NCBI GenBank assembly: GCA_036679605.1
Contig: JAZDCZ010000085.1
Span: 1-64,000, forward strand
DNA length: 64,000 nucleotides
Origin: Gemmatimonadota bacterium
GTDB taxonomy: Bacteria; Gemmatimonadota; Gemmatimonadetes; Gemmatimonadales; GWC2-71-9
Direction of reading: 5' to 3'
The notes beneath the pieces are model-generated. The model was given only the letters and a program-made list of their open reading frames with translations. It searched no databases and had not been told where the DNA came from. Both the position numbers and the translations under genes were made by a program. Below, piece after piece: positions 1 through 64,000 of the stretch. Each line of letters begins with the position of its first letter. Position 1 is the first letter of the stretch.

Positions 1-363
1 CAGCAGCAGTGGCCGCGCCTGGCAAGCCCAGCCGCCTAACTGAGCCCGTGCAAACGGGGTCATGCGCTTGATTGGGAAGCCAGGCGTCGTGCCAGGTTAG
101 TATCTGGGACCGCTTTCAGATGAAGCGACCGGTCGATCTAAACGGCATCGCCCGGGTGAGCCCATAATGGTGTCTGGACGCCACTGTAGATGGTGCATCC
201 GAGTCGATACTACCGGCAGTCGCCACGCGGGAAGCTGCAGCAGGAAATAACTGACAGCAAACGCCATGCGGCGAACCAAGGTCCGCCGCTAGGGAGACCA
301 TACCCCTCTTGACAAGAAACTTCTTAATGGTGTTAGGCGCCAGTCACCGGATGCTCGATGCTC

Positions 364-1782
364 GAGCTATTTTCAAAAGTTGTGGATTGGTGGAATGAGA
401 AGGGCGGCGTATCCTTTCGTGTAGCTGTATAAACACGAGACCCGGTAGAGGCCGGGGAAAGGAGACGCCACCCATGCTGAGGATAACTGGAGATGCTGTT
501 GAAGGCAAAGGATCTGGTAGTGAGATGGGTCTGGATGACCTGGCTCGAGAAGGAGCTCGTCGGATGCTGGTAGAGGCATTGGAGTTAGAGGTAGCCGAGT
601 ACATTGAACGGCACGCTGGTGAGCGTGATGAAGATGGCCGGGCCCAGGTGGTTCGTAACGGGAAGTCCCGGGCTCGGAAGGTGACTGTGGGATCTGGTAC
701 GCTCGAGGTGAGGTCGCCGCGTGTAAACGATCGGCGGGTAGATGCTGAGGGTGATCGACAGCGGTTCACGAGTATGATTTTGCCGCCGTACATGAGGCGC
801 TCACCGAAGGTATCAGAGGTGTTGCCGGTGTTGTATCTGCGGGGATTGTCGACGGGTGATTTTCGGCCTGCGTTGCGGGTGTTGTTGGGCAAGGATGCGG
901 CCGGCTTGTCAGCTGCGACGATCACACGGTTGACGGCAGCGTGGGAGGGTGAGTACCAGGCGTTTCGCCGGCGTGATCTTAGTGACCGGGACTATGTGTA
1001 TGTGTGGGTAGACGGTATTCATTTCAACATTCGTCTTGAGGAGGATCGGTTGTGCACGCTGGTGCTGCTGGGCGCGAAGTCAGACGGTAGTAAGGAACTG
1101 ATTGCCGTGGAGGACGGGTACCGTGAGAGTACTGAGAGCTGGCTCGGTGTGCTGCGGGATTTGAAGCGTCGTGGAATGAGGGCTCCGGTGTTGGCGATCG
1201 GTGACGGTGCGTTGGGATTTTGGGCCGCTGTGCGTGAGGTGTGGCCCGAGACGAGGGAGCAGCGGGACTGGGTGCATCGGCTAGGGAATGTGTTGGACAA
1301 GCTGCCCAAGCGGCTACAGGCCAAGGCGAAGCGAGCGTTGCGGGAGATCATGTACGCCGATAGCCGTGAGGATGCCGAGAATCTGATGGAGCGGTTTGGT
1401 TGTGAGTATGAGGAGAAGTATCCCAGGGCCGTGACGTCTCTCGTGCGGGACCGGGAGAAGCTGCTGACGTTCTTTGATTTCCCTGGTGCTCACTGGCAAC
1501 ACATTCGTACGACGAACCCGATCGAGTCGGCATTTTCGACTGTTCGGTTACGGCAGCGGGTAACCAAGGGAGCGGGCACACGGACCAAAGGTCTGACGAT
1601 GGCGTTCAAGCTGTTGGCGATGGCGCAAGAACGCTGGCGCAGTCTCAGGTCACCACATCTCGTTTCCCTCGTCCGAGCTGGAGTGACTTTTACAAACGGA
1701 ATTCAGGTGGAACAGAGTAAAACTACGGATCGAAAGGTCGCCGCTTGATCATCCCTCGATCCACAACATTTGACAATACCTC
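364..1782 (+). mobile_element. IS256-family insertion sequence
   Basis: 26-bp imperfect terminal inverted repeats: left GAGCTATTTTCAAAAGTTGTGGATTG (364-389), right reverse-complement GAGGTATTGTCAAATGTTGTGGATCG (1757-1782), 22/26 identical. Single transposase inside. CGGATGCTC occurs at 348-356 and 1783-1791. Confidence 0.93.
474..1748 (+). CDS. IS256 (Mutator) family DDE transposase
   Basis: 424 aa with YVWVDGI, LAIGDGALGF, QRDWVH and RTTNPIESAF motifs typical of IS256 transposases; GGAG RBS upstream. Confidence 0.95.
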   Translation: MLRITGDAVEGKGSGSEMGLDDLAREGARRMLVEALELEVAEYIERHAGERDEDGRAQVVRNGKSRARKVTVGSGTLEVRSPRVNDRRVDAEGDRQRFTSMILPPYMRRSPKVSEVLPVLYLRGLSTGDFRPALRVLLGKDAAGLSAATITRLTAAWEGEYQAFRRRDLSDRDYVYVWVDGIHFNIRLEEDRLCTLVLLGAKSDGSKELIAVEDGYRESTESWLGVLRDLKRRGMRAPVLAIGDGALGFWAAVREVWPETREQRDWVHRLGNVLDKLPKRLQAKAKRALREIMYADSREDAENLMERFGCEYEEKYPRAVTSLVRDREKLLTFFDFPGAHWQHIRTTNPIESAFSTVRLRQRVTKGAGTRTKGLTMAFKLLAMAQERWRSLRSPHLVSLVRAGVTFTNGIQVEQSKTTDRKVAA

Positions 1783-2982
1783 CGGATGCTCGCCGGTTTC
1801 TCTACTGAACGGTTTAAACCCAAGCATTACGTACGTGTTGGGAACGTACCCGCCGACCACGCGGCGGATAAGATCCATCGACACTAGCGCGTTAACATCT
1901 CGGCTGATGGTTTTGATGGTTTTGGCAGCGTAATGACGGGCCATTCGTGGACTGACCTCAAACATATCCGCTTTCTTTTTCGGTTCGCGCACGCTAGTAA
2001 GGTCTAACACGAGATCACGTTGGCGCGTCTTTGCCTCAGAACGTTTCAGATCCCGAAAATGCTCCAAAACATAACTTTGCCACGCAACCTCAAGGTGTTC
2101 TCGCTGAATCATTTGCAGCTGAACATTTAACCCATCGACTAGACCTTGGAGTGCGTAAAGGAGAAATCCGAAAACGTCGCCACCTGTCTTGCTCGTCCTG
2201 TCGAGATGACGGTAGTAGTCCGTGCGGGTCTGGTTGTAGTGATTGCTGAGGAGGTGAGCAACCGGTGAAGGAACCCCAGCTGCTGCCAAGATCAAGAATT
2301 CTACCAGCCGCGCAGTACGGCCGTTCCCGTCACCGAAGGGGTGAATCCACGCCACGTAGAGGTGAGCCAAGACAGCCTTGAGAATTGCATGATGGATATC
2401 AGTACGATGCGACCAATCTGGCCACAGATTCGGCCCCAATTCGTCCAACCATCCGGCCAGCCGATCAAGTAGGTATTCGCAATCCTCACGAGGTGCGCCT
2501 TTGTAAACGCCACCAACCACGACTGCGTGTTCGGAAACGGCACCTGGCACGACTTCCTCACCAAGATTTGGCAACTCCGCTAGGACCTGCGCGTTGAAAT
2601 CCTTAAAGAGTGCCGATGACAGCGGTGGGACCTGACTGCTGATAATTTGGTTCCAAATCTTGGTGCAAGCGTCGATGATGTTTTTTGTTTCTTGCTTCAA
2701 GTACTCCTGGGATGGTTGCACATCCAATTGATTGTCCAACTGCAGAAGGATCTGGTCTTCACTTAGCGTGTTGCCCTCAATGGCCGTCGTAGCCATGACA
2801 CCTTTGGCGAAAAACAAGCGGTGCATCTGCGCCGACACAAAGGGGCGGACAGGGGCAGCGCCAACGCGCTCAATCATTGCGGCAGCTTCACCGAATAAAA
2901 CCCAAAGCTGCGCGGGCGCCGACCGCAGATCCACCTCGAACTTGATCCAGGGATGCGTCGTTTCGTACTTCCTGCCGTGCAT
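1723..2982 (-). CDS. Fic-domain protein (AMP-transferase type) with probable C-terminal HTH; last 19 aa supplied by the IS
   Basis: HPFGDGNGRTAR Fic motif and N-terminal TTAIEGN motif; reading frame runs into the IS right end after ...ETGEHP. Confidence 0.9.
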   Translation of the reverse strand: MHGRKYETTHPWIKFEVDLRSAPAQLWVLFGEAAAMIERVGAAPVRPFVSAQMHRLFFAKGVMATTAIEGNTLSEDQILLQLDNQLDVQPSQEYLKQETKNIIDACTKIWNQIISSQVPPLSSALFKDFNAQVLAELPNLGEEVVPGAVSEHAVVVGGVYKGAPREDCEYLLDRLAGWLDELGPNLWPDWSHRTDIHHAILKAVLAHLYVAWIHPFGDGNGRTARLVEFLILAAAGVPSPVAHLLSNHYNQTRTDYYRHLDRTSKTGGDVFGFLLYALQGLVDGLNVQLQMIQREHLEVAWQSYVLEHFRDLKRSEAKTRQRDLVLDLTSVREPKKKADMFEVSPRMARHYAAKTIKTISRDVNALVSMDLIRRVVGGYVPNTYVMLGFKPFSRETGEHPEVLSNVVDRGMIKRRPFDP

Positions 2983-3168
2983 TGCACCTCAAAAGGCTGA
3001 AGTATGTCCTATTTATTTACTCTTGAAGTCATTATATCCCATACATATAGGAGATTGTAGCGCTCTATTTGTCCGTTGTTATGGACCGGAAAATGGCACC
3101 CAGTACGTCCCGATGCAAGGCTTGTTGGGGCTGGGGGTGCTTTTAAGAAGGAGGGAGTGGTGAATGGC

Positions 3169-3269
3169 GTCCAACGTCTCGCGATTCTGCTGCGCGACCA
3201 ACATGCGGGCCGCAAGCGAAGCGCGCGACCCTCAAAGTCTTCCGCGACTGCAGCAATCGCTTGTTATGC
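3169..3269 (-). other. attC-like integron cassette recombination site (#1)
   Basis: Minus strand starts GCATAAC just after the doc stop codon and ends GTTGGAC; arms GCGATT-CTGC / GCAG-C-AATCGC with one extrahelical C on the + strand. Confidence 0.8.
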
Positions 3270-3279
3270 AGCCCGCGAA

Positions 3280-3669
3280 CTATCGAATCGAATGGACATG
3301 CTTTTCGATCCATTCCTGGAACTCCTCCCGGGTTCTCTGGCCCGCGGCTACGGCGAGGATCTCGGCTTCGGCCTCGTCGACTTCGGCCTCGAGTTCAAAG
3401 CCATTCAGCATGAGAACAGCCTCGGCCGCAGCGTGGCCGACTCTCTTGTTTCCGTCGATGAAGGGATGATTCATGATCAGTGAAAAACCCAAGGCCGCGG
3501 CCTTGGACGGAAGGCTGGGATACAGATCCTCACCGCCGAATGTCTGGCGGGGTTGGCCCAGTGCGGATTCCAGCATTCCGAGATCCCGCAATCGGTCGGA
3601 GCCCCCGGATTCTGCGATGATGAGAGCGTGAAGCTTGAGGACCTCAGCCAAACTGAGGTATCGCGTCAC
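3280..3669 (-). CDS. doc: Doc (death-on-curing) / Fic-family type II toxin
   Basis: 129 aa, HPFIDGNKR motif, LRDLGMLESALGQP segment; start overlaps the upstream antitoxin stop (GTGA). Confidence 0.9.
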   Translation of the reverse strand: MTRYLSLAEVLKLHALIIAESGGSDRLRDLGMLESALGQPRQTFGGEDLYPSLPSKAAALGFSLIMNHPFIDGNKRVGHAAAEAVLMLNGFELEAEVDEAEAEILAVAAGQRTREEFQEWIEKHVHSIR

Positions 3670-3860
3670 CCGAGGCGCTCGTAGAGTTCCCTATTCTTCT
3701 CCAGAAGCCTCGAGGCTACACGGTCGAAGTCCTCTTCTGGCTGGGCGACGAGTTCGCGGACTGCCGCCTCGGCAAGAGATTCGGCCGGCACGTTGAGTCG
3801 CCCCGCTATCTCGGCGAGTCGCTGCTCCTGGGCCTCAGAAAGTTCAATGGCAAGTTTCAT
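3666..3860 (-). CDS. Putative antitoxin for Doc (RHH-like)
   Basis: 64 aa from ATG 3860 (MKLAIELS...KNRELYERLG) with GGAG RBS; directly upstream of and coupled to doc. Confidence 0.8.
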   Translation of the reverse strand: MKLAIELSEAQEQRLAEIAGRLNVPAESLAEAAVRELVAQPEEDFDRVASRLLEKNRELYERLG

Positions 3861-3919
3861 GACTTCTCCCTTCCTCACAAAGCTACCCAGGTTCCGCACG
3901 TACGACTAATGCAAGAGCT

Positions 3920-4049
3920 ACATAACGGCTCTGCAAATATGCTTCGGCGCCCACACTCGGTTCTTCGTCATTCTATTAACCTTCCGTTTCCAAAAGCGCC
4001 ACAAAACCTTACGGACCACTTGCGCCGATGCATCATTTGCTTGTTAGGA
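3920..4049 (-). other. attC-like site (#2)
   Basis: Minus strand TCCTAAC...GTTATGT; arms GCAAAT-ATGC / GCAT-C-ATTTGC with extrahelical C. Confidence 0.8.
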
Positions 4050-4058
4050 CCACATCCT

Positions 4059-4248
4059 TTACTTCCCGAGTTCAGGAACGGAAAGATCCTTGCAGATCTT
4101 GCGGCACAAACGATCTACTATCTCTGTGTCTCGGTACTGCTTCGACAGCACCGGTCTGCGGATTGCACCAGAGTGAATGGGAACGACCTTCACGTTTGAG
4201 GTGGCACCCATGACGGCGGAGGTGTTTGAGAAGTGCCGTTCGCTTCAA
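4059..4248 (-). pseudogene. hicA: HicA-family toxin, frameshifted (2-bp deletion)
   Basis: TTG start overlaps the hicB stop: MKRTALLKHLRRHGCHLKREGRSHSLWCNPQTGAVEAVPRH. The HicA-like tail EIVDRLCRKICKDLSVPELGK* continues in another frame. Span is 190 nt (192 minus 2). Confidence 0.8.
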
Positions 4249-4463
4249 CGGTTAACGGTGACGGTTTTCCGGTCCACTCCTTCGGGAACGCCACGCAAAC
4301 CGTCGTCTCTACGATCGTCAAGGATCAAGGCGATCGCTTCGGCCAAGTTTTCGGTGGCTTCGTTCTTCGTCTTGCCCTGACCGTTGGCACCAGGAATTTC
4401 TGGACAATAAGCAATAAACCAATCGTTGTCCTGCTCGATGATCGCGGTGAACTCGTTTCGCAT
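4245..4463 (-). CDS. hicB: HicB-family antitoxin (short form)
   Basis: 72 aa, FIAYCPEIPGANGQGKTKNEATENLAEAI typical of HicB-like RNase H fold; GAGG RBS. Confidence 0.88.
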   Translation of the reverse strand: MRNEFTAIIEQDNDWFIAYCPEIPGANGQGKTKNEATENLAEAIALILDDRRDDGLRGVPEGVDRKTVTVNR

Positions 4464-4513
4464 ATCTACCTCGGTGCTCGGAACACCTTAAGATAGCTCA
4501 AAAGCGTGATGCG

Positions 4514-4648
4514 GCCTAACGTCATTGCAAATATGCTGCACCGCTCTCTTCACCAGATTCTTCATACTCATAGGTTGCTTCCGTCACTCACCATGAAGCC
4601 ATGTCTAGAACGCTCGCGGCGGCGTCACGTATCATTTGCTAGTTAGGT
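4514..4648 (-). other. attC-like site (#3)
   Basis: Minus strand ACCTAAC (contains the TAA stop of 4643..4885)...GTTAGGC; arms GCAAAT-AT / AT-C-ATTTGC, same family as #2. Confidence 0.82.
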
Positions 4649-4885
4649 GTCCAACTCGTCTCCCCGGATCGGCGCCCTATCTCGAACCCGGTTTAACACT
4701 CGGTCAAACTTGCGACGTGATCGGCGCTTGGCGCGGGCACCAAGATACTCCTCGGTCAGTAACGCTGAGAGCTTCTCCGCAAGGGCAGTGGTTATGAACT
4801 GATTGATCGAAATATCCTCATCTTTGGCAATGTTCCGAACGCGCTCGTGTAGCGATTCTGGTAACCGTAAGCTGATGGTACTCAT
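4643..4885 (-). CDS. RHH 'HicB-like' antitoxin without an intact partner toxin
   Basis: MSTISLRLPESLHERV...ISINQFITTALAEKLSAL ribbon-helix-helix pattern; stop codon lies inside attC #3. Confidence 0.8.
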   Translation of the reverse strand: MSTISLRLPESLHERVRNIAKDEDISINQFITTALAEKLSALLTEEYLGARAKRRSRRKFDRVLNRVRDRAPIRGDELDT

Positions 4886-4981
4886 TTGGACCTCTCAATC
4901 AAATTCAAAAACTGTAAGCGCACCAGAGCGCCCACCAGCAGCAATGTTTGTAGGGTAGCGACAATGCCACAACACGCTCAG

Positions 4982-5509
4982 CTACCAGCCTTCCCGCTCC
5001 CGCAACGTCGTGATGTGCGCCACGTGATGCTTGCCGTGCCATGCGTAAAAGGCTAACAGCTCATCCACCCTCATTTCGCCGAGATCGGGATGCCGAAACC
5101 GCCGAACCCAATCATCGTCTGCCAGGCCCTGCCAAAGATAGACCCATCGCTCGTGAAGGCGCTCGAGGAGCGCCATCGATCCGTCGATGGGCGCTGCCGC
5201 ATCTGGGAGTTCCGCCCACGCCACCTCATCGTAGGTCCGAACTGTAGGAACGTACTCCGTCAAGGCGCGTTTCAGGCGGACGTAGCTGTTCATGTGGCTA
5301 TCAGGCAGATGATGCACAACCTGCCGCACCGACCAGCCATCGGGACGATAGGGTGTATCCAACTGACTTTCCGATAGACCCGCGACGGCCGTCCGGAGGC
5401 GCCGAGGTGTATCCTCGATATCTCGGATCGCAACCGGGCGGTCGGTTAGCGACAGCTTGGCCGGCAGCGTGAACGCGCCTATGGGGTAGCGGAGGTCAGT
5501 CATATTCAT
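4982..5509 (-). CDS. YfiT/BstA-like DinB-family metal-dependent thiol transferase/hydrolase
   Basis: DLRYPIG start, DTPYRPDGWSVRQVVHHLPDSH and YAWHGKHHVAHI metal-binding histidines. Confidence 0.88.
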   Translation of the reverse strand: MNMTDLRYPIGAFTLPAKLSLTDRPVAIRDIEDTPRRLRTAVAGLSESQLDTPYRPDGWSVRQVVHHLPDSHMNSYVRLKRALTEYVPTVRTYDEVAWAELPDAAAPIDGSMALLERLHERWVYLWQGLADDDWVRRFRHPDLGEMRVDELLAFYAWHGKHHVAHITTLREREGW

Positions 5510-5525
5510 CGCGGTTCATGTTGCC

Positions 5526-5686
5526 GTCTAACGGATCGGCCAATCACCTGCGGGCGACCCACCACCAGGCGAGCAGCCGCAGGCTGCTATCAATGACCGA
5601 ACATGCACGATCGTTCGTTGGCGCACAAACGCATTGGCTTCCTTAACGAGCGAACGCTTCCCGGCAGGTGCATTTGCGGGTTAGAC
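5526..5686 (-). other. attC-like site (#4)
   Basis: Minus strand GTCTAAC (contains the TAA stop of 5681..6163)...GTTAGAC; arms AAT-CACCTGC / GCAGGTG-C-ATT with extrahelical C. Confidence 0.82.
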
Positions 5687-6163
5687 AGCGGCCTTATGTG
5701 CCGAATAGTGCAACTCCAGTCGCTCAGCAAATTGTCGAATTTGTTCCTCTGGCACTGTGCCGGTTACCCACAGAGTGTCGTCAAACGCATCGTACCATTC
5801 AAGTACGTGCTCAGTGTCCTGATAGACCTGCATGTGATCGCAATACTCAGGTTCGGCATGGGACTCAGCGAGCTCAGCGAGTAGCTGGAGAGTGTCTGGA
5901 TTAAATGGCACCTGAAACATCTGTGCTCTTGGCCAGCTGGTACCGCGCGGCGGTTCTATACTCGATTTCTGGATAAGCGGCTTCAGAACGTTTTCGACGC
6001 TCAAAGGCGGCGAACCAACTTCCAGAAACAGCATCGTTGCACCGGGTAGGAGCGAGCCGACTTCTCGGAAGAACCGGACACTGTCGGGACGTCCGCGGAC
6101 TTGCCAGCAATCGGATTCGCTGAGGAGTAGATCTCTAGGTCTCTCGCTCATTGGAGATGCCAA
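5681..6163 (-). CDS. Hypothetical cassette-encoded protein
   Basis: ORF fills the space between the 6171-6177 core site and attC #4; start may be ATG 6151. No recognised motif. Confidence 0.7.
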   Translation of the reverse strand: MASPMSERPRDLLLSESDCWQVRGRPDSVRFFREVGSLLPGATMLFLEVGSPPLSVENVLKPLIQKSSIEPPRGTSWPRAQMFQVPFNPDTLQLLAELAESHAEPEYCDHMQVYQDTEHVLEWYDAFDDTLWVTGTVPEEQIRQFAERLELHYSAHKAAV

Positions 6164-6164
6164 T

Positions 6165-6207
6165 GCCGCTGTCTAACTACTGAGTATGCAGACCGACATA
6201 ACTGCAT
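6165..6207 (-). other. attI-like site at the head of the cassette array
   Basis: Core GTTAGAC (minus strand, 6177-6171) with no attC-type partner arm; second directly oriented heptamer GTTATGT at 6202-6196; local inverted repeat TATGCAG/CTGCATA. Confidence 0.5.
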
Positions 6208-6228
6208 ATCTTACCTCCCGCCGAGACG

Positions 6229-6257
6229 AGAGTAACATATCATGTTCCCCCTGTCGA
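6229..6257 (-). promoter_or_regulatory. Sigma70-type promoter pointing into the cassette array (Pc-like)
   Basis: Minus strand TCGACA-17 nt-TACTCT with an extended -10 TG. Confidence 0.5.
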
Positions 6258-6393
6258 ACATGATGAGAGACCTACCTTCTTCAACCAGGTAGTCCGCGGG
6301 CTGCGCACACCGAGCTCAGTCCGCGTCGATACTGGCCGCATCCGCCACAACTGCCCTGGCGTCCACATCGCGCATACCACTACGTTGCTCCCA

Positions 6394-6921
6394 ATGGCAG
6401 ACGTGATACACTTCGAATACAGACGCCCGGGCAAAGGTGTAGTGACTTACGAGGAGTTACTCGTCCTGGATCGGCCGGACGTCAAGGTACTGCTGCAAGA
6501 GCGGTACGACGGGGAAGACATAAACATCAAAGGTTCGTGCATCCTGAATTCGGGGGCACCTATCATTTGGTATGTATTCCCGGAATCATGGCATAGTGTC
6601 GGCCGGTTCCACCTGCGCGAAGGCACGCTGACCGGGTGGTATACCAATCTCTGCAAACCCATCGAGTTCCACGATGATACCTGGATCGGGAACGATCTCT
6701 TTCTCGACCTGTGGCAACCGGTAGACGGAGAGCCCGTGTGGCTGGACGAAGATGAGTTCGACCACGCAACGAAGACCAAACTACTGGACGGCGCCACCGC
6801 GAAACGAGTTCAAAATGAGCGAACTTTGATCGAGTTCCAGTTGGGACAGCATTCCTGGCCGCCATCCATAGCAATGGATATCGACTTGAGTCATGTCAGG
6901 AGTTTGCTCGAACTGAGTTGA
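6394..6921 (+). CDS. DUF402-domain protein
   Basis: GWYTNL...DLFLDLW...WLDEDEF motifs typical of DUF402; ATG 6394 chosen over TTG 6385. Confidence 0.8.
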   Translation: MADVIHFEYRRPGKGVVTYEELLVLDRPDVKVLLQERYDGEDINIKGSCILNSGAPIIWYVFPESWHSVGRFHLREGTLTGWYTNLCKPIEFHDDTWIGNDLFLDLWQPVDGEPVWLDEDEFDHATKTKLLDGATAKRVQNERTLIEFQLGQHSWPPSIAMDIDLSHVRSLLELS

Positions 6922-7085
6922 CCCGTGCAACGACAGGTGAGTGAGCGAGGCCCACCGCGAATTGACGAGGACCCACGGCGGCCGTGTACGGGCCGGAGAT
7001 TCCTTCGTCCTAGCTACCGGCCGTTATGTGAATAGAGACTGTGAAAGTAATCTCGGCCTAACATGATGCAGACAGGAGGTCACAC

Positions 7086-7424
7086 ATGCTGAAGGTTGTC
7101 GGTATTGGCGCCACTCTTGGGTTTCTTGGAGCCGTTGGCATCTACTTCGCTCCAGAAGAGCCCTACCCCGGATACATTACGCTGGCCGGAACGCTCTTCG
7201 GGGTCACCCTCGCGTTGCTGATCACCACCGTGGTCACACGCAACTCTTCCCTTGGCCAATGCCTTGGATGGGGTGCGGCCATGGGCCTGTTGTCATCGGC
7301 CACAGTCTTCCTAGCAAAGGGCGGGTGGACGAGTTGGGATGCTCCCTTCGTAGTGCCAACGGGAATCGTGACTGGCGTTATCCTAGGCCCTGCGATCCGG
7401 TGGCTGTATCGTAGAACCACCTGA
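7086..7424 (+). CDS. Small membrane protein (about 4 TM)
   Basis: 112 aa, four hydrophobic Gly-rich segments; strong AGGAGGT RBS. Confidence 0.8.
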   Translation: MLKVVGIGATLGFLGAVGIYFAPEEPYPGYITLAGTLFGVTLALLITTVVTRNSSLGQCLGWGAAMGLLSSATVFLAKGGWTSWDAPFVVPTGIVTGVILGPAIRWLYRRTT

Positions 7425-7579
7425 CACCTATTAGCTCCCTGTGAAGCAGGCTCGGGAGCACCCATCATTTGGTACGTATTGAGTTGACCCGCAGGAAATC
7501 GATTGCGTCTGCACTTTTTTGAGTAGGTAGTCCACTTTAGAATAGTCTACCGTGAACCGGTCATCACCGAGATCGGTTC

Positions 7580-10500
7580 ATGCTCATCACGACACTTCGC
7601 AGCATTCACGGCGTTGCCGACGTAGCCAATCTGTTCACGCTACTCGGCTACACAAAGCACGATAGCCCGTTCGACGACACTGCACGTATCATCGCACGTT
7701 GGAAGAGTTTCTCCGTAATCGCAAGAGATGCAGATGCACCGCGGGAGGATGCGCGAGATCTGGCGCGCAAGCTCGCGGTCACCGCGGAGCGGGCGCTGGC
7801 AGTCACGGTGGGTCCAGACCGTAGCATTGCAATGGCTGCTCCCAAATTCGGACAGCCGGGTACTACTCGCGTGCTGCAGGTTTCGTTGGATCACCCTTCG
7901 AAGTTTGCGCTACAGCAATTGGAGAGGCTCCGACCTCGTCACTCCGACACATCGCTGGCCCATGCCCTGTTCGTCGCCGAGATCCTGAGTAGTGAACAGG
8001 TAACCGATCGCTTCTTTATTGCATTCAAGATAATGCTCGAGAGAATGGCAACTTCACTTGGCGACCGCGGCAGTGCTGCAGATCGAAGAATGTTTGCTCT
8101 CCTAGCGCTGACTAGAATTCTGTTTCTCTACTTTGTGCAGGCGAAGGGATGGCTCGACGGTAGGTCAGATTACCTGAAAAACTTGCTCGACGAAACACTG
8201 TCCAAGCAGCAAAACTTTCATCACGCGGCGCTCCGACCGCTCTTCTTCGGCACTCTCAATCGCCCTCATCGGGAACGCACTAGTAGCGCAATCGTTGGGA
8301 AGATCCCCTATCTAAATGGAGGGCTGTTTGAACCGCATCCTGCCGAACGCCGAATCGGGCCGGTTTCCTTATCTAACGAGCTATGGCGGGATGCGTTCGA
8401 CGGAGTGTTTGAACGGTTTCGGTTCTGCGTGCGAGAGGAGGACGATTCCGATGCCATCGCTCCTGACATGCTCGGCCGAGCGTTCGAACGTCTGATGGAT
8501 GTCGGTGAGCGACATTCAACTGGAACATTCTACACCCCCTCGTCAGTGGTCCGACAAATAGTAGACTCCGCCATCCGGCTCGCTCTAAGCAACGACCTTA
8601 GGCCAGATCTGATAGATCGGTTGGCAAACAGTGGGTCGATAAGACGCGGCGAACGCGCTGCTGCGCTCGATGCTTTGAAACGCCTTCGCATTCTCGATCC
8701 GGCGGTAGGCTCTGGCGCGTTTCTACTCGGCGCTCTCGACGCGTTACTCGATATGCGCGTCAACGTGGAAACGAGTACGAGTCCAACTAACCGTTGGCGG
8801 TTGCGGCGGGAGATCTTGCGGGAGAATCTCTTCGGTGTCGATCTGAACCCGATAGCAGTACGTCTGGCGGAATTGCGACTCTGGCTTGCCGTCGTTGCCG
8901 ATGACCCTGCAGGCGCAATTGAAAGCGTTGTCCCGCTCCCCAACCTCGATGGGATGGTGCGCCAGGGAGATACGTTGCTCGACCCGCTCGGGGCCGCACG
9001 TTCTTTCAATCATGGCATTTCTTCAGTTCCTACTAGGGTTCGAAAAGATTTCTGCTCGGCCCAGCAAGAAGTCTTCGACGCTCAAGGAAAAGATCAAAAA
9101 CGCGCCATGCAACGGTTGCGACAGTCGGAAGCAACGATGGCCCGTCACTTGTTGCGCGCAGCCCTTGAGAGTACGTCACATACGCTTGACGATCTTACGG
9201 CAGCAGCTCAAAGTCACGATCTGTTCGGGAAGAGAGCAGGGCTCACACCCAAGCAGCAGCAGCGGTACAAGACGCTCCGCAGAATGAAGGGCGATCTCGA
9301 ACAAGCTCAGCGCCGTTTATCCGACGGTACGATCCCCTTCTTTTCCTTTGAGGTGCACGCCCCCGATGTATTAGCCAACGGTGGCTTCAGTGTAGTTGTC
9401 GGCAACCCGCCATGGGTCAGGGCAGAGCGACTTTCACCCGAGCGACGAGAAACACTGAGGCGGAGGTTTGCATGGTGGCGCACCGAAACTGGAAGGGGCT
9501 TTCGACACCTACCCGATTTGTCGATCGCCTTCATCGAGCGGTGTCTGGAACTCACTGCGCCCGGCGGATCGGTTGGACTGCTCGTTCCCAGCAAGGTCAC
9601 TTCGGCCGGATACGGCGAGACCGCACGACGAAACCTCGTGAGGGAAACGTCAATTGCCTATATCCACCGCGTCGATGAACGCAGTGCCGCGCGTTTCGGG
9701 GCGACGACGTATCCACTGGCTATCGTTCTGCGCAAAGAGCGTCCATCTGACGACCATGGCATTCGACTGGGTTTCGCACAAACCAACTCTGTGGCTCAGC
9801 AATCACTAGATCGGCCGGGACCGTGGATTTTGGTTCCCGACAGACTCCGCAACGCATTAGAGGAATTTCGCACCTCCGGGCGTCCCCTTGGTGAAGTCGC
9901 CTCTCCGGTTTTGGGTGTAAAGACAGGTGCCGACAAATTACTTGTCGGTCGCATAGTGGAAACACAAGACCAAACTGCTACCGTCATCTTTGGGGGAAGA
10001 CGGGTGACCATTGAACTCAGCGCGCTGAGACCAGTGCTCAGGGGGCGTGATGTTCGTGCTTTTAATGCCGAGTCACACTTGGTCGTTCTCTGGAGTCACG
10101 ACGCGACCGGACTACCGAACCTGCGGCTCCCGTCCGAGACCAACGCCTACGTCAATAGCATAGCCGAGCGATTATGTACACGTTCCGATTACCAACGTGG
10201 ACCGATTTGGACCTTGTTCAGAGTAAAAGGGGCCCTCGCAAGCCACCGTGTAGTGTGGCCGGACATCGCTCGCCGGCCACGGGCCGTAGCGCTAGACCAA
10301 ACCGCAGGATCGCGAGCGATTCCACTCAATACATGCTACATCTCCCCGGCACCAGATCGCGACACTGCCCTCGTCGTCACCGCGATCCTGAACTCCACTT
10401 GGTCTATGATGCTCTGCCAAGCTACTGCAGACGAAGCGCGCGGTGGGTATCGGCGAATCAACGCACATGTTGCGGCACAAATTCCGGTTCCACAAACCGG

Positions 10501-10654
10501 ACCCAGATACCAAGACCTGGTTCACCTGAGCCACCTACTTCACCAACGCGATCATGTCAGCGACGAAGATCTGGACGAGGCAGTCGCCGAAGCTCTCTCG
10601 ATATCTACGCGGTCCCGCAGAGTCATCGGCTCCCTGGCCACAGATAACCGCTAA
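7580..10654 (+). CDS. Large N6-adenine DNA methyltransferase (Eco57I/TaqI-like gamma class) with C-terminal target-recognition region
   Basis: YLNGGLF, GTFYTP, motif I ILDPAVGSGAFL, motif IV VGNPPW; C-terminal TaqI_C-like VVWPDI...PLNTCY...ILNS...ARGGY. Confidence 0.9.
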   Translation: MLITTLRSIHGVADVANLFTLLGYTKHDSPFDDTARIIARWKSFSVIARDADAPREDARDLARKLAVTAERALAVTVGPDRSIAMAAPKFGQPGTTRVLQVSLDHPSKFALQQLERLRPRHSDTSLAHALFVAEILSSEQVTDRFFIAFKIMLERMATSLGDRGSAADRRMFALLALTRILFLYFVQAKGWLDGRSDYLKNLLDETLSKQQNFHHAALRPLFFGTLNRPHRERTSSAIVGKIPYLNGGLFEPHPAERRIGPVSLSNELWRDAFDGVFERFRFCVREEDDSDAIAPDMLGRAFERLMDVGERHSTGTFYTPSSVVRQIVDSAIRLALSNDLRPDLIDRLANSGSIRRGERAAALDALKRLRILDPAVGSGAFLLGALDALLDMRVNVETSTSPTNRWRLRREILRENLFGVDLNPIAVRLAELRLWLAVVADDPAGAIESVVPLPNLDGMVRQGDTLLDPLGAARSFNHGISSVPTRVRKDFCSAQQEVFDAQGKDQKRAMQRLRQSEATMARHLLRAALESTSHTLDDLTAAAQSHDLFGKRAGLTPKQQQRYKTLRRMKGDLEQAQRRLSDGTIPFFSFEVHAPDVLANGGFSVVVGNPPWVRAERLSPERRETLRRRFAWWRTETGRGFRHLPDLSIAFIERCLELTAPGGSVGLLVPSKVTSAGYGETARRNLVRETSIAYIHRVDERSAARFGATTYPLAIVLRKERPSDDHGIRLGFAQTNSVAQQSLDRPGPWILVPDRLRNALEEFRTSGRPLGEVASPVLGVKTGADKLLVGRIVETQDQTATVIFGGRRVTIELSALRPVLRGRDVRAFNAESHLVVLWSHDATGLPNLRLPSETNAYVNSIAERLCTRSDYQRGPIWTLFRVKGALASHRVVWPDIARRPRAVALDQTAGSRAIPLNTCYISPAPDRDTALVVTAILNSTWSMMLCQATADEARGGYRRINAHVAAQIPVPQTGPRYQDLVHLSHLLHQRDHVSDEDLDEAVAEALSISTRSRRVIGSLATDNR

Positions 10655-10685
10655 GCAGCTTCTAACGGTTCGCGAATCCCTCGAC

Positions 10686-12923
10686 ATGGAAGTCGATTTC
10701 GGGGTACGTGTGTCTTCGTTGGGCCTGGAACGTGTACTACGCGCGGCTGTACTCGGACCGCAAGATGTGGATTGGACCCCGCCATCATGGCTCAAGCAAC
10801 ACCAAGTGAATGCCGTTCGCCGCGTACTTGCCAGCCTCCGAGCCTTCCACGGCGCCCTGTTGGCTGATGCTGTGGGATTGGGAAAAACATATGAGGCGCT
10901 AGCCGTTGCCACCGTCTACGACTCTGCTCTGGCAGTCGTTCCTGCGGCTTTACGCTCTCAGTGGATACGGGTGAGCAAAGAGTTGGGCGTCAAAATCCGG
11001 CTGCTAACACATGAAGCGCTGAGCCGGGGCCATCGCGTACCCGAGTTCCCGCTGATTATCGTAGACGAAGCGCATCGTCTACGGAATCAAAAAACGCGCC
11101 GGTATGATGCTTTGGCCCGGGGTGTCAAAAGTTCGCATCTGTTGCTTCTCACTGCTACGCCTGTCGTGAACAGTGGCACCGATATTGTAAACCTGCTACG
11201 CCTGTTCGCAACGGACCACTCGTTTGCCCTACTCGGCCTTCCTTCATTAGAGCGAGCGCTTCTACGCCGCGGGTACCAGGACATAGCCTATGCCACGGCA
11301 CCGGTAGTGATCGCCAGATCTGCTCAGAATATCGGAGAAATTCAGCAAGAGCTGCCCAAGGTATCTGATCGAAACGTCATTCGCCCACTCCCACTTCCGG
11401 CTAAACAACTCCGATCTCTCCTGAGCACGATCGATCAACTCAGTTTCCCTTCCTTGAATGGTTCCCCAGAATCGAGCTTGTTGCGTCTACACCTCCTTTA
11501 TCGACTTGCCTCTTCGCCTGTCGCATTCCACGACACTGTCAGGAAGCACCTCTTATACCTCGATCGTGCGCTCGATGCATCACATCGAGGGGAGACTCTG
11601 TCACGTGCCGCTGTTCGCCTATTGTTCCCCTCCGAGGATGAGCTTCAACTGGAATTGCGCGACCTTCCCGGATCTTCCACTTCGCTGCAACTCGATCCCT
11701 CGGTCCTCGAACGGGAACAGCGCCGCCTCCGACACGTGCTGCTAGTACTCGCCAGAGTAAACGGGCAAGCTCCTAAGGCTGCCGCATTGAGCGATATTCT
11801 AGCCACCCGCAACGGATGCAAGACCGTCGTATTCACCTGCGCGGTGGCGACGGCGCTCGACTTGGCACGTAGGTTGAAGTGGCGAGAAGTTGCAGTTGTC
11901 GGTGCTGGTCGTGCATGGATTGCGTCGGGGCCGATCAGCTTGGATGAGGCGCTCAATTTGTTTGCCCCTAAGGCACGCAAGGCCAACCGGCCGCCACGCG
12001 CTGCAACGGTCACCACACTCATCGCTACAGACGTGGCAAGTGAAGGGCTGGACCTCCAAGATGCCGACGCGGTGATACACTATGACTTGCCATGGACTCC
12101 CCTCAGGCTGGAGCAGAGAGTCGGCCGAATTGCCCGGCTTGGTTCTGATCACCGAACGGTAGAGGTGCGATGGTTCGCGCCCCCCAGGTCTATCGAGAGA
12201 CGACTCGGTGTCGAAGCGAGGATCGCACGCAAGGTTCAATGTCAGCTTGGGTTGAGTGTAGCTACCACAAGCCGGGTTGGCCGAGCCGGCATCGTAAATG
12301 ATATGCTACACCGTCGCGAAACTCTCGGTGTGAATGCCGTGCAGACTCCGTACGCCAAGCCGCGTCATGCCGTAGTTCACGGCCCACTCAGCGCCGCAAT
12401 AGCATTGCAATGGATAGGTAGGGGGAAAGCAGTTCCCGAACTAGTAATTCTGGCTGGTGATCCTCCGATTCCCGTTTACGACTACGCAACGGCAGAGGAA
12501 TTCCTTTCACGTCTTGTGCGCTCCGACCCGAGCGCAGTTGATCCACCCAGACCCCTTATCGTCGCTCTCGACGGACTGATACGTAAGAGACTTGCCGGCA
12601 CGACCCGCGGCCCTACGAATCAAGCAAATCGGAGACTCGCACGCATAATTGTGCGGCGTGCCTTTGCAGCAGGCCGTCGAAGGGACACTCAAACTCTCAG
12701 TTTGCTCGATGCTCTCCTGGATCGAGTAGGAGAGGGGTCGGCGGCTGGTGCCGAACGAGAACTAGGAGATATTCTGAGACAGTCTATTTCACAATCGCGG
12801 GTGAGTCATTGGATACATTGTCATCCGGCGTCTGCTAACTCGCTCGCCAGAATGGAAATCCTGGGCGCTATTTTCGGTGACGGCACTGTAGATCAACCAA
12901 TGACTACGTGCAGACCCAGGTAG
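10686..12923 (+). CDS. SNF2-like SF2 helicase/translocase
   Basis: Motifs I LLADAVGLGKT, II DEAH, III TAT, V ATDVASEGLDLQ, VI EQRVGRIARLG. Start uncertain (ATG 10554, ATG 10686 or a nearby GTG). Confidence 0.85.
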   Translation: MEVDFGVRVSSLGLERVLRAAVLGPQDVDWTPPSWLKQHQVNAVRRVLASLRAFHGALLADAVGLGKTYEALAVATVYDSALAVVPAALRSQWIRVSKELGVKIRLLTHEALSRGHRVPEFPLIIVDEAHRLRNQKTRRYDALARGVKSSHLLLLTATPVVNSGTDIVNLLRLFATDHSFALLGLPSLERALLRRGYQDIAYATAPVVIARSAQNIGEIQQELPKVSDRNVIRPLPLPAKQLRSLLSTIDQLSFPSLNGSPESSLLRLHLLYRLASSPVAFHDTVRKHLLYLDRALDASHRGETLSRAAVRLLFPSEDELQLELRDLPGSSTSLQLDPSVLEREQRRLRHVLLVLARVNGQAPKAAALSDILATRNGCKTVVFTCAVATALDLARRLKWREVAVVGAGRAWIASGPISLDEALNLFAPKARKANRPPRAATVTTLIATDVASEGLDLQDADAVIHYDLPWTPLRLEQRVGRIARLGSDHRTVEVRWFAPPRSIERRLGVEARIARKVQCQLGLSVATTSRVGRAGIVNDMLHRRETLGVNAVQTPYAKPRHAVVHGPLSAAIALQWIGRGKAVPELVILAGDPPIPVYDYATAEEFLSRLVRSDPSAVDPPRPLIVALDGLIRKRLAGTTRGPTNQANRRLARIIVRRAFAAGRRRDTQTLSLLDALLDRVGEGSAAGAERELGDILRQSISQSRVSHWIHCHPASANSLARMEILGAIFGDGTVDQPMTTCRPR

Positions 12924-13927
12924 CAGATGCCGGCAATCATTGCCGACGCCGGAATAGTCAGGATCCAGGCCCAGACAAGCCGGCCTGCAACTCCCCATCG
13001 AACCGCCGAGAGCCTGCGAGTTGCACCTACTCCCACGATAGAACCTGTTATCGTGTGGGTCGTGCTAACCGGGATACCTAAGAACGAGGCGACAAAGATT
13101 GACATCGCACCGCCCGTCTCGGCGCAGAATCCGTGCACCGGTTTCAACTTCGTGAGGCGTGAACCCATGGTCTTGATGATGCGCCACCCTCCCGCCATCG
13201 TACCGGCCGCAATGGCGCTATAGGCAGTGACGATGATCCAGAGTGGAATCTCCTCGAGCGTTGTCACGTGGAGGGCTCGAACCGGAAAATTCTCAAACTG
13301 CGCCTGGGATGCAAACAAAAGTCCAACAATGATGCCCATCGTCTTTTGGGCATCGTTACTACCGTGACTCAGGCTATACGCGGCAGCAGAGACCAATTGT
13401 AGCTTCCGGAAATATTTGTCCACCGATCGCGGTGTCGCGCGACGGAACGTCCACGCCACAGCTACCATGAGCGACAGTCCTAGAAATCCTCCCAAGAATG
13501 GCGCTACCAGAATAAAAATGAGGGGCTTCACCCATCCCGCCAGAATGAGAGATCCGATACCCGCCTTCGCCACTGCCGCCCCACCATAGCCACCGATCAG
13601 CGCGTGCGAGGAACTCGATGGAATACCATAGTGCCACGTGATGAGGTCCCAAGCGATCGCGCCAATCAAAGCTGCCAATACGACCAACGAGTCGACAATC
13701 GATATATCTATCAGTCCGCTGCCGACAGTCTTGGCCACGGCTGTCCCGAATATGAAAACGGCGGCAAAATTGAAAAAGGCCGCCCACGTGACTGCGGCCA
13801 GTGGCGAGAGAACTCGTGTGGATACTACTGTTGCGATGCTGTTGGCAGCGTCATGAAAACCATTTATGAAATCGAAGCAGAACGCGACGGCGACGATCGC
13901 AATAATGAACCAGACGCTATCTATCAT
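12893..13927 (-). CDS. pitA: PiT-family inorganic phosphate transporter
   Basis: NGFHDAANSIAT and HGSNDAQKTMG signatures; PVSTTH. Confidence 0.93.
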   Translation of the reverse strand: MIDSVWFIIAIVAVAFCFDFINGFHDAANSIATVVSTRVLSPLAAVTWAAFFNFAAVFIFGTAVAKTVGSGLIDISIVDSLVVLAALIGAIAWDLITWHYGIPSSSSHALIGGYGGAAVAKAGIGSLILAGWVKPLIFILVAPFLGGFLGLSLMVAVAWTFRRATPRSVDKYFRKLQLVSAAAYSLSHGSNDAQKTMGIIVGLLFASQAQFENFPVRALHVTTLEEIPLWIIVTAYSAIAAGTMAGGWRIIKTMGSRLTKLKPVHGFCAETGGAMSIFVASFLGIPVSTTHTITGSIVGVGATRRLSAVRWGVAGRLVWAWILTIPASAMIAGICYLGLHVVIG

Positions 13928-14541
13928 TAGGCGTTCTTGAGCGAGATAGACTCTATGTCGTTCGCGACATCCTCCGCTTCGTCAATGGTGGTCTCGAGAT
14001 TGTCGAAGATCTCCTTCCACTTGATGATCTCAATCGGGTCGGTTTCCGTGTCAAACAGCCTACCCAGCATCTGCTGATAGATCGAGTCTCCTTCTTCCTC
14101 CAACCGCTTCGCCTCTATGCAGTGTGACATCACATCTTTGTTCTTGCGCAGGAGCCCTACACCCTCCTTGATTTCTGCTGTGATCTTTCCGATGATCTCG
14201 CAGAGTTCCTTCACACCCTTCGGAGCCGGCCCGAGTTTGAAAACTTGCGCACGACGGGCCGTACCGTCTATTCGATCTATGACATCATCGAGATCGCTTG
14301 CGAGTAGGTGGATATCTTCCCTGTCAATTGGTGTAATGAATGTGCGATCGAGACGATTCACCACCTCGTGGGTGATGTCGTCGGCTTCATGCTCGAGACG
14401 TTTGATCGCCTCTGCGCAATAGGCCACCCGCACTGGTCCGCCCACCAGCATGTCGAGCAAATGGCCCGCTGCTTCGTGAGAAAGCGATGCTACCTCAACA
14501 AACAGATCGAAGAACTCCTCTTCCCGCGGAAGTAAACGCAC
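13927..14541 (-). CDS. DUF47 (PhoU-like) PiT accessory protein
   Basis: EHEADDI...FITPIDREDI...LDDVID and EEEGD motifs; coupled to pitA. Confidence 0.92.
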   Translation of the reverse strand: MRLLPREEEFFDLFVEVASLSHEAAGHLLDMLVGGPVRVAYCAEAIKRLEHEADDITHEVVNRLDRTFITPIDREDIHLLASDLDDVIDRIDGTARRAQVFKLGPAPKGVKELCEIIGKITAEIKEGVGLLRKNKDVMSHCIEAKRLEEEGDSIYQQMLGRLFDTETDPIEIIKWKEIFDNLETTIDEAEDVANDIESISLKNA

Positions 14542-14582
14542 TGATTCTTCTCCTATAGATGATCTACTTCAGTGAATCCTGA

Positions 14583-15269
14583 CTATGCTGTTGTAGTAGG
14601 TAGCTCTTTTTCATCATAATAATCCAGCTTGTGCAGGGGCATCACAACGCTCGACAGTATGTTTAGAACGTGCGCGCCAATTCGCTTGTAGAATCGCGTT
14701 CCCAGTACCAGTGATGTTGCAGTACACGCGCCATGGCCACTCTGAGCGATCTTCTCGACAAGCACGTCACAACGGTGCGCAAGATCTTGGCCCTGTCGAA
14801 TAAGTTCAATTGCACGCTCGATGTCGGATTCTTCGAAAACATCGGATGTCACATCGAACGCAGACTCGACACCAGACCGAATCTCCCTAAGCTCGGCGAC
14901 CAGATCATCGTCGGGCAGGGGGCCGGAACAGAGATCTGTCACCTCCGTGAGGTTCTTGGCGTAATCACCCAATCGCTCGACATCCTTGACCAAGCTCATG
15001 AGAAGGAGACAGTACGGCAAGTCGGCCGAGTTACGACTAATCGACAGATGCGCTATGACCTGTTTACGAATTGCCCGCTCCAGCTTGTTGACCTTGACAT
15101 CCTGCTTGTAGATCCAGGTTCGCTCTTCCGGGCTCACCTCCTTACCGAAGTACACTTCGCCTGCCTTCAACGTGGTCTCGTGTGTGAGTCTAAGCATCTG
15201 GGAAAAGTTCTCGCCCATCGCACTCAGAGGTTCATCGGATCGGAGAATATTGAGTAAATGTTTCAGCAT
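14583..15269 (-). CDS. PhoU-domain protein
   Basis: D..VNKLER and KDVERLGDYAKN PhoU repeat motifs. Confidence 0.85.
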   Translation of the reverse strand: MLKHLLNILRSDEPLSAMGENFSQMLRLTHETTLKAGEVYFGKEVSPEERTWIYKQDVKVNKLERAIRKQVIAHLSISRNSADLPYCLLLMSLVKDVERLGDYAKNLTEVTDLCSGPLPDDDLVAELREIRSGVESAFDVTSDVFEESDIERAIELIRQGQDLAHRCDVLVEKIAQSGHGACTATSLVLGTRFYKRIGAHVLNILSSVVMPLHKLDYYDEKELPTTTA

Positions 15270-15282
15270 CGGTACCTCAGGA

Positions 15283-16458
15283 CTACTTCAAGAGTCTGTT
15301 CAAGGCGGCAAAGATCGCGGGCAGACCGTAGAATAGCACGGCCACATAGATGAGCGCCCACCGACGTGACCGCACCGCGGTATCTGCAAGCCACCTGGCG
15401 GCGGAGAGCGGAACATTCCGTATGGTCTTGACTGGAAAGATCAACAAAGTGCCACTGATATTGAAGAGCAGGTGCACCAGAGCGATCGTGATCCCCGCCT
15501 GGGCATTTTCCCCCGTGACGGCAAGCGCCGCCAAGAAGGCCGTGATAGTCGTTCCAATATTCGCACCGATCGTGATCGGGAACGCCTGAGACAAGGTGAG
15601 AAGCCCCGCACCGGCCAATGGAACCAGAAGCGATGTGGTGATCGAGCTGGACTGCACCATTACCGTCACCACCGCTCCCAGAAGCATCGCCAGTAACACC
15701 TGCCGTTCCAGAGCCCCTGATATCAGTTTCTCGACTCGTGACTCCATCGACGATCGCATCACCCGAACGATGAACCAGAGAGCAACGAAAATCAGCACGC
15801 CACTGATTGCAATGAGAACGATTGGCACGACACCGTCGGGAACTACCGCAGCAATCGCGGCCTTGACGGGTTTGAGTGCGGCCTTGAGAGCGCCTTTGAT
15901 TGGGCTGTCGTACTTTACCCCCCCCACACCGGTCACAAGAGACGAGAGTGCCGTGGCCATGCGCCGCAAATAGCCCGTCCACAGTTCCAGCGGCAGCAGT
16001 ACCGCAACCGCAATGAAGTTGAAAAAATCGTGGCAGGTGGCCACCGCGAAGGCCCGCCTGAATTCCTCCTTCCGCCCCATATGGGCTAGAGAGACGATGG
16101 TGTTGGTCACCGTCGTACCGATATTCGCTCCCATGATCATCGGCACCGCGTTGATCACGGGTAGTGGATTGTCGGGTGCCGCCACCAGACCGACAATCAG
16201 CGACGTGGTGACGGAAGAACTCTGAACCAATGTCGTAGCGAGGATACCGACCATGAGACCCATGAATGGGTTCTCGGTTGCGGTAAAGAATGAATCAAGG
16301 ACTCCCCGACCCAGCGATTTGAACCCGTCGCCCAGACCGTTTACGCCAAGCAGGAAAATGAATAAAAGCGCGAGAACCGCCAACGCTTGTACAAGCGGGT
16401 GGGCAGCAAGAAAAGTTGTAGTTCTCGAAGGCGGTGTCGAACCACCTGTCATCAACAC
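15283..16458 (-). CDS. nptA: Na+/phosphate cotransporter (NptA/SLC34 family)
   Basis: Two QSSS repeats, each followed by GANIGTT. Confidence 0.9.
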   Translation of the reverse strand: MLMTGGSTPPSRTTTFLAAHPLVQALAVLALLFIFLLGVNGLGDGFKSLGRGVLDSFFTATENPFMGLMVGILATTLVQSSSVTTSLIVGLVAAPDNPLPVINAVPMIMGANIGTTVTNTIVSLAHMGRKEEFRRAFAVATCHDFFNFIAVAVLLPLELWTGYLRRMATALSSLVTGVGGVKYDSPIKGALKAALKPVKAAIAAVVPDGVVPIVLIAISGVLIFVALWFIVRVMRSSMESRVEKLISGALERQVLLAMLLGAVVTVMVQSSSITTSLLVPLAGAGLLTLSQAFPITIGANIGTTITAFLAALAVTGENAQAGITIALVHLLFNISGTLLIFPVKTIRNVPLSAARWLADTAVRSRRWALIYVAVLFYGLPAIFAALNRLLK

Positions 16459-16571
16459 ACTCGACGGTGAGTGATCAAACTCTTCAGACCCCTTAGGGGA
16501 GCTGTTTGGGAGGCAATCTCACGGATACCGTCTGCTAACGCAAGGCTACGACTTCACATAGGGCCTATCAC

Positions 16572-16615
16572 TTGCCGTTACGGATCTTCGGGATATATTC
16601 GGTATTATGACCGAA
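16572..16615 (+). promoter_or_regulatory. Candidate promoter and operator of the mutagenesis operon
   Basis: TTGCCG-16 nt-TATATT ending 7 nt before ATG 16607; inverted repeat TTCGGT-N6-ACCGAA (16598-16615) over the start codon. Confidence 0.5.
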
Positions 16616-16768
16616 CGTACTCAGGAAACGGCTTCTAGCCACCCTCGGCCTCCAGGCCATCCCCACCCCCCGGAAGCCACTCAGCGTTGCCCTGAATGTG
16701 GCGGACCTGTATTCGCAGCTTCGGGGTGTTTCCATTGTCACTTCTGCGGCTGGGGACGATGCGGATAG
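16607..16768 (+). CDS. 53-aa zinc-ribbon mini-protein (not in the ORF track)
   Basis: Hand translation MTERTQETASSHPRPPGHPHPPEATQRCPECGGPVFAASGCFHCHFCGWGRCG*; resembles the C-terminal Zn ribbon of class II ribonucleotide reductases. Confidence 0.75.
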   Translation: MTERTQETASSHPRPPGHPHPPEATQRCPECGGPVFAASGCFHCHFCGWGRCG

Positions 16769-18024
16769 CCGAGACTAGCAAAGACCGTGGAAGCGGAAAT
16801 CGAGAACTGTTTAGCAGCACAGCCGTTTGTATCTGGATTCCTTTGTTCGCTCTCCGTTGTGAAATCATTCGCCGGCCCACGCATGTGCAACGTCCCACGG
16901 CTTTACTTTCATCGAGCGACACAAGACGACTCTGGCAGGTATCATCTCTTGCCAGACGTGCCGGTGTAAAAGCTGCAATGACCGTGAATCAAGCCATCGG
17001 ACTGTGTCCGACTCTAACGCTCTATGAGCCTGATCCGGTTTTCTACGATGAGCGCTTCTCCCACATCATCATGGAACTGGGCAATGTGAGCCCCGTCATC
17101 GAGCCTGTTGAGTTGGGACATACATATGTAGGAGTAGATGGACTAGAGACATTGTTTGGTTCACCCAAGAAGCAGCTAGAAACCATTGTTAGTGCAATCT
17201 CATCTGAATGGTCTAGTACAATGCGCTTGGGTTGGGGAAGGGGAAAGTTTGTCGCTTGGGTCGCAGCCACCAGAGCTGAGCCGGGTGGCGCGACAATCGT
17301 CCTCGACAAGGAACGAAAAGCATTCCTCGCTTCTCAGCCAGTTGCCGTATTGCAAATAGACGCCGACACACATCGCAGGGTTCGGCAGCTCGGCCTCAAA
17401 ACTTTACGAGATGTTGCACGCCTGCCGGAAATCGCCGTCATATCACAATTTGGCAACGAGGGGCGCCGCATCTGGCAATTGGCAACGGGTACACTTTCTG
17501 AGCCAGTTGTCGGTCGGGAGACACCCGATCCTATCGTATCGAAAATTCATTTTCCCAACCCGGTAGCCGACAAAACGATGCTCATCCATGCACTCGATCG
17601 ATTGATCGATCGAACGCTACGTCATCCACGACGTATCGGTTGGCGTGTTCTCGAGGTGCTCGTACGCGCAAAGCAAGAGCATGGTAGCTCATGGATGATA
17701 CGCGCGACGTTAAAGGAGCCATCCGCTGACCGGCAACATATAGCCGCACCGTTACGAGTACGTCTCGAGCAAATCCCACCGACAGGGGCTATAGAAGATC
17801 TCACTGTTGAGTTTGTTTCATTTGCTCGTGGCACCACCGAACTCCAACTCTTTGCTCGCGATGCCAATAGTGCAGCGCGAGCCGGCCGGCAACGTGCTCT
17901 ACGTTACGCAGTAAGAGAAATCAGACTCCGTGTCAGACGTTCCAGCCTTTATCACGTCGTCGAGGTACAACCATGGTCCCGCATCCCAGAGCGCCGCTAC
18001 GCGCTGATCGACTACGACCCTTAA
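16759..18024 (+). CDS. imuB: ImuB-like inactive Y-family DNA polymerase
   Basis: Y-family fold motifs (ARRAGVKAAM..QAIGLCP, LGLKTLRDV) but catalytic acidic residues absent (VCIWIPLF; EPVELGHTYVG); ELQLF candidate clamp motif; upstream of dnaE2. Start uncertain. Confidence 0.85.
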   Translation: MRIAETSKDRGSGNRELFSSTAVCIWIPLFALRCEIIRRPTHVQRPTALLSSSDTRRLWQVSSLARRAGVKAAMTVNQAIGLCPTLTLYEPDPVFYDERFSHIIMELGNVSPVIEPVELGHTYVGVDGLETLFGSPKKQLETIVSAISSEWSSTMRLGWGRGKFVAWVAATRAEPGGATIVLDKERKAFLASQPVAVLQIDADTHRRVRQLGLKTLRDVARLPEIAVISQFGNEGRRIWQLATGTLSEPVVGRETPDPIVSKIHFPNPVADKTMLIHALDRLIDRTLRHPRRIGWRVLEVLVRAKQEHGSSWMIRATLKEPSADRQHIAAPLRVRLEQIPPTGAIEDLTVEFVSFARGTTELQLFARDANSAARAGRQRALRYAVREIRLRVRRSSLYHVVEVQPWSRIPERRYALIDYDP

Positions 18025-18257
18025 ATCTGCCGCAACCAGTGAAAGTCGTTCTAGATAAACTCGATCTACCAAGTGCGATCGAAGAAAATGGCATCCGTAA
18101 AACAGTGGATGCAATCATAGACACGTGGCGAATAGATGATGAGTGGTGGAGAGAGCCGATTGCGCGACGATACGTGGAAGTTGTTTTGAACGATGGAGGA
18201 CATGTGGTCCTATATGAGGACTTGACGAACCATGCGTGGTTCTTGCAAATGCCGTAG
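17973..18257 (+). CDS. Small conserved protein of imuB-dnaE2 operons (DUF6504-like)
   Basis: RLRPLNLPQPV...WRIDDEWWREPIARRYVEV...W pattern, resembling the C-terminal domain of longer ImuB proteins. Confidence 0.75.
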   Translation: MVPHPRAPLRADRLRPLNLPQPVKVVLDKLDLPSAIEENGIRKTVDAIIDTWRIDDEWWREPIARRYVEVVLNDGGHVVLYEDLTNHAWFLQMP

Positions 18258-18274
18258 AGTAGCTGACCGTAGAA

Positions 18275-21200
18275 ATGCCCTTGCCCAACCCCGTGTATAT
18301 AGAACTGCACTGTCATTCCGCGTTCTCGTTTCTCGATGGTTCCTCACTGCCAGAGCAACTGGTTTTAGAAGCCCAGTCAATAGGATATCCTGCTCTAGCA
18401 CTCACCGACAACAACGGCCTATACGGTTCGATGATATTCGCTCAAGCCGCTCGACAACTGGGGCTGCAGGCAATTACTGGTGCAGAACTCACATTGCTCG
18501 ACGGTTCACATATAACCCTCCTTGTAGAAACCCAACGCGGTTATGCCAATCTGTGTCGTCTTATCACTGAGGCACACCTGGAACAGGATGACAGGCACGA
18601 TCCACGGCTCGATTTTGCATCTTTGGAACAACGCCACGACGGATTGATCGTTCTGTCCGGCTGCCGTAATGGCCTCCTATCTCGTGTTCTAGAACGAGAG
18701 GGATTGGCAACGGCCCACCGATTCGCCGAACGTTGCGGCAAAGTCTTCGGCCGTGACAATTTCTTCGTGGAGTTGCAGCGCAATGCCGTACGGGGAGACA
18801 GGACGTTAACCAGAACACTGGCGGCGATTGCGGATACGGCTGGTTTACATGTCGTTGCTACTGGGAATGTTCACTACCATCGGCGGGAGCAATACCGGCT
18901 ACACGATGCGTTGGTAGCAATCAAACATCGCTCCACGCTCGACACTTCCCATTCGTTTCGCCGGCCCAATAGCGAATTCTATCTACGCCCACCCGCTGAA
19001 GTGGCCGCCATTTTTCATGACCGACCAGATGCCATAGCCAACACGCTCGTCATTGCTGAGCGATGTGCATCTTTCGACCTGACTAGAGATTTGGGATATA
19101 CCTTTCCGGATTTTCAAAAGTCCGACAAGCTAACTGCCATCCAAGCACTGACTGAACTCTGCAGCGTTAAGCTAGAGGAATTCTATCCGCCAGGTTCGCC
19201 AAACCGGTTTGAGGCGGAACAGCGATTGAAGGAAGAGTTACGTCTAATAGAACATCACGATCTCTGTGGATTTTTTCTGGTATATAGGGATCTGCTAGAA
19301 CTGGCCCGTGAGGTAGCCGCCGATATCCGAAGTGGCACTAGGAGAATCAGAGGCAATCTGCTCCCGGGGCGAGGACGTGGCTCGTCTGTGTCTTCAATCG
19401 TCTGTTATTTCCTCGGACTCTCGCATATCGACCCCGTCGTCAATCAACTCTTCCTCGGTCGTTTTCTCAATGAGACACTGGCATCGATACCGGATATCGA
19501 TCTCGATTTCCCACGGGAGATACGTGAGGAGTTGATTCGGCGAGTATACCAAAAATACGGTAGTGAGCACGTCGGTTTGGTCTGTTCATTCCCGACTTAT
19601 CGACTGAAGTCGGCGGTGCGGGAACTAGGCAAGGCACTCGACCTACCGCAGGGAGAATTGGAACAGGTTACTCGCTTGGCAGGATCGCGATCCGCTAAGG
19701 CACTACGTGAAGAACTTCAGAACCTGCCGAGTTTCGCCGAACGGGTAGACGCACCACTCTGGCGAGAACTGTGTACCTTGGCCGAAGATATAGCGGGATT
19801 GCCGCGCCACATATCGCAGCATGTCGGCGGTATGATAATATCGAGTTGCCCTTTGGTCGAGCTGGTTCCTTTGGAACGAGCTGCCATGCCCGACCGAGTA
19901 ATCTGCCAATGGGACAAGGATTCTTGCGATGACGCACGTTTCGTAAAAATAGATTTCCTAGCACTCGGCATGCTCTCGTTGGTCGAAGAGTGCGTGGAGT
20001 TGATCGCACGAAGAGAAGGTCACCCTCCCGATCTCAGTCGAATAAATTTCGACGACACCGCTGTTTACGACCAGATATGTAGCGGTGACACTGTGGGGCT
20101 CTTTCAAATCGAGAGTCGCGCTCAGATCCAAATGATTCGTCGGACGAGACCTCGCAACTTGGAGGATCTCGCGATCGAAGTCGCCATAGTCCGGCCCGGT
20201 CCAATCGTCGGTGGTGCAGTAAATCCTTACGTACGTCGACGCGAGGCTCAGCGCGCAGCCAAGTCACACAATGTTCTTTACGAACCGCCGGTAGATCATC
20301 CTCTACTCAAGAAAGCCCTGGCAGAAACCTTGGGAGTAGTCATCTATCAGGATCAGGTGCTACAAGTCTGCCAGGCCTTGGCCGGATTCACAGCAGGGCA
20401 GGCGGAGGCTCTACGTCGGGCGATGAGTCGGCGACGTTCACGTGAATTGATGGAGGCATTCTGGCAGGAATTCCGCAGCGGTGCTGCTGAACACGGAGTC
20501 AACGAAGACACGGCACAGAGGGTGTTTGAGCAAGTGGTTGCCTTTTCAGAATTCGGTTTTCCTAAATCACACGCGGCAGCATTTGGATTACTCGCCTATC
20601 AATCTGCTTGGCTCCGTCACTACTACCCAGTGGAGTATTACACCGGCCTCTTCAACAACCAGCCGATGGGTTTCTATTCACTGGATGCGTTGGCTAGGGA
20701 TGCGGCACGGCACGGCGTTCAGGTTCAACTGCCCGACATCAATAGAAGTGATGTTCACTGCACAGTCGAAGGTGGGTCGATTCGCATTGGCTTTGGATTC
20801 ATACGAGAGTGTGGACTGAAAGTCGCCGAAGAAGTTGTCGTCGAACGCGAACGACATGGTTGTTATTCCAGTCTCTCCGATTTTGTACGGCGAGCACCGC
20901 CGCAACTCTCACGTAACGCCATCGAGAACCTCGTGTGGGTCGGAGGATGTGATTCGTTCGGACTCACGCGCCGGGAACTGTTATGGCAGGTGGGACTATT
21001 GCTTCCGCCCAAGAATGGACACCCTGATCGACATCGAGTACGACGGCAATTGGAACTGCCACTCAATCACCCTTATGAGAACCTGCGATTTGGCGATGTC
21101 CCATCGGACGAACGAGTCTTGGCAGAATATCAGGTTCTGGGATTCGCAGCCAACAGTCATCCATTCATTTTATTGGGCGAGGCGTTACCCGCCGGAATCG

Positions 21201-21583
21201 TAAAGAGCGATAGGCTGGAAAATTTAGAGCACAACTCTGTCGTAGAGGTTGCTGGTTTGGTCGTAGCACGGCAGCGACCTTCGACTGCGAAGGGAACCAT
21301 CTTTATTCTGTTGGAGGACGAGACCGGAATGATCAACGCGATCGTCCGGCCAGACCTTTATGACCGCAACCGACTCGCTATCCGCGGGGAACCCTTCCTT
21401 TGGATTTCTGGAAAGTTGGCTAAAGACGATAGGACCGTAAATGTCATCGCCGAACAAGTTAGGGCGTTGAAGCTTCGCCATCCCCGAGAACTAACCACGA
21501 CTTCTACCGGAGCCTCTAATTCACCTTATTCTTTTCTGAAACAACTCCGGAGATCTGCACCGAAATCTAAGAATTGGGGCTAA
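18275..21583 (+). CDS. dnaE2: Error-prone DNA polymerase DnaE2 (ImuC)
   Basis: PHP domain ELHCHSAFSFLDG, catalytic PDIDLDF and KIDFL, SQHVGG, FGFPKSHAAAF, OB-fold RQRPSTAKG. Confidence 0.95.
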   Translation: MPLPNPVYIELHCHSAFSFLDGSSLPEQLVLEAQSIGYPALALTDNNGLYGSMIFAQAARQLGLQAITGAELTLLDGSHITLLVETQRGYANLCRLITEAHLEQDDRHDPRLDFASLEQRHDGLIVLSGCRNGLLSRVLEREGLATAHRFAERCGKVFGRDNFFVELQRNAVRGDRTLTRTLAAIADTAGLHVVATGNVHYHRREQYRLHDALVAIKHRSTLDTSHSFRRPNSEFYLRPPAEVAAIFHDRPDAIANTLVIAERCASFDLTRDLGYTFPDFQKSDKLTAIQALTELCSVKLEEFYPPGSPNRFEAEQRLKEELRLIEHHDLCGFFLVYRDLLELAREVAADIRSGTRRIRGNLLPGRGRGSSVSSIVCYFLGLSHIDPVVNQLFLGRFLNETLASIPDIDLDFPREIREELIRRVYQKYGSEHVGLVCSFPTYRLKSAVRELGKALDLPQGELEQVTRLAGSRSAKALREELQNLPSFAERVDAPLWRELCTLAEDIAGLPRHISQHVGGMIISSCPLVELVPLERAAMPDRVICQWDKDSCDDARFVKIDFLALGMLSLVEECVELIARREGHPPDLSRINFDDTAVYDQICSGDTVGLFQIESRAQIQMIRRTRPRNLEDLAIEVAIVRPGPIVGGAVNPYVRRREAQRAAKSHNVLYEPPVDHPLLKKALAETLGVVIYQDQVLQVCQALAGFTAGQAEALRRAMSRRRSRELMEAFWQEFRSGAAEHGVNEDTAQRVFEQVVAFSEFGFPKSHAAAFGLLAYQSAWLRHYYPVEYYTGLFNNQPMGFYSLDALARDAARHGVQVQLPDINRSDVHCTVEGGSIRIGFGFIRECGLKVAEEVVVERERHGCYSSLSDFVRRAPPQLSRNAIENLVWVGGCDSFGLTRRELLWQVGLLLPPKNGHPDRHRVRRQLELPLNHPYENLRFGDVPSDERVLAEYQVLGFAANSHPFILLGEALPAGIVKSDRLENLEHNSVVEVAGLVVARQRPSTAKGTIFILLEDETGMINAIVRPDLYDRNRLAIRGEPFLWISGKLAKDDRTVNVIAEQVRALKLRHPRELTTTSTGASNSPYSFLKQLRRSAPKSKNWG

Positions 21584-22779
21584 ATGGGTACAGGCAAGCC
21601 TTTGGAGCGCAGGATATTTTCTATCGCCTCACCAATCTTGTTGTTCGGCGTGGAGGCACCCGCTGTGATCCCGATAACGCGAATCGACTCGTCCAGCCAC
21701 GCGGCCTTCTTCACTTCGTCGGTAGAATCTGCCGGCTTATAGTTAATCGAACCAGATTCGACATCGATGCAACAAGCATCGGATATATGGTAGGTCACTC
21801 TCTTCTTCGCGCAGATCTTAGCCAGATGATTGGTGTTGCTCGAGTTGTAGCCGCCAATTACGACCATTGCATCGAGATCTCCGTCTATTAGATCGACAAC
21901 GGCATCCTGCCGCTCCTGTGTGGCCGAACAGATCGTATCAAAAGAACGGAAATGGTCAGCTAGATTCTCAGACCCGTAACGTGCCACCATCGACTTTCCT
22001 ATCCGGTTTGCAATGGCAAGTGACTCCGAAGCCAACATTGTAGTCTGGTTAGCGATACCAACCCTCACCAGATCTCTCCGAAATTTGAACCCGGGAGATA
22101 CTTGCCTCTCGAATTGCGTCTCGAGCGCTTGTGTCTCACCGTCATCTTCGATGAACCGGCAAACGACTTCGGCCTCGGCCATGTTCCGGACAATGATATA
22201 CTGCCCGCCCTCGTACTTCGTCACCTGGCTGGCCGTGGCTTTGGTTTCCTCGTGGAAATACTTGCCATGAACCACGGCTGTGAATCCGTCCCTGGCGTAT
22301 CGTTCCACGCGCTTCCACACATTCAGGACCGATCCACAGGTGGTATCGACGAGAACGCAGCCAAGTTCGTGCAGGTACTTGAAGTCCTCGACCTTGACTC
22401 CAAAGGCTGGAATGAGCACAACATCATCTCGAGTGATTCCCGAAAAATCGAAGCTTCCATCACCGTGCTGACGAATGACCGTCACTCCCATGTCCTGTAG
22501 TTTGCTATTCACATGAGGGTTGTGGATTATCTCGCCTATTAGATACACCGGTTGGTCGGGGAACTTCCTACGGGTTTCGTATGCATACTCCACGGCTCGG
22601 TCTACGCCATAGCAGAAACCGAACTCCTTCGCGAGCCGAAATGTCAGGTCGCCAACGGTTAGTTCATACTCGTTGTTCCGGATGTGGTCTACCAGCTGAC
22701 TGTGGTAGTCCTCGGTGAGCGTGTCCGCTATGGCCTGCTTGAGACCGAACCCCTTACGAAAATAGGTCTGTTCCATCAT
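21580..22779 (-). CDS. ispH: 4-hydroxy-3-methylbut-2-enyl diphosphate reductase
   Basis: FGFCYGV, IIHNP, DTTC, NQTT, TICSATQERQ, SSNT, TAGASTP. Confidence 0.96.
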   Translation of the reverse strand: MMEQTYFRKGFGLKQAIADTLTEDYHSQLVDHIRNNEYELTVGDLTFRLAKEFGFCYGVDRAVEYAYETRRKFPDQPVYLIGEIIHNPHVNSKLQDMGVTVIRQHGDGSFDFSGITRDDVVLIPAFGVKVEDFKYLHELGCVLVDTTCGSVLNVWKRVERYARDGFTAVVHGKYFHEETKATASQVTKYEGGQYIIVRNMAEAEVVCRFIEDDGETQALETQFERQVSPGFKFRRDLVRVGIANQTTMLASESLAIANRIGKSMVARYGSENLADHFRSFDTICSATQERQDAVVDLIDGDLDAMVVIGGYNSSNTNHLAKICAKKRVTYHISDACCIDVESGSINYKPADSTDEVKKAAWLDESIRVIGITAGASTPNNKIGEAIENILRSKGLPVPI

Positions 22780-22800
22780 TGGAAATCTAACACGGAACCC

Positions 22801-23442
22801 TTACTGACCCGAGGCCGTGTCTGCCTGAGACATAAACGATTGTTTTGTTTGCTCGCAGTAACTCGCCGTCTGCTCAATTACCGGAACACGATCGAACACA
22901 CCAACGTAATGTGTGAGAATGTCTGTCTCGACTTCCCTAATCACTGACGTGAATTGACCACGCACATCGCTGTCAAACGAAAAGATCTCGAGGGTGCCGC
23001 TGCCAGCCTGGAACGCATAGGCCAATTGCTTGCCACGAAACGCCTGTACACCAATCCGCGCCTCACCCGGTTCAGGTTCCTCCCTGTCTTTTGCTACGAT
23101 TTCGTACGAGCCGAGTGCTGACTCATCTCTAAGGTTCAGAAAAATTAGAGTTCCAGTGCCCGGTATCGCTGCCTCAATTTCCAGCAACCCGATGTCCTTG
23201 CATAAATTTGCATGCGCCTTCCACTCACCGCCCAGTTTGAAATCCCCGGCGCTCGCAGCGACCAGGTAGCCGCGGCGACCAGTGGGAAGCTGCGGAGTAG
23301 GAGGTAGACTACTCAGCGACGTCGGGTCGTCCGTCGAATCCGACCGGACAAAAATGTCTTCCGATGGCCCTTCCCCGCTGCATGCCGCGATGCCGATCAA
23401 CAGCCCTGACAAAATTCCACGAACCACTATGGAGCTTTGCAC
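22801..23442 (-). CDS. Hypothetical lipoprotein
   Basis: Signal peptide with lipobox IAAC; start overlaps the thioesterase end. Confidence 0.7.
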   Translation of the reverse strand: MQSSIVVRGILSGLLIGIAACSGEGPSEDIFVRSDSTDDPTSLSSLPPTPQLPTGRRGYLVAASAGDFKLGGEWKAHANLCKDIGLLEIEAAIPGTGTLIFLNLRDESALGSYEIVAKDREEPEPGEARIGVQAFRGKQLAYAFQAGSGTLEIFSFDSDVRGQFTSVIREVETDILTHYVGVFDRVPVIEQTASYCEQTKQSFMSQADTASGQ

Positions 23443-23894
23443 TTGTCACCGACGGCAGCCCGAGCCGCTGTCTCGTTCATCTCGAACATCCCCAAGCTAC
23501 TCACGAGTTCTGTTGGCAGTTCACGAGACTTCATTGTTTCGCGGTCTGTGCAGACCAGTACCTCATGTCCGGTAGCGGCCATCTTTCCCGCGTGCAAGTG
23601 AAAGACATCGAAGTTGACACATATCGAACTCGTGCCGAAGCGAGTGAAGTATGCGGAGACCCTCAGCCGGTCGTCCAAGCGCGCCGGGTACATGAAGTCG
23701 CAGTCCAGGTGAACTCGGGGTAGCCACATGTCGAATCGATCAAAAACTTGGCTATAAGGAACTCCTGCCGCCCGAAACATCTCCATCTCGGCAATTTCGA
23801 AAAATCGGACGTAGGCTCCATAGAAGATTATTCCCGCCTTGTCCACGTCGGACCAACGTACGTACTCGTCGATAACAAACGGCTGTCTATCCAT
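23427..23894 (-). CDS. Acyl-CoA thioesterase (YbgC/4HBT hotdog family)
   Basis: VRWSDVDKAGIIFYGAYVRFFE motif; start taken at ATG 23894, not 24161. Confidence 0.88.
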   Translation of the reverse strand: MDRQPFVIDEYVRWSDVDKAGIIFYGAYVRFFEIAEMEMFRAAGVPYSQVFDRFDMWLPRVHLDCDFMYPARLDDRLRVSAYFTRFGTSSICVNFDVFHLHAGKMAATGHEVLVCTDRETMKSRELPTELVSSLGMFEMNETAARAAVGDKCKAP

Positions 23895-23947
23895 TAGATC
23901 CAAGGTAGACGGCGAGAGTAAGTAACGAAAGGGAAGACACCCACAGA

Positions 23948-26161
23948 TTAACGCGGCGCCCTGAATACCAGGTCGAATCTCACTTCGTTCCACGGATCGA
24001 TGCCCTTCGACAGATCGAAGCGCATCAATCCGTTCAGCAATGAGACGCCGATACCTGCACCGACCATCGGATCCGAAGAGAACGTGTCGCCAACATCTAC
24101 GAACAGCACCGGTGCCAAGAACGGAGAACTGGTAAGGGCAAAATCGAGCTGTGTGGACCAAAACTCACGACCCAGTCGAGCGCCATATGTAAAGCCGCGC
24201 ACGGTCTGTGGCCCGCCAAGACGGAACGCGAGCTGCGGTATGTCGTCACCGCGCATAGCGCCGGCGTGTAGAGTCAGCGTTCCTGTTCTACCCAATGCCC
24301 GAAACGGAACTGCTGCGGATCCGTAAATGCGGCCGGCCGAGAGATCTTCGTCGGCCAGGATGTCTGCGCCCGGCTTCAACTCCGTCAGCCCTATACGATA
24401 GGGGCGATTCACGCGCACACCGACGAAGTTGCCTTCTGCAATCTGAGGATTGAGTTGGAACGAGCCGCCAAAGGGAGCGCCCGCTTCGTTCTTCATACTG
24501 GTCTGTCGCTCGAAGAATGCTTCGAACGTCAAATCGCGTAAGAGACCGGCATTCCACTGATACGAGAAACTGGAACCTAGGGCAAGGTGGTAGTCGGCGT
24601 CGTCGTTCCCGGCGAAGATTCCGTTCAACGAGTTGCCGATACCGAGCCCGTTGGTCCACGGTTCGACCTCACTCACCGTTCTATAGACCTTGAAATCGAA
24701 CCGGCCACCAGGACCGTCGCGCCTCCAAACAGCAGACCCAGTCGGTCGCAAATCGGCTAGACCGATCCGGGCCGTAAACAGCACCTGGGTAAAGTCAGGC
24801 CCCGGCCGGAGCTGATACCCGATCCCCACCGACGGACCTTGCACTCGATTGAACCGAAAAATGTCCGAGAACTCCTCCCAGGCCACTCCATAGCGCAATC
24901 GACCCACCCAATCCGCGGGTAGATCCTCCGACAATTTCGCGAGGGTAGCCACCGACTCCCGGAGGCGCTCCTCCTCCTCTGGATCGATATTGACCTTGAA
25001 CTCCTCCTCCCAGTCATAAAGCATCAACTCATCGGTAGGCGGGATCTCGACTTCCCATCTCCCCTTTCCCCATGTGCCGGCACGTGCATAGCCATGTTCA
25101 GACCGATCCCGATCGCTGCGGTTTCGCACACGGTTGGTGTCACCTCGCACACGTACTCGCGTACGCCGATCACCGTCGGCCAAGGGATCGGAGCTGCCCC
25201 GTCCTGCAGGCAGGTCCTCTTGCGGCACTGTGAACGCTATTGCCGGAGTCGTATTGACCTCGTACTCGCTAAACGTCGAAAGCGCCCGCATCGGCAGGGT
25301 GAGGTTGACGAACCAGGGGATTTCAAATGTGAGGGACATCAACTGGCGGTACGGTAGCCAGTAACGGTTTTCAATTAGAGCGTACTCGACATCGGCTTCA
25401 GCACTCAGGAACCGCCTGGCCCACTTGTTGTCGTTGCGCGCATCCGCACTGTCCTCTGGAGTTCTACCGTCGGGCTGTGACCACACGTATTGACCGACGA
25501 ACACCACCATGAGCCGCACCACATCGGCCGTCGCCCGATCGATCCACATATCGCCTGCCACAAGGGACGCAGCCAATTTCTTAGGCGTCACGTGCATCTT
25601 GACGGCCGTTATTTCAGGTCCGTTTGGAATCCGTAGTCTTGTGGAGTCGGTGATCGAGTAGTTGTAGTAATCGATGGCACCGAACGCCAGAGGGTGTAGC
25701 GCCGCTTGGTCCGGAACACCCATGAGCATGATGCTGTCACCCAAGGAGCGGGGAATAAACCACGGTCGGTCGAGCAATACCTCTTGACGCAATTCATCTT
25801 GAAGTTCGTCGACATCATCTCCCGACGCGCCGGCCATGCGAGCAAACATCCGGAGGGCTGGTGCCGCCGATCGCGCTCCAAGAACCTGCACCTTGAGATC
25901 GTTGGGAGCTTGCCACGACAATCTGGCCACCGTCTCGTGGGCAAACAAAGCCGTCTGCCTTGAGAACCGGCTTCGGCCAGACGTAAGATCCAAGCGCGTC
26001 TGCACCAGGGCGCTGTAGTCTCGTACTAGGGAGTCTTGCCGGACGTGCCGAACGCGTGCACGCGCATAGAGTTCCGCGGTGGCAGCGTCCTTAAATGTTG
26101 CCGAATCGCCCTGATAGTTGGGAGATACAAATAGCAGTGTAGCTAGGAGACCCGCGACCAT
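23948..26161 (-). CDS. Putative outer-membrane beta-barrel protein (Omp85-like C-terminus)
   Basis: Signal peptide, FRFNRVQG, FRLGGPQTVRGF (VRGF/Y-like motif), alternating beta-strand C-terminus. Confidence 0.7.
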   Translation of the reverse strand: MVAGLLATLLFVSPNYQGDSATFKDAATAELYARARVRHVRQDSLVRDYSALVQTRLDLTSGRSRFSRQTALFAHETVARLSWQAPNDLKVQVLGARSAAPALRMFARMAGASGDDVDELQDELRQEVLLDRPWFIPRSLGDSIMLMGVPDQAALHPLAFGAIDYYNYSITDSTRLRIPNGPEITAVKMHVTPKKLAASLVAGDMWIDRATADVVRLMVVFVGQYVWSQPDGRTPEDSADARNDNKWARRFLSAEADVEYALIENRYWLPYRQLMSLTFEIPWFVNLTLPMRALSTFSEYEVNTTPAIAFTVPQEDLPAGRGSSDPLADGDRRTRVRVRGDTNRVRNRSDRDRSEHGYARAGTWGKGRWEVEIPPTDELMLYDWEEEFKVNIDPEEEERLRESVATLAKLSEDLPADWVGRLRYGVAWEEFSDIFRFNRVQGPSVGIGYQLRPGPDFTQVLFTARIGLADLRPTGSAVWRRDGPGGRFDFKVYRTVSEVEPWTNGLGIGNSLNGIFAGNDDADYHLALGSSFSYQWNAGLLRDLTFEAFFERQTSMKNEAGAPFGGSFQLNPQIAEGNFVGVRVNRPYRIGLTELKPGADILADEDLSAGRIYGSAAVPFRALGRTGTLTLHAGAMRGDDIPQLAFRLGGPQTVRGFTYGARLGREFWSTQLDFALTSSPFLAPVLFVDVGDTFSSDPMVGAGIGVSLLNGLMRFDLSKGIDPWNEVRFDLVFRAPR

Positions 26162-26580
26162 CCATCACGCCCATCACGGTTAAGGCCGTACTCCTTGAGT
26201 CGGCGCCACAACGTGGTCCGTGAAATCCCTAGTTTCCTCGCACTGTCCGCTAGCCGCCAGCCACTTTCTTCCAGCGTCTTCATGATGGTGCGCCGCTCAC
26301 GCGCTGCCAGCGTGTTCTCGCCAGCTTCCGATTCTGGAAGGAAAACAGCCTCTCCCACCTTGAGACCGCCGACCCTGAGCGGGGCAATGCGCGCACCTAG
26401 TCGTGACAACCTTGGCAGCAGTTCGCTCGCGCCGCTCGCCTCGTCGACTCCCAACTCAGCGATCGCTTCGTGCCCCCGAAGATTCGTGTGCACCACCCTA
26501 CCGCCATTGTCGAGCACCACCACTCCCTCCTTGAAGGAGTCCAGTAGAACACGGGCAAGCGGTGAAAAAACGTATGACAT
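26143..26580 (-). CDS. PAS + Fis-type HTH regulator
   Basis: LLDSFKEGVVVLDNGGRVVHTN (PAS) and ERRTIMKTL...SARKLGISRTTLWRRLKEYG (HTH_8). Confidence 0.85.
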   Translation of the reverse strand: MSYVFSPLARVLLDSFKEGVVVLDNGGRVVHTNLRGHEAIAELGVDEASGASELLPRLSRLGARIAPLRVGGLKVGEAVFLPESEAGENTLAARERRTIMKTLEESGWRLADSARKLGISRTTLWRRLKEYGLNRDGRDGWSRVS

Positions 26581-26704
26581 CGTGAGCGTAACCCTGTCTT
26601 GATCGACAACGGACTTTACGCTGCTACCCGCAAGAAGGTTTCAGATCGAGTCGTTGGAACCTGGCGGAGATCGATCTAGCTTGCGGACGTATGACATCAT
26701 ATAT

Positions 26705-26722
26705 TGACCGTCTGGACAGTCA
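26705..26722. promoter_or_regulatory. Palindromic candidate TetR operator
   Basis: TGACCGTCTGGACAGTCA imperfect palindrome just upstream of the tetR RBS, between divergent genes. Confidence 0.55.
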
Positions 26723-26733
26723 GAGGGGCAGAG

Positions 26734-27315
26734 GTGGCGCAACACAAGGCAAACGCAAAAGAAGCGATCCTCAAAGCAGCAGAGAAATTGACAGGAGAGC
26801 GCGGAGCTGAAGGAGTAACCATTGATCAGGTGGCACGCGCAGCCGGTTCGGCCAAGGGTTTGGTCCATTACCATTTCAAGACCAAAAAAGGCCTTCTGTC
26901 GGCGGTTGCCGAACTCATTGCTCAAAAACGCTGTGAACGCTGGTCCGAATTGCTGGCCGCCGAGAGCCCGCGCGACGCGATCGACAGCACCTGGTCCCAA
27001 CTGACCAATGAGTCAAATTCTGGAGTGGCTCGGGCATGGCTGTCACTCCTCGGACCGGGGTCCCCAGTGCCTGGCCGCACGGTCAGGAAGCTCCGTAGCG
27101 ATTTTGTTGTTGGATTGACAGACGCTTTGGTCGAATTGCTGGAGCACGGCATGGGCCTCAAACCGACCATACCTAAGGAGGAAATCGGCTGCCTCTTGGC
27201 TGCGGTGATCGACGGGATGACATTGGAACTGGGGAGTGGCACGGACCCCGGCGAACTGAAGGGTGCTTACGACGCAGCCTGGGTAGGAATCCTCGCGCTG
27301 ACGGATTCGCTCTAG
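26734..27315 (+). CDS. TetR/AcrR-family regulator
   Basis: ILKAA...VTIDQVARAAGSAKGLVHYHFKTK HTH; GTG 26734 start. Confidence 0.92.
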   Translation: MAQHKANAKEAILKAAEKLTGERGAEGVTIDQVARAAGSAKGLVHYHFKTKKGLLSAVAELIAQKRCERWSELLAAESPRDAIDSTWSQLTNESNSGVARAWLSLLGPGSPVPGRTVRKLRSDFVVGLTDALVELLEHGMGLKPTIPKEEIGCLLAAVIDGMTLELGSGTDPGELKGAYDAAWVGILALTDSL

Positions 27316-27441
27316 GCCCGTGGCATCCTCTGCCAAACCGCAGCGCACAGGAGAGAGGACTTGGCGGTAGATATCTCCTTGGCCCTAACATTCATAGTGA
27401 CCCGACACGCTCGATGTGCCGGGCCCGATCCAGGAGTCGTT

Positions 27442-29520
27442 ATGAAGTCGATATTGCCTATTGCGATTCTATTGATGGCGGCGGTCGTGACCGCTCCGTC
27501 ACCCGGTGTTGCGCAGACGGAATCACAAACCACCGTGTTGCCCGAGCGCGCAGTGCAGCGCAACATCCCACTCACCAATATGATTCAACGGGCCTATGCG
27601 GCCGGTACGCGAGATTCGACCGGAGGTCCCGGCCCCAACTACTGGCAACTGTGGATCGACTACACGATTGACGCACGGCTCGACCCGACAACGTCGACGG
27701 TCATGGGACGTGAGACCGTGGTGATCAACAACACCAGCGATCTGCCGATGACAACCATCCAGCTTCGCCTCGACCAGAACATCTTTGCACCCAATGCGCC
27801 TCGCTTGGAACCCATGCCCGAGATCACTGAGGGAATGCAGGTAAGCAAGCTCCTGTTCAACGGGGAGGTTGTGGATCTCAGACCGCCACAGCGGCGTCGC
27901 TCCCGCAGGGGAGGGCAGCGACAGCCGGTACGACTAGCCGCGTACGGAATCTCGCGGACCGATGCGCGCATTACCCTGCCTACGCCAATCGCCGCCCACG
28001 GAACAGCCACACTAGAGGCCGAGTGGAGCTTCCGCGTGCCGCGCGCCGACAACGTGCGTGGCATGAGGATGGGCCGCTGGGCCGATTCCCTGTATCAGAT
28101 AGCACAGTGGTACCCCCGCGTTGCGGTGTTCGACGACCTGCGCCAGGGTGGGTGGGACACTGACCCGTATCTCGGTTCGTCTGAGTTCTACAACAACTTC
28201 GGTCGGTTTGACGTCACCATCGACGTTCCCGCCGGCTGGCTCGTGGGAGCCACTGGGATTCTCGAGAATCCGGAAGAAGTACACACGCCCGCCGCCAGGG
28301 AACGGATGTCGCACGCGCTCGAGTCCGACTCTACGCTACACATCGTAGGCGCCGGAGAGCAGGGTCCGGGAAGCGCTACAGTTGCCGGAGATCGGCTGCG
28401 CTGGCATTTCGTTGCCGACACTGCGGCCGACTTTGCCTGGGCTACATCGAACCAGTTCCTATATGACGTTACGCGCGCAACCATCCCCGAGCGGGGACCG
28501 GTTCCGGTGAACATTTTCTATCTCCCTAGCAACGCGGAACAGTATGTGCCGGTCGGGCCGCGAGTGCGACATGCACTCGAGTTCTACTCCAATCTGTGGA
28601 TACCGTACGCGTTTCCCCAACTCACCGTCGTCGACGGGCCCGAGGGAGGTATGGAGTATCCGATGTTCATCATGTCCGGTATCGGGGCCGCCGACCACGA
28701 GACAGGACACGAGTGGTGGCCGATGACAGTGGGAGTCAACGAGACGTGGTACGGTTTCATGGACGAGGGGTTCAACCAGTACATGAACATCCTCTCGCGC
28801 AGTGACCGTCTGGGACAGCCTGCCAACTTGGACGGGCGAGGGCAGAGCTACGGGCAGATAAGCGGGGACGAGCGCGAGGCACCACTTATGTGGAACGCCA
28901 ATTACGGTGGACCGATGTACGGGTTTCAGGCGTACAGCAAGGCTCCGATGATGCTGTCCATGCTGGGCGGAATCGTCGGTGATACGGCAGTGTGGGACGC
29001 CATGAGCCAATATGCAGAAGCCTGGCGCTTCAAGCATCCGACTCCATGGGATTACGCGTTCTCCATGAACAACGCCCTCGAGCAAGACCTGTCGTGGTTC
29101 TGGTACTACTGGCTTTTCACCACGGAGTCGGTCGATGGCTCTATTCAGAACGTAACCGAGGCGGGATCCCGCACGATGGTGACCGTCCGTCAGGACGGCG
29201 AGATGCCCTCGCCGGTGGTGCTCAAGGTGCAATTCGCGCCACATGGCCCTGCCATCGAGCAGATGGCGAACAGCACGCTACTGGACAGCACTTCAGCTAT
29301 CGTGACATATCCAGCGAACGTTTGGTTCTCCGGCAGCCGCACATTCAACGCGAACCTTGATTTCGGCCCACGTAAGATCGAGAAGATCATACTCGATCCC
29401 AAGTGCCGCTTTCCGGATCGCGACATCAGCGACAACGTCTGGCCGCGAGATCCCGAGTTGGCCAACCAGGAAGGTTCGGGAGGCGGCTTCGGCCCAGTGA
29501 GACGTTGCTACGGAAGCTAG
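27442..29520 (+). CDS. Secreted M1-family zinc aminopeptidase
   Basis: Signal peptide from ATG 27442 (AGGAG RBS), GGMEYP, HETGH...DEG, YSK. Confidence 0.9.
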   Translation: MKSILPIAILLMAAVVTAPSPGVAQTESQTTVLPERAVQRNIPLTNMIQRAYAAGTRDSTGGPGPNYWQLWIDYTIDARLDPTTSTVMGRETVVINNTSDLPMTTIQLRLDQNIFAPNAPRLEPMPEITEGMQVSKLLFNGEVVDLRPPQRRRSRRGGQRQPVRLAAYGISRTDARITLPTPIAAHGTATLEAEWSFRVPRADNVRGMRMGRWADSLYQIAQWYPRVAVFDDLRQGGWDTDPYLGSSEFYNNFGRFDVTIDVPAGWLVGATGILENPEEVHTPAARERMSHALESDSTLHIVGAGEQGPGSATVAGDRLRWHFVADTAADFAWATSNQFLYDVTRATIPERGPVPVNIFYLPSNAEQYVPVGPRVRHALEFYSNLWIPYAFPQLTVVDGPEGGMEYPMFIMSGIGAADHETGHEWWPMTVGVNETWYGFMDEGFNQYMNILSRSDRLGQPANLDGRGQSYGQISGDEREAPLMWNANYGGPMYGFQAYSKAPMMLSMLGGIVGDTAVWDAMSQYAEAWRFKHPTPWDYAFSMNNALEQDLSWFWYYWLFTTESVDGSIQNVTEAGSRTMVTVRQDGEMPSPVVLKVQFAPHGPAIEQMANSTLLDSTSAIVTYPANVWFSGSRTFNANLDFGPRKIEKIILDPKCRFPDRDISDNVWPRDPELANQEGSGGGFGPVRRCYGS

Positions 29521-29561
29521 CGGCCTACGCGCAAAGATCGGAAGTACGGAGGTTACCTGCC

Positions 29562-32123
29562 CTAGCGGCGACGGCGCCCATGTCGCAGGTCTCGCCGGCG
29601 GCCCTCACGCTTGGCCGGCAGCCGTTTGAGTACGTCGCTCAATTGATCGAATGACGTAGCTCTGGCGATTTCCCGTTTTCCCCTAGTGATGCTGAAGTGC
29701 ACAGGTCGGTCTAACTTCGGCACGTCGCGCAACCCAAGTCTGCGCGCTTGAGATTCCTTGAGCCTGATAAGTACTACAGGCGAGTCACCATGGAGATCGT
29801 ACAACAGGGGCATGCGGTGACCCAGGATGGTTGCAAACGCGGGAAGTTGATCGAGTTTCTTTCTTTCTGACAGCGGTATGATGGCATCCAGGTCGAGCTT
29901 GAGGTCCGCACTGAGAAATCCCTTCCAACTCTTCACACCCTCGAGCTGCATCTCAATTGCCCTCCGTGCCGTCTCCCGGTGGGCTATCGAAATCGCCCCT
30001 CCCGAGCGGCGCCGATATTCCTCGAGCTGCCTTACAACCTGCGCAACTCCGGCTTGACAACGATGTGGAGTTTCGTCCGCGGTGACCGCCTCTGCCAGCG
30101 TGGCGCGACACCGTTTCACAAATTTCGCCGGGAACTCAGCCTTGATTGGCTCCCGCTCGGTGTCGAGCTGAAAGCCGAAATACTCTGTGTTGCGATTCAG
30201 AAAGAGCCCCGGCCGGTGACCGCCCATGAACTCCACGGCTGGGTCCAACCGTCTGGCATACCGACGCATGAACTTCAATGGAACATTACTGCCCTCGATT
30301 GCGGCTCGCGGGTTCCCAAACCGGTCGGCAAAGTAGGTAACCGAACCACACACCGCCGAATACGCATTGCACAGCGACGACCGAGAAAGGCGCACGCGTT
30401 CACCGTTAGCCAACTCTCCATCAATCATCAAGTCAAACGGCATCACCCGTGCAACAAGATCGCGGAATCTGCGCTCAACGTCGGAGTCGATACGGGGAAG
30501 CTTTTCTGGAAGCGATCGCTCCAGCGTCCGATAGACCGCAGCCGTACCGAGGGCCGCATCCTCGATCGCCTTCATCAAGACGCCCCTTTCCTCTGCCCAG
30601 GGTACGACCTCTTCATGGAACAGGTGACGGGGTAATCCGTACACCTCACCGAGATATCCGAAATCGTTGATCGCTTCGGCAGCGACGTTGTAGGTAGTGA
30701 GATGGTCGCTTCCGCCTACGATCAAGCCCCTGAGATCATGTTCATCGCGCGTCATCCGGTGCAGCGAGTCGATGTTGGCCGCGACTGCCAAGAACGGGAT
30801 CAATTTTTCGTCGGCCTGTACCAGCAACTCCGCCCAGGGACGGTCCACCGGCATTGCCTCTACATTCTTGCCGTAGGTTGTGAGTCCACCGTCTCTAACC
30901 AAACCTCTGATGGCGAGCTGCTCGACGGCCGCCTTGTACGCCGTACGATCGACAGGCACCGGCAGGTCCAGATCCGCAAGGTCCACCCTCAAGGCCGCCG
31001 CCGTCAACGCAACCCGTTCGCTCTCTCCGGCAAGTTGAAATCTGGGAGGTGACGCCACGAGTGTGTCGAAATCGATGGCTCGGTCTGTCAATATGAAAAC
31101 CTCACCACCACTTACTCTTCCATGAACCCGGCCGGCCATCTGAAGAATCGCGTTGGAGCCGAGGTGCCGGCGCGTCAGTACGTTGCGCCCCCGATCAATC
31201 ACCACCTCATAGTTGGCATCGTAGATCACGACAGTATCGAGACCTTGGATATTCAGGGCCGACTGACCCGCCTGGGTCATCGCCAATATGAACGGTTTCT
31301 GCGCCGTTCCATCGAGAAAGGGCCGCAGGATCCGAATCGGCTCTCCTCCATGGTAGAACGCTGTCGTCAAGTTTCGCCAACGCCGATCCAGATTGGCTGC
31401 GAGTTTCTCGACCTCCGCTCTGGTAGGCAAGAATACGGCTACGCCGCGCCGTTCCTTCACAACCCGGCGAACAAATCGGTCGTCCAGAAATTCTAGTGGT
31501 GAATCCGGTCGGGTTCTCACCTTTGCTGCCAGCTTTGGATCGAAAACCGATGTCTCCAAAACCTCGGCTGCATCCAGATATTTTTCATAAAACGCCGGAT
31601 CTACCGTCGCGGATAGCCACACGAAACGGCATCCCACCCGCTTGCCGAGCGCGAGACACAACTCCAACTCGGCTGACGTCTGATGAATCTCGTCGACAAC
31701 CAATGTGTCGTGTTTGCAGATGAGGTCGTCTTGGAACCAGCGGCGCGCGATGCCCGTGGTCACGATCACGACGTTCCAGGTCGGGGTCTCCGGAGTGGCT
31801 TCACGTTCTCGGTTTACGACACCGACCTTGAGAGCGTTGCCCAAGATTTCCGACGCGATCGGTCGGATCGCCAAAGTTTTGCCAGTCCCGGTTCCAGCCA
31901 CGATACCAAAACCGGCCCTCCCCCCGGCCAGACCCCTGATCTCGTCCCCATGTTCACGGTTCAGCACCGTGTCGATATCCAGCTGAAGTGCCAACTCGAT
32001 CGTCTCGCACGCCGCGCGCGTCGGTGCAATGACAATGACCCGGCCGGTCTGCGGCTCAGATCGTCGATACGCCTCCCGATCAGGTGGTAGGTAATGGTCG
32101 CGGAAATCGTGACGGTCAGTCAC
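29562..32123 (-). CDS. DExH-box (HrpA/HrpB-like) helicase
   Basis: AGTGTGKT, DEIH, SAT, VFLPTR, QMAGRVHGR. Confidence 0.88.
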   Translation of the reverse strand: MTDRHDFRDHYLPPDREAYRRSEPQTGRVIVIAPTRAACETIELALQLDIDTVLNREHGDEIRGLAGGRAGFGIVAGTGTGKTLAIRPIASEILGNALKVGVVNREREATPETPTWNVVIVTTGIARRWFQDDLICKHDTLVVDEIHQTSAELELCLALGKRVGCRFVWLSATVDPAFYEKYLDAAEVLETSVFDPKLAAKVRTRPDSPLEFLDDRFVRRVVKERRGVAVFLPTRAEVEKLAANLDRRWRNLTTAFYHGGEPIRILRPFLDGTAQKPFILAMTQAGQSALNIQGLDTVVIYDANYEVVIDRGRNVLTRRHLGSNAILQMAGRVHGRVSGGEVFILTDRAIDFDTLVASPPRFQLAGESERVALTAAALRVDLADLDLPVPVDRTAYKAAVEQLAIRGLVRDGGLTTYGKNVEAMPVDRPWAELLVQADEKLIPFLAVAANIDSLHRMTRDEHDLRGLIVGGSDHLTTYNVAAEAINDFGYLGEVYGLPRHLFHEEVVPWAEERGVLMKAIEDAALGTAAVYRTLERSLPEKLPRIDSDVERRFRDLVARVMPFDLMIDGELANGERVRLSRSSLCNAYSAVCGSVTYFADRFGNPRAAIEGSNVPLKFMRRYARRLDPAVEFMGGHRPGLFLNRNTEYFGFQLDTEREPIKAEFPAKFVKRCRATLAEAVTADETPHRCQAGVAQVVRQLEEYRRRSGGAISIAHRETARRAIEMQLEGVKSWKGFLSADLKLDLDAIIPLSERKKLDQLPAFATILGHRMPLLYDLHGDSPVVLIRLKESQARRLGLRDVPKLDRPVHFSITRGKREIARATSFDQLSDVLKRLPAKREGRRRDLRHGRRRR

Positions 32124-32150
32124 TTGCAGCCATCGCTCGAATTCCAGCGC

Positions 32151-33230
32151 CTAGTCGCCGAGGCTAATTCCAAGCTGTCGGGCTGTCGCTATTTCGTCGC
32201 AGTCGATCGGGACAAGCTTCGGTTGCGCGAGTGCGTCCTTTATTGGCACCGTCGTCATGCGAGGAGGATCGAAGGCAACCATTTCACCAAACTTCCCGGC
32301 CTCCACGGCGCGGACAGCCGCCGCGCCAAATCGCAAAGCTAGCAAACGATCGAACGTGGTAGGAGAGCCGCCTCTTTGTAGGTGGCCCAGCGTCAGTGTA
32401 CGTGTTTCCTTCCCCGTGCGTTCTGCTATCGCGTCCGCCACTACACCGCTCGCTCCCCCCAACTGTTCCACTCCCCCAACGACTGCTGCGGACTTGACCG
32501 TTACGTCTCCATGTCTCCCAGTCGCACCTTCGGCGACAACCACAATACTGAAATGACGACCACTGGCTTCACGATCCCTAATTTTGTCACACACTTTGTC
32601 AATGTCATATGGGATTTCTGGGATGAGGATCACATCCACGCTGCCTGCAAGGCCGCAATGCAGCGCAATCCATCCGGCGTGCCTGCCCATCACCTCCACA
32701 ACCATCACCCGCTGGTGACTCTCCGCCGTAGAGTGAATCTTGTCGAGCGCATCCGTGGCCGTGCTGACCGCTGTATCGAAACCGAAGGTGACTGACGTGC
32801 CCCCGACATCGTTGTCAATGGTCTTGGGGACGCCCACGATCGGCAGTCCCATATCGCACAACTTGAGTGCGATCTCCAGCGTTCCATCGCCCCCGACGGC
32901 TATCAATGCATCCAGTCCAGCACTTGTAGCGTTTTCGATGAGCCGGTCCGAGCGATCCTCCTCCACCCAGTCACCGTCGGTCGAGAGCACTGGCCAGCGG
33001 AAAGGATTGCCCCGGTTGGTTGTGCCTAGGATGGTGCCGCCAAGATGCGTAATGCCTCGCACGCTGTCTCGATCAAGGGGGATAACGCGTGCAGCATCTA
33101 GAAGTCCGCTGAAACCTCGCATCACTCCCAGAACTTCCCAATCTCTCTGTAGTGCCGATAGGACTATGGCGCGGATGACCGCGTTGAGGCCCGGTGCGTC
33201 CCCGCCACCGGTTGAAATGGCCACCCGCAC
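32151..33230 (-). CDS. pfkA: 6-phosphofructokinase (group III-type, GGDG/PKTIDND)
   Basis: TGGGDAPGLN, GGTILGT, GGDGT, PKTIDND, EVMGR, LGHLQRGG. Confidence 0.95.
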   Translation of the reverse strand: MRVAISTGGGDAPGLNAVIRAIVLSALQRDWEVLGVMRGFSGLLDAARVIPLDRDSVRGITHLGGTILGTTNRGNPFRWPVLSTDGDWVEEDRSDRLIENATSAGLDALIAVGGDGTLEIALKLCDMGLPIVGVPKTIDNDVGGTSVTFGFDTAVSTATDALDKIHSTAESHQRVMVVEVMGRHAGWIALHCGLAGSVDVILIPEIPYDIDKVCDKIRDREASGRHFSIVVVAEGATGRHGDVTVKSAAVVGGVEQLGGASGVVADAIAERTGKETRTLTLGHLQRGGSPTTFDRLLALRFGAAAVRAVEAGKFGEMVAFDPPRMTTVPIKDALAQPKLVPIDCDEIATARQLGISLGD

Positions 33231-33246
33231 TTAGGTACCCCGCTGA

Positions 33247-33477
33247 CTAATTTGTGGCTTCCCGGAGCAGATCTAGAACCTCTCCCGGTTCCGCATGTCG
33301 GTCGAGTTGCTTCTTGGAGAAAATTAGGTCACCGTCCATGGTGACTTCAAAGAGTCCTCCCGATGCCTCGATCAGTTTCACCTGGGCATCCGGATATTCG
33401 CTTTTGATTTCGGCCGCCAAACTGGAGGCCCGTGGCTCATAGTTTCAAACGCCGCAGTATTGGATACTGACGTGCAT
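33247..33477 (-). CDS. Rdx-family (SelW/SelT/SelH-like) selenoprotein with in-frame UGA (not in the ORF track)
   Basis: MHVSIQYCGV-UGA-NYEPRASSLAAEI...SGGLFEVTMDGDLIFSKK...; CxxU motif, AGGAG RBS, hairpin right after the UGA (33447-33445). Confidence 0.88.
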
Positions 33478-33557
33478 CGATACTCCTGCTTCAGGGTTCT
33501 GCATAATATTACGAACCCCGGCGTTGAGAAGCTACCTCGCAGCTTCAGGAAGGAAGT

Positions 33558-35693
33558 ATGACAACACGCACAAGCTGGTTTAGGCTTGCCGTGAGGTTGG
33601 GAGCGACCGCCTCGGTTTTTTTTGCTGCGGCTGAACTGATGACAGAAGCCGAAGCTCGGACCAGTTCGTTGCTGCTGATGTTGCTAGTATTGAGCGGGGC
33701 GGCCGCCGCTAGTCGCCGGTTTGCAATTGCACTGCCTGGAAAAGGACTTGCGTCGTTCGGGACGGGCGTCGCAATACTGGGCCTGTTGCTTTCTGGCTGG
33801 CAGGTGGCAACCCTGGCGATCGGTTTCGGCGTGCTCGTTGGAGATGCGGGCCTTAGGCGATCGAGTATGCCACATGCACTTGCTGAGGCAGGGCGGTTTG
33901 TACTGGCCACCGCAATGACCGGGCTGGCCTACAGATCGGCAGGCGGATTCACCGGAGCGGAGGCGATCTCAGTCGCGAACATCTTGCCGCTCACAATCGC
34001 ACTGTGGCTTCTGCCTGTGACAGCTCACGGGATTGCGCTGCTGGAGACTGCCCAACGTGACGGGTTCCATTGGCCGGACGTGAAACCTGCCCTCCAGTGG
34101 AAAGCGGTCAGCGCCGCCACTAGTGGGACGCTCGCGATCGGTTGGCTCAATCTACTTTCGGCAGGCCAGCCGACCGGCGCATGGATATTCCTCGCAACAA
34201 TCCTGCTCGGAGCCACTTTCCTTGCTCATTGGGTGATCGGCACTGCCGTAAAATCCGGACAACTGCGGTGGATCGTGGAGTTCAATGCAGCCGTGGCAAC
34301 GGACGGCGACATACGGCAAAGTTTTGAGCGGATCCGAGCCATCACTGGCCACCTCGTCCCCTGGGAGAGCATGACGCTTTCTCTGTTCGACAAAGATGCC
34401 GGCCAGATGCAGGTTCTTCTGGATAGCGACGGCGAGCACGATGAGCGCTACGACGCCGACTCAGACCTGGTTGCGGAAGCGCTGACCGCAAGGAGTCCGG
34501 TTGTGGCCAATGAGTTCACACGCGGCGACCTCTCGCTACCAGCCGGCCAAGCGGCGGCATCGGAGATAGTTGTGCCGTTGATCCAGCGAGAACGAGTAGT
34601 AGGCATTTGGAGAGTGCGACACTCGGATTCCACCATTTATTCTGCGGCAGACGGTAAACTGCTCGGGTCACTGGCACCGGTTCTTGGTTTTTCGCTCAAC
34701 ATCACGAGTGTTCTCGATCTACTGACAGACGTAGGCGAACGGACCACGGCCTACGTTGCGAACCTTGAGGCATCCGGGGCGGAAACGCGCGACGCCGCTC
34801 GGGCCCTGGCCGATCGGGCTTCCTCGTCAGGATCCGAGGCCAGCCGTGCCGCGGACCGGGCAAAGGCCGCTGGTCAGGCAGTAGAGCGGTTAGTCGAGGG
34901 AATCGAAGAGAGCGCACGAGTAGGGCTCGATGCAGAAATCGCAACCCGTTCCTTCGCCGATACGGCCGGAAACGCACACGAAGCTAGCCGTGACGTCGTG
35001 GGCAAGGTGGGTGAAGTCGCCTCAACGATCGAGCTTGGAGTCGCCGAGGTGGGTCGGCTGCGGCAAGCGGCAAAGGAAGTAGAGGATTTCTCCGAGACGA
35101 TCGCCAACATAGCGAACCAGACCAATCTGCTGGCTCTGAACGCCACAATCGAGGCCGCCCGAACGGGCGCCCGAGGGAAGGGGTTCACCGTCGTAGCCGA
35201 TGAGGTGCGAAAGCTCGCCGAACAGAGCGCCGAAGCAGCCAGCAATATTGGGCGGAGCACTCAAGACACGAGCCGCGCGATCGACAAAGCGGCTCTTGTC
35301 TTGGAGCGACTAGACACACAACTGACTGAACTCGCTACTGCGTCGCAAAGCTGGGACAAGGAACTGGCCGCAATAGCCGAAACTGCGCGCGTCACAAGAC
35401 GGGCAGGCAAACGGATCGCCGACCTGCCCAAGAGCAACCTCGAAATCGCTAGAGAGATGGATGTGATATTGGATGACGTGCACGGGGCCACTGTTAGTTC
35501 TGCGACCAGCGCCGAGCAGATCGCCGCTGGAGCACTACAACTATCGACAAAACAAGAGCTTACGAGGTGGAGCGAAGAACTCGCAAGACTCGCTCGGAGA
35601 CTTAGTGATTCCGTCTCCACTTTGGCGGCCGAACACCATGGTGGCTTGCGCACTACCGACGGCCAGAGTGGCACGAGGGATACAAATACTTAG
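33558..35693 (+). CDS. Methyl-accepting chemotaxis protein with multi-TM sensor and GAF domain
   Basis: [38 protein letters not shown] signalling tip; about 6-7 N-terminal TM segments; GAF-like SEIVVPL...VVGIW. Confidence 0.9.
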
Positions 35694-35697
35694 ATTG

Positions 35698-37290
35698 ATG
35701 CGCATGCCCGATAACCTAGGGCCGTCGTTCGGCCTTATCGCCGTCGTTGCGGCCGTTACCCTTCTTTTCGCGTCGTCGAGCGTTGCACAGACGGGTAGCA
35801 GAGCACAGATCGAACTCGGTTCGTTTGGCGGGTTCACCTCGTACGACGATTCCCTCAACCTCCAGAACGAATTCGGCGCCGGTGGGCGGCTCGGTTTTTT
35901 CCTGAGCAGTGTTTTCCAACTGGAAGGCAGCGGAGACTTCACTCGGACACACCTCTCTACTACCGGCGACCCGGTCAACGTGGCGCGCATAGGCGGCACG
36001 CTCATCGCACAGGGACACCTCACCTCGTGGGACGCGCTCTATTTCGGCGCAGGTTACGAGAGAGTGTTCTACCGCGGAGCAATCGACAGAGAGGAGGATG
36101 GCGCCCAGGTACTTGTGGGAAACCGACTGTCTCTTGGTGGACGAGCCGCACTCAGATTGCAGGCGAACGGATCTTTCTTTCCGGCGGGAAAGCTCCGCGT
36201 GGTCAATCTGGGTGGCTCGTTGGGTATTTCGATCTACACATTCGGGGGTCCACAGCGCGACGCAGACGAAGATCTGGTCGCCGACAAACGCGATGACTGT
36301 CCCAACACTTTGCACGGCGCTTCAGTAGACGATAGTGGGTGTCCGTCGGATACTGACGGCGACATGGTTCTCGACGGATTGGATGAATGCCCCGGGACCC
36401 CGGCGGGTGCAAGAGTTGATAGGGAGGGCTGCCCCAGTGACGCCGACGGTGACGGAGTGTTTGACGGCATCGACGAATGTCCCGACACTCCTGCGGGAGC
36501 GACTGCCGACGCCACCGGCTGCCCAAGTGACGAGGACGACGATCTGGTCTTCGACGGGCTAGACCTGTGTCCTGGTACCCCACAGGGTGCAACGGTAGAC
36601 GGCGACGGATGCCCTAGCGACGGTGACCTCGACAGTGTGTTAGACGGCATCGACCGCTGCCCCGATACGCCGGCCGGAGTGGTGGTGGATGACGCGGGAT
36701 GTTCTATCGATAGCGACGCTGACGGAGTTTTCAACGCAGTCGATGCCTGCCCGGACACGCCAGCCGGCACCGAAGTGAACGAGCGTGGCTGCACGCTCGT
36801 CAGCGACACCGACGGCGACGGCGTAGCCGACCCTGAGGACCGCTGTCCCAATACTGCTCCCGGACAGAACGTGGATGCTGTAGGTTGCCCCATTCTGTTT
36901 GTGATCGAACAGGGCCAGTTCGTCAGTCGCGAGGGACGCCGTGGCCCCCTGGTTTTGAGCGGTGTAAATTTTGCGAGCGGCCGTTCTGTATTGACGCGGG
37001 CCTCCTATACCACCCTCGATGCAGTCGCCGCCTCACTCTTGGTCTACCCAGAAGTGCGCGTCGAGATCGCCGGTCACACCGACGCGACAGGATCGGACCG
37101 GATAAACCGGCCGCTCTCACAGGCACGAGCCGGAGCGGTCATGGCGTACTTGGCCAGACAAGGTGTACCGCCGCAACGGATGGCAGCACAGGGATACGGA
37201 TCAGATCAACCGATTGCCCCCAACTCAACCCGCGCAGGACGAGCAAGAAACCGGCGCGTCGAACTAAGGATCATAGAGAATAATCCTTAG
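35698..37290 (+). CDS. OmpA-family protein: beta-barrel + thrombospondin type-3-like repeats + OmpA_C
   Basis: Signal peptide from ATG 35698; EIAGHTD...NRPLSQARA...NRRVEL peptidoglycan-binding domain. Confidence 0.92.
   Translation: MRMPDNLGPSFGLIAVVAAVTLLFASSSVAQTGSRAQIELGSFGGFTSYDDSLNLQNEFGAGGRLGFFLSSVFQLEGSGDFTRTHLSTTGDPVNVARIGGTLIAQGHLTSWDALYFGAGYERVFYRGAIDREEDGAQVLVGNRLSLGGRAALRLQANGSFFPAGKLRVVNLGGSLGISIYTFGGPQRDADEDLVADKRDDCPNTLHGASVDDSGCPSDTDGDMVLDGLDECPGTPAGARVDREGCPSDADGDGVFDGIDECPDTPAGATADATGCPSDEDDDLVFDGLDLCPGTPQGATVDGDGCPSDGDLDSVLDGIDRCPDTPAGVVVDDAGCSIDSDADGVFNAVDACPDTPAGTEVNERGCTLVSDTDGDGVADPEDRCPNTAPGQNVDAVGCPILFVIEQGQFVSREGRRGPLVLSGVNFASGRSVLTRASYTTLDAVAASLLVYPEVRVEIAGHTDATGSDRINRPLSQARAGAVMAYLARQGVPPQRMAAQGYGSDQPIAPNSTRAGRARNRRVELRIIENNP
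36259..36891 (+). repeat. Seven ~30-aa (90-bp) DxDxDGVxDxxDxCPxTPxGxxVDxxGCP coding repeats
   Basis: Directly visible in the translation of the OmpA protein. Confidence 0.92.
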
Positions 37291-37303
37291 ATCCCACCAC
37301 ATT

Positions 37304-39628
37304 ATGAGGATGCAAATGCGAAGCCCTCTCAAGTTCGCTGTGCCTGTACTCGCTCTTCTGCTGGCGGTTCCCGTCTCAGCACAGCAGATCCCAGCGCCCG
37401 AATCTGTCCTTGGATTCGTTCCGGGAACGGATAAGAAATTGGTCGAGTGGCCCATTCTGGTCGATTACTATCGCCAACTTGCGGCAGCCAGTGATCGCGT
37501 GGAGTACAGAGAACTCGGGAAAACCACGCTCGGCGCTCCATTCGTCGCGCTCATCATCTCAAGCGCCGACAACATGACGCAATTGAACGAGATTCGCGCC
37601 ATGAACGCCAAGCTAGCCGACCCGCGCACGTTGCGATCTGATACGGAAAAGCAACAAATCTTGGACGAGGGCAAGACGATCGTCCTAATCACGTCGAGCA
37701 TTCACTCTACGGAAGTCGGCGGACATCTGACTCCCACGTTGATCGCACATAAACTGGCCAGCGAGAATACGCCGGAGGTCAAACAGATTCTCGACAACAC
37801 CGTCGTACTGCTTGTGCCGTCGCTCAACCCGGACGGAGTGACAATCGTTGCGCGGTGGTACAACAGGACGTTGGGGACCCCTGCAGAAGGCAGCAGACCG
37901 CCGGAGCTATACCATCACTACGTAGGGCACGACAACAACCGGGATTGGTACGCGTTCACGCAGGTGGAAACGCAATACACTATCGATAGTCTGTACAGCG
38001 TGTGGCATCCGCAGATAGTTCACGACATACATCAACAAGGGTCGAACGGAAGCAGGTTCTTTCTACCGCCGTTCATGGATCCAGTCGAACCGAATGTCGA
38101 TCCTTTGATCGTGGAGGGATTCACTACCCTTGGCACATACATGGCGTGGAAGCTCGCCGGCCAAGGCAAGACAGGAATCGTGAAAAGCTCGACCTACGAC
38201 GCCTGGACGCCGGCGCGGGCTTACATGCACCATCATGCCGGTGTCCGCGTGCTGTCAGAGACCGCCAGCGCTCGTCTCGCTAGTCCCATAGAAGTTCCGT
38301 TCGAGCGACTCCGTGGTCGTCGCGGTTTCGACGCCCAGAAATCGAGCTGGAACTTCCCGAATCCATGGCCTGGCGGCAAGTGGACGTTAGCGAACATTGT
38401 GGACTATCAAACATCAGGTGCTTTTGCACTGATGGAGCACGCTGCCAAGGGACGGCGCACGTGGCTTTCCAATTTTGCACGCATTGGTGAACGAGCGGCA
38501 CACGGGTGGAAAAACTGGCCATACGCATACGTGATACCCTACGAAAACCAGAACTCCATATCGCTCGCGACCATGCTGAAAATCATGGAACGAGGGCAGG
38601 TCGAAGTTCGAACCGCCAAGAAATCGTTCTCGGTTGACGCGAACGAATATCCCAAAGGAACGTACGTCATGGTACTGAGGCAGCCCTACGCCTCGTTTGG
38701 GAAGGCACTGCTGGAACTCCAAGACTATCCCGACTTGAGACTCTATCCTGGTGGGCCGCCGAAGCCGCCGTACGATGTCACCGCACACACACTGCCGCTT
38801 CTCATGGGAGTGGACGTTGCTATGGTGGATGACAGCATTCCCGTCGAGCTGTCCGATCCGGTATCGGTGCCTGCCCCTCGCACATGGTACAACGGCTTGA
38901 GCCGTGACTCGGGCAGTCGGCGTATCGGTCTCTACAAGAGCTTCACCGGCTCGATGGACGAAGGCTGGACGCGGTGGATTTTTGACACGTGGCACATGAG
39001 GTATGAGTCACTCAGCAACTCCGACATGCAGCAAACCAACCTCGCCAAAAAATACGACGCCATAGTGATACCCGACATGTCACAGCGTGAGATCTTGGCG
39101 GGGTTGCCCGCCAGCAGCTATCCGGTCGAGTACACTGGTGGTTTGAAAGGTGAGGGTGCCCTGAGATTAAAACAATTCGTTCTCGATGGTGGGACCGCTA
39201 TCTTTTTGAACGCATCTACCGCTTTTGCGATCGATCTTTTTGAACTTCCGGTGCGCAACGTGCTCGCCGGTCTCGGCTCAGAGGAGTTCTACGCCCCTGG
39301 CACCATCTTCAGATTGCAGCTCGATACCGGGCACCCACTGACCCGGAACATGCCGGAGGAAACCATCGCATGGTTTCAACGCAGCCCAGCATTCGCGGTG
39401 TCCGACACCAGCTCAATAAAGATTGTCGGACGTTATCCCGACGATCCCGACGACGTTCTGTTGTCGGGTTGGGTGTTAGGACCCGATCATGTTGCCGGTA
39501 GGGCTGCGCTAATCGACGCATCCGTTGGCAAGGGTCACGTGGTGTTGTTTGGATTCAAACCGCAGTACCGCGCTCAGACGATCGCGACCTTTCCGCTGCT
39601 ATTCAACGCGTTGCAGCCGAGAAAATGA
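37304..39628 (+). CDS. M14-family zinc carboxypeptidase with C-terminal GATase-like domain
   Basis: Signal peptide, HSTE, NPDG, DNNRD, HDIHQ. Confidence 0.88.
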   Translation: MRMQMRSPLKFAVPVLALLLAVPVSAQQIPAPESVLGFVPGTDKKLVEWPILVDYYRQLAAASDRVEYRELGKTTLGAPFVALIISSADNMTQLNEIRAMNAKLADPRTLRSDTEKQQILDEGKTIVLITSSIHSTEVGGHLTPTLIAHKLASENTPEVKQILDNTVVLLVPSLNPDGVTIVARWYNRTLGTPAEGSRPPELYHHYVGHDNNRDWYAFTQVETQYTIDSLYSVWHPQIVHDIHQQGSNGSRFFLPPFMDPVEPNVDPLIVEGFTTLGTYMAWKLAGQGKTGIVKSSTYDAWTPARAYMHHHAGVRVLSETASARLASPIEVPFERLRGRRGFDAQKSSWNFPNPWPGGKWTLANIVDYQTSGAFALMEHAAKGRRTWLSNFARIGERAAHGWKNWPYAYVIPYENQNSISLATMLKIMERGQVEVRTAKKSFSVDANEYPKGTYVMVLRQPYASFGKALLELQDYPDLRLYPGGPPKPPYDVTAHTLPLLMGVDVAMVDDSIPVELSDPVSVPAPRTWYNGLSRDSGSRRIGLYKSFTGSMDEGWTRWIFDTWHMRYESLSNSDMQQTNLAKKYDAIVIPDMSQREILAGLPASSYPVEYTGGLKGEGALRLKQFVLDGGTAIFLNASTAFAIDLFELPVRNVLAGLGSEEFYAPGTIFRLQLDTGHPLTRNMPEETIAWFQRSPAFAVSDTSSIKIVGRYPDDPDDVLLSGWVLGPDHVAGRAALIDASVGKGHVVLFGFKPQYRAQTIATFPLLFNALQPRK

Positions 39629-40854
39629 TTCGAGATCGTAGTGCAGTGATGCTCGCCCTCGCCATCCTGTTGTCAGCGCGAGTACTCGGTGCACAAGACG
39701 CTCAGCCTCCACCTTGGAGGAGCGGCCAACATCACGGTAAGCAACGTCCCAACTATTTGGCGGAGATTACTCCTCAGGGGGGCTTAGCCACAATCAACCT
39801 ACCGCCACCACCGCCCGGCGCATCGCCCGCCGTGGTCAAGGGATTGTACGTAAACGCATGGATATTTGGGTCGAGCAGGTTCTATGACTTGGTCGCGTTG
39901 GCTGACACAACCGAAGTCAACGCGTTCGTGATCGATATCAAGGACGGCACTGGTTACATAACATACAGATCGAGCGTTCCCGTTGCCGAGGCGGTCGGCG
40001 CGAACGCTTGGGCGCGAGCGCCGGACGTCAGAAAGCGCCTAGCGGTATTGCGAGAACACGGTATCTACCCGATCGCCCGCATCGTCGTCGCGAAGGACAC
40101 GTTGCTCGCCACCCATAAGCCGGAGTGGGCCGTTCACTCTGCAGGCGGTGGCCTGTGGCGCGATCGATTCGGAGGTGCGTGGGTCGACGCGTACCGTGAT
40201 TCCGTTTGGATCTACGCAGCAGATCTGGCGGCCGAAGCTGTGCTACTCGGGTTCAGAGAGATCCAGTTCGACTATGTAAGATTCCCAGACGAAAAGGCTG
40301 AACTGTTGGAGCAGGCGATATTCCCCGCTAGGGAACCTCGTGAATCACGACGCCGCGGGATTCGCCGCAACCTCACTTTGGCAAAGGAGCGACTCGAGGC
40401 CTTGGGTGTTCCGCTCACCGTAGATGTGTTCGGGCTCACCACGAGCGCTTTGGACGATCTTGGAATCGGTCAGAATTGGGAAGATCTGCTGTCGGTGGTC
40501 GACGTCGTGCTTCCGATGGTCTACCCCAGCCACTACTACAAAGGTGCCTATGGATTCAGTTTTCCCAATGCCGAACCGTACGGAGTAGTTCGAAGGGCAC
40601 TCGAAGACGGTCTGCGCCGCGCGGCGAGCGTCGCCGGCGCCGCTCAGGTTAGACCTTTCTTACAGTCATTCTCGATCCGCCGCGTACGCTACACTGCTGT
40701 CGAAGTGCGGGCTCAGATAGCTGCGGTAGAAGATGTGGGTCTCACCGACTGGGTGCTGTGGAACGCGAGCGGCCGTTATCCGGCCGGCGCGTTCCGGCCG
40801 AGCGATTCCCCGTACGTCGACTCAGCGACAACGGTCGATCGCAGGCCCGATTAG
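39625..40854 (+). CDS. Putative glycoside hydrolase (DUF4015-like)
   Basis: VIDIKD..G, IARIVVAKD, EIQFDYVRFP, IGQNWE, PMVYPSHY. Confidence 0.85.
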   Translation: MIRDRSAVMLALAILLSARVLGAQDAQPPPWRSGQHHGKQRPNYLAEITPQGGLATINLPPPPPGASPAVVKGLYVNAWIFGSSRFYDLVALADTTEVNAFVIDIKDGTGYITYRSSVPVAEAVGANAWARAPDVRKRLAVLREHGIYPIARIVVAKDTLLATHKPEWAVHSAGGGLWRDRFGGAWVDAYRDSVWIYAADLAAEAVLLGFREIQFDYVRFPDEKAELLEQAIFPAREPRESRRRGIRRNLTLAKERLEALGVPLTVDVFGLTTSALDDLGIGQNWEDLLSVVDVVLPMVYPSHYYKGAYGFSFPNAEPYGVVRRALEDGLRRAASVAGAAQVRPFLQSFSIRRVRYTAVEVRAQIAAVEDVGLTDWVLWNASGRYPAGAFRPSDSPYVDSATTVDRRPD

Positions 40855-40860
40855 CACTAG

Positions 40861-42891
40861 CTAGCTGACGTCTGCCCCCGATTCCCAGACCGCGATGCAT
40901 CCGGCTATCGCACTTGCAGCGGTTGTGTAGGGACTAGCTAAGTAGAGTTGCCCCGGGCCAGAGCGGCCCGGAAAGTTGCGGTTGATGGCGCTGATAGTGA
41001 CGGTCTCCTTGTCGTACGAGACACCGGGACCCGCGTTGATACACGCACCGCACGACGGCTCGATGAAGGTTGCACCTATTTCGTCGAACAGATCGAGATA
41101 TCCCTGCTCCTCACAATAGCGTCTCACGTCCTGAGAGCCGCACTGGATGAAACAACTAACGTCGGCGTGCACGCGTTTGCCGCGACCCAACGCCTCCCGA
41201 AAAACACGCGCGTACATGTCCATGTCCGATTTCTTGCCCGCCGTGCAAGAACCGGCGTACGCTATGTCTACCTTGACCGTTTCGCCGAGTTCTTCGATAA
41301 ACAGGCCGTTTCCGGGATCTCCCGGTAACGCTACAAGCGGTTGCAGATCGCTCGCGGTGAGTTCGATTACCTTGTCGTATTCCGCATCGGGATCGGAGAA
41401 AAGACCCTCCAGTGACGCCTCTGCTTCCGCCTGATTCATTCCGCGCTCGTGCACGAGAAACTCTACCGTTCGGCTGTCCGGTTTGACGATTCCGGTGAAC
41501 GCTCCCACCTCAGCTGCCATGTTAGTCATCGTCGCACGTTCGTCTACCGTGAGTTGCTCGATGGCCTCGCCGGCATACTCAACGATCTTGCCGATCGCGT
41601 TGCCATTCTTCACGTAAGGATGGCGAAGAATCTGGAGCATGAAGTCCTTCGCCGTTACGTTATCAGGCTTACCGCCCGTAACGCGGATGAGAACCGCACC
41701 GGGAACCTTGATTCGCACGTCCTTCGTGAGCCAAGAGTTGAAGATCGCCGTCGTACCGACACCGAACGCGATGCAACCGACAGCGCCGGCATGTGGCGTA
41801 TGGGAGTCGCTACCAATTATCACCTGGCCCGGCAGGGCGTGCTGCTCGAGAATCTTGGAATGACAAATCGCCTCGGACCCTTGGACAATCTCGTTACGTC
41901 CCAGGCGAGGAAGCTCACCGTAGAGCTTTACTCCCTGGATCTCCGCGAATTCCTCCTGCTTTCTTTTCAACTCCAACGCCACGTCGAGCAAGCCCTCCGC
42001 TTTCCGTTCGTCGGTCATCGCGATTTCCAGAAACGTTAGGTGATCGCGGAAGAGCAATACTGATTCGGGATCTACTATGCACTCGTTCTTACCAACGTTC
42101 CTCTCCCAGAGAATCGCTGACATCGGAGTGACATATTCGTGACTGAAGCGGATGTCAGTACGAACGAATCCCTCATCCCCCGGGTCCACGCTCGTCACGC
42201 CGATTTCGTCCTCTGCGAGATCAGTTACCCAGTGACGCGCAATTATCTTTTCACCTATCGTCATCGGCCGCGCATGATCGGCTATCCGTGGCACCTGTAC
42301 CGACCCTTGGATGCGGGCGACGTTATAATGGAAGAGGCCTCCATGCTCGATCACGGCACGAGTTATGGTGCCGTGTTCTTTGGTGAATTCGCTGAGCGGA
42401 ATCGCCTCACCGCTGCGAATACGATCGACGAGACCAAAGTCGGTGCTCGTCAGAATCCCTAGGTTCTGGCAGTTTTCTTCATAGATGCGCTCGATGTTCT
42501 CGGCAATAACAATGCGGATTCCCGCGCACATCTCCGCATACGGCGACTGCTCGCGCGACGAACCTTTGCCGCGACGCTTGCCACTTACCGAGCAGACGAA
42601 TTTTCCTGCCTTGACACTACCGCGCTCAATAGGGAATTCGCTGCCCGCCTTCAGGCCCAGATAGGGGAACTCGCCGAGCGTATCGTCGTAGTAGTAGCAG
42701 ATATAAGCGGGAGTGATTTCGTCGGTGGAAATATCATCACGCAGTGGGAGAGCGTCCGAAAGCGAAAGGTCTTCGCCACCGAGCTGGCGCCGAATCAGCT
42801 CTGCGTCATTCGCCAAAAACAAGATCCGGCCGGCAATGTCAATGGTTGCTGGCCGTTTCTCAACCTTGCGGCTCTTTATGTCGTCGTGCAT
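40861..42891 (-). CDS. Aconitase-family hydro-lyase with N-terminal swivel (LeuD-like) domain fused to a LeuC-like domain
   Basis: DDISTDEITP and GKGSSREQSP (swivel), then GSDSHT, GSCTAG, PSCGAC and NRNFPGRSG. Confidence 0.88.
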   Translation of the reverse strand: MHDDIKSRKVEKRPATIDIAGRILFLANDAELIRRQLGGEDLSLSDALPLRDDISTDEITPAYICYYYDDTLGEFPYLGLKAGSEFPIERGSVKAGKFVCSVSGKRRGKGSSREQSPYAEMCAGIRIVIAENIERIYEENCQNLGILTSTDFGLVDRIRSGEAIPLSEFTKEHGTITRAVIEHGGLFHYNVARIQGSVQVPRIADHARPMTIGEKIIARHWVTDLAEDEIGVTSVDPGDEGFVRTDIRFSHEYVTPMSAILWERNVGKNECIVDPESVLLFRDHLTFLEIAMTDERKAEGLLDVALELKRKQEEFAEIQGVKLYGELPRLGRNEIVQGSEAICHSKILEQHALPGQVIIGSDSHTPHAGAVGCIAFGVGTTAIFNSWLTKDVRIKVPGAVLIRVTGGKPDNVTAKDFMLQILRHPYVKNGNAIGKIVEYAGEAIEQLTVDERATMTNMAAEVGAFTGIVKPDSRTVEFLVHERGMNQAEAEASLEGLFSDPDAEYDKVIELTASDLQPLVALPGDPGNGLFIEELGETVKVDIAYAGSCTAGKKSDMDMYARVFREALGRGKRVHADVSCFIQCGSQDVRRYCEEQGYLDLFDEIGATFIEPSCGACINAGPGVSYDKETVTISAINRNFPGRSGPGQLYLASPYTTAASAIAGCIAVWESGADVS

Positions 42892-42996
42892 GCTGTGAAA
42901 GCTCACCAGTACTTCCCACCCGAGCAACCTTTAGGTTAGGATTCTCCAGTCATGCCACCTTGGGTCGAACTACGCACAGCTCGAATAGGAACGGCA

Positions 42997-43896
42997 ATGT
43001 CGTTGCTGGGACTACGGCTGCTAGTGGTGACGATGTCGCTTGCGGCCCAGAGCAGCGAACCCACCTCCCTTGAGATCACCGGCGAGTTCCAGTCCAGCAG
43101 AATTGACGAAAGCTCCGGTGTGGCAGTGAGCCGCGAGTTTCCCGGGATTCTATGGACTCACAACGATTCCGACGATGGGGAATGGCTGTATGCAACGAAC
43201 CTGCACGGTGATGACCTGGGGTACATTCGGGTACGAGGCTCGGCATCCAAGGACTGGGAGGACATCGCCTTGGGACCCTGCCCTAACAAGGGAGACGGAG
43301 ATTCGTGCATCTACATCGCGGATACCGGTGACAACAGGGAGCGACGTCGCAGAGTATCCATCTATGTGTTCCCGGAGCCGGCGATCGACAGTTCCGGCCG
43401 CGTGTCTGCGAAGCGCACAGCCCTAGCACACAGACTGCGCGTCTCGTATCCGGACGGCCCGCACGACGTAGAGGCCATGGCCGTGACTCCAAGTGGTGAT
43501 GTGTACCTGTTCGCCAAGGGCCGGTCGGGACCTGTGGCGGTGTACTTTATAGCCCACGACCAAGTCAGCACCAAGGCCGTTACCGCTGAGCGGTTGGGGA
43601 CACTGCCGATCACAACTCAGCCGCGACTCGGTTGGCTAGTTACCGCCGCCGCCATATCCCCAGATGGAACGAAAGTGGCGATCCGGACCTACACAGCACT
43701 GTACTTCTACACGCTGGCCGAAAACAAGACCTTGGAGCCTCTGGGCCCACGCTGTTGGTTGGGGACCTTCCAGGTCCAGGGCGAGGCGGTCGATTTCCTA
43801 GATGAGAGCACGGTGGTATTGACAAGCGAGTCAGCCCTGGGTCGTGCTGGCACGATTGCAACCGCGGTCTGTCCTGTAGACGCAGACGGAAGGTAA
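42997..43896 (+). CDS. Secreted beta-propeller-like hypothetical protein
   Basis: IDESSG...WTHNDS, DWEDIA, IADTGDN, HDVEAM, QGEAV pattern; signal peptide. Confidence 0.7.
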   Translation: MSLLGLRLLVVTMSLAAQSSEPTSLEITGEFQSSRIDESSGVAVSREFPGILWTHNDSDDGEWLYATNLHGDDLGYIRVRGSASKDWEDIALGPCPNKGDGDSCIYIADTGDNRERRRRVSIYVFPEPAIDSSGRVSAKRTALAHRLRVSYPDGPHDVEAMAVTPSGDVYLFAKGRSGPVAVYFIAHDQVSTKAVTAERLGTLPITTQPRLGWLVTAAAISPDGTKVAIRTYTALYFYTLAENKTLEPLGPRCWLGTFQVQGEAVDFLDESTVVLTSESALGRAGTIATAVCPVDADGR

Positions 43897-44022
43897 TTCG
43901 ATCCATTTGGCCCCGTAGGTACTGGCCGAATCGAGTCCCAAGGGGTATGTTCCCGCCCCTAGTAAGCCGCCATCCCATCAGACTGCAGAGAGAGCACCCT
44001 GGAACTACCGACTTCCCATCGA

Positions 44023-45105
44023 TTGCCAGCTACCTGGATCCGCGAAAACGCTTGTGCCCCAATACGTTGGCGCGTGGCTACCGAGATTCTGCCGCCCGGA
44101 AGTGTTTCCGACGACGAACTTGCCCAACTCAAGAACGAGGTGCTGCAATACCGAAAGGTCAAGCAGATCTTGCGTAAGCAACGCACCAACGGCTCTTGGA
44201 GCGGCAACATCCTGGGGATCTCGGCGTCCAAGGCCCAAGGCATCAAAGACGTAGGCACCATGGTCCGATACCGCCAGCTCACTGAGCTGGGTGTTCCCCG
44301 CGATCAGCGCGCATATCGCCACGCCGACCGATTGTTTTATCGCATTCTATCGCGAGATGACGATCCGGCCCTGTTGTTCGAGTACCAGAAGGCCGCCAAG
44401 ACCAATCCAGAGCTTGCTCGTTGGGCAAGGGACATGTTCCGTGAAGCGGCCACGGCCACCCTGGCCCACGCCAATCTCATCGAGGATCCCCGGGTGCGTG
44501 GTGCGGCACACCGAATTGTTACTAACCTGTCGCAATTCCTGCGTAGTGAGCTGGCTGAAAAGCCAATAATTAGGAAGAGTTCCCATAATATTCTACAGGC
44601 CGGCGCATGCCCGCCAACGGTCTTCTCGGTCGCTACAATGGCCTTCATGCCTCGCCTGCAGCGGGAGCGTGCTGGTTTTGTGGATCGACTGGAGGCCTAC
44701 ATCACGAAGCCCGCACCCAAGAGAACCTATGTGGTCTCGCTAGGGCGCAAGACCGTAAAGCCCACGTTTTATATCCTGGGAGAACCACTGCGGGCCGACG
44801 CTGCCGGCAATCCTAAGGACCTTCCGTTTGCACTCCACTGGATCGAGCTGTTGATAAGACTGGGGATGCTCAAGCAATCATCGGTAGCAGTACGAATCCT
44901 GTCGCGCCTGATACGCGAGTGTGACGCGAACGGTGTATGGAATCCCCACAATCTGCGAACTCTCCCCAAGAGTGCTTCCAAATTGGCCGATTTCGGTTTC
45001 CCGCTCGAAGTTGACGGTCGGACAGCAGAACGCAGACGGGCTGATGTGACGTTCCGATTGGCGCTTCTGGCCAAATTGGCCGGTTGGGACCTCGAACTCA
45101 CCTGA
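44023..45105 (+). CDS. Conserved hypothetical protein (possible alpha-barrel, prenyltransferase-like repeats)
   Basis: Long ORF with QRTNGSW and DANGVW segments; start uncertain. Confidence 0.65.
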   Translation: MPATWIRENACAPIRWRVATEILPPGSVSDDELAQLKNEVLQYRKVKQILRKQRTNGSWSGNILGISASKAQGIKDVGTMVRYRQLTELGVPRDQRAYRHADRLFYRILSRDDDPALLFEYQKAAKTNPELARWARDMFREAATATLAHANLIEDPRVRGAAHRIVTNLSQFLRSELAEKPIIRKSSHNILQAGACPPTVFSVATMAFMPRLQRERAGFVDRLEAYITKPAPKRTYVVSLGRKTVKPTFYILGEPLRADAAGNPKDLPFALHWIELLIRLGMLKQSSVAVRILSRLIRECDANGVWNPHNLRTLPKSASKLADFGFPLEVDGRTAERRRADVTFRLALLAKLAGWDLELT

Positions 45106-45157
45106 TGGACGGCCCGGACCCTGAAGGCTTGATGTAATCCAAGTGTACGATTAGTGT

Positions 45158-45173
45158 AGTAGTAACAACTACT
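45158..45173. promoter_or_regulatory. Palindrome upstream of the TrmB-family gene
   Basis: AGTAGT-AACA-ACTACT, 6 nt before the TTG start. Confidence 0.5.
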
Positions 45174-45179
45174 CCTACA

Positions 45180-45875
45180 TTGATCAACCTCGTACCGTTC
45201 GGGTTTACCCAAACTGAGGCCCGAGTTTACTCGGCAATGCTGGATCGTGGACCGGCGACGGCCTACGATCTTGCTAGGTCAACCACCCTTGCCCGGGCCA
45301 ATACCTACCAGGCCCTCTACGGACTCGTAGAGAAGGGTGCCGCCATCCTTGTTAGTGAAAAGCCCAAAATTTTTCGCCCTGTCTCACCTGACGCTGTTTT
45401 GACCCTCATGGCAGAACTTGAGGCCAGGCGTTTGGACCAACTGGAGGCAGAGGTTGCTGAACTCAGCAAAATGGGGGAGCCCGCGACGGTGAAGTTTTCT
45501 GACCGGCGCGCTTTTGAGGCAGTCGTACTCAGAAACGCAGTGCGAGCCGAGTCGATCAGGTGCGTTGCAGCGCCAGAAATTCTCAAGACCCTAGCACCAA
45601 TCTGGCGAAAGCGGGCAGCCGATGCGAAGCGAACCGAACTCTGGGTAATCGGAGAGTCATCGGGTGGATCAGATGGGGGAGCGGCGCTAAGTGGTTCAGT
45701 ACCTCTGAAACTCGTCATCGACATCTTCGGGAGTAGCGTTGCCCTGCTACTGAGTCCTGAGGTGGCCATCGTTGCGCTCGAGACGGAAGCGGGTGAAGTC
45801 GCTGGCTGTTGGACGTCGGAGCTGCTGCTGACCGGCATGGTCAGAGCTGCGGTGGCGTTATTAACCGGCGCTTGA
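45180..45875 (+). CDS. TrmB-family transcriptional regulator
   Basis: FGFTQTEARVYSAML...TAYDLAR...RANTYQALYGLVEKG...PKIFRPVSP. Confidence 0.88.
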   Translation: MINLVPFGFTQTEARVYSAMLDRGPATAYDLARSTTLARANTYQALYGLVEKGAAILVSEKPKIFRPVSPDAVLTLMAELEARRLDQLEAEVAELSKMGEPATVKFSDRRAFEAVVLRNAVRAESIRCVAAPEILKTLAPIWRKRAADAKRTELWVIGESSGGSDGGAALSGSVPLKLVIDIFGSSVALLLSPEVAIVALETEAGEVAGCWTSELLLTGMVRAAVALLTGA

Positions 45876-45903
45876 CGATGATCAATGTACGGGCCATGTT
45901 TGA

Positions 45904-45929
45904 CATATTCATCCAACTGGTTGAATATG
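45904..45929. promoter_or_regulatory. Palindromic candidate TetR operator overlapping the start codon
   Basis: CATATTCA-TCCAACTGGT-TGAATATG; overlaps a TTGACA at 45900-45905. Confidence 0.55.
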
Positions 45930-46511
45930 GACTCTCTCATACATACGTACGTAAACAGCAAGCATAGAATAGCTTTAGCTGCCAAAGAGGAGTTCGCCAA
46001 GTTCGGATTTTCCGGGGCCAGGGTAGCTCGAATAGCGAAACGGTCAGGGCTCAACAAGCAACTGATCTTCTATTATTTCGGCTCAAAATCTCAACTTTAC
46101 GAGGCCATCCTGAGCCGCGCCAGTGCCGATTTGTTGCCCGTGGTCCGCTCCGCTCCGGGAAAACCACCGAGTCGCCGCCTAAGAGACACGATCGCCAATA
46201 TCATGTCATCGTTGGATGAAAACGCCGATTTGGCGAGGCTCCTGTTGGGGGACCGCAGAGACTCCAAGTCCGCGGCCAACCTGGCGCACCGGACGGCCAG
46301 CGACCTGGTGGCAACGATTTGCAACGTAGTTTCGGAAGGTCAGGGACTGGGATATTTTCGTGACGACATCGACCCGATGTCAATTGCACGCAACTCGTTC
46401 GCTTTAGTGCTGGGACACCGCGCCCTGTCGTCCCTCACTGACGAACCGACATCCTCTCAAGAGTCGTCAGATCAGATCACAGACTGGCTGTTGCGATTAC
46501 TAGCTTGGTAG
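45927..46511 (+). CDS. TetR/AcrR-family regulator
   Basis: AAKEEFAKFGFSGARVARIAKRSGLNKQLIFYYFGSK; start ATG 45927 preferred. Confidence 0.9.
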   Translation: MDSLIHTYVNSKHRIALAAKEEFAKFGFSGARVARIAKRSGLNKQLIFYYFGSKSQLYEAILSRASADLLPVVRSAPGKPPSRRLRDTIANIMSSLDENADLARLLLGDRRDSKSAANLAHRTASDLVATICNVVSEGQGLGYFRDDIDPMSIARNSFALVLGHRALSSLTDEPTSSQESSDQITDWLLRLLAW

Positions 46512-46520
46512 ATCGGTTGG

Positions 46521-48959
46521 TCAATTAGGATGGGCGACCAAACTCACGTCCTGTGACGGCCTGAGAATCGGGTCCGGCTTGACCAAGCCTCCTTTGAGAG
46601 CCACGGCAAGCACGTCCATTAACGTCTCGACCGGCCATACCTTGATGCGGTCACGCTGATCTTCTGTCAAATCCTCCAGATCAGCCATGTTCTCTTTCGG
46701 CAGAATGACTTCCGTGATACCGGCCCGCACCGCCCCCAAAACTTTCTCCCGCACGCCACCGATAGGTAGGACGCGTCCCGAGAGTGTCACCTCTCCCGTC
46801 ATGGCTACATCGTGCCGCACCGGGATACCCGACAGGGCGCTCGTCAAAGCGGTGGCCATCGTAACACCTGCGGACGGGCCATCTTTAGGTACTGCCCCAG
46901 CTGGAACGTGAATGTGGATGTCCTTGCCGCCAAACACCTCTTGGGCAATCCCCAGTTCGGCGGCGTGAGTCTTTGCATAGGAGAGTGCTGCACGGGCAGA
47001 CTCCTTCATTACATCGCCCAGCTGACCCGTGAGTAACAGGTTGTCCTGCCCTGACATCACGCTGACCTCCACAAACATGATGTCCCCCCCCGCAGGCGTG
47101 TAGTACAAACCAGTCGCGGTTCCCACATGGTCCTCCGTGGCAGCATGCTCGGGGTGCACGGTGGGCCGCCCCAGAAGATCGTCGACGTTGTCCAGATCGA
47201 CGGCGAATTTCTCCACCTCATCTCCTGCAATCTTTCTCGCCACCTTACGCGCTACTTTGCCCAACTCACGCTCGAGTTGACGTACTCCCGCCTCTCTGGT
47301 GTAACTCGATATCGTAGTGGAGATCGCGTCGTCTGTGATGTCGAGTTGCTCTGGTTCGAGTCCAGATTCGCATATCCGCCGCGGGACCAGATACTTGCGA
47401 GCAATGGCCAACTTCTCGTCTTCGGTATATCCCGAGAACTCGACAATCTCCATCCGGTCCAACAGCGGAGCCGGAATATCTCCGAGAAAATTGGCGGTAG
47501 CGATGAACATCACCTCGGAGAGGTCGAACGGTACGCCCAAGTAATGGTCGGTGAAACTATCGTTCTGCGCTGGATCGAGCACTTCGAGTAGCGCTGCAGC
47601 CGGGTTGCCTTGGAAGGACACACCCAACTTGTCTACTTCATCCAGAAGGAACACGGGATTCTTGGTTCCGGCGCGCTTTAGTCCCTCGATAATCCGCCCT
47701 GGCATCGCTCCGACGTAGGTGCGTCGGTGACCACGAATATCTGCCTCGTCTCTCGCACCTCCCAGGGCCACCCGGACATATTTGCGACCCATCGCCCGCG
47801 CAATTGATTTGGCAATCGAGGTCTTGCCGGTCCCCGGCGGGCCGGCGAACATCAGGATCGTCCCTTTGGGACTGCGGTCATCTTCGTTGCCACTCGGCTC
47901 AGAATCGTCCGACTTCCCCTGCTGTAATTGGCGAACCGCCAAGTATTCGAGCACACGGTCCTTTACGTCGTCCAGTCCATAGTGGTCTTCGTCCAGTACT
48001 CCCTGGGCGTGGCTCAGATCCAGCCCCTCCGTCGTTCTCTGGTTCCACGGTAGTTCCACTACGGTCTCGAGATATGTGCGAATGACCAAGGCTTCCATCG
48101 ATTCACTCGACGCCCTGTTTAATCGGCTCAGTTCCTTGTCTATCTCCTTCTGAACCACGGCTGGCAGATTGAGCTTAGCTAGGCGCTCGGCAAGTTCGTC
48201 CACTCCAGCCGCTTCATCTTCATCTCCCAGTTCGCGCCGAATGGTCTTCAGCTGCTCGCGCAAAAACATCTCGCGTTGACGTTCGCCGAGTTCCTCCTGC
48301 ACCTGCGACTTAATCTCTGCTTGAGCTTTGAGCAATCCAATCTGGCGTTGCACATGCACAAGCACACGACGCAGTCGCTCTTCCACTCCAAGGGTCTCCA
48401 GAAGATCTTGGCGATCCTCCGATGGCACATCTATGTACCCAGCGACGAGGTCGGCGAACCGACCGGGGTCATCGACTCCGTCGAGGACCTGCTTGATTAC
48501 GTCCTCCGGAATGCCTGTGCGTTCACCCAGTTCCGCCCCTCTCTCGCGCACCTCGCGATAGAGTGCGGCGAACAACGCGTCATCTGCATCCACCGGATCC
48601 AAATCTGGAACCTCTTGGACCACAGCCTCCATATAGTTGTCGGTTTCGCTGTAGCGCAGCACCACTCCCCGCTTCTCGCCCTGCAGAAGAAGTTGCATTC
48701 CTCCGAGTCCGCGTTGCACATGGCCGATTCGGGCAACTGTGCCCATCGCAAACAAATCGTCGGACTTGGGATCTTCTGTGTCAGTTCGTTGGGAAACGGC
48801 GAGAACCATCCGGTCCTGAGTTTCCAAAGCCGCCTCTATAGCCTTTAGCGTCGCGGGCCGACCTGCTCCAATCGGCACCGTCACACCGGGAAATACGACC
48901 ATTCCGCGCAGCGGTAACACCGGAAGGGTATGGCGGCGCGTTGAGTTTTCCATCTTCAT
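46521..48959 (-). CDS. lon: ATP-dependent protease La
   Basis: LPVLPLR N-domain, [24 protein letters not shown] catalytic Ser. Confidence 0.97.
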
Positions 48960-49015
48960 TTGCCCCTCTGTATTTGGCCGGACCTCTTGGCCTTCAGCAT
49001 AATGGACCCGAGGAG

Positions 49016-49030
49016 GCAGCTATCGTGCCC
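49016..49030 (-). promoter_or_regulatory. Sigma54-type -24/-12 promoter for lon
   Basis: Minus strand GGGCACGATAGCTGC (GG-N10-GC, GGCACG core). Confidence 0.6.
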
Positions 49031-49164
49031 AGGGAAAACCCCCTATGCCTTGTAAAACACGCCGACACCAGCGGACGTTCCAGTCAAGGTGACAGAACAC
49101 AGCGACCACGGCACCTGTCATTTTGGCAGGCTATGTTCTAGTTCTGTCAGTGGTGATGGATTGC

Positions 49165-49410
49165 TTAGGAAGCCCTTGGGGCTGCGCTGAGCAACGAGTT
49201 CAATTCGGACTCGGTGAGTTGCTCGAGCAAGCCAGCTCGGGTGGTTACTTCACGTGCCGGCTCTTGGCCGTCCGACTCACAGCTAAAGCGAATGATGTCT
49301 GCCGGTTCCGGTATGGTCTTAGTAGTCTTCCTCGTAGCGATAAGACCCGACGTACGACCGACCCTCTCTGCTACCCAACGGCGTCCTTCCTCGTCTGTCA
49401 GCCAGCGCAT
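49165..49410 (-). CDS. Small hypothetical protein
   Basis: 81 aa ORF with GGAG upstream; fills the gap between lon and the kinase. Confidence 0.7.
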   Translation of the reverse strand: MRWLTDEEGRRWVAERVGRTSGLIATRKTTKTIPEPADIIRFSCESDGQEPAREVTTRAGLLEQLTESELNSLLSAAPRAS

Positions 49411-49490
49411 CTCTCCACCGTCTTGCCTTTCAAGGTTGCCAGTAGCCTATAGGCTAGGTTAATCTATGCTCGGATTATACCAGACGCTAC

Positions 49491-51371
49491 ATGGATGATG
49501 CTCAGCTGGGACCACTCGCCGCTCGATTAGCCGATGCACTCTCCGATTCATACGTCATTGAGGGCGAAATCGGAAGGGGTGGCATGGGCGTTGTATACAG
49601 TGCAAGGGACCTCAAGCTCAAGCGCCGCGTTGCCATAAAGCTCCTTCCACCTGACCTGGCATTCCGCGAAGGTGTCAAGAAACGCTTCGTTCGGGAAGCG
49701 CAGACCGCAGCCCGGCTAGCTCATCCCCACATTGTACCGATTCACGCCGTTGGTGAGGCCGATGACCTCGTCTATTTCGTTATGGCCTACGTAGACGGAG
49801 AATCACTCGGTCAGCGATTGAAACGCAGGGGCAAGCTTCCGGTCGAAGAGGCACGGCGGATCATGAAGGAGACCGCCGATGCATTGGGTCTTGCACACGC
49901 CACGGGGATTATTCACCGAGACATCAAGCCGGACAATGTGCTTCTCGAGGGTACTCGGCGGCGTGTAATGGTAACGGACTTCGGTATTGCCAAAGCTCTC
50001 TCGGAGTCGGGTGGAGGCACACTCACCGGTACCGGTATCGCGCTGGGCACTCCGACATATATGAGCCCTGAGCAAGCCGCTGGCGAAAAAGCAGTAGATG
50101 CCCGCAGCGACCTCTACTCGTTGGGTATAGTTGCCTTCGAGATGCTCGCCGGCAAGCCTCCATTCCGCGCACCTACAGTCCCGGGTGTGCTGATGAAACA
50201 CATCACCGAGGCGCCGCCGGATGTGATCCAGCTTCGCGGCGAGATTCCCGAGGAATTGGCAGCGACAATAATGCGGTGCCTCGAAAAAGACCCGGAGACC
50301 AGATGGCCTACCGCCGAGGCGTTGCGTCGAGCACTCGAGAGCCGATCCTCCGGACCCTATCGTCCCCGAGCATCACAGTCCAAGAGACCGAGTCGGCCAC
50401 GACGACCGGTTCCGCGACGATCCGGCGACGCTCCTAAAGAGTGGGGCGATTGGTGGGAGGAGCGCGAAGGTCTTCGGGAAAAACGTCCCGCTCGCTTGCC
50501 GGTGCGCCAACGGTCTCTGGAGAAAAGGAAAACCCAACCCGATGGCGAACCGGGCATCGTCAGGCGGTTTCGTTCTAACTTCGCGTCTTATGTCTCGGTG
50601 AACGGCGGGATTCTCCTTATCAATGTTGTGACCGGGCTCTCATTCCCATGGTTCTTATTTCCGGCGATCGGTTGGGGCATCGGCCTGGCTTCACAATACG
50701 GAAAGCTTTGGGCGGATGGCTACAGTATGCGCGACGTGCTAAACCCACCTCCGGCGAAAGACTCCCTTGCAGCTCCGGGTGCCCTACAACAACCCAAACG
50801 GCTGTCCATACCAGGACCCCAGCCTACGACCGATGAATTTGGCAAACACCTGACTTCGATCCTGCAAATGCGAAAGGACAGGGCAGCCCTCGTGCAGTCT
50901 GTAGACAGGCTGCCTGAAGCCGAACGTCAAATGTTGCCCGACGTGATCCAAACCGTCGACGCGCTGATGGATCGCGCCGTCGAACTCGGCAGAACGCTGG
51001 CACAGATGGAGGGCGGCATCAGCAAGGACTCTCTGACCGACCTGGATGAGCGAATAGCCGAGTTGGAGCAAGACAGAGAGGAACCTGACAACCTGCACAA
51101 GATCGAACTTCTTGAAAGGCAGCGTAGCAGCCTGAAGGAACTGCTGGGTCGGCGCCACCGAGTGGAGTCACAGTTCGAGAGTTGTGTCCTGGCAGTACAG
51201 AATGTGCGATTTGACTTGTTGAGGCTTCGATCAGCTGGAGTTGCAGAGGTGCTCGGCGACCTGACCTCTGCTACACAGCAGGCCCGTGCAATGCGTATCG
51301 ACGTTGAAGCCGCAATCGACGCTGCTGCCGAAATCAAGGAAGCTCTTAGTCACAAGTACGTAGGAAGCTAG
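49491..51371 (+). CDS. Hanks-type Ser/Thr protein kinase with 2TM hairpin and C-terminal coiled coil
   Basis: IGRGGMGVVY, VAIK, HRDIKPDN, DFG, GTPTYMSPE; PWFLFPAIGWGIGL (2TM-like). Confidence 0.93.
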   Translation: MDDAQLGPLAARLADALSDSYVIEGEIGRGGMGVVYSARDLKLKRRVAIKLLPPDLAFREGVKKRFVREAQTAARLAHPHIVPIHAVGEADDLVYFVMAYVDGESLGQRLKRRGKLPVEEARRIMKETADALGLAHATGIIHRDIKPDNVLLEGTRRRVMVTDFGIAKALSESGGGTLTGTGIALGTPTYMSPEQAAGEKAVDARSDLYSLGIVAFEMLAGKPPFRAPTVPGVLMKHITEAPPDVIQLRGEIPEELAATIMRCLEKDPETRWPTAEALRRALESRSSGPYRPRASQSKRPSRPRRPVPRRSGDAPKEWGDWWEEREGLREKRPARLPVRQRSLEKRKTQPDGEPGIVRRFRSNFASYVSVNGGILLINVVTGLSFPWFLFPAIGWGIGLASQYGKLWADGYSMRDVLNPPPAKDSLAAPGALQQPKRLSIPGPQPTTDEFGKHLTSILQMRKDRAALVQSVDRLPEAERQMLPDVIQTVDALMDRAVELGRTLAQMEGGISKDSLTDLDERIAELEQDREEPDNLHKIELLERQRSSLKELLGRRHRVESQFESCVLAVQNVRFDLLRLRSAGVAEVLGDLTSATQQARAMRIDVEAAIDAAAEIKEALSHKYVGS

Positions 51372-51400
51372 ACCTACATCCGTACAACTCTCTATCCGCT

Positions 51401-53539
51401 CTAGAACTGCTCCATCTCCGAGATAGCTTTGACGAGATCCCCGACCTGTGGAAGAATCAAGTCTTCGAGTTCCGGACTGTAGGCAACGAAGGTGTCGGTA
51501 GCGGCAACTCGCCGAACCGGAGCGTCGAGCCACGCAAAGAAGTCATCGGAGATCTTGGCGGCGATTTCTGCTCCATATCCCCATGAGCGCGAGTCTTCGT
51601 AAGCCACGATCACTTTGTTCGTCTTCCGCACTGATGCTCCAATGGTTTCCCAATCAACAGGGTTGAGTGAGCGGAGATCAATCACCTCGGTTCTTATACC
51701 GCGTTCTTCCTCCAACTGCCGCGCGGCTTGCAGGGTTCTTTGTACGACCGCACCGTAGGTGACCACCGTGAGGTCGGTTCCTTCGTGCACCACCTTAGCC
51801 TTGCCAAACGGGATCATGAAGTTTGGCCCTGGATTGGGTGCCTTGTTGTACGTCTGCCGGTACAAATGTTTGTGCTCCAGAAAGATCACGGGATCGTCAC
51901 ACCGTATTGCGGTTCTCAAAAGGCCGCTAGCGTCGAGCGCCGTAGCCGGGCAAACCACTCGTAACCCTGGAATGCCGGTGAAAAGTGCCGCACCGGTTTG
52001 AGAATGGTATATGGCACCGCCTTTGAGATAACCGCCGTAGGTTACGCGAACGACCACCGGTGCCGCAAATGCGCCATTGCTCCGCCAACGGATCACCGCC
52101 AGTTCGTTCTTTATTTGATGGTAAGCCGGCCAGATATAATCGACGAACTGGATTTCTACGACCGGCTTGATGCCCCGGACGGCCAGTCCTACGGCCCTCC
52201 CAACAATATTCGCTTCTGCCAACGGCGAGTTATAAACGCGATCTGCACCAAATTCTTTCTGCAGCCCCCACGTAACCTTGAAGACACCGCCTTTTCCCTT
52301 GAGCCCATCGAGTTGTTCTTCACGTGATACATCGGCCACATCTTCTCCGAACACTACTATACGAGGATCCCTTTTCATTTCGTCCTTCATACACTTGTTC
52401 AAGAGATCCACCATGGTGGTCGGACTACCGCTGAACTGCGGATCGTCCTCTGTATCGAACTGTTCTGCTGTTGGATCAACATCCTTTGAATAGACGTGAA
52501 GATACAGGCTGTCCGGTCCGGGTTGGGGAGAGGCCAAAGCAACCTCGGCAGCCAACTCTACAAGCTCATCGACCTTCGACTTGATATCTTCGATTTCAAC
52601 TTCAGTTGCTACCCCCTGTTCGATCAATCGCGCCGGAAATACGGTGAGCGGATCGCGCGCAGCTTCAGCCTCCCGCTCCTCCGGTGAACGGTACGCCACC
52701 TCATCGTCAGAGAGCGAGTGAGAATACGGTCGGATCACACTCGCATGCACGAGGGCTGGTCCTTTGCGTGCCCTGCAATGCGCCACGGCGCGCGAAACTA
52801 CGTCGTAGGACGCAACGGGATCGCAACCATCGACTTCTTGGATCAACAGGTTCGGAAAACCCGAGACCAACTTCGATACCGATCCTCCGGCCGTTTGAAC
52901 CTCAACGGGAACTGAGATGGCATAGCCGTTGTCTTCGATCAGAAACAGTACAGGTAGTTTCAGATTGCACGCGGTATTCAAGGCCTCCCAGAACTCGCCC
53001 TCACTCGTAGTACCGTCACCTGCAGTGCACAACACCACCTCATCTTTGTGAATCGCTGCATCTCGATCGGGGATATCGCGAATACGGTGGTATCGAAGCC
53101 ATGCCTCTGCGCATCCCACTGAGCCGAGAAACTGCGTTCCCGTAGGGCTCGAGGATGTAACTATGTTCAGTTCCTTGTGCCCCCAATGTGACGGCATCTG
53201 CCGCCCGCCAGAATTGGGATCGTCTGCGGCTGCGACCGCAGAGAGGATCATCTCCGTGGGCGTCATCCCCAGAGTGAGACACAGTGCGCGATCGCGGTAG
53301 TAAGGATAAAACCAGTCATGGCCGGCTTTTAGAACCTTGCCGGCGGCAACCTGAACAGCTTCATGACCAGCGCCAGAGATCTGGAAGAAGATCTTGTTCT
53401 GACGCTTGAGTTGAATCTCTTTGTCATCAACCCGCCGAGACGTAAACATCAGGCGGTAGATATCTAGGAGCTGCGCCTTATCAAGCCGCGTCGATGGCGA
53501 CCGTTTCGCCTGGGCTGTGGATTTTGTCTTGGTAGGCAT
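51401..53539 (-). CDS. 2-oxoacid (probably branched-chain) dehydrogenase E1, fused alpha/beta
   Basis: GDGTTSEG...[11 protein letters not shown] motif, HSLSDD, GEDV, NSPLAE, EIQFVDY. Confidence 0.93.
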
Positions 53540-53593
53540 GATCGGAAAATAGCCGAGATCTCCCCGGAGGCTAGCCGTACCGGGGTATTCTAC

Positions 53594-53848
53594 TCACTTG
53601 GTTAACCTTGTGATCTTGCGTAGCACATTGAGCTTCTCCAATGCTACCTGAGTGGGCGAGGCCGATTGGGATCCGCAGATGGAGTCCCGGACATCGAGCA
53701 GAACCTCGAGCATCAGTTGCTCGCGTTGGTAAGAGGCGTCCAGATCCATCATTCGTTCGCCATCCCCCGCTTCCTTTGCCCGGGCATATGCTTCACGATA
53801 GATGGAATCGAGGTTTGCGAGTATTTTTTCTCTTGAACGCACATCCAT
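53594..53848 (-). CDS. Small helical hypothetical protein
   Basis: MDVRSREKILANLDSIYREAY...; GGAG RBS before ATG 53848. Confidence 0.7.
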   Translation of the reverse strand: MDVRSREKILANLDSIYREAYARAKEAGDGERMMDLDASYQREQLMLEVLLDVRDSICGSQSASPTQVALEKLNVLRKITRLTK

Positions 53849-53881
53849 TTTCTGTTCTCCCCTGAGGCTGGGAACCCCTGG

Positions 53882-54193
53882 ATGGACACGTCGTCCGCTA
53901 AGAGTCGCAGACGTCGCGAGATTTTCGAACGTGACGGCAATCGCTGTGTGTACTGTGCCCAGATACTGGACCGAAGCCAACTCACGATAGATCACGTCCA
54001 ACCGCGAGTGAAGCGCGGAGATCAGTCTCCTGGTAATCTCGTGACAGCTTGCGTAACCTGCAACACTCAGAAAGGTGGGCGGACCGCATGGGAGTGGCTC
54101 AGCGACCGGCCCGTCGAGCGCGAGAACTTCCTACGCTACGCGAATCACGTGTGGGACCGTCATCGGCATGCCGTCCGCAAAGCAGCCCGATAG
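53882..54193 (+). CDS. Stand-alone HNH endonuclease (McrA-like)
   Basis: RDGNRCVYC...TIDHVQP...NLVTACVTCNTQKG. Confidence 0.88.
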   Translation: MDTSSAKSRRRREIFERDGNRCVYCAQILDRSQLTIDHVQPRVKRGDQSPGNLVTACVTCNTQKGGRTAWEWLSDRPVERENFLRYANHVWDRHRHAVRKAAR

Positions 54194-54204
54194 ATTTGTT
54201 CCAC

Positions 54205-55485
54205 TCACGCCCTATTGCACCTGAGAGTTACGAGACCACTGGGCACCTTGGGGAGGAAGTATGTCGCTTTCTGGGGCATGACGGCTCCTGCGTCCGCTAC
54301 GGCCAGCACTTGCCGTACCTCGGTGGCATTTAACAACACCCCAGCAACTGCTTCGCCGTTCAACACTTCGTCTATGAGGTGATTGGGCTCAGGCGTGTAG
54401 CCGAGCCTGGCCTCCTCTCCGGCCAGCCTCAATAGTCGCTTCACAATAATCTCGTCCACACGTGCCACGTCCAAAGAAGCGACCGTCGGTTCGTTCGCAA
54501 ACGGCAGCTCGCCCAGACTCGCCCCACCTTTGAGTAGTAGTGCCAAGGCGTTCTTCCCTGGCCTGACTATTATGCAGCCTGTCCCCCTGTCCTTTATGTC
54601 AGCCAAATGGTCGGCGTAGTTGATGTCGGGGGAAAGCTCACGAACATGAAACCGCTCCCTGATCTCCTCTACGAGCCGATCAACGTCTATTGAGTCACCG
54701 TAGATGATGCGGTGAGTTGGAAGGATCTTGAGCCCCGCGTCTCCAACCGGAACCACCATGGCCAACGAACGATCAGCGGCAGCGTATTCCTCCATATACG
54801 TCCCCGCGGTTTCGTATCGATGGTGACCGTCGGCCATATACAGGTGGCCGGCCGCGGCCGCATCCGCCACTGCCCTCCCTGTTGCACCACTTGCCTTCCA
54901 CAGTCTAATCTGAACATCGTTCAAGTCACACTCCGCCAGAGGTGGATCTCTTACGATTTCTCCCAACTTTTCTTGCAGTTCTCCATCTTCGTCCGGTGCC
55001 AACATGAGTAGCGCCTCGAACATTGCATCCGTGGCCCGCAGGAGAGCGAGCCTGTCTTCTTTCGGTCCTGCATGAGTTTTCTCGTGGGGTCTTACTACAC
55101 CTGTTCCCATCGGCTCGACTACCACGGCACCGATGACCCCTGTGCGTGAATATCGTTCTCCACCAGGCGCTACAAAATCCTGCTGGATTACGTACACGCT
55201 TTCGTCGGCGTCGGCCTTCAAGACGCCCTGCGCCAACCAGCTCCCGAACAGTTTCCCGGCGTGTTCATACTTGTCGGCGTCACCAGCGGGCAGAATCAGG
55301 TGCACGATGTTGTGAATGTCCCGCGCAGCCAGCCGAGCGCGTTCTTCAGCCGAGATCACGTCGTAAGGCGGGGCGATCAGATCTCCCAATCTGTTGACAT
55401 CGGAAAACCGGTACCCCACAAATGGCACGATCGCAGGTTCTATCTTCGACTCAGGCATGTTCGTCCCAGTTGAATTTGCCTTCAT
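54205..55485 (-). CDS. DUF1015-family protein
   Basis: APPYDVIS, PHEKT, ADGHHRYET, MPQKATYFLPK; start may be ATG 55458. Confidence 0.9.
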   Translation of the reverse strand: MKANSTGTNMPESKIEPAIVPFVGYRFSDVNRLGDLIAPPYDVISAEERARLAARDIHNIVHLILPAGDADKYEHAGKLFGSWLAQGVLKADADESVYVIQQDFVAPGGERYSRTGVIGAVVVEPMGTGVVRPHEKTHAGPKEDRLALLRATDAMFEALLMLAPDEDGELQEKLGEIVRDPPLAECDLNDVQIRLWKASGATGRAVADAAAAGHLYMADGHHRYETAGTYMEEYAAADRSLAMVVPVGDAGLKILPTHRIIYGDSIDVDRLVEEIRERFHVRELSPDINYADHLADIKDRGTGCIIVRPGKNALALLLKGGASLGELPFANEPTVASLDVARVDEIIVKRLLRLAGEEARLGYTPEPNHLIDEVLNGEAVAGVLLNATEVRQVLAVADAGAVMPQKATYFLPKVPSGLVTLRCNRA

Positions 55486-55512
55486 TTTATTGGATATGCG
55501 ATTGGAAGCGCT

Positions 55513-56403
55513 CTATTGCCACGGACGCGCTGCTTCAATCGCCTCCTCGAGCAAGTGGCGGTACGACTCCAGGCGACTTGCCGCCAGCTGGCCGGACCCA
55601 ACCGCTGCGATCACCGCACAGTTAGGCTCTTCGAGATGGCGGCAATCGTCAAAACGACACTCTGACGCGAATCTACCGAGATCTGGAAATGCCCCGGCGA
55701 CCTCGCGCGGGTCGAGACCCCACAACCCAATATCGCTGAGACCCGGAGTGTCCACTACAAACCCCTTTGCGCCAAACGGATACATTTCGGCAGCGACGGT
55801 AGTGTGCCGTCCGCCCCCTGATTTTTCTCCTACTTCCGATGTCCTGAGTCTGAGCCCGGGCTGGAGCGCATTCAACAAGCTGGACTTTCCCACACCACTT
55901 GGGCCCGTCAGGAGGGAAACACGCCCCTCAAGACGTGATCCAAGTTCAGTCAGTTCCTGGGCGTTTGGAATACTCGTGAGGACGACCGGATATCCTGCTG
56001 ATCTATACGGCAGCGCAAGATCATCCGCCGTATCGCAAAGGTCACACTTGTTGATGACGACGGTCACCGATAACCCGTTGGCCGCTGCTACAGCTATGAA
56101 TCGGTCCATCAGATGGTTGTTCCAGTCAGGTGCACAAGCTGCACCTACCACTATCACTTGATCGATGTTTGCGGCCACCTGTCGAACACCTTTGTGCCTC
56201 CCAGGCTTGCACCGCTTGAGGACGGAAGACCTAGTCGCTACCTCCTCGATTGTTGCACCCCCGTCGGGATGTTGACCCAAAATCACTCGATCACCCACCA
56301 GAACTCGATCACGGCCTCTCTGTCTAAACCTGCCCCGGAGTGTCGCCTCCAGGACATTACCGCCGCAGCTCACTCGATATAGCCCGCCTGTCTTGGCGAG
56401 CAC
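55513..56403 (-). CDS. rsgA: Small ribosomal subunit biogenesis GTPase RsgA
   Basis: NKCD, GPSGVGKSS, GRHTT, DTPG, CRFDDCRHLEEPNC; true start slightly uncertain. Confidence 0.95.
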   Translation of the reverse strand: MLAKTGGLYRVSCGGNVLEATLRGRFRQRGRDRVLVGDRVILGQHPDGGATIEEVATRSSVLKRCKPGRHKGVRQVAANIDQVIVVGAACAPDWNNHLMDRFIAVAAANGLSVTVVINKCDLCDTADDLALPYRSAGYPVVLTSIPNAQELTELGSRLEGRVSLLTGPSGVGKSSLLNALQPGLRLRTSEVGEKSGGGRHTTVAAEMYPFGAKGFVVDTPGLSDIGLWGLDPREVAGAFPDLGRFASECRFDDCRHLEEPNCAVIAAVGSGQLAASRLESYRHLLEEAIEAARPWQ

Positions 56404-56420
56404 AATACCTCGCTCTTGCT

Positions 56421-56744
56421 CTACCAGTCGAGGATCTCCTTGCGATGCTCGATCACTCGATCGAGATGATCTTTGAGTTCATACAAAGTTAGAGATTCGA
56501 TGGCTTCACCGGCTTGCTCCGGTGAATCTCCAAACGACAGGTATTCAGTCTCCAAGTGATTGTCCGGTCCTCCGCGACTCGCCGACCAGCGCACAAAGAG
56601 AACCGCGGCACCATATCTGCCATCTTCGCACGGAGTGTCATCTGCATAGATCTCGACGGAATATGCATGCCCGTCTGCTCCTGTAAACGCTGGCGGCCTG
56701 TTGTGAACCGCCAAATAACCTCGCAGCGTTTCGTCCTTAGTCAC
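56421..56744 (-). CDS. Conserved hypothetical protein
   Basis: GTG 56744 overlaps the proline dehydrogenase stop (GTGA); HNRPPAFTGADG...HLET. Confidence 0.7.
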   Translation of the reverse strand: MTKDETLRGYLAVHNRPPAFTGADGHAYSVEIYADDTPCEDGRYGAAVLFVRWSASRGGPDNHLETEYLSFGDSPEQAGEAIESLTLYELKDHLDRVIEHRKEILDW

Positions 56745-57673
56745 TTTCGTGAAAACGTCTCCTTCGTCAAGCTCGCCAACATGAAAGCCATATTCGCAGG
56801 TCGTTCCGCAAGCCTGCGCATGAGATAAGGATACCAATTGCTTCCAAAGGGAACGTAGACCCGCACGTTGTAACCTTTTTCATTCAGGGCATGCTGCAAA
56901 TCCCGTCTCACGCCATAGAGCATCTGGAATTCAAAGCGATCTAATGCAACACTCTCACTCTCTACGAAATCTACGGCTTGGTCGATCAATCGCTCATCAT
57001 GTGTGGCAATTCCCGGATAGTTACCGTCTGTAAGTAGACGACGCATGAGCGTAATATACGAGGCGTCGACCTCCTCGCGTGTCGAGAATGCCACCGACTC
57101 CGGTTCGGCATATGCACCTTTGCAGAGACGCACCCTTGCTCCCAGAGAGATCATTCTTTCCGTATCTTCTGCCGAACGTCTCAAGTAGCTCTGAATCACC
57201 ACACCGGTTAATTCGGCGAACTCCGGATGGAGGTTCTCTTCGAAAATGCTGAGCGTGCGCTCTGTGTACGCAGAACTTTCCATGTCGATTCTCACGAAAA
57301 TACCGTGTGTTCGCGCGCGAGTAAGAATCGCTGTCATGTTCTCTACACAGAGAGAACGATCTATGTCTAAGCCCAACTGGGAGAGTTTCACGGAGACGTT
57401 GCCATCTATTCCGTTGGCCGCAATCGCGTCGAGTACATCCAACACGTCATCTCTGGCACTGTAGCTCTCTTCGGGCGAACTCACGCTCTCCCCGAGAAGA
57501 TCGAGGCTCACCTCAATCTGTCGCTCGTTGAGAGTAGCCGCCGCCACAACGGCCGCATCCAGTGTTTCGCCGGCAACGAATCGAGAAGCGATCCGGTGAG
57601 CCATGCCGTTTGCCTTTACGAAGGTGAAGATTCCGCGGCGCTCACTCAGCCAAAGGAGTAGTTCCTTGATCAA
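56741..57673 (-). CDS. Monofunctional proline dehydrogenase
   Basis: RFVAGE, SVKLSQLG, RIDME, RLCKGAY, ATHD, FQMLYG, YLMRRLAERP. Confidence 0.95.
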   Translation of the reverse strand: MIKELLLWLSERRGIFTFVKANGMAHRIASRFVAGETLDAAVVAAATLNERQIEVSLDLLGESVSSPEESYSARDDVLDVLDAIAANGIDGNVSVKLSQLGLDIDRSLCVENMTAILTRARTHGIFVRIDMESSAYTERTLSIFEENLHPEFAELTGVVIQSYLRRSAEDTERMISLGARVRLCKGAYAEPESVAFSTREEVDASYITLMRRLLTDGNYPGIATHDERLIDQAVDFVESESVALDRFEFQMLYGVRRDLQHALNEKGYNVRVYVPFGSNWYPYLMRRLAERPANMAFMLASLTKETFSRK

Positions 57674-59799
57674 GACCGAGGGTAGATCGGTTCGCGCAAC
57701 TTAGCGAGTCGTTCGAGGATAGGGGCAGGACTAAAGCGATCACCAAATTTATCGGCAAGATCGTTCAACGTAGCGATCACTTCAGCGGTACCCAAGTGAT
57801 CGAGGTATCTGAGTGGGCCGCCAAGAAACGGGGGAAATCCGATACCGAATATCGCTCCGATGTCACCGTCCCGGGGGCACCTCACAATTCCCTCGTCCAA
57901 GGCACGCGCAGCCTCGTTGAGCATGGCGAACACCAATCGCCGATGAATGTCTTCTTCCGAGTTCTTCCCGCTGGGCTTCGGGCTAATGATATCGTAGGCA
58001 GTCGCATCGACGCCCGCCTTCTTTCCACCCTCGTACTTGTAGAAACCTCGCCCACTTTTTCGGCCTAGCCGTCCTTCTCGAGTCATCCGATTGAGTCCGT
58101 CTCTTGGCTCGAATCTGTCGCCATACGCCTCGTGGAGCACTGTCGACGCTTTGACCGCCACATCGAGACCCACTTCGTCCAATAGCGTAATGGGTCCTAC
58201 CGGGAAACCAAATTTAGTCATCGACCTATCAAGCGTCTCGACCGGCACTCCCTCTTCCAACATTCTGCCCGCTTCATTCATGTAGGGAGCGAGAATCCGG
58301 TTGACCCAAAACCCTGGTCTGTCCCGTACGACTATCACCGTCTTACCCATTTTCCGCCCGAATGCAACCGCCGTAACTGTGGCCCACTGAGCCGTCTTGT
58401 CGGTTACGATTACCTCGAGTAGTGGCATCTTTTCTACCGGCGAGAAGAAGTGCATGCCCAGAACGCGCTCGGGGCACTGCGTCGCTTCGGCTATGTCGGC
58501 TATGGGAATCGTGCTGGTGTTAGAAGCTAGGAGACAGCGCTCACCTACATGGCTCTCTACTTGGGAAAAGACCTCGCGTTTGACAGCGAGATCTTCATAT
58601 ACTGCCTCGATTACGAGTTCGGATCTGCCAAACCCCGCCCAATCCACACCACCCGACAACAGACTTTCAAGTCGGCGATAATCGTACTTTGTGATGCGGC
58701 GCCGTCTTAGACGCTTCTTCAATCCACTGCGGACCGTCTGCAATCCCCGCGCAACATCCTCAAGTTCGTTGTCCTTGAGTCGCACGTCAGCCATAGCTCT
58801 GGCAACAGCCACCCCGGCAATCGCCGAACCCATGAACCCTGCTCCCACAACCGTTACGTTTTGAACCGGCCTTGGAGAAGGGGCCACGCCATCTATGCCA
58901 GAGTCCTTCTTCAGCGCAGTCGAGGCAAAGAAGATCTGCACCAGTCTCTTTGACACGTCACCCACGGCAAGCTCGGCGAAATGCGCGGCTTCACTATCCA
59001 GGCCGGCGCTGAGGCCGTACTTGAGACCGTGTTCCACAGCTTCCAGGGCCGCGAGCGGCGCTGGGTAGTGCCCACCTGTCTTGGCGAGCACCTTCTTCCG
59101 CGCCTTGGAGAAAACCAATCTTCGCCCTAACGTGCTCTCGTCTAACAGCAACGCGGCCATCCCACCTTTTCGTCGCTTTCGCTTGCGACCGTCTAATAGC
59201 GACCTGGCCGCCTTGAAGGCCACGTCCTCCAGAATCGCCGGGTGGACCAGTTCGTCGACGATCCCGCGCTTGTACGCGGCCTTTGCTGGTAGCGTCTTAC
59301 CCGCCAGAATGATATCCAAGGCGATTCTGGCTCCCACCAGCCTAGGTAGCCTCTGACACCCTCCCGCAGCAGGGAGGATCCCCAGCTGAACCTCGGGTAG
59401 GCCGAGAATCGTCTTCGGGTGGTCGGTGGCAACTCGGTACGAACACGCGAGAGCCGTCTCCAGCCCGCCGCCCAAGCAGGCACCGTGGATCGCCGCAACG
59501 ACTGGTTTGCCTAGACCTGCGACTTGATTGATTAGTTCCTGCCCGCTCCTCACCAACGCCAGTGCCTTTTCCCGCGTTTTCAGTGCTGCGAATTCGTCGA
59601 TGTCCGCTCCGGCAATGAAGTTGTCGGTCTTGCCGGAGATCAACACGACGGCCTGCACCCGTTCGTCGGCCTGTAGCGACGGCAGAATTGCTTCTAATTC
59701 TTCTTTGACTTCCCGGGATATCTTGTTGACCGGTTCGCCATCGATGTTTATCTCGAGACGCGCAATGCCTTCGATCAGATCTTGTTTGAACGCGCCCAT
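57670..59799 (-). CDS. fadJ: Fatty-acid oxidation complex alpha subunit
   Basis: FIAGADI, CLGGGLE, LPEVQLG, GAGFMG, ASNTS, GMHFFSPV, PGFWVNR; start ATG 59799. Confidence 0.93.
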   Translation of the reverse strand: MGAFKQDLIEGIARLEINIDGEPVNKISREVKEELEAILPSLQADERVQAVVLISGKTDNFIAGADIDEFAALKTREKALALVRSGQELINQVAGLGKPVVAAIHGACLGGGLETALACSYRVATDHPKTILGLPEVQLGILPAAGGCQRLPRLVGARIALDIILAGKTLPAKAAYKRGIVDELVHPAILEDVAFKAARSLLDGRKRKRRKGGMAALLLDESTLGRRLVFSKARKKVLAKTGGHYPAPLAALEAVEHGLKYGLSAGLDSEAAHFAELAVGDVSKRLVQIFFASTALKKDSGIDGVAPSPRPVQNVTVVGAGFMGSAIAGVAVARAMADVRLKDNELEDVARGLQTVRSGLKKRLRRRRITKYDYRRLESLLSGGVDWAGFGRSELVIEAVYEDLAVKREVFSQVESHVGERCLLASNTSTIPIADIAEATQCPERVLGMHFFSPVEKMPLLEVIVTDKTAQWATVTAVAFGRKMGKTVIVVRDRPGFWVNRILAPYMNEAGRMLEEGVPVETLDRSMTKFGFPVGPITLLDEVGLDVAVKASTVLHEAYGDRFEPRDGLNRMTREGRLGRKSGRGFYKYEGGKKAGVDATAYDIISPKPSGKNSEEDIHRRLVFAMLNEAARALDEGIVRCPRDGDIGAIFGIGFPPFLGGPLRYLDHLGTAEVIATLNDLADKFGDRFSPAPILERLAKLREPIYPRS

Positions 59800-59801
59800 C
59801 T

Positions 59802-61097
59802 TTACCGTCTCTCGAGAACCGTGATGAATCCCATCCCGCCCTGAGCACACACCGACAACAAACCGAACTGCACGTCACGCCGTTGCATTTCATTCGCGAG
59901 GGTCAACGTCAGCCTCCCGCCTGTGGCGCCGAAAGGATGACCGATGCTGATCGACCCACCCATGACATTCAATGTCTCCCAGTTCACCTCACCTATCGGC
60001 TTGGATCGACCCAACTTTTCCCTCGCCCATTCCACCGACTCGAACGCCTGGATGTTGGACAATACTTGAGCGGCAAATGCCTCGTGCATTTCGACGAGGC
60101 CCAACTCCTCCCAGGTAATGCCGGCCCGCTCAAGCGCAACGGGGGCGGCATAGGCAGGCCCCATGAGAAGTTGCTCGCCCGGATCCAGCGCAGCGACAGC
60201 ATAGGACCTAATGAACGCGATTGGTTCGTATCCCATGGCCTGCGCCGCTTCCTCGCTCATCAAGAGTACGGCAGATCCGCCGTCAGTCAGTGGCGACGAA
60301 TTTGCTGCCGTTACCGTTCCATACCTCCGGTCGAACGCGGGTTTGAGCTTCGCTATCTTCTCCAGGGTGGTGTCGGCGCGGATCCCGTTGTCTTGCACGA
60401 CAACTTTGTTTGGTCCCATGTCCAGCATCGGAGCAATTTCCGCCGTCAGTCGTCCGTCTTCAGTCCCGGCAAGGGCCAGTCGATGACTTCGCAGCGCGAA
60501 CCTGTCCTGTTCAATTCGACTGATGCCATTCAGCTTTGCCATCTTCTCCGCGGACTGTCCCATAGTCTCGCCCGTGGAGGGCTCGGCGATGGCCGGCGAA
60601 ACCGGTACCAGGTCTCTGGGTCTAATCGACGAGACGAGTTTCAACCGATCTCCCAACGTCTTTGCACGACTTAGCTTCACCAGTATCTCGGAAAAGCGTC
60701 GCGAATGAAGGATTGGGATATTTGACAGACTTTCCGCACCACCGGCGATCACGACATTGGCATGGCCCTGGCGAATCTGATCGTGTCCCATCGCAATCGC
60801 CTGGTTGGCAGACGCACACGCTCGATTCACTGAAGCTGCGGGAATGCTCTTGGGGAACTGCGGAAGAAGGCTCACCTCTCTCGCCAGATTGGGCTCCAAC
60901 GCACTCGCTACCACCTGGCCAAAGTACATCTCATCAACCACGTTGCCGTCGAGGTTGGTTCTGTGCAGTAGCTCGACAACTGCGGCCCTGGCAAGATCGA
61001 CCGCCGAAAAATCTTTTAGCACCGTTCCAGACCTGCAAAACGGAGTTCGGCACCCACCAACCACCGCGACACGGCGTCCGTTTGTTGTCGAATTCAT
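59802..61097 (-). CDS. fadI: 3-ketoacyl-CoA thiolase
   Basis: NRACAS, MHEAFA, GHPFGATG, CAQGG. Confidence 0.93.
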   Translation of the reverse strand: MNSTTNGRRVAVVGGCRTPFCRSGTVLKDFSAVDLARAAVVELLHRTNLDGNVVDEMYFGQVVASALEPNLAREVSLLPQFPKSIPAASVNRACASANQAIAMGHDQIRQGHANVVIAGGAESLSNIPILHSRRFSEILVKLSRAKTLGDRLKLVSSIRPRDLVPVSPAIAEPSTGETMGQSAEKMAKLNGISRIEQDRFALRSHRLALAGTEDGRLTAEIAPMLDMGPNKVVVQDNGIRADTTLEKIAKLKPAFDRRYGTVTAANSSPLTDGGSAVLLMSEEAAQAMGYEPIAFIRSYAVAALDPGEQLLMGPAYAAPVALERAGITWEELGLVEMHEAFAAQVLSNIQAFESVEWAREKLGRSKPIGEVNWETLNVMGGSISIGHPFGATGGRLTLTLANEMQRRDVQFGLLSVCAQGGMGFITVLERR

Positions 61098-61139
61098 GCT
61101 GTAAGAGCTAGTTGAACCTGCGGACCGCCAATTACAAAA

Positions 61140-61679
61140 CTATTTCTTCCGTTCCGCCAACACACTTGCAATGATTTTCTGATCCTCATTAACTTCCTCT
61201 GTTACTTCTCGAGCCAATATTACTTCAAGTGGCTTCACCAGTTCTAGCAGCTCGCAATCGGTTAGGAGATAATCTTCACAGTTCGGTCCCCAGTCGAGGT
61301 CGCGTTGTCCGTTGCGAAATGTCTCGGCCAAGAAGATGCCACCTGGCTTCACCGCATCCAGGAACTCGCCCATGCGCCGGCGGTCGAGGTAGTAGAACAC
61401 CATGACGATATCGAACCGTTCCTGGGGCAGCGGATCTCGCTCGAGATCCAAGTGAACCCATTCGACCGCAACACCAAGAGCCTGCGCTTTTTCCTTGGCA
61501 ACCTCGAGCCGGGCCGTACTGGAATCTACAGCCACAACATGGGCACCGAGCCGCGCTGCCGCGATGGCGTGACGACCCTCACCACAGCCGACATCAAGAA
61601 CGGTCGAACCCGGTCGAATGATCCCGGCATGCCACGTGAACCACGTGCTCGTCACCTCAATCGCTTCGGACTCCGACAC
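61140..61679 (-). CDS. Class I SAM-dependent methyltransferase (TehB-like)
   Basis: VLDVGCGEGRHA, VAVD, KPGG; start GTG 61679 assumed to avoid overlap with glpD. Confidence 0.85.
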   Translation of the reverse strand: MSESEAIEVTSTWFTWHAGIIRPGSTVLDVGCGEGRHAIAAARLGAHVVAVDSSTARLEVAKEKAQALGVAVEWVHLDLERDPLPQERFDIVMVFYYLDRRRMGEFLDAVKPGGIFLAETFRNGQRDLDWGPNCEDYLLTDCELLELVKPLEVILAREVTEEVNEDQKIIASVLAERKK

Positions 61680-61684
61680 CCCTA

Positions 61685-63355
61685 GTGATTCCTCCATTCT
61701 CGCATGAAACGCGAGCCAAGAATCTGGCAGTCATGGCCACTGAGCCGCTGGACCTGCTCGTTATTGGCGCGGGCGCGACCGGAGCGGGAATTGCCCGAGA
61801 CGCGGCAATGCGTGGGATCCGAACAGCCATAATTGACATGGGTGACTTCGCATCGGGCACCAGCTCCAAGTCGTCCCGTCTGATACACGGCGGATTGCGC
61901 TATCTGGAGCACGGCCATTTCAGACTCGTCTTCGAAGCAAGTCGCGAAAGACGGATCTTACTCAAGATTGCGCCTCATCTGGTTCATCCTCGCTCATTCC
62001 TATTCCCCATCCATAGTGGGGCACGGGTATCTCGTTGGCGGCTTTCGGCCGGTCTTTGGCTATACGACATCTTAGCGATGTTTCACAATGTGCGGCGACA
62101 TCGGACACTCAGCAAGCGTGCACTCAAGCGGGCCGAGCCTAGAATCAAGGATCGGGGCCTGAAAGGTGGCGCTCGATATTACGACGCACAGTGCGACGAT
62201 GCCCGATTAACGCTGGCAACGGTTCGAAGTGCTCACAGTCACGGTGCGCTGGTGGCTAACTATGCAAGAGTAGACCAGCTCGACGTTGCCGACGGTCAAG
62301 TGCGCGGTGCCCGGATCACAGATCTCACTACCGGAACCCAGCAGGTTGTCCATGCTCACGTCGTGGTGAACGCGACAGGTCCCTGGTCAGATAGAATCAA
62401 GGATCAGTGGGACGAGGATCCCGCCCTACGACCTACCAAAGGCGCACACCTCGCGGTTCCCAGGCATCGCATCGGCAACAAGGAGGCAATAGTGATCACG
62501 TCGCCCATAGACGGGCGCATAATGTTCATCATTCCGTGGGGCGACCTCTCCTATATCGGTACGACCGACTCCTATTGCTCGGCGATCCCTGACGCCGTAT
62601 ACGCCACCGGGGAGGACGTAGTCTACCTGCTGCGCTCTGCCAACGCCTTGTTTCCCGATGCGCGGTTGACCCCGGCGGATGTGGTCGCGACCTGGGCAGG
62701 TCTCCGCCCCTTACTAGCGCCGGACAATCCTCAGGACCCTCGGTCGGTTTCGCGTGAGCATCGAATTTTGGAGAGTTCGAACGGACTCGTGTCCATCGTA
62801 GGTGGGAAGCTGACCACTTACAGGGTCATGGCCGCAGAGACCGTCGATCGAGTGGCGAATAGACTGCGCGAGATCGATGGTCGGCCGACGCCTCGAAGCG
62901 CTGCTACCGACCGAGAGCCGTTGCCTGGTGGCGAAATACGGGATCTCGATGTGTTGATAGAGGAAGCCACGCGCGAAGGGTTTTCTCAAGCCACGGCAGA
63001 ACACCTCGTACGAACCTATGGAAGCGAGACTCCGGCCGTGGTTCGGCTCGCACAATCTACGCCAGAGATGTCCAACCCAATTGCAGATAACCATCCTGCG
63101 ATTGCGGCTGAGCTGGTACATGCCATTCGTCGCGAAATGGCGGTCACTCTGTGTGATCTTCTCATTCGTCGCATCCATCTCTTCTACGAAACGTCCGATC
63201 AGGCTTGGGATCAGGCGCCGTTTGTTGCCGATGTCGCGGCTAAGGAACTGGGATGGGACGAGCAGCGCAAAGAAGCCGAACTAGCCGCTTATCAGAGCGA
63301 GATCGAGCGTGGTATGGCCTTCCGCAGTGAATTGGCAGGTATGCATCCGATCTGA
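61685..63355 (+). CDS. glpD: FAD-dependent glycerol-3-phosphate dehydrogenase
   Basis: IGAGATGAG, GTSSKSSRLIHGGLRYL, DDARL, WAGLRP, GGKLTTYR. Confidence 0.95.
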   Translation: MIPPFSHETRAKNLAVMATEPLDLLVIGAGATGAGIARDAAMRGIRTAIIDMGDFASGTSSKSSRLIHGGLRYLEHGHFRLVFEASRERRILLKIAPHLVHPRSFLFPIHSGARVSRWRLSAGLWLYDILAMFHNVRRHRTLSKRALKRAEPRIKDRGLKGGARYYDAQCDDARLTLATVRSAHSHGALVANYARVDQLDVADGQVRGARITDLTTGTQQVVHAHVVVNATGPWSDRIKDQWDEDPALRPTKGAHLAVPRHRIGNKEAIVITSPIDGRIMFIIPWGDLSYIGTTDSYCSAIPDAVYATGEDVVYLLRSANALFPDARLTPADVVATWAGLRPLLAPDNPQDPRSVSREHRILESSNGLVSIVGGKLTTYRVMAAETVDRVANRLREIDGRPTPRSAATDREPLPGGEIRDLDVLIEEATREGFSQATAEHLVRTYGSETPAVVRLAQSTPEMSNPIADNHPAIAAELVHAIRREMAVTLCDLLIRRIHLFYETSDQAWDQAPFVADVAAKELGWDEQRKEAELAAYQSEIERGMAFRSELAGMHPI

Positions 63356-63385
63356 CGGGCAGAGCGATTGACCCTCCTCCAAACG

Positions 63386-64000
63386 TCAGCGTCCTCGTTC
63401 CCCGTTCGCCTGACGGTGCCGGCACTCCATTACTAGTTCTACTACGCGTGCAGGATCGTCAGTAACGCTGAAGAGTTCGAGATCGGACGCAGCAATCTTT
63501 TTTTCACCGCACACCACCTGCGTGAGCCAATCGACGAGTCCACTCCAATACTCGGTACCCATCAAGATGATTGGTAGGTTGCCGATCTTGCCTGTTTGCT
63601 TCAGCGTCAAGACCTCGAATAGTTCATCAAGGGTCCCGAATCCTCCGGTCGGAAAAATGAAAGCTGACGAATATTTCACCAGCATCGTCTTGCGAACAAA
63701 GAAGTATCTGAAATGGACCATGCGATCTACGTACTCGTTAGGTCCCTGCTCATGTGGCAACTCTATGTTGAGACCGATGGATAGCGCACCTGCCTCCCTA
63801 GCACCGTGGTTTGCCGCCTGCATGATGCCGCCGCCTGCACCGGTGATAATCGCGAAGTCACGCTCGCCGAGGAGCCGGGCTGTCTCTCGCGTGACCTCGT
63901 ACATCGGGTCATCGATCGGTGATCGGGCCGAGCCAAAGAACGTGACAGCCGACCGAACGTCCGCAAGCCCATCGAAGCCTTCGACGAATTCACCAAGAAT
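63386..64000 (-). CDS. LOG-family (TIGR00730) protein, 5' end outside the window
   Basis: Frame open to the window edge (ILGEFVEGF...FFGSAR), TGAGGGIM, FFVRK, GGFGTLDE. Confidence 0.92.
   Translation of the reverse strand: MLGEFVEGFDGLADVRSAVTFFGSARSPIDDPMYEVTRETARLLGERDFAIITGAGGGIMQAANHGAREAGALSIGLNIELPHEQGPNEYVDRMVHFRYFFVRKTMLVKYSSAFIFPTGGFGTLDELFEVLTLKQTGKIGNLPIILMGTEYWSGLVDWLTQVVCGEKKIAASDLELFSVTDDPARVVELVMECRHRQANGERGR

What the first reader, a model, noticed from the sequence alone, without database searches (positions are those of the whole stretch)
16607..21583. ImuA-less mutasome operon led by an unannotated zinc-ribbon mini-protein
Seen: the operon is [53-aa CPECGG...SGCFHCHFCGWGRCG]-imuB-[94-aa DUF6504-like]-dnaE2. 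The mini-ORF stop overlaps the probable imuB start, and no RecA-like imuA is present. Established: the canonical cassette is imuA-imuB-dnaE2, and ImuA/ImuA' is required for mutagenesis in Caulobacter and Mycobacterium. The Cys pattern recalls the C-terminal Zn ribbon of NrdJ-type ribonucleotide reductases. Inference: a variant translesion system in which a free Zn-ribbon peptide replaces or regulates the ImuA role, possibly as a redox or metal sensor or a link to dNTP supply. This is my best candidate for an undescribed system here.
Basis: partly seen in the sequence, partly recalled or inferred. Interest (0 to 1): 0.8.

Follow-up and report, generated by a model that had tools for sequence, protein, structure and literature searches.

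The report
SOS-boxed six-cysteine microprotein, partner gene deleted
This conserved 53-residue cysteine-rich gene of Gemmatimonadales normally sits in front of a radical-SAM enzyme gene and likely supplies that enzyme with iron or electrons after DNA damage; here the enzyme gene is deleted, which leaves the small gene next to an already described ImuA-less error-prone polymerase cassette.

Summary
The operon is as described, but the interpretation mostly fails. The 53-aa ORF is a real, selected coding sequence: a free copy of the six-cysteine finger that ends class II ribonucleotide reductase (NrdJ). It does not replace ImuA. It co-occurs with imuA in 11 of 12 genomes of a sister family, and ImuA-less cassettes exist without it. 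In 55 of 57 relative copies its downstream neighbour is an Rv2578c/PA0069-like radical-SAM gene. That gene is deleted here: a roughly 95%-identical relative carries it as 1005 extra bases at the mini-ORF/imuB junction. The imuB start that overlaps the mini-ORF is the deleted gene's start codon. The cassette is the published inactive-PolY + standalone ImuB-C + DnaE2 (+RecA) type. A TTCGG-N6-TTCGG repeat over the promoter also precedes lexA (30 of 30 loci) and recA (29 of 30), so it is likely the order's LexA box; my searches found no paper on it. Best mechanism (about 0.4): an SOS-induced, Dph3-like metal or electron helper of the radical-SAM enzyme, orphaned in this genome. Main rival: a trans-acting modulator of NrdJ. 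Translation, metal binding and partner are untested.

The parts
16572..16599 (+). Predicted sigma-70-type promoter (TTGCCG-16-TATATT). The mini-ORF ATG lies 7-8 nt after the -10, so the mRNA is probably leaderless.
   Evidence: the only site in 16400-16900; shuffles 0.2 +/- 0.4. Consensus match only.
16587..16602 (+). Predicted LexA operator TTCGG-N6-TTCGG overlapping the -10 element
   Evidence: Identical 16-mer upstream of recA in this genome; two copies upstream of lexA in 30 of 30 loci and one upstream of recA in 29 of 30. Binding untested.
16607..16768 (+). 53-aa microprotein: variable Pro-rich N-terminus plus a 26-aa six-cysteine finger homologous to the NrdJ C-terminal zinc finger
16759..16794 (+). 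Deletion scar: start codon and first codons of the lost radical-SAM gene, now in frame with imuB
   Evidence: Contig of run X3 has 1005 other letters between 16775 and 16795 that lay on the G001 radical-SAM gene; no other in-frame ATG/GTG/TTG before the conserved VCxW motif.
16759..18024 (+). Inactive Y-family polymerase (ImuB core, iPolY) with clamp motif QLF and a RecA-NT-like C-terminal helix; no fused ImuB-C
   Evidence: DinB SIDEF aligns with ELGHT; motif names recalled and taken from PMC6511836
17973..18257 (+). Standalone ImuB-C protein (94 aa)
   Evidence: hhalign against the fused C-terminal domain of canonical ImuB from relatives: probability 94.3%, E 9.9e-8, 80 columns
18275..21583 (+). 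DnaE2 error-prone polymerase; convergent with ispH/lytB

Best explanation
The 53-aa gene encodes a free-standing copy of the NrdJ six-cysteine finger that is likely induced by DNA damage through a predicted LexA operator and likely serves as a small iron or electron helper of the radical-SAM enzyme whose gene follows it in relatives; in this genome that gene is deleted, which placed the small gene directly before a known iPolY-ImuB-C-DnaE2 cassette in which RecA is predicted to take ImuA's place. Shown: the gene order, the deletion, purifying selection, homology to the NrdJ finger, absence of imuA, and the operator's presence at lexA and recA. Inferred: LexA binding and derepression after damage; leaderless translation; a four-cysteine metal site (Cys28/31/44/47) plus a redox pair (Cys41/52), by analogy with NrdJ; metal or electron delivery to the [4Fe-4S] cluster, by analogy with yeast Dph3; translational coupling, which now drives iPolY. 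I hold the architecture and deletion at about 0.9 and the helper function at about 0.4.
For: The radical-SAM gene (best hits NF038135 Rv2578c E 2.5e-60 and NF033668 PA0069 E 6.6e-60, both below their cut-offs) starts within 330 nt of the finger's stop in 55 of 57 copies. An in-frame start codon overlaps the finger's last 10 nt in 43 of those 55. Converse test on 80 radical-SAM loci: a finger lies within 700 nt upstream in 24 of 29 Gemmatimonadales, 9 of 13 unassigned Gemmatimonadota, 1 of 16 Gemmatimonadaceae and 0 of 22 others; 33 of these 34 keep all six Cys. In family f1, 57 of 60 finger-positive genomes hold the enzyme against 7 of 17 finger-negative ones. Deletion shown by run X3; run X4, from another study, has the deleted form. 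The Cys spacing 3-10-3-3-5 matches the NrdJ array C920-C945 (3-10-3-3-6), where four Cys are modelled as Zn ligands and all six are needed for electron delivery (PMC5704485, section read). The AlphaFold model is a three-strand ribbon with Cys41 and Cys52 on strands 2 and 3 (pLDDT 80.7). Dph3 donates Fe to a radical-SAM cluster, and its authors expect Dph3-like helpers for other such enzymes (PMC8251694, abstract).
Against: The enzyme occurs without the finger in most Gemmatimonadaceae, in Acidobacteria and in G023, G032, G035, G068 and G092, so the finger is at most accessory. The finger stays intact without the enzyme in G000, G170, G063, G040 and possibly G090, which lies near a contig end. 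That fits an independent function, although the loss in G000 is recent. Neighbouring genes are deleted together and kin are not independent, so the co-occurrence figures overstate functional linkage. No fusion of finger and enzyme was seen: the finger is within 4 aa of the C-terminus in 139 of the best 150 hits. Similar free fingers occur in phages beside methyltransferase-like and terminase-like genes, not radical-SAM genes (neighbours judged by eye). The enzymes show no conserved Cys beyond CxxxCxxC. No translation, metal or binding data.
Confidence: 0.42

Rival explanations
1. The free finger acts in trans on the cell's NrdJ during SOS, either as an extra shuttle for active-site re-reduction that raises dNTP supply for translesion synthesis, or as a decoy for NrdJ's unknown reductant.
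For: Direct homology and the same six-Cys layout. NrdJ is the only class I/II large subunit found in G000, and no true class I small subunit passes the cut-off (class III not searched). The finger survives loss of the radical-SAM gene in 4-5 genomes. Electron transfer between NrdJ subunits is documented (PMC5704485).
Against: The separately expressed NrdJ C-terminal domain did not restore TCEP-dependent activity to the truncated enzyme (PMC5704485, section 9). The free fingers carry S-G-C and W-G-R where the resident NrdJ tail has E-G-C and Y-S-E. Finger-bearing genes were not seen next to nrdJ. The tight coupling to the radical-SAM start is left unexplained.
Confidence: 0.2
2. An autonomous SOS-induced thiol/zinc buffer or generic zinc-ribbon adaptor with no dedicated partner, of the kind also carried by phages.
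For: 123 of the best 150 library hits are proteins of at most 110 aa with the same spacing. Phage copies sit in variable gene slots. Monocistronic box-plus-finger units exist (L190, L192).
Against: A fixed 26-aa length with the stop directly after it in 64 of 64 copies, and conserved non-Cys residues (Pro, Ser, Trp at 90% or more), suggest a specific contact surface.
Confidence: 0.17
3. A cis-acting leader ORF whose translation couples, and perhaps senses Cys or metal for, the downstream gene; the peptide itself does little.
For: First ORF after the operator in 63 of 64 copies; stop/start overlap in 43 of 55; the N-terminus is free to vary (34-85 aa).
Against: A folded finger with exact NrdJ spacing under protein-level selection (pN/pS 0.37 in frame, above 1 in the other two frames). 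Retained where a convergent gene follows (L190). No start overlap in 12 of 55.
Confidence: 0.08
4. The peptide is the substrate (RiPP precursor, SCIFF/ranthipeptide-like) of the neighbouring radical-SAM enzyme.
For: A small Cys-rich ORF with a variable N-terminus directly before a radical-SAM gene. The resemblance to six-Cys precursors is recalled.
Against: The enzyme is a 330-aa Rv2578c/PA0069-like protein with only the CxxxCxxC cysteines, so no auxiliary-cluster Cys. It is under the SOS-like box and occurs widely without the peptide. The conserved part is a recognisable NrdJ finger.
Confidence: 0.05
5. One reading: the peptide replaces or regulates ImuA in the mutasome.
For: It is co-transcribed and overlapped with iPolY here, and no imuA was found in any of 43 genomes with this iPolY type.
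Against: It co-occurs with imuA in 11 of 12 family-f3 genomes. It is adjacent to imuB in only 1 of 30 loci, while 18 of the 30 have their own operator directly before iPolY. It is absent from at least four genomes with the ImuA-less cassette. iPolY keeps a RecA-NT-like helix. The adjacency is a deletion product.
Confidence: 0.04

Closest known systems
DnaE2X-iPolY-ImuB-C-RecA putative mutasome (Kyrpidia tusciae type; PMC6511836, PMC12926913; standalone ImuB-C in PMC3765255)
   Same: Inactive Y-family gene, standalone ImuB-C and dnaE2 in one operon, no imuA in the genome, RecA-NT-like motif in iPolY.
   Different: Here it is led by a six-Cys microprotein and uses the start codon of a deleted radical-SAM gene. 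DnaE2X membership was not tested by tree.
C-terminal six-cysteine zinc finger of class II ribonucleotide reductase NrdJ / NrdJb (PMC5704485, PMC9669993)
   Same: Six Cys with near-identical spacing at the very C-terminus; HMM match to NF006417 positions 725-759; ribbon fold predicted.
   Different: Only the last 26 residues stand alone, without the IscU-like part of the 150-220-aa domain that NrdJb keeps. The gene is not beside nrdJ and lies under an SOS-like operator.
SOS-regulated SplB-like radical-SAM genes (COG1533; Rv2578c/PA0069 families) in mutagenesis cassettes (PMC8565304, PMC3765255)
   Same: In relatives the same kind of gene lies under the operator, upstream of imuA-imuB-dnaE2 or iPolY-ImuB-C-dnaE2.
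   Different: A coupled upstream microprotein is not mentioned in the passages I read; the gene is missing from this genome.
Dph3/Kti11 small Cys-finger iron and electron donor to radical-SAM Dph1-Dph2 (PMC8251694)
   Same: A small Cys4 metal finger proposed as helper of a radical-SAM enzyme: a functional analogy only.
   Different: No homology shown; eukaryotic; four Cys rather than six; the function here is untested.
Direct-repeat LexA box GTTC-N7-GTTC of Alphaproteobacteria (PMC8565304, introduction)
   Same: Direct repeat with an 11-bp period and TTC half-sites, found at lexA, recA and mutagenesis genes.
   Different: Half-site is TTCGG with a free first base; predicted for Gemmatimonadales, where my searches found no description.

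Membership tests
Canonical ImuA-ImuB-DnaE2 mutasome | RecA-like imuA gene in the cassette or genome | tested here: not met
   only RecA; genome 96.5% complete
Canonical ImuA-ImuB-DnaE2 mutasome | ImuB with ImuB-C fused at its C-terminus | tested here: not met
   ImuB-C is a separate ORF
iPolY + ImuB-C + DnaE2 (+RecA) system | Catalytically dead Y-family polymerase | tested here: met
   DinB SIDEF aligns with ELGHT; IMS hit
iPolY + ImuB-C + DnaE2 (+RecA) system | Standalone ImuB-C and dnaE2 in the operon, no imuA | tested here: met
iPolY + ImuB-C + DnaE2 (+RecA) system | RecA-NT motif in iPolY | tested here: inconclusive
   Conserved helix after QLF in 18 listed relatives resembles the RecA N-terminus by eye; not scored with a profile
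iPolY + ImuB-C + DnaE2 (+RecA) system | DnaE2 falls in the DnaE2X clade | not tested
   no tree built
[quoted passage not shown] | Array of six conserved C-terminal cysteines | tested here: met
   33 of 34 fingers found via the radical-SAM gene keep six Cys
[quoted passage not shown] | 150-220-aa domain with IscU-like part, fused or adjacent to the catalytic NrdJ | tested here: not met
   34-85-aa proteins; the genome's NrdJ is complete, on contig C89
[quoted passage not shown] | Binds Zn and transfers electrons | not testable with these tools
   model is compatible; fold search gave only weak ribbon-type matches, best Z 3.2
LexA regulon member | Operator shared with lexA and recA, overlapping the promoter | tested here: met
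   (reversed-pattern control 1 of 30 and 0 of 30; downstream control 0 of 60)
LexA regulon member | LexA binds the site and damage induces the gene | not testable with these tools
   no RNA holder listed
Dph3-like radical-SAM helper | Fe binding, contact with the enzyme and cluster reduction or repair | not testable with these tools
   no complex model obtained; genetic linkage only
SCIFF/ranthipeptide precursor | Partner radical-SAM enzyme with auxiliary-cluster (SPASM) cysteines | tested here: not met
   only three invariant Cys in 53 enzymes; single Radical_SAM Pfam hit

The most novel reading that the evidence does not exclude
Gemmatimonadales turned the redox tail of ribonucleotide reductase into a free, SOS-induced microprotein that keeps a radical-SAM DNA-repair enzyme active in air by donating iron or electrons: a bacterial Dph3 analogue, under a LexA box not yet described for this phylum.
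Probability: 0.3. Interest if true: 0.72.

Novelty: new variant of a known kind. Interest (0 to 1): 0.45.

Why it matters
The mutasome itself is a known type and its link to the peptide is an accident of deletion. What remains of value is threefold. First, an unannotated microprotein family present in most genomes of two Gemmatimonadales families, with no specific Pfam family and a strong tie to an SOS radical-SAM gene. If it is a metal or electron helper, it would supply the kind of bacterial Dph3-like factor that was predicted, and a handle on the uncharacterised Rv2578c/PA0069-like enzymes. If it acts on NrdJ instead, it bears on the open question of how NrdJ's six-Cys finger is reduced. 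Second, a precise predicted LexA operator for Gemmatimonadales that makes the phylum's SOS regulon mappable. Third, a caught-in-progress operon deletion that fused a start codon to a new gene.

Tried and rejected
Expression: no RNA holder listed. Word-based protein searches with the 53-aa protein found nothing, near or longer, and are too insensitive to count. The ESM Atlas gave unnamed clusters at 0.92-0.93 with recognition below its threshold, a weak lead only. The fold search gave generic ribbon and Rieske-loop matches, none at Z 5 or more. PDB sequence searches gave only generic zinc fingers for the finger and nothing for the enzyme profile, so I could not map the SplB active-site Cys. Rfam: nothing in 16000-22000. 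Assembly artefact rejected: a contig of X1 (possibly the source sample) spans the junction unchanged, and X4 from another study also lacks the insert. A programmed frameshift fusing finger and enzyme was considered, because the enzyme frame is open across the finger in 42 of 55; it is rejected as a general rule since that frame is closed in 13 and the finger always ends in a stop. The apparent N-terminal motif MxEQxP is better read as a second, inverted operator (CCGAA-N6-CCGAA) over the first codons. A distant radical-SAM paralogue on contig C148 (24% identical, no operator) is not the orthologue. My automatic gene maps of intervening genes were spoiled by shadow ORFs and were used only for marker genes. 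Literature: searches found no paper on this microprotein or on a Gemmatimonadota LexA motif. The library lacks most subscription papers, and PMC1326238 was not held.
Full report
Observation. The window holds a 53-aa ORF (16607-16768) whose stop overlaps an ATG at 16759, followed by a 421-aa Y-family ORF, a 94-aa ORF and dnaE2. The last 26 residues carry six cysteines and match the end of class II ribonucleotide reductase (NF006417, E 4.1e-7) and the tail of the genome's own, complete NrdJ on contig C89. Three searches for imuA return RecA as the only strong hit. Record titles of related loci place the lineage in Gemmatimonadota, mostly Gemmatimonadales.

The small ORF is a gene. A search of 151 related genomes found short-frame copies besides the NrdJ tails. 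I fetched 60 of the best-scoring short-frame places and scanned them with 8 imuB loci. This gave 64 copies in 63 of 68 loci; two NrdJ tails were dropped, and three loci were missed by the pattern, two of which do hold a normal copy. All 64 have a 26-aa core followed at once by a stop. Third codon positions vary twice as much as first and second; pN/pS is 0.37 in frame and above 1 in the other frames; window against same-genus G001 gives pS 0.76 and pN 0.06. My pattern required six Cys, so their invariance in that set is circular. The independent set, found through the neighbouring gene, keeps six Cys in 33 of 34. N-termini vary freely, 34-85 aa. The profile scores short-frame copies far above NrdJ tails in most genomes of families f1 and f3, and finds essentially only NrdJ tails in family f2 and further out. 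No specific Pfam family covers it, only generic zinc ribbons. Free fingers of like spacing exist elsewhere: 123 of the best 150 library hits are 110 aa or shorter, some in phages.

Its real neighbour. In 55 of 57 relative copies the next gene is a radical-SAM enzyme closest to the Rv2578c and PA0069 families, below both cut-offs. In 43 of the 55 a start codon in the enzyme's frame overlaps the finger's last 10 nt. Conversely, of 80 enzyme loci, 34 have a finger within 700 nt: 24 of 29 titled Gemmatimonadales, 9 of 13 Gemmatimonadota, 1 of 16 Gemmatimonadaceae and 0 of 22 others. Two more have it further upstream; overlap with the G-handle genomes was not removed. I searched all 17 finger-negative f1 genomes and 60 of its 108 finger-positive ones: the enzyme is in 7 of 17 and 57 of 60. 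Three of those 7 are cut by contig ends upstream.

The deletion. G000 lacks the enzyme. G001 has finger, enzyme, iPolY, ImuB-C, dnaE2 in that order. A contig of run X3, about 95% identical to the window in imuB, has 1005 other letters between 16775 and 16795, and those letters lay on the G001 enzyme gene. Run X4, from a different study, shows the deleted form with an 18-nt shorter junction; X1, possibly the source, matches the window. The ATG at 16759 is therefore the enzyme's old start, and it is the only ATG/GTG/TTG in frame before iPolY's conserved N-terminal motif.

Not an ImuA substitute. The finger abuts imuB in 1 of 30 imuB loci. Eighteen have an operator directly before imuB, 10 have the enzyme or its tail there (read partly by eye), and 1 is truncated. 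In family f3 the order is finger, enzyme, imuA, imuB, dnaE2 (12 of 57 copies). ImuA is in 12 of 12 f3 genomes tested and a finger in 11 of them. None of the 43 genomes with the window's iPolY type has an ImuA-level hit, though 4 of them lack even a RecA hit and are incomplete. G032, G035, G062 and G072 have that iPolY type and no finger. The Y-family protein has lost the DinB catalytic acids and ends in a clamp motif and a RecA-NT-like helix. The 94-aa protein is homologous to the fused C-terminal domain of f3 ImuB (probability 94%) and has no Pfam hit. This is the ImuA-less system described in PMC6511836 (passages read; supplement searched for three names) and called DnaE2X-iPolY-ImuB-C-RecA in PMC12926913 (passages), with standalone ImuB-C from PMC3765255 (passages). 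Two earlier AI notes on other genomes reached the same reading of the cassette; they are not independent evidence.

Regulation. A TTCGG-N6-TTCGG repeat (16587-16602) overlaps the -10 of the only predicted promoter. The same repeat, or its inverse, precedes 63 of 64 fingers, occurs twice before lexA in 30 of 30 loci and before recA in 29 of 30, with controls at 1 of 30, 0 of 30 and 0 of 60. Its 11-bp period resembles the alphaproteobacterial GTTC-N7-GTTC box (PMC8565304, passages). I infer a LexA operator; binding and induction are untested. Searches found no description for this phylum, in a library that lacks most subscription papers.

Mechanism. In NrdJ the six-Cys array is modelled as four Zn ligands plus a redox pair, all six are needed for electron delivery, and the isolated domain did not complement in trans (PMC5704485, passages and section 9; PMC9669993, passages). 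The finger keeps all six, and its model is a three-strand ribbon. Given coupling to a [4Fe-4S] enzyme, I favour an accessory iron or electron donor like Dph3 (PMC8251694, abstract and opening), at 0.42. Against this, the enzyme occurs without the finger in other families, and intact fingers remain without the enzyme in G000, G170, G063, G040 and perhaps G090. The loss in G000 is recent, so retention there says little; the age of the others is unknown. Rivals are action on NrdJ (0.2), an autonomous thiol or zinc role (0.17), a leader ORF (0.08), a RiPP precursor (0.05) and ImuA replacement (0.04). No complex model, expression data or metal data were obtained. PMC3919608 (passages) added only that DnaE2 occurs in Gemmatimonadetes.

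Verdict. The mutasome is a known type and its link to the peptide is a deletion by-product. The peptide family and the operator are real and were not found in my literature searches. New variant of a known kind; interest 0.45.

Noticed in passing
G000:C332:131996-132022 and G000:C319:169029; L240-L299: TTCGG-N6-TTCGG occurs twice before lexA in 30 of 30 loci and before recA in 29 of 30. A stricter pattern gives 130 matches in 61 genomes of the phylum against 3 for the reversed control. Likely the Gemmatimonadales LexA box.
   Followed up: yes
L160-L181 (mostly Acidobacteriota-titled records): A relaxed form of the same repeat lies upstream of the radical-SAM gene in all 22 non-Gemmatimonadota-titled loci; no control was run.
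   Followed up: no
L202-L235 (viral contigs, mostly one dataset): Free six-Cys fingers of 45-60 aa sit in a variable slot among methyltransferase-like, nuclease-like and terminase-like genes; one viral NrdJ (L236) ends in a similar finger. Neighbours were judged by eye.
   Followed up: partly
window 16777-16797, run X4: A related strain lacking the radical-SAM gene has a junction 18 nt shorter and still in frame, so either further trimming or an independent deletion.
   Followed up: partly
L051 (G070:C1:9156 and 14393): Two copies of operator plus finger 5.2 kb apart with identical finger sequence; only the second is followed by the radical-SAM gene.
   Followed up: no
L128:4821: One finger is frameshifted after its fourth Cys while the radical-SAM gene follows; it may be a sequence error or decay.
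   Followed up: no
G000:C148:6990-7943: Distant radical-SAM paralogue beside a ParB-like ORF (by eye); possibly mobile or contaminant DNA.
   Followed up: partly
family f3 versus f1 genomes: Sister families use different mutasomes behind the same finger and radical-SAM genes: imuA-imuB-dnaE2 in 12 of 12 f3 genomes, ImuA-less iPolY-ImuB-C-dnaE2 in 43 f1 genomes. Some other f1 loci have a DinB-like gene there instead (weak imuB hits; not checked).
   Followed up: partly
window 12893-16458 (-) and 21580-22779 (-): Phosphate-transport genes (Na/Pi cotransporter, PhoU-domain protein, PiT-like transporter by eye) diverge from the operon and ispH converges on it. The Na/Pi neighbour recurs in five relative loci.
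   Followed up: no
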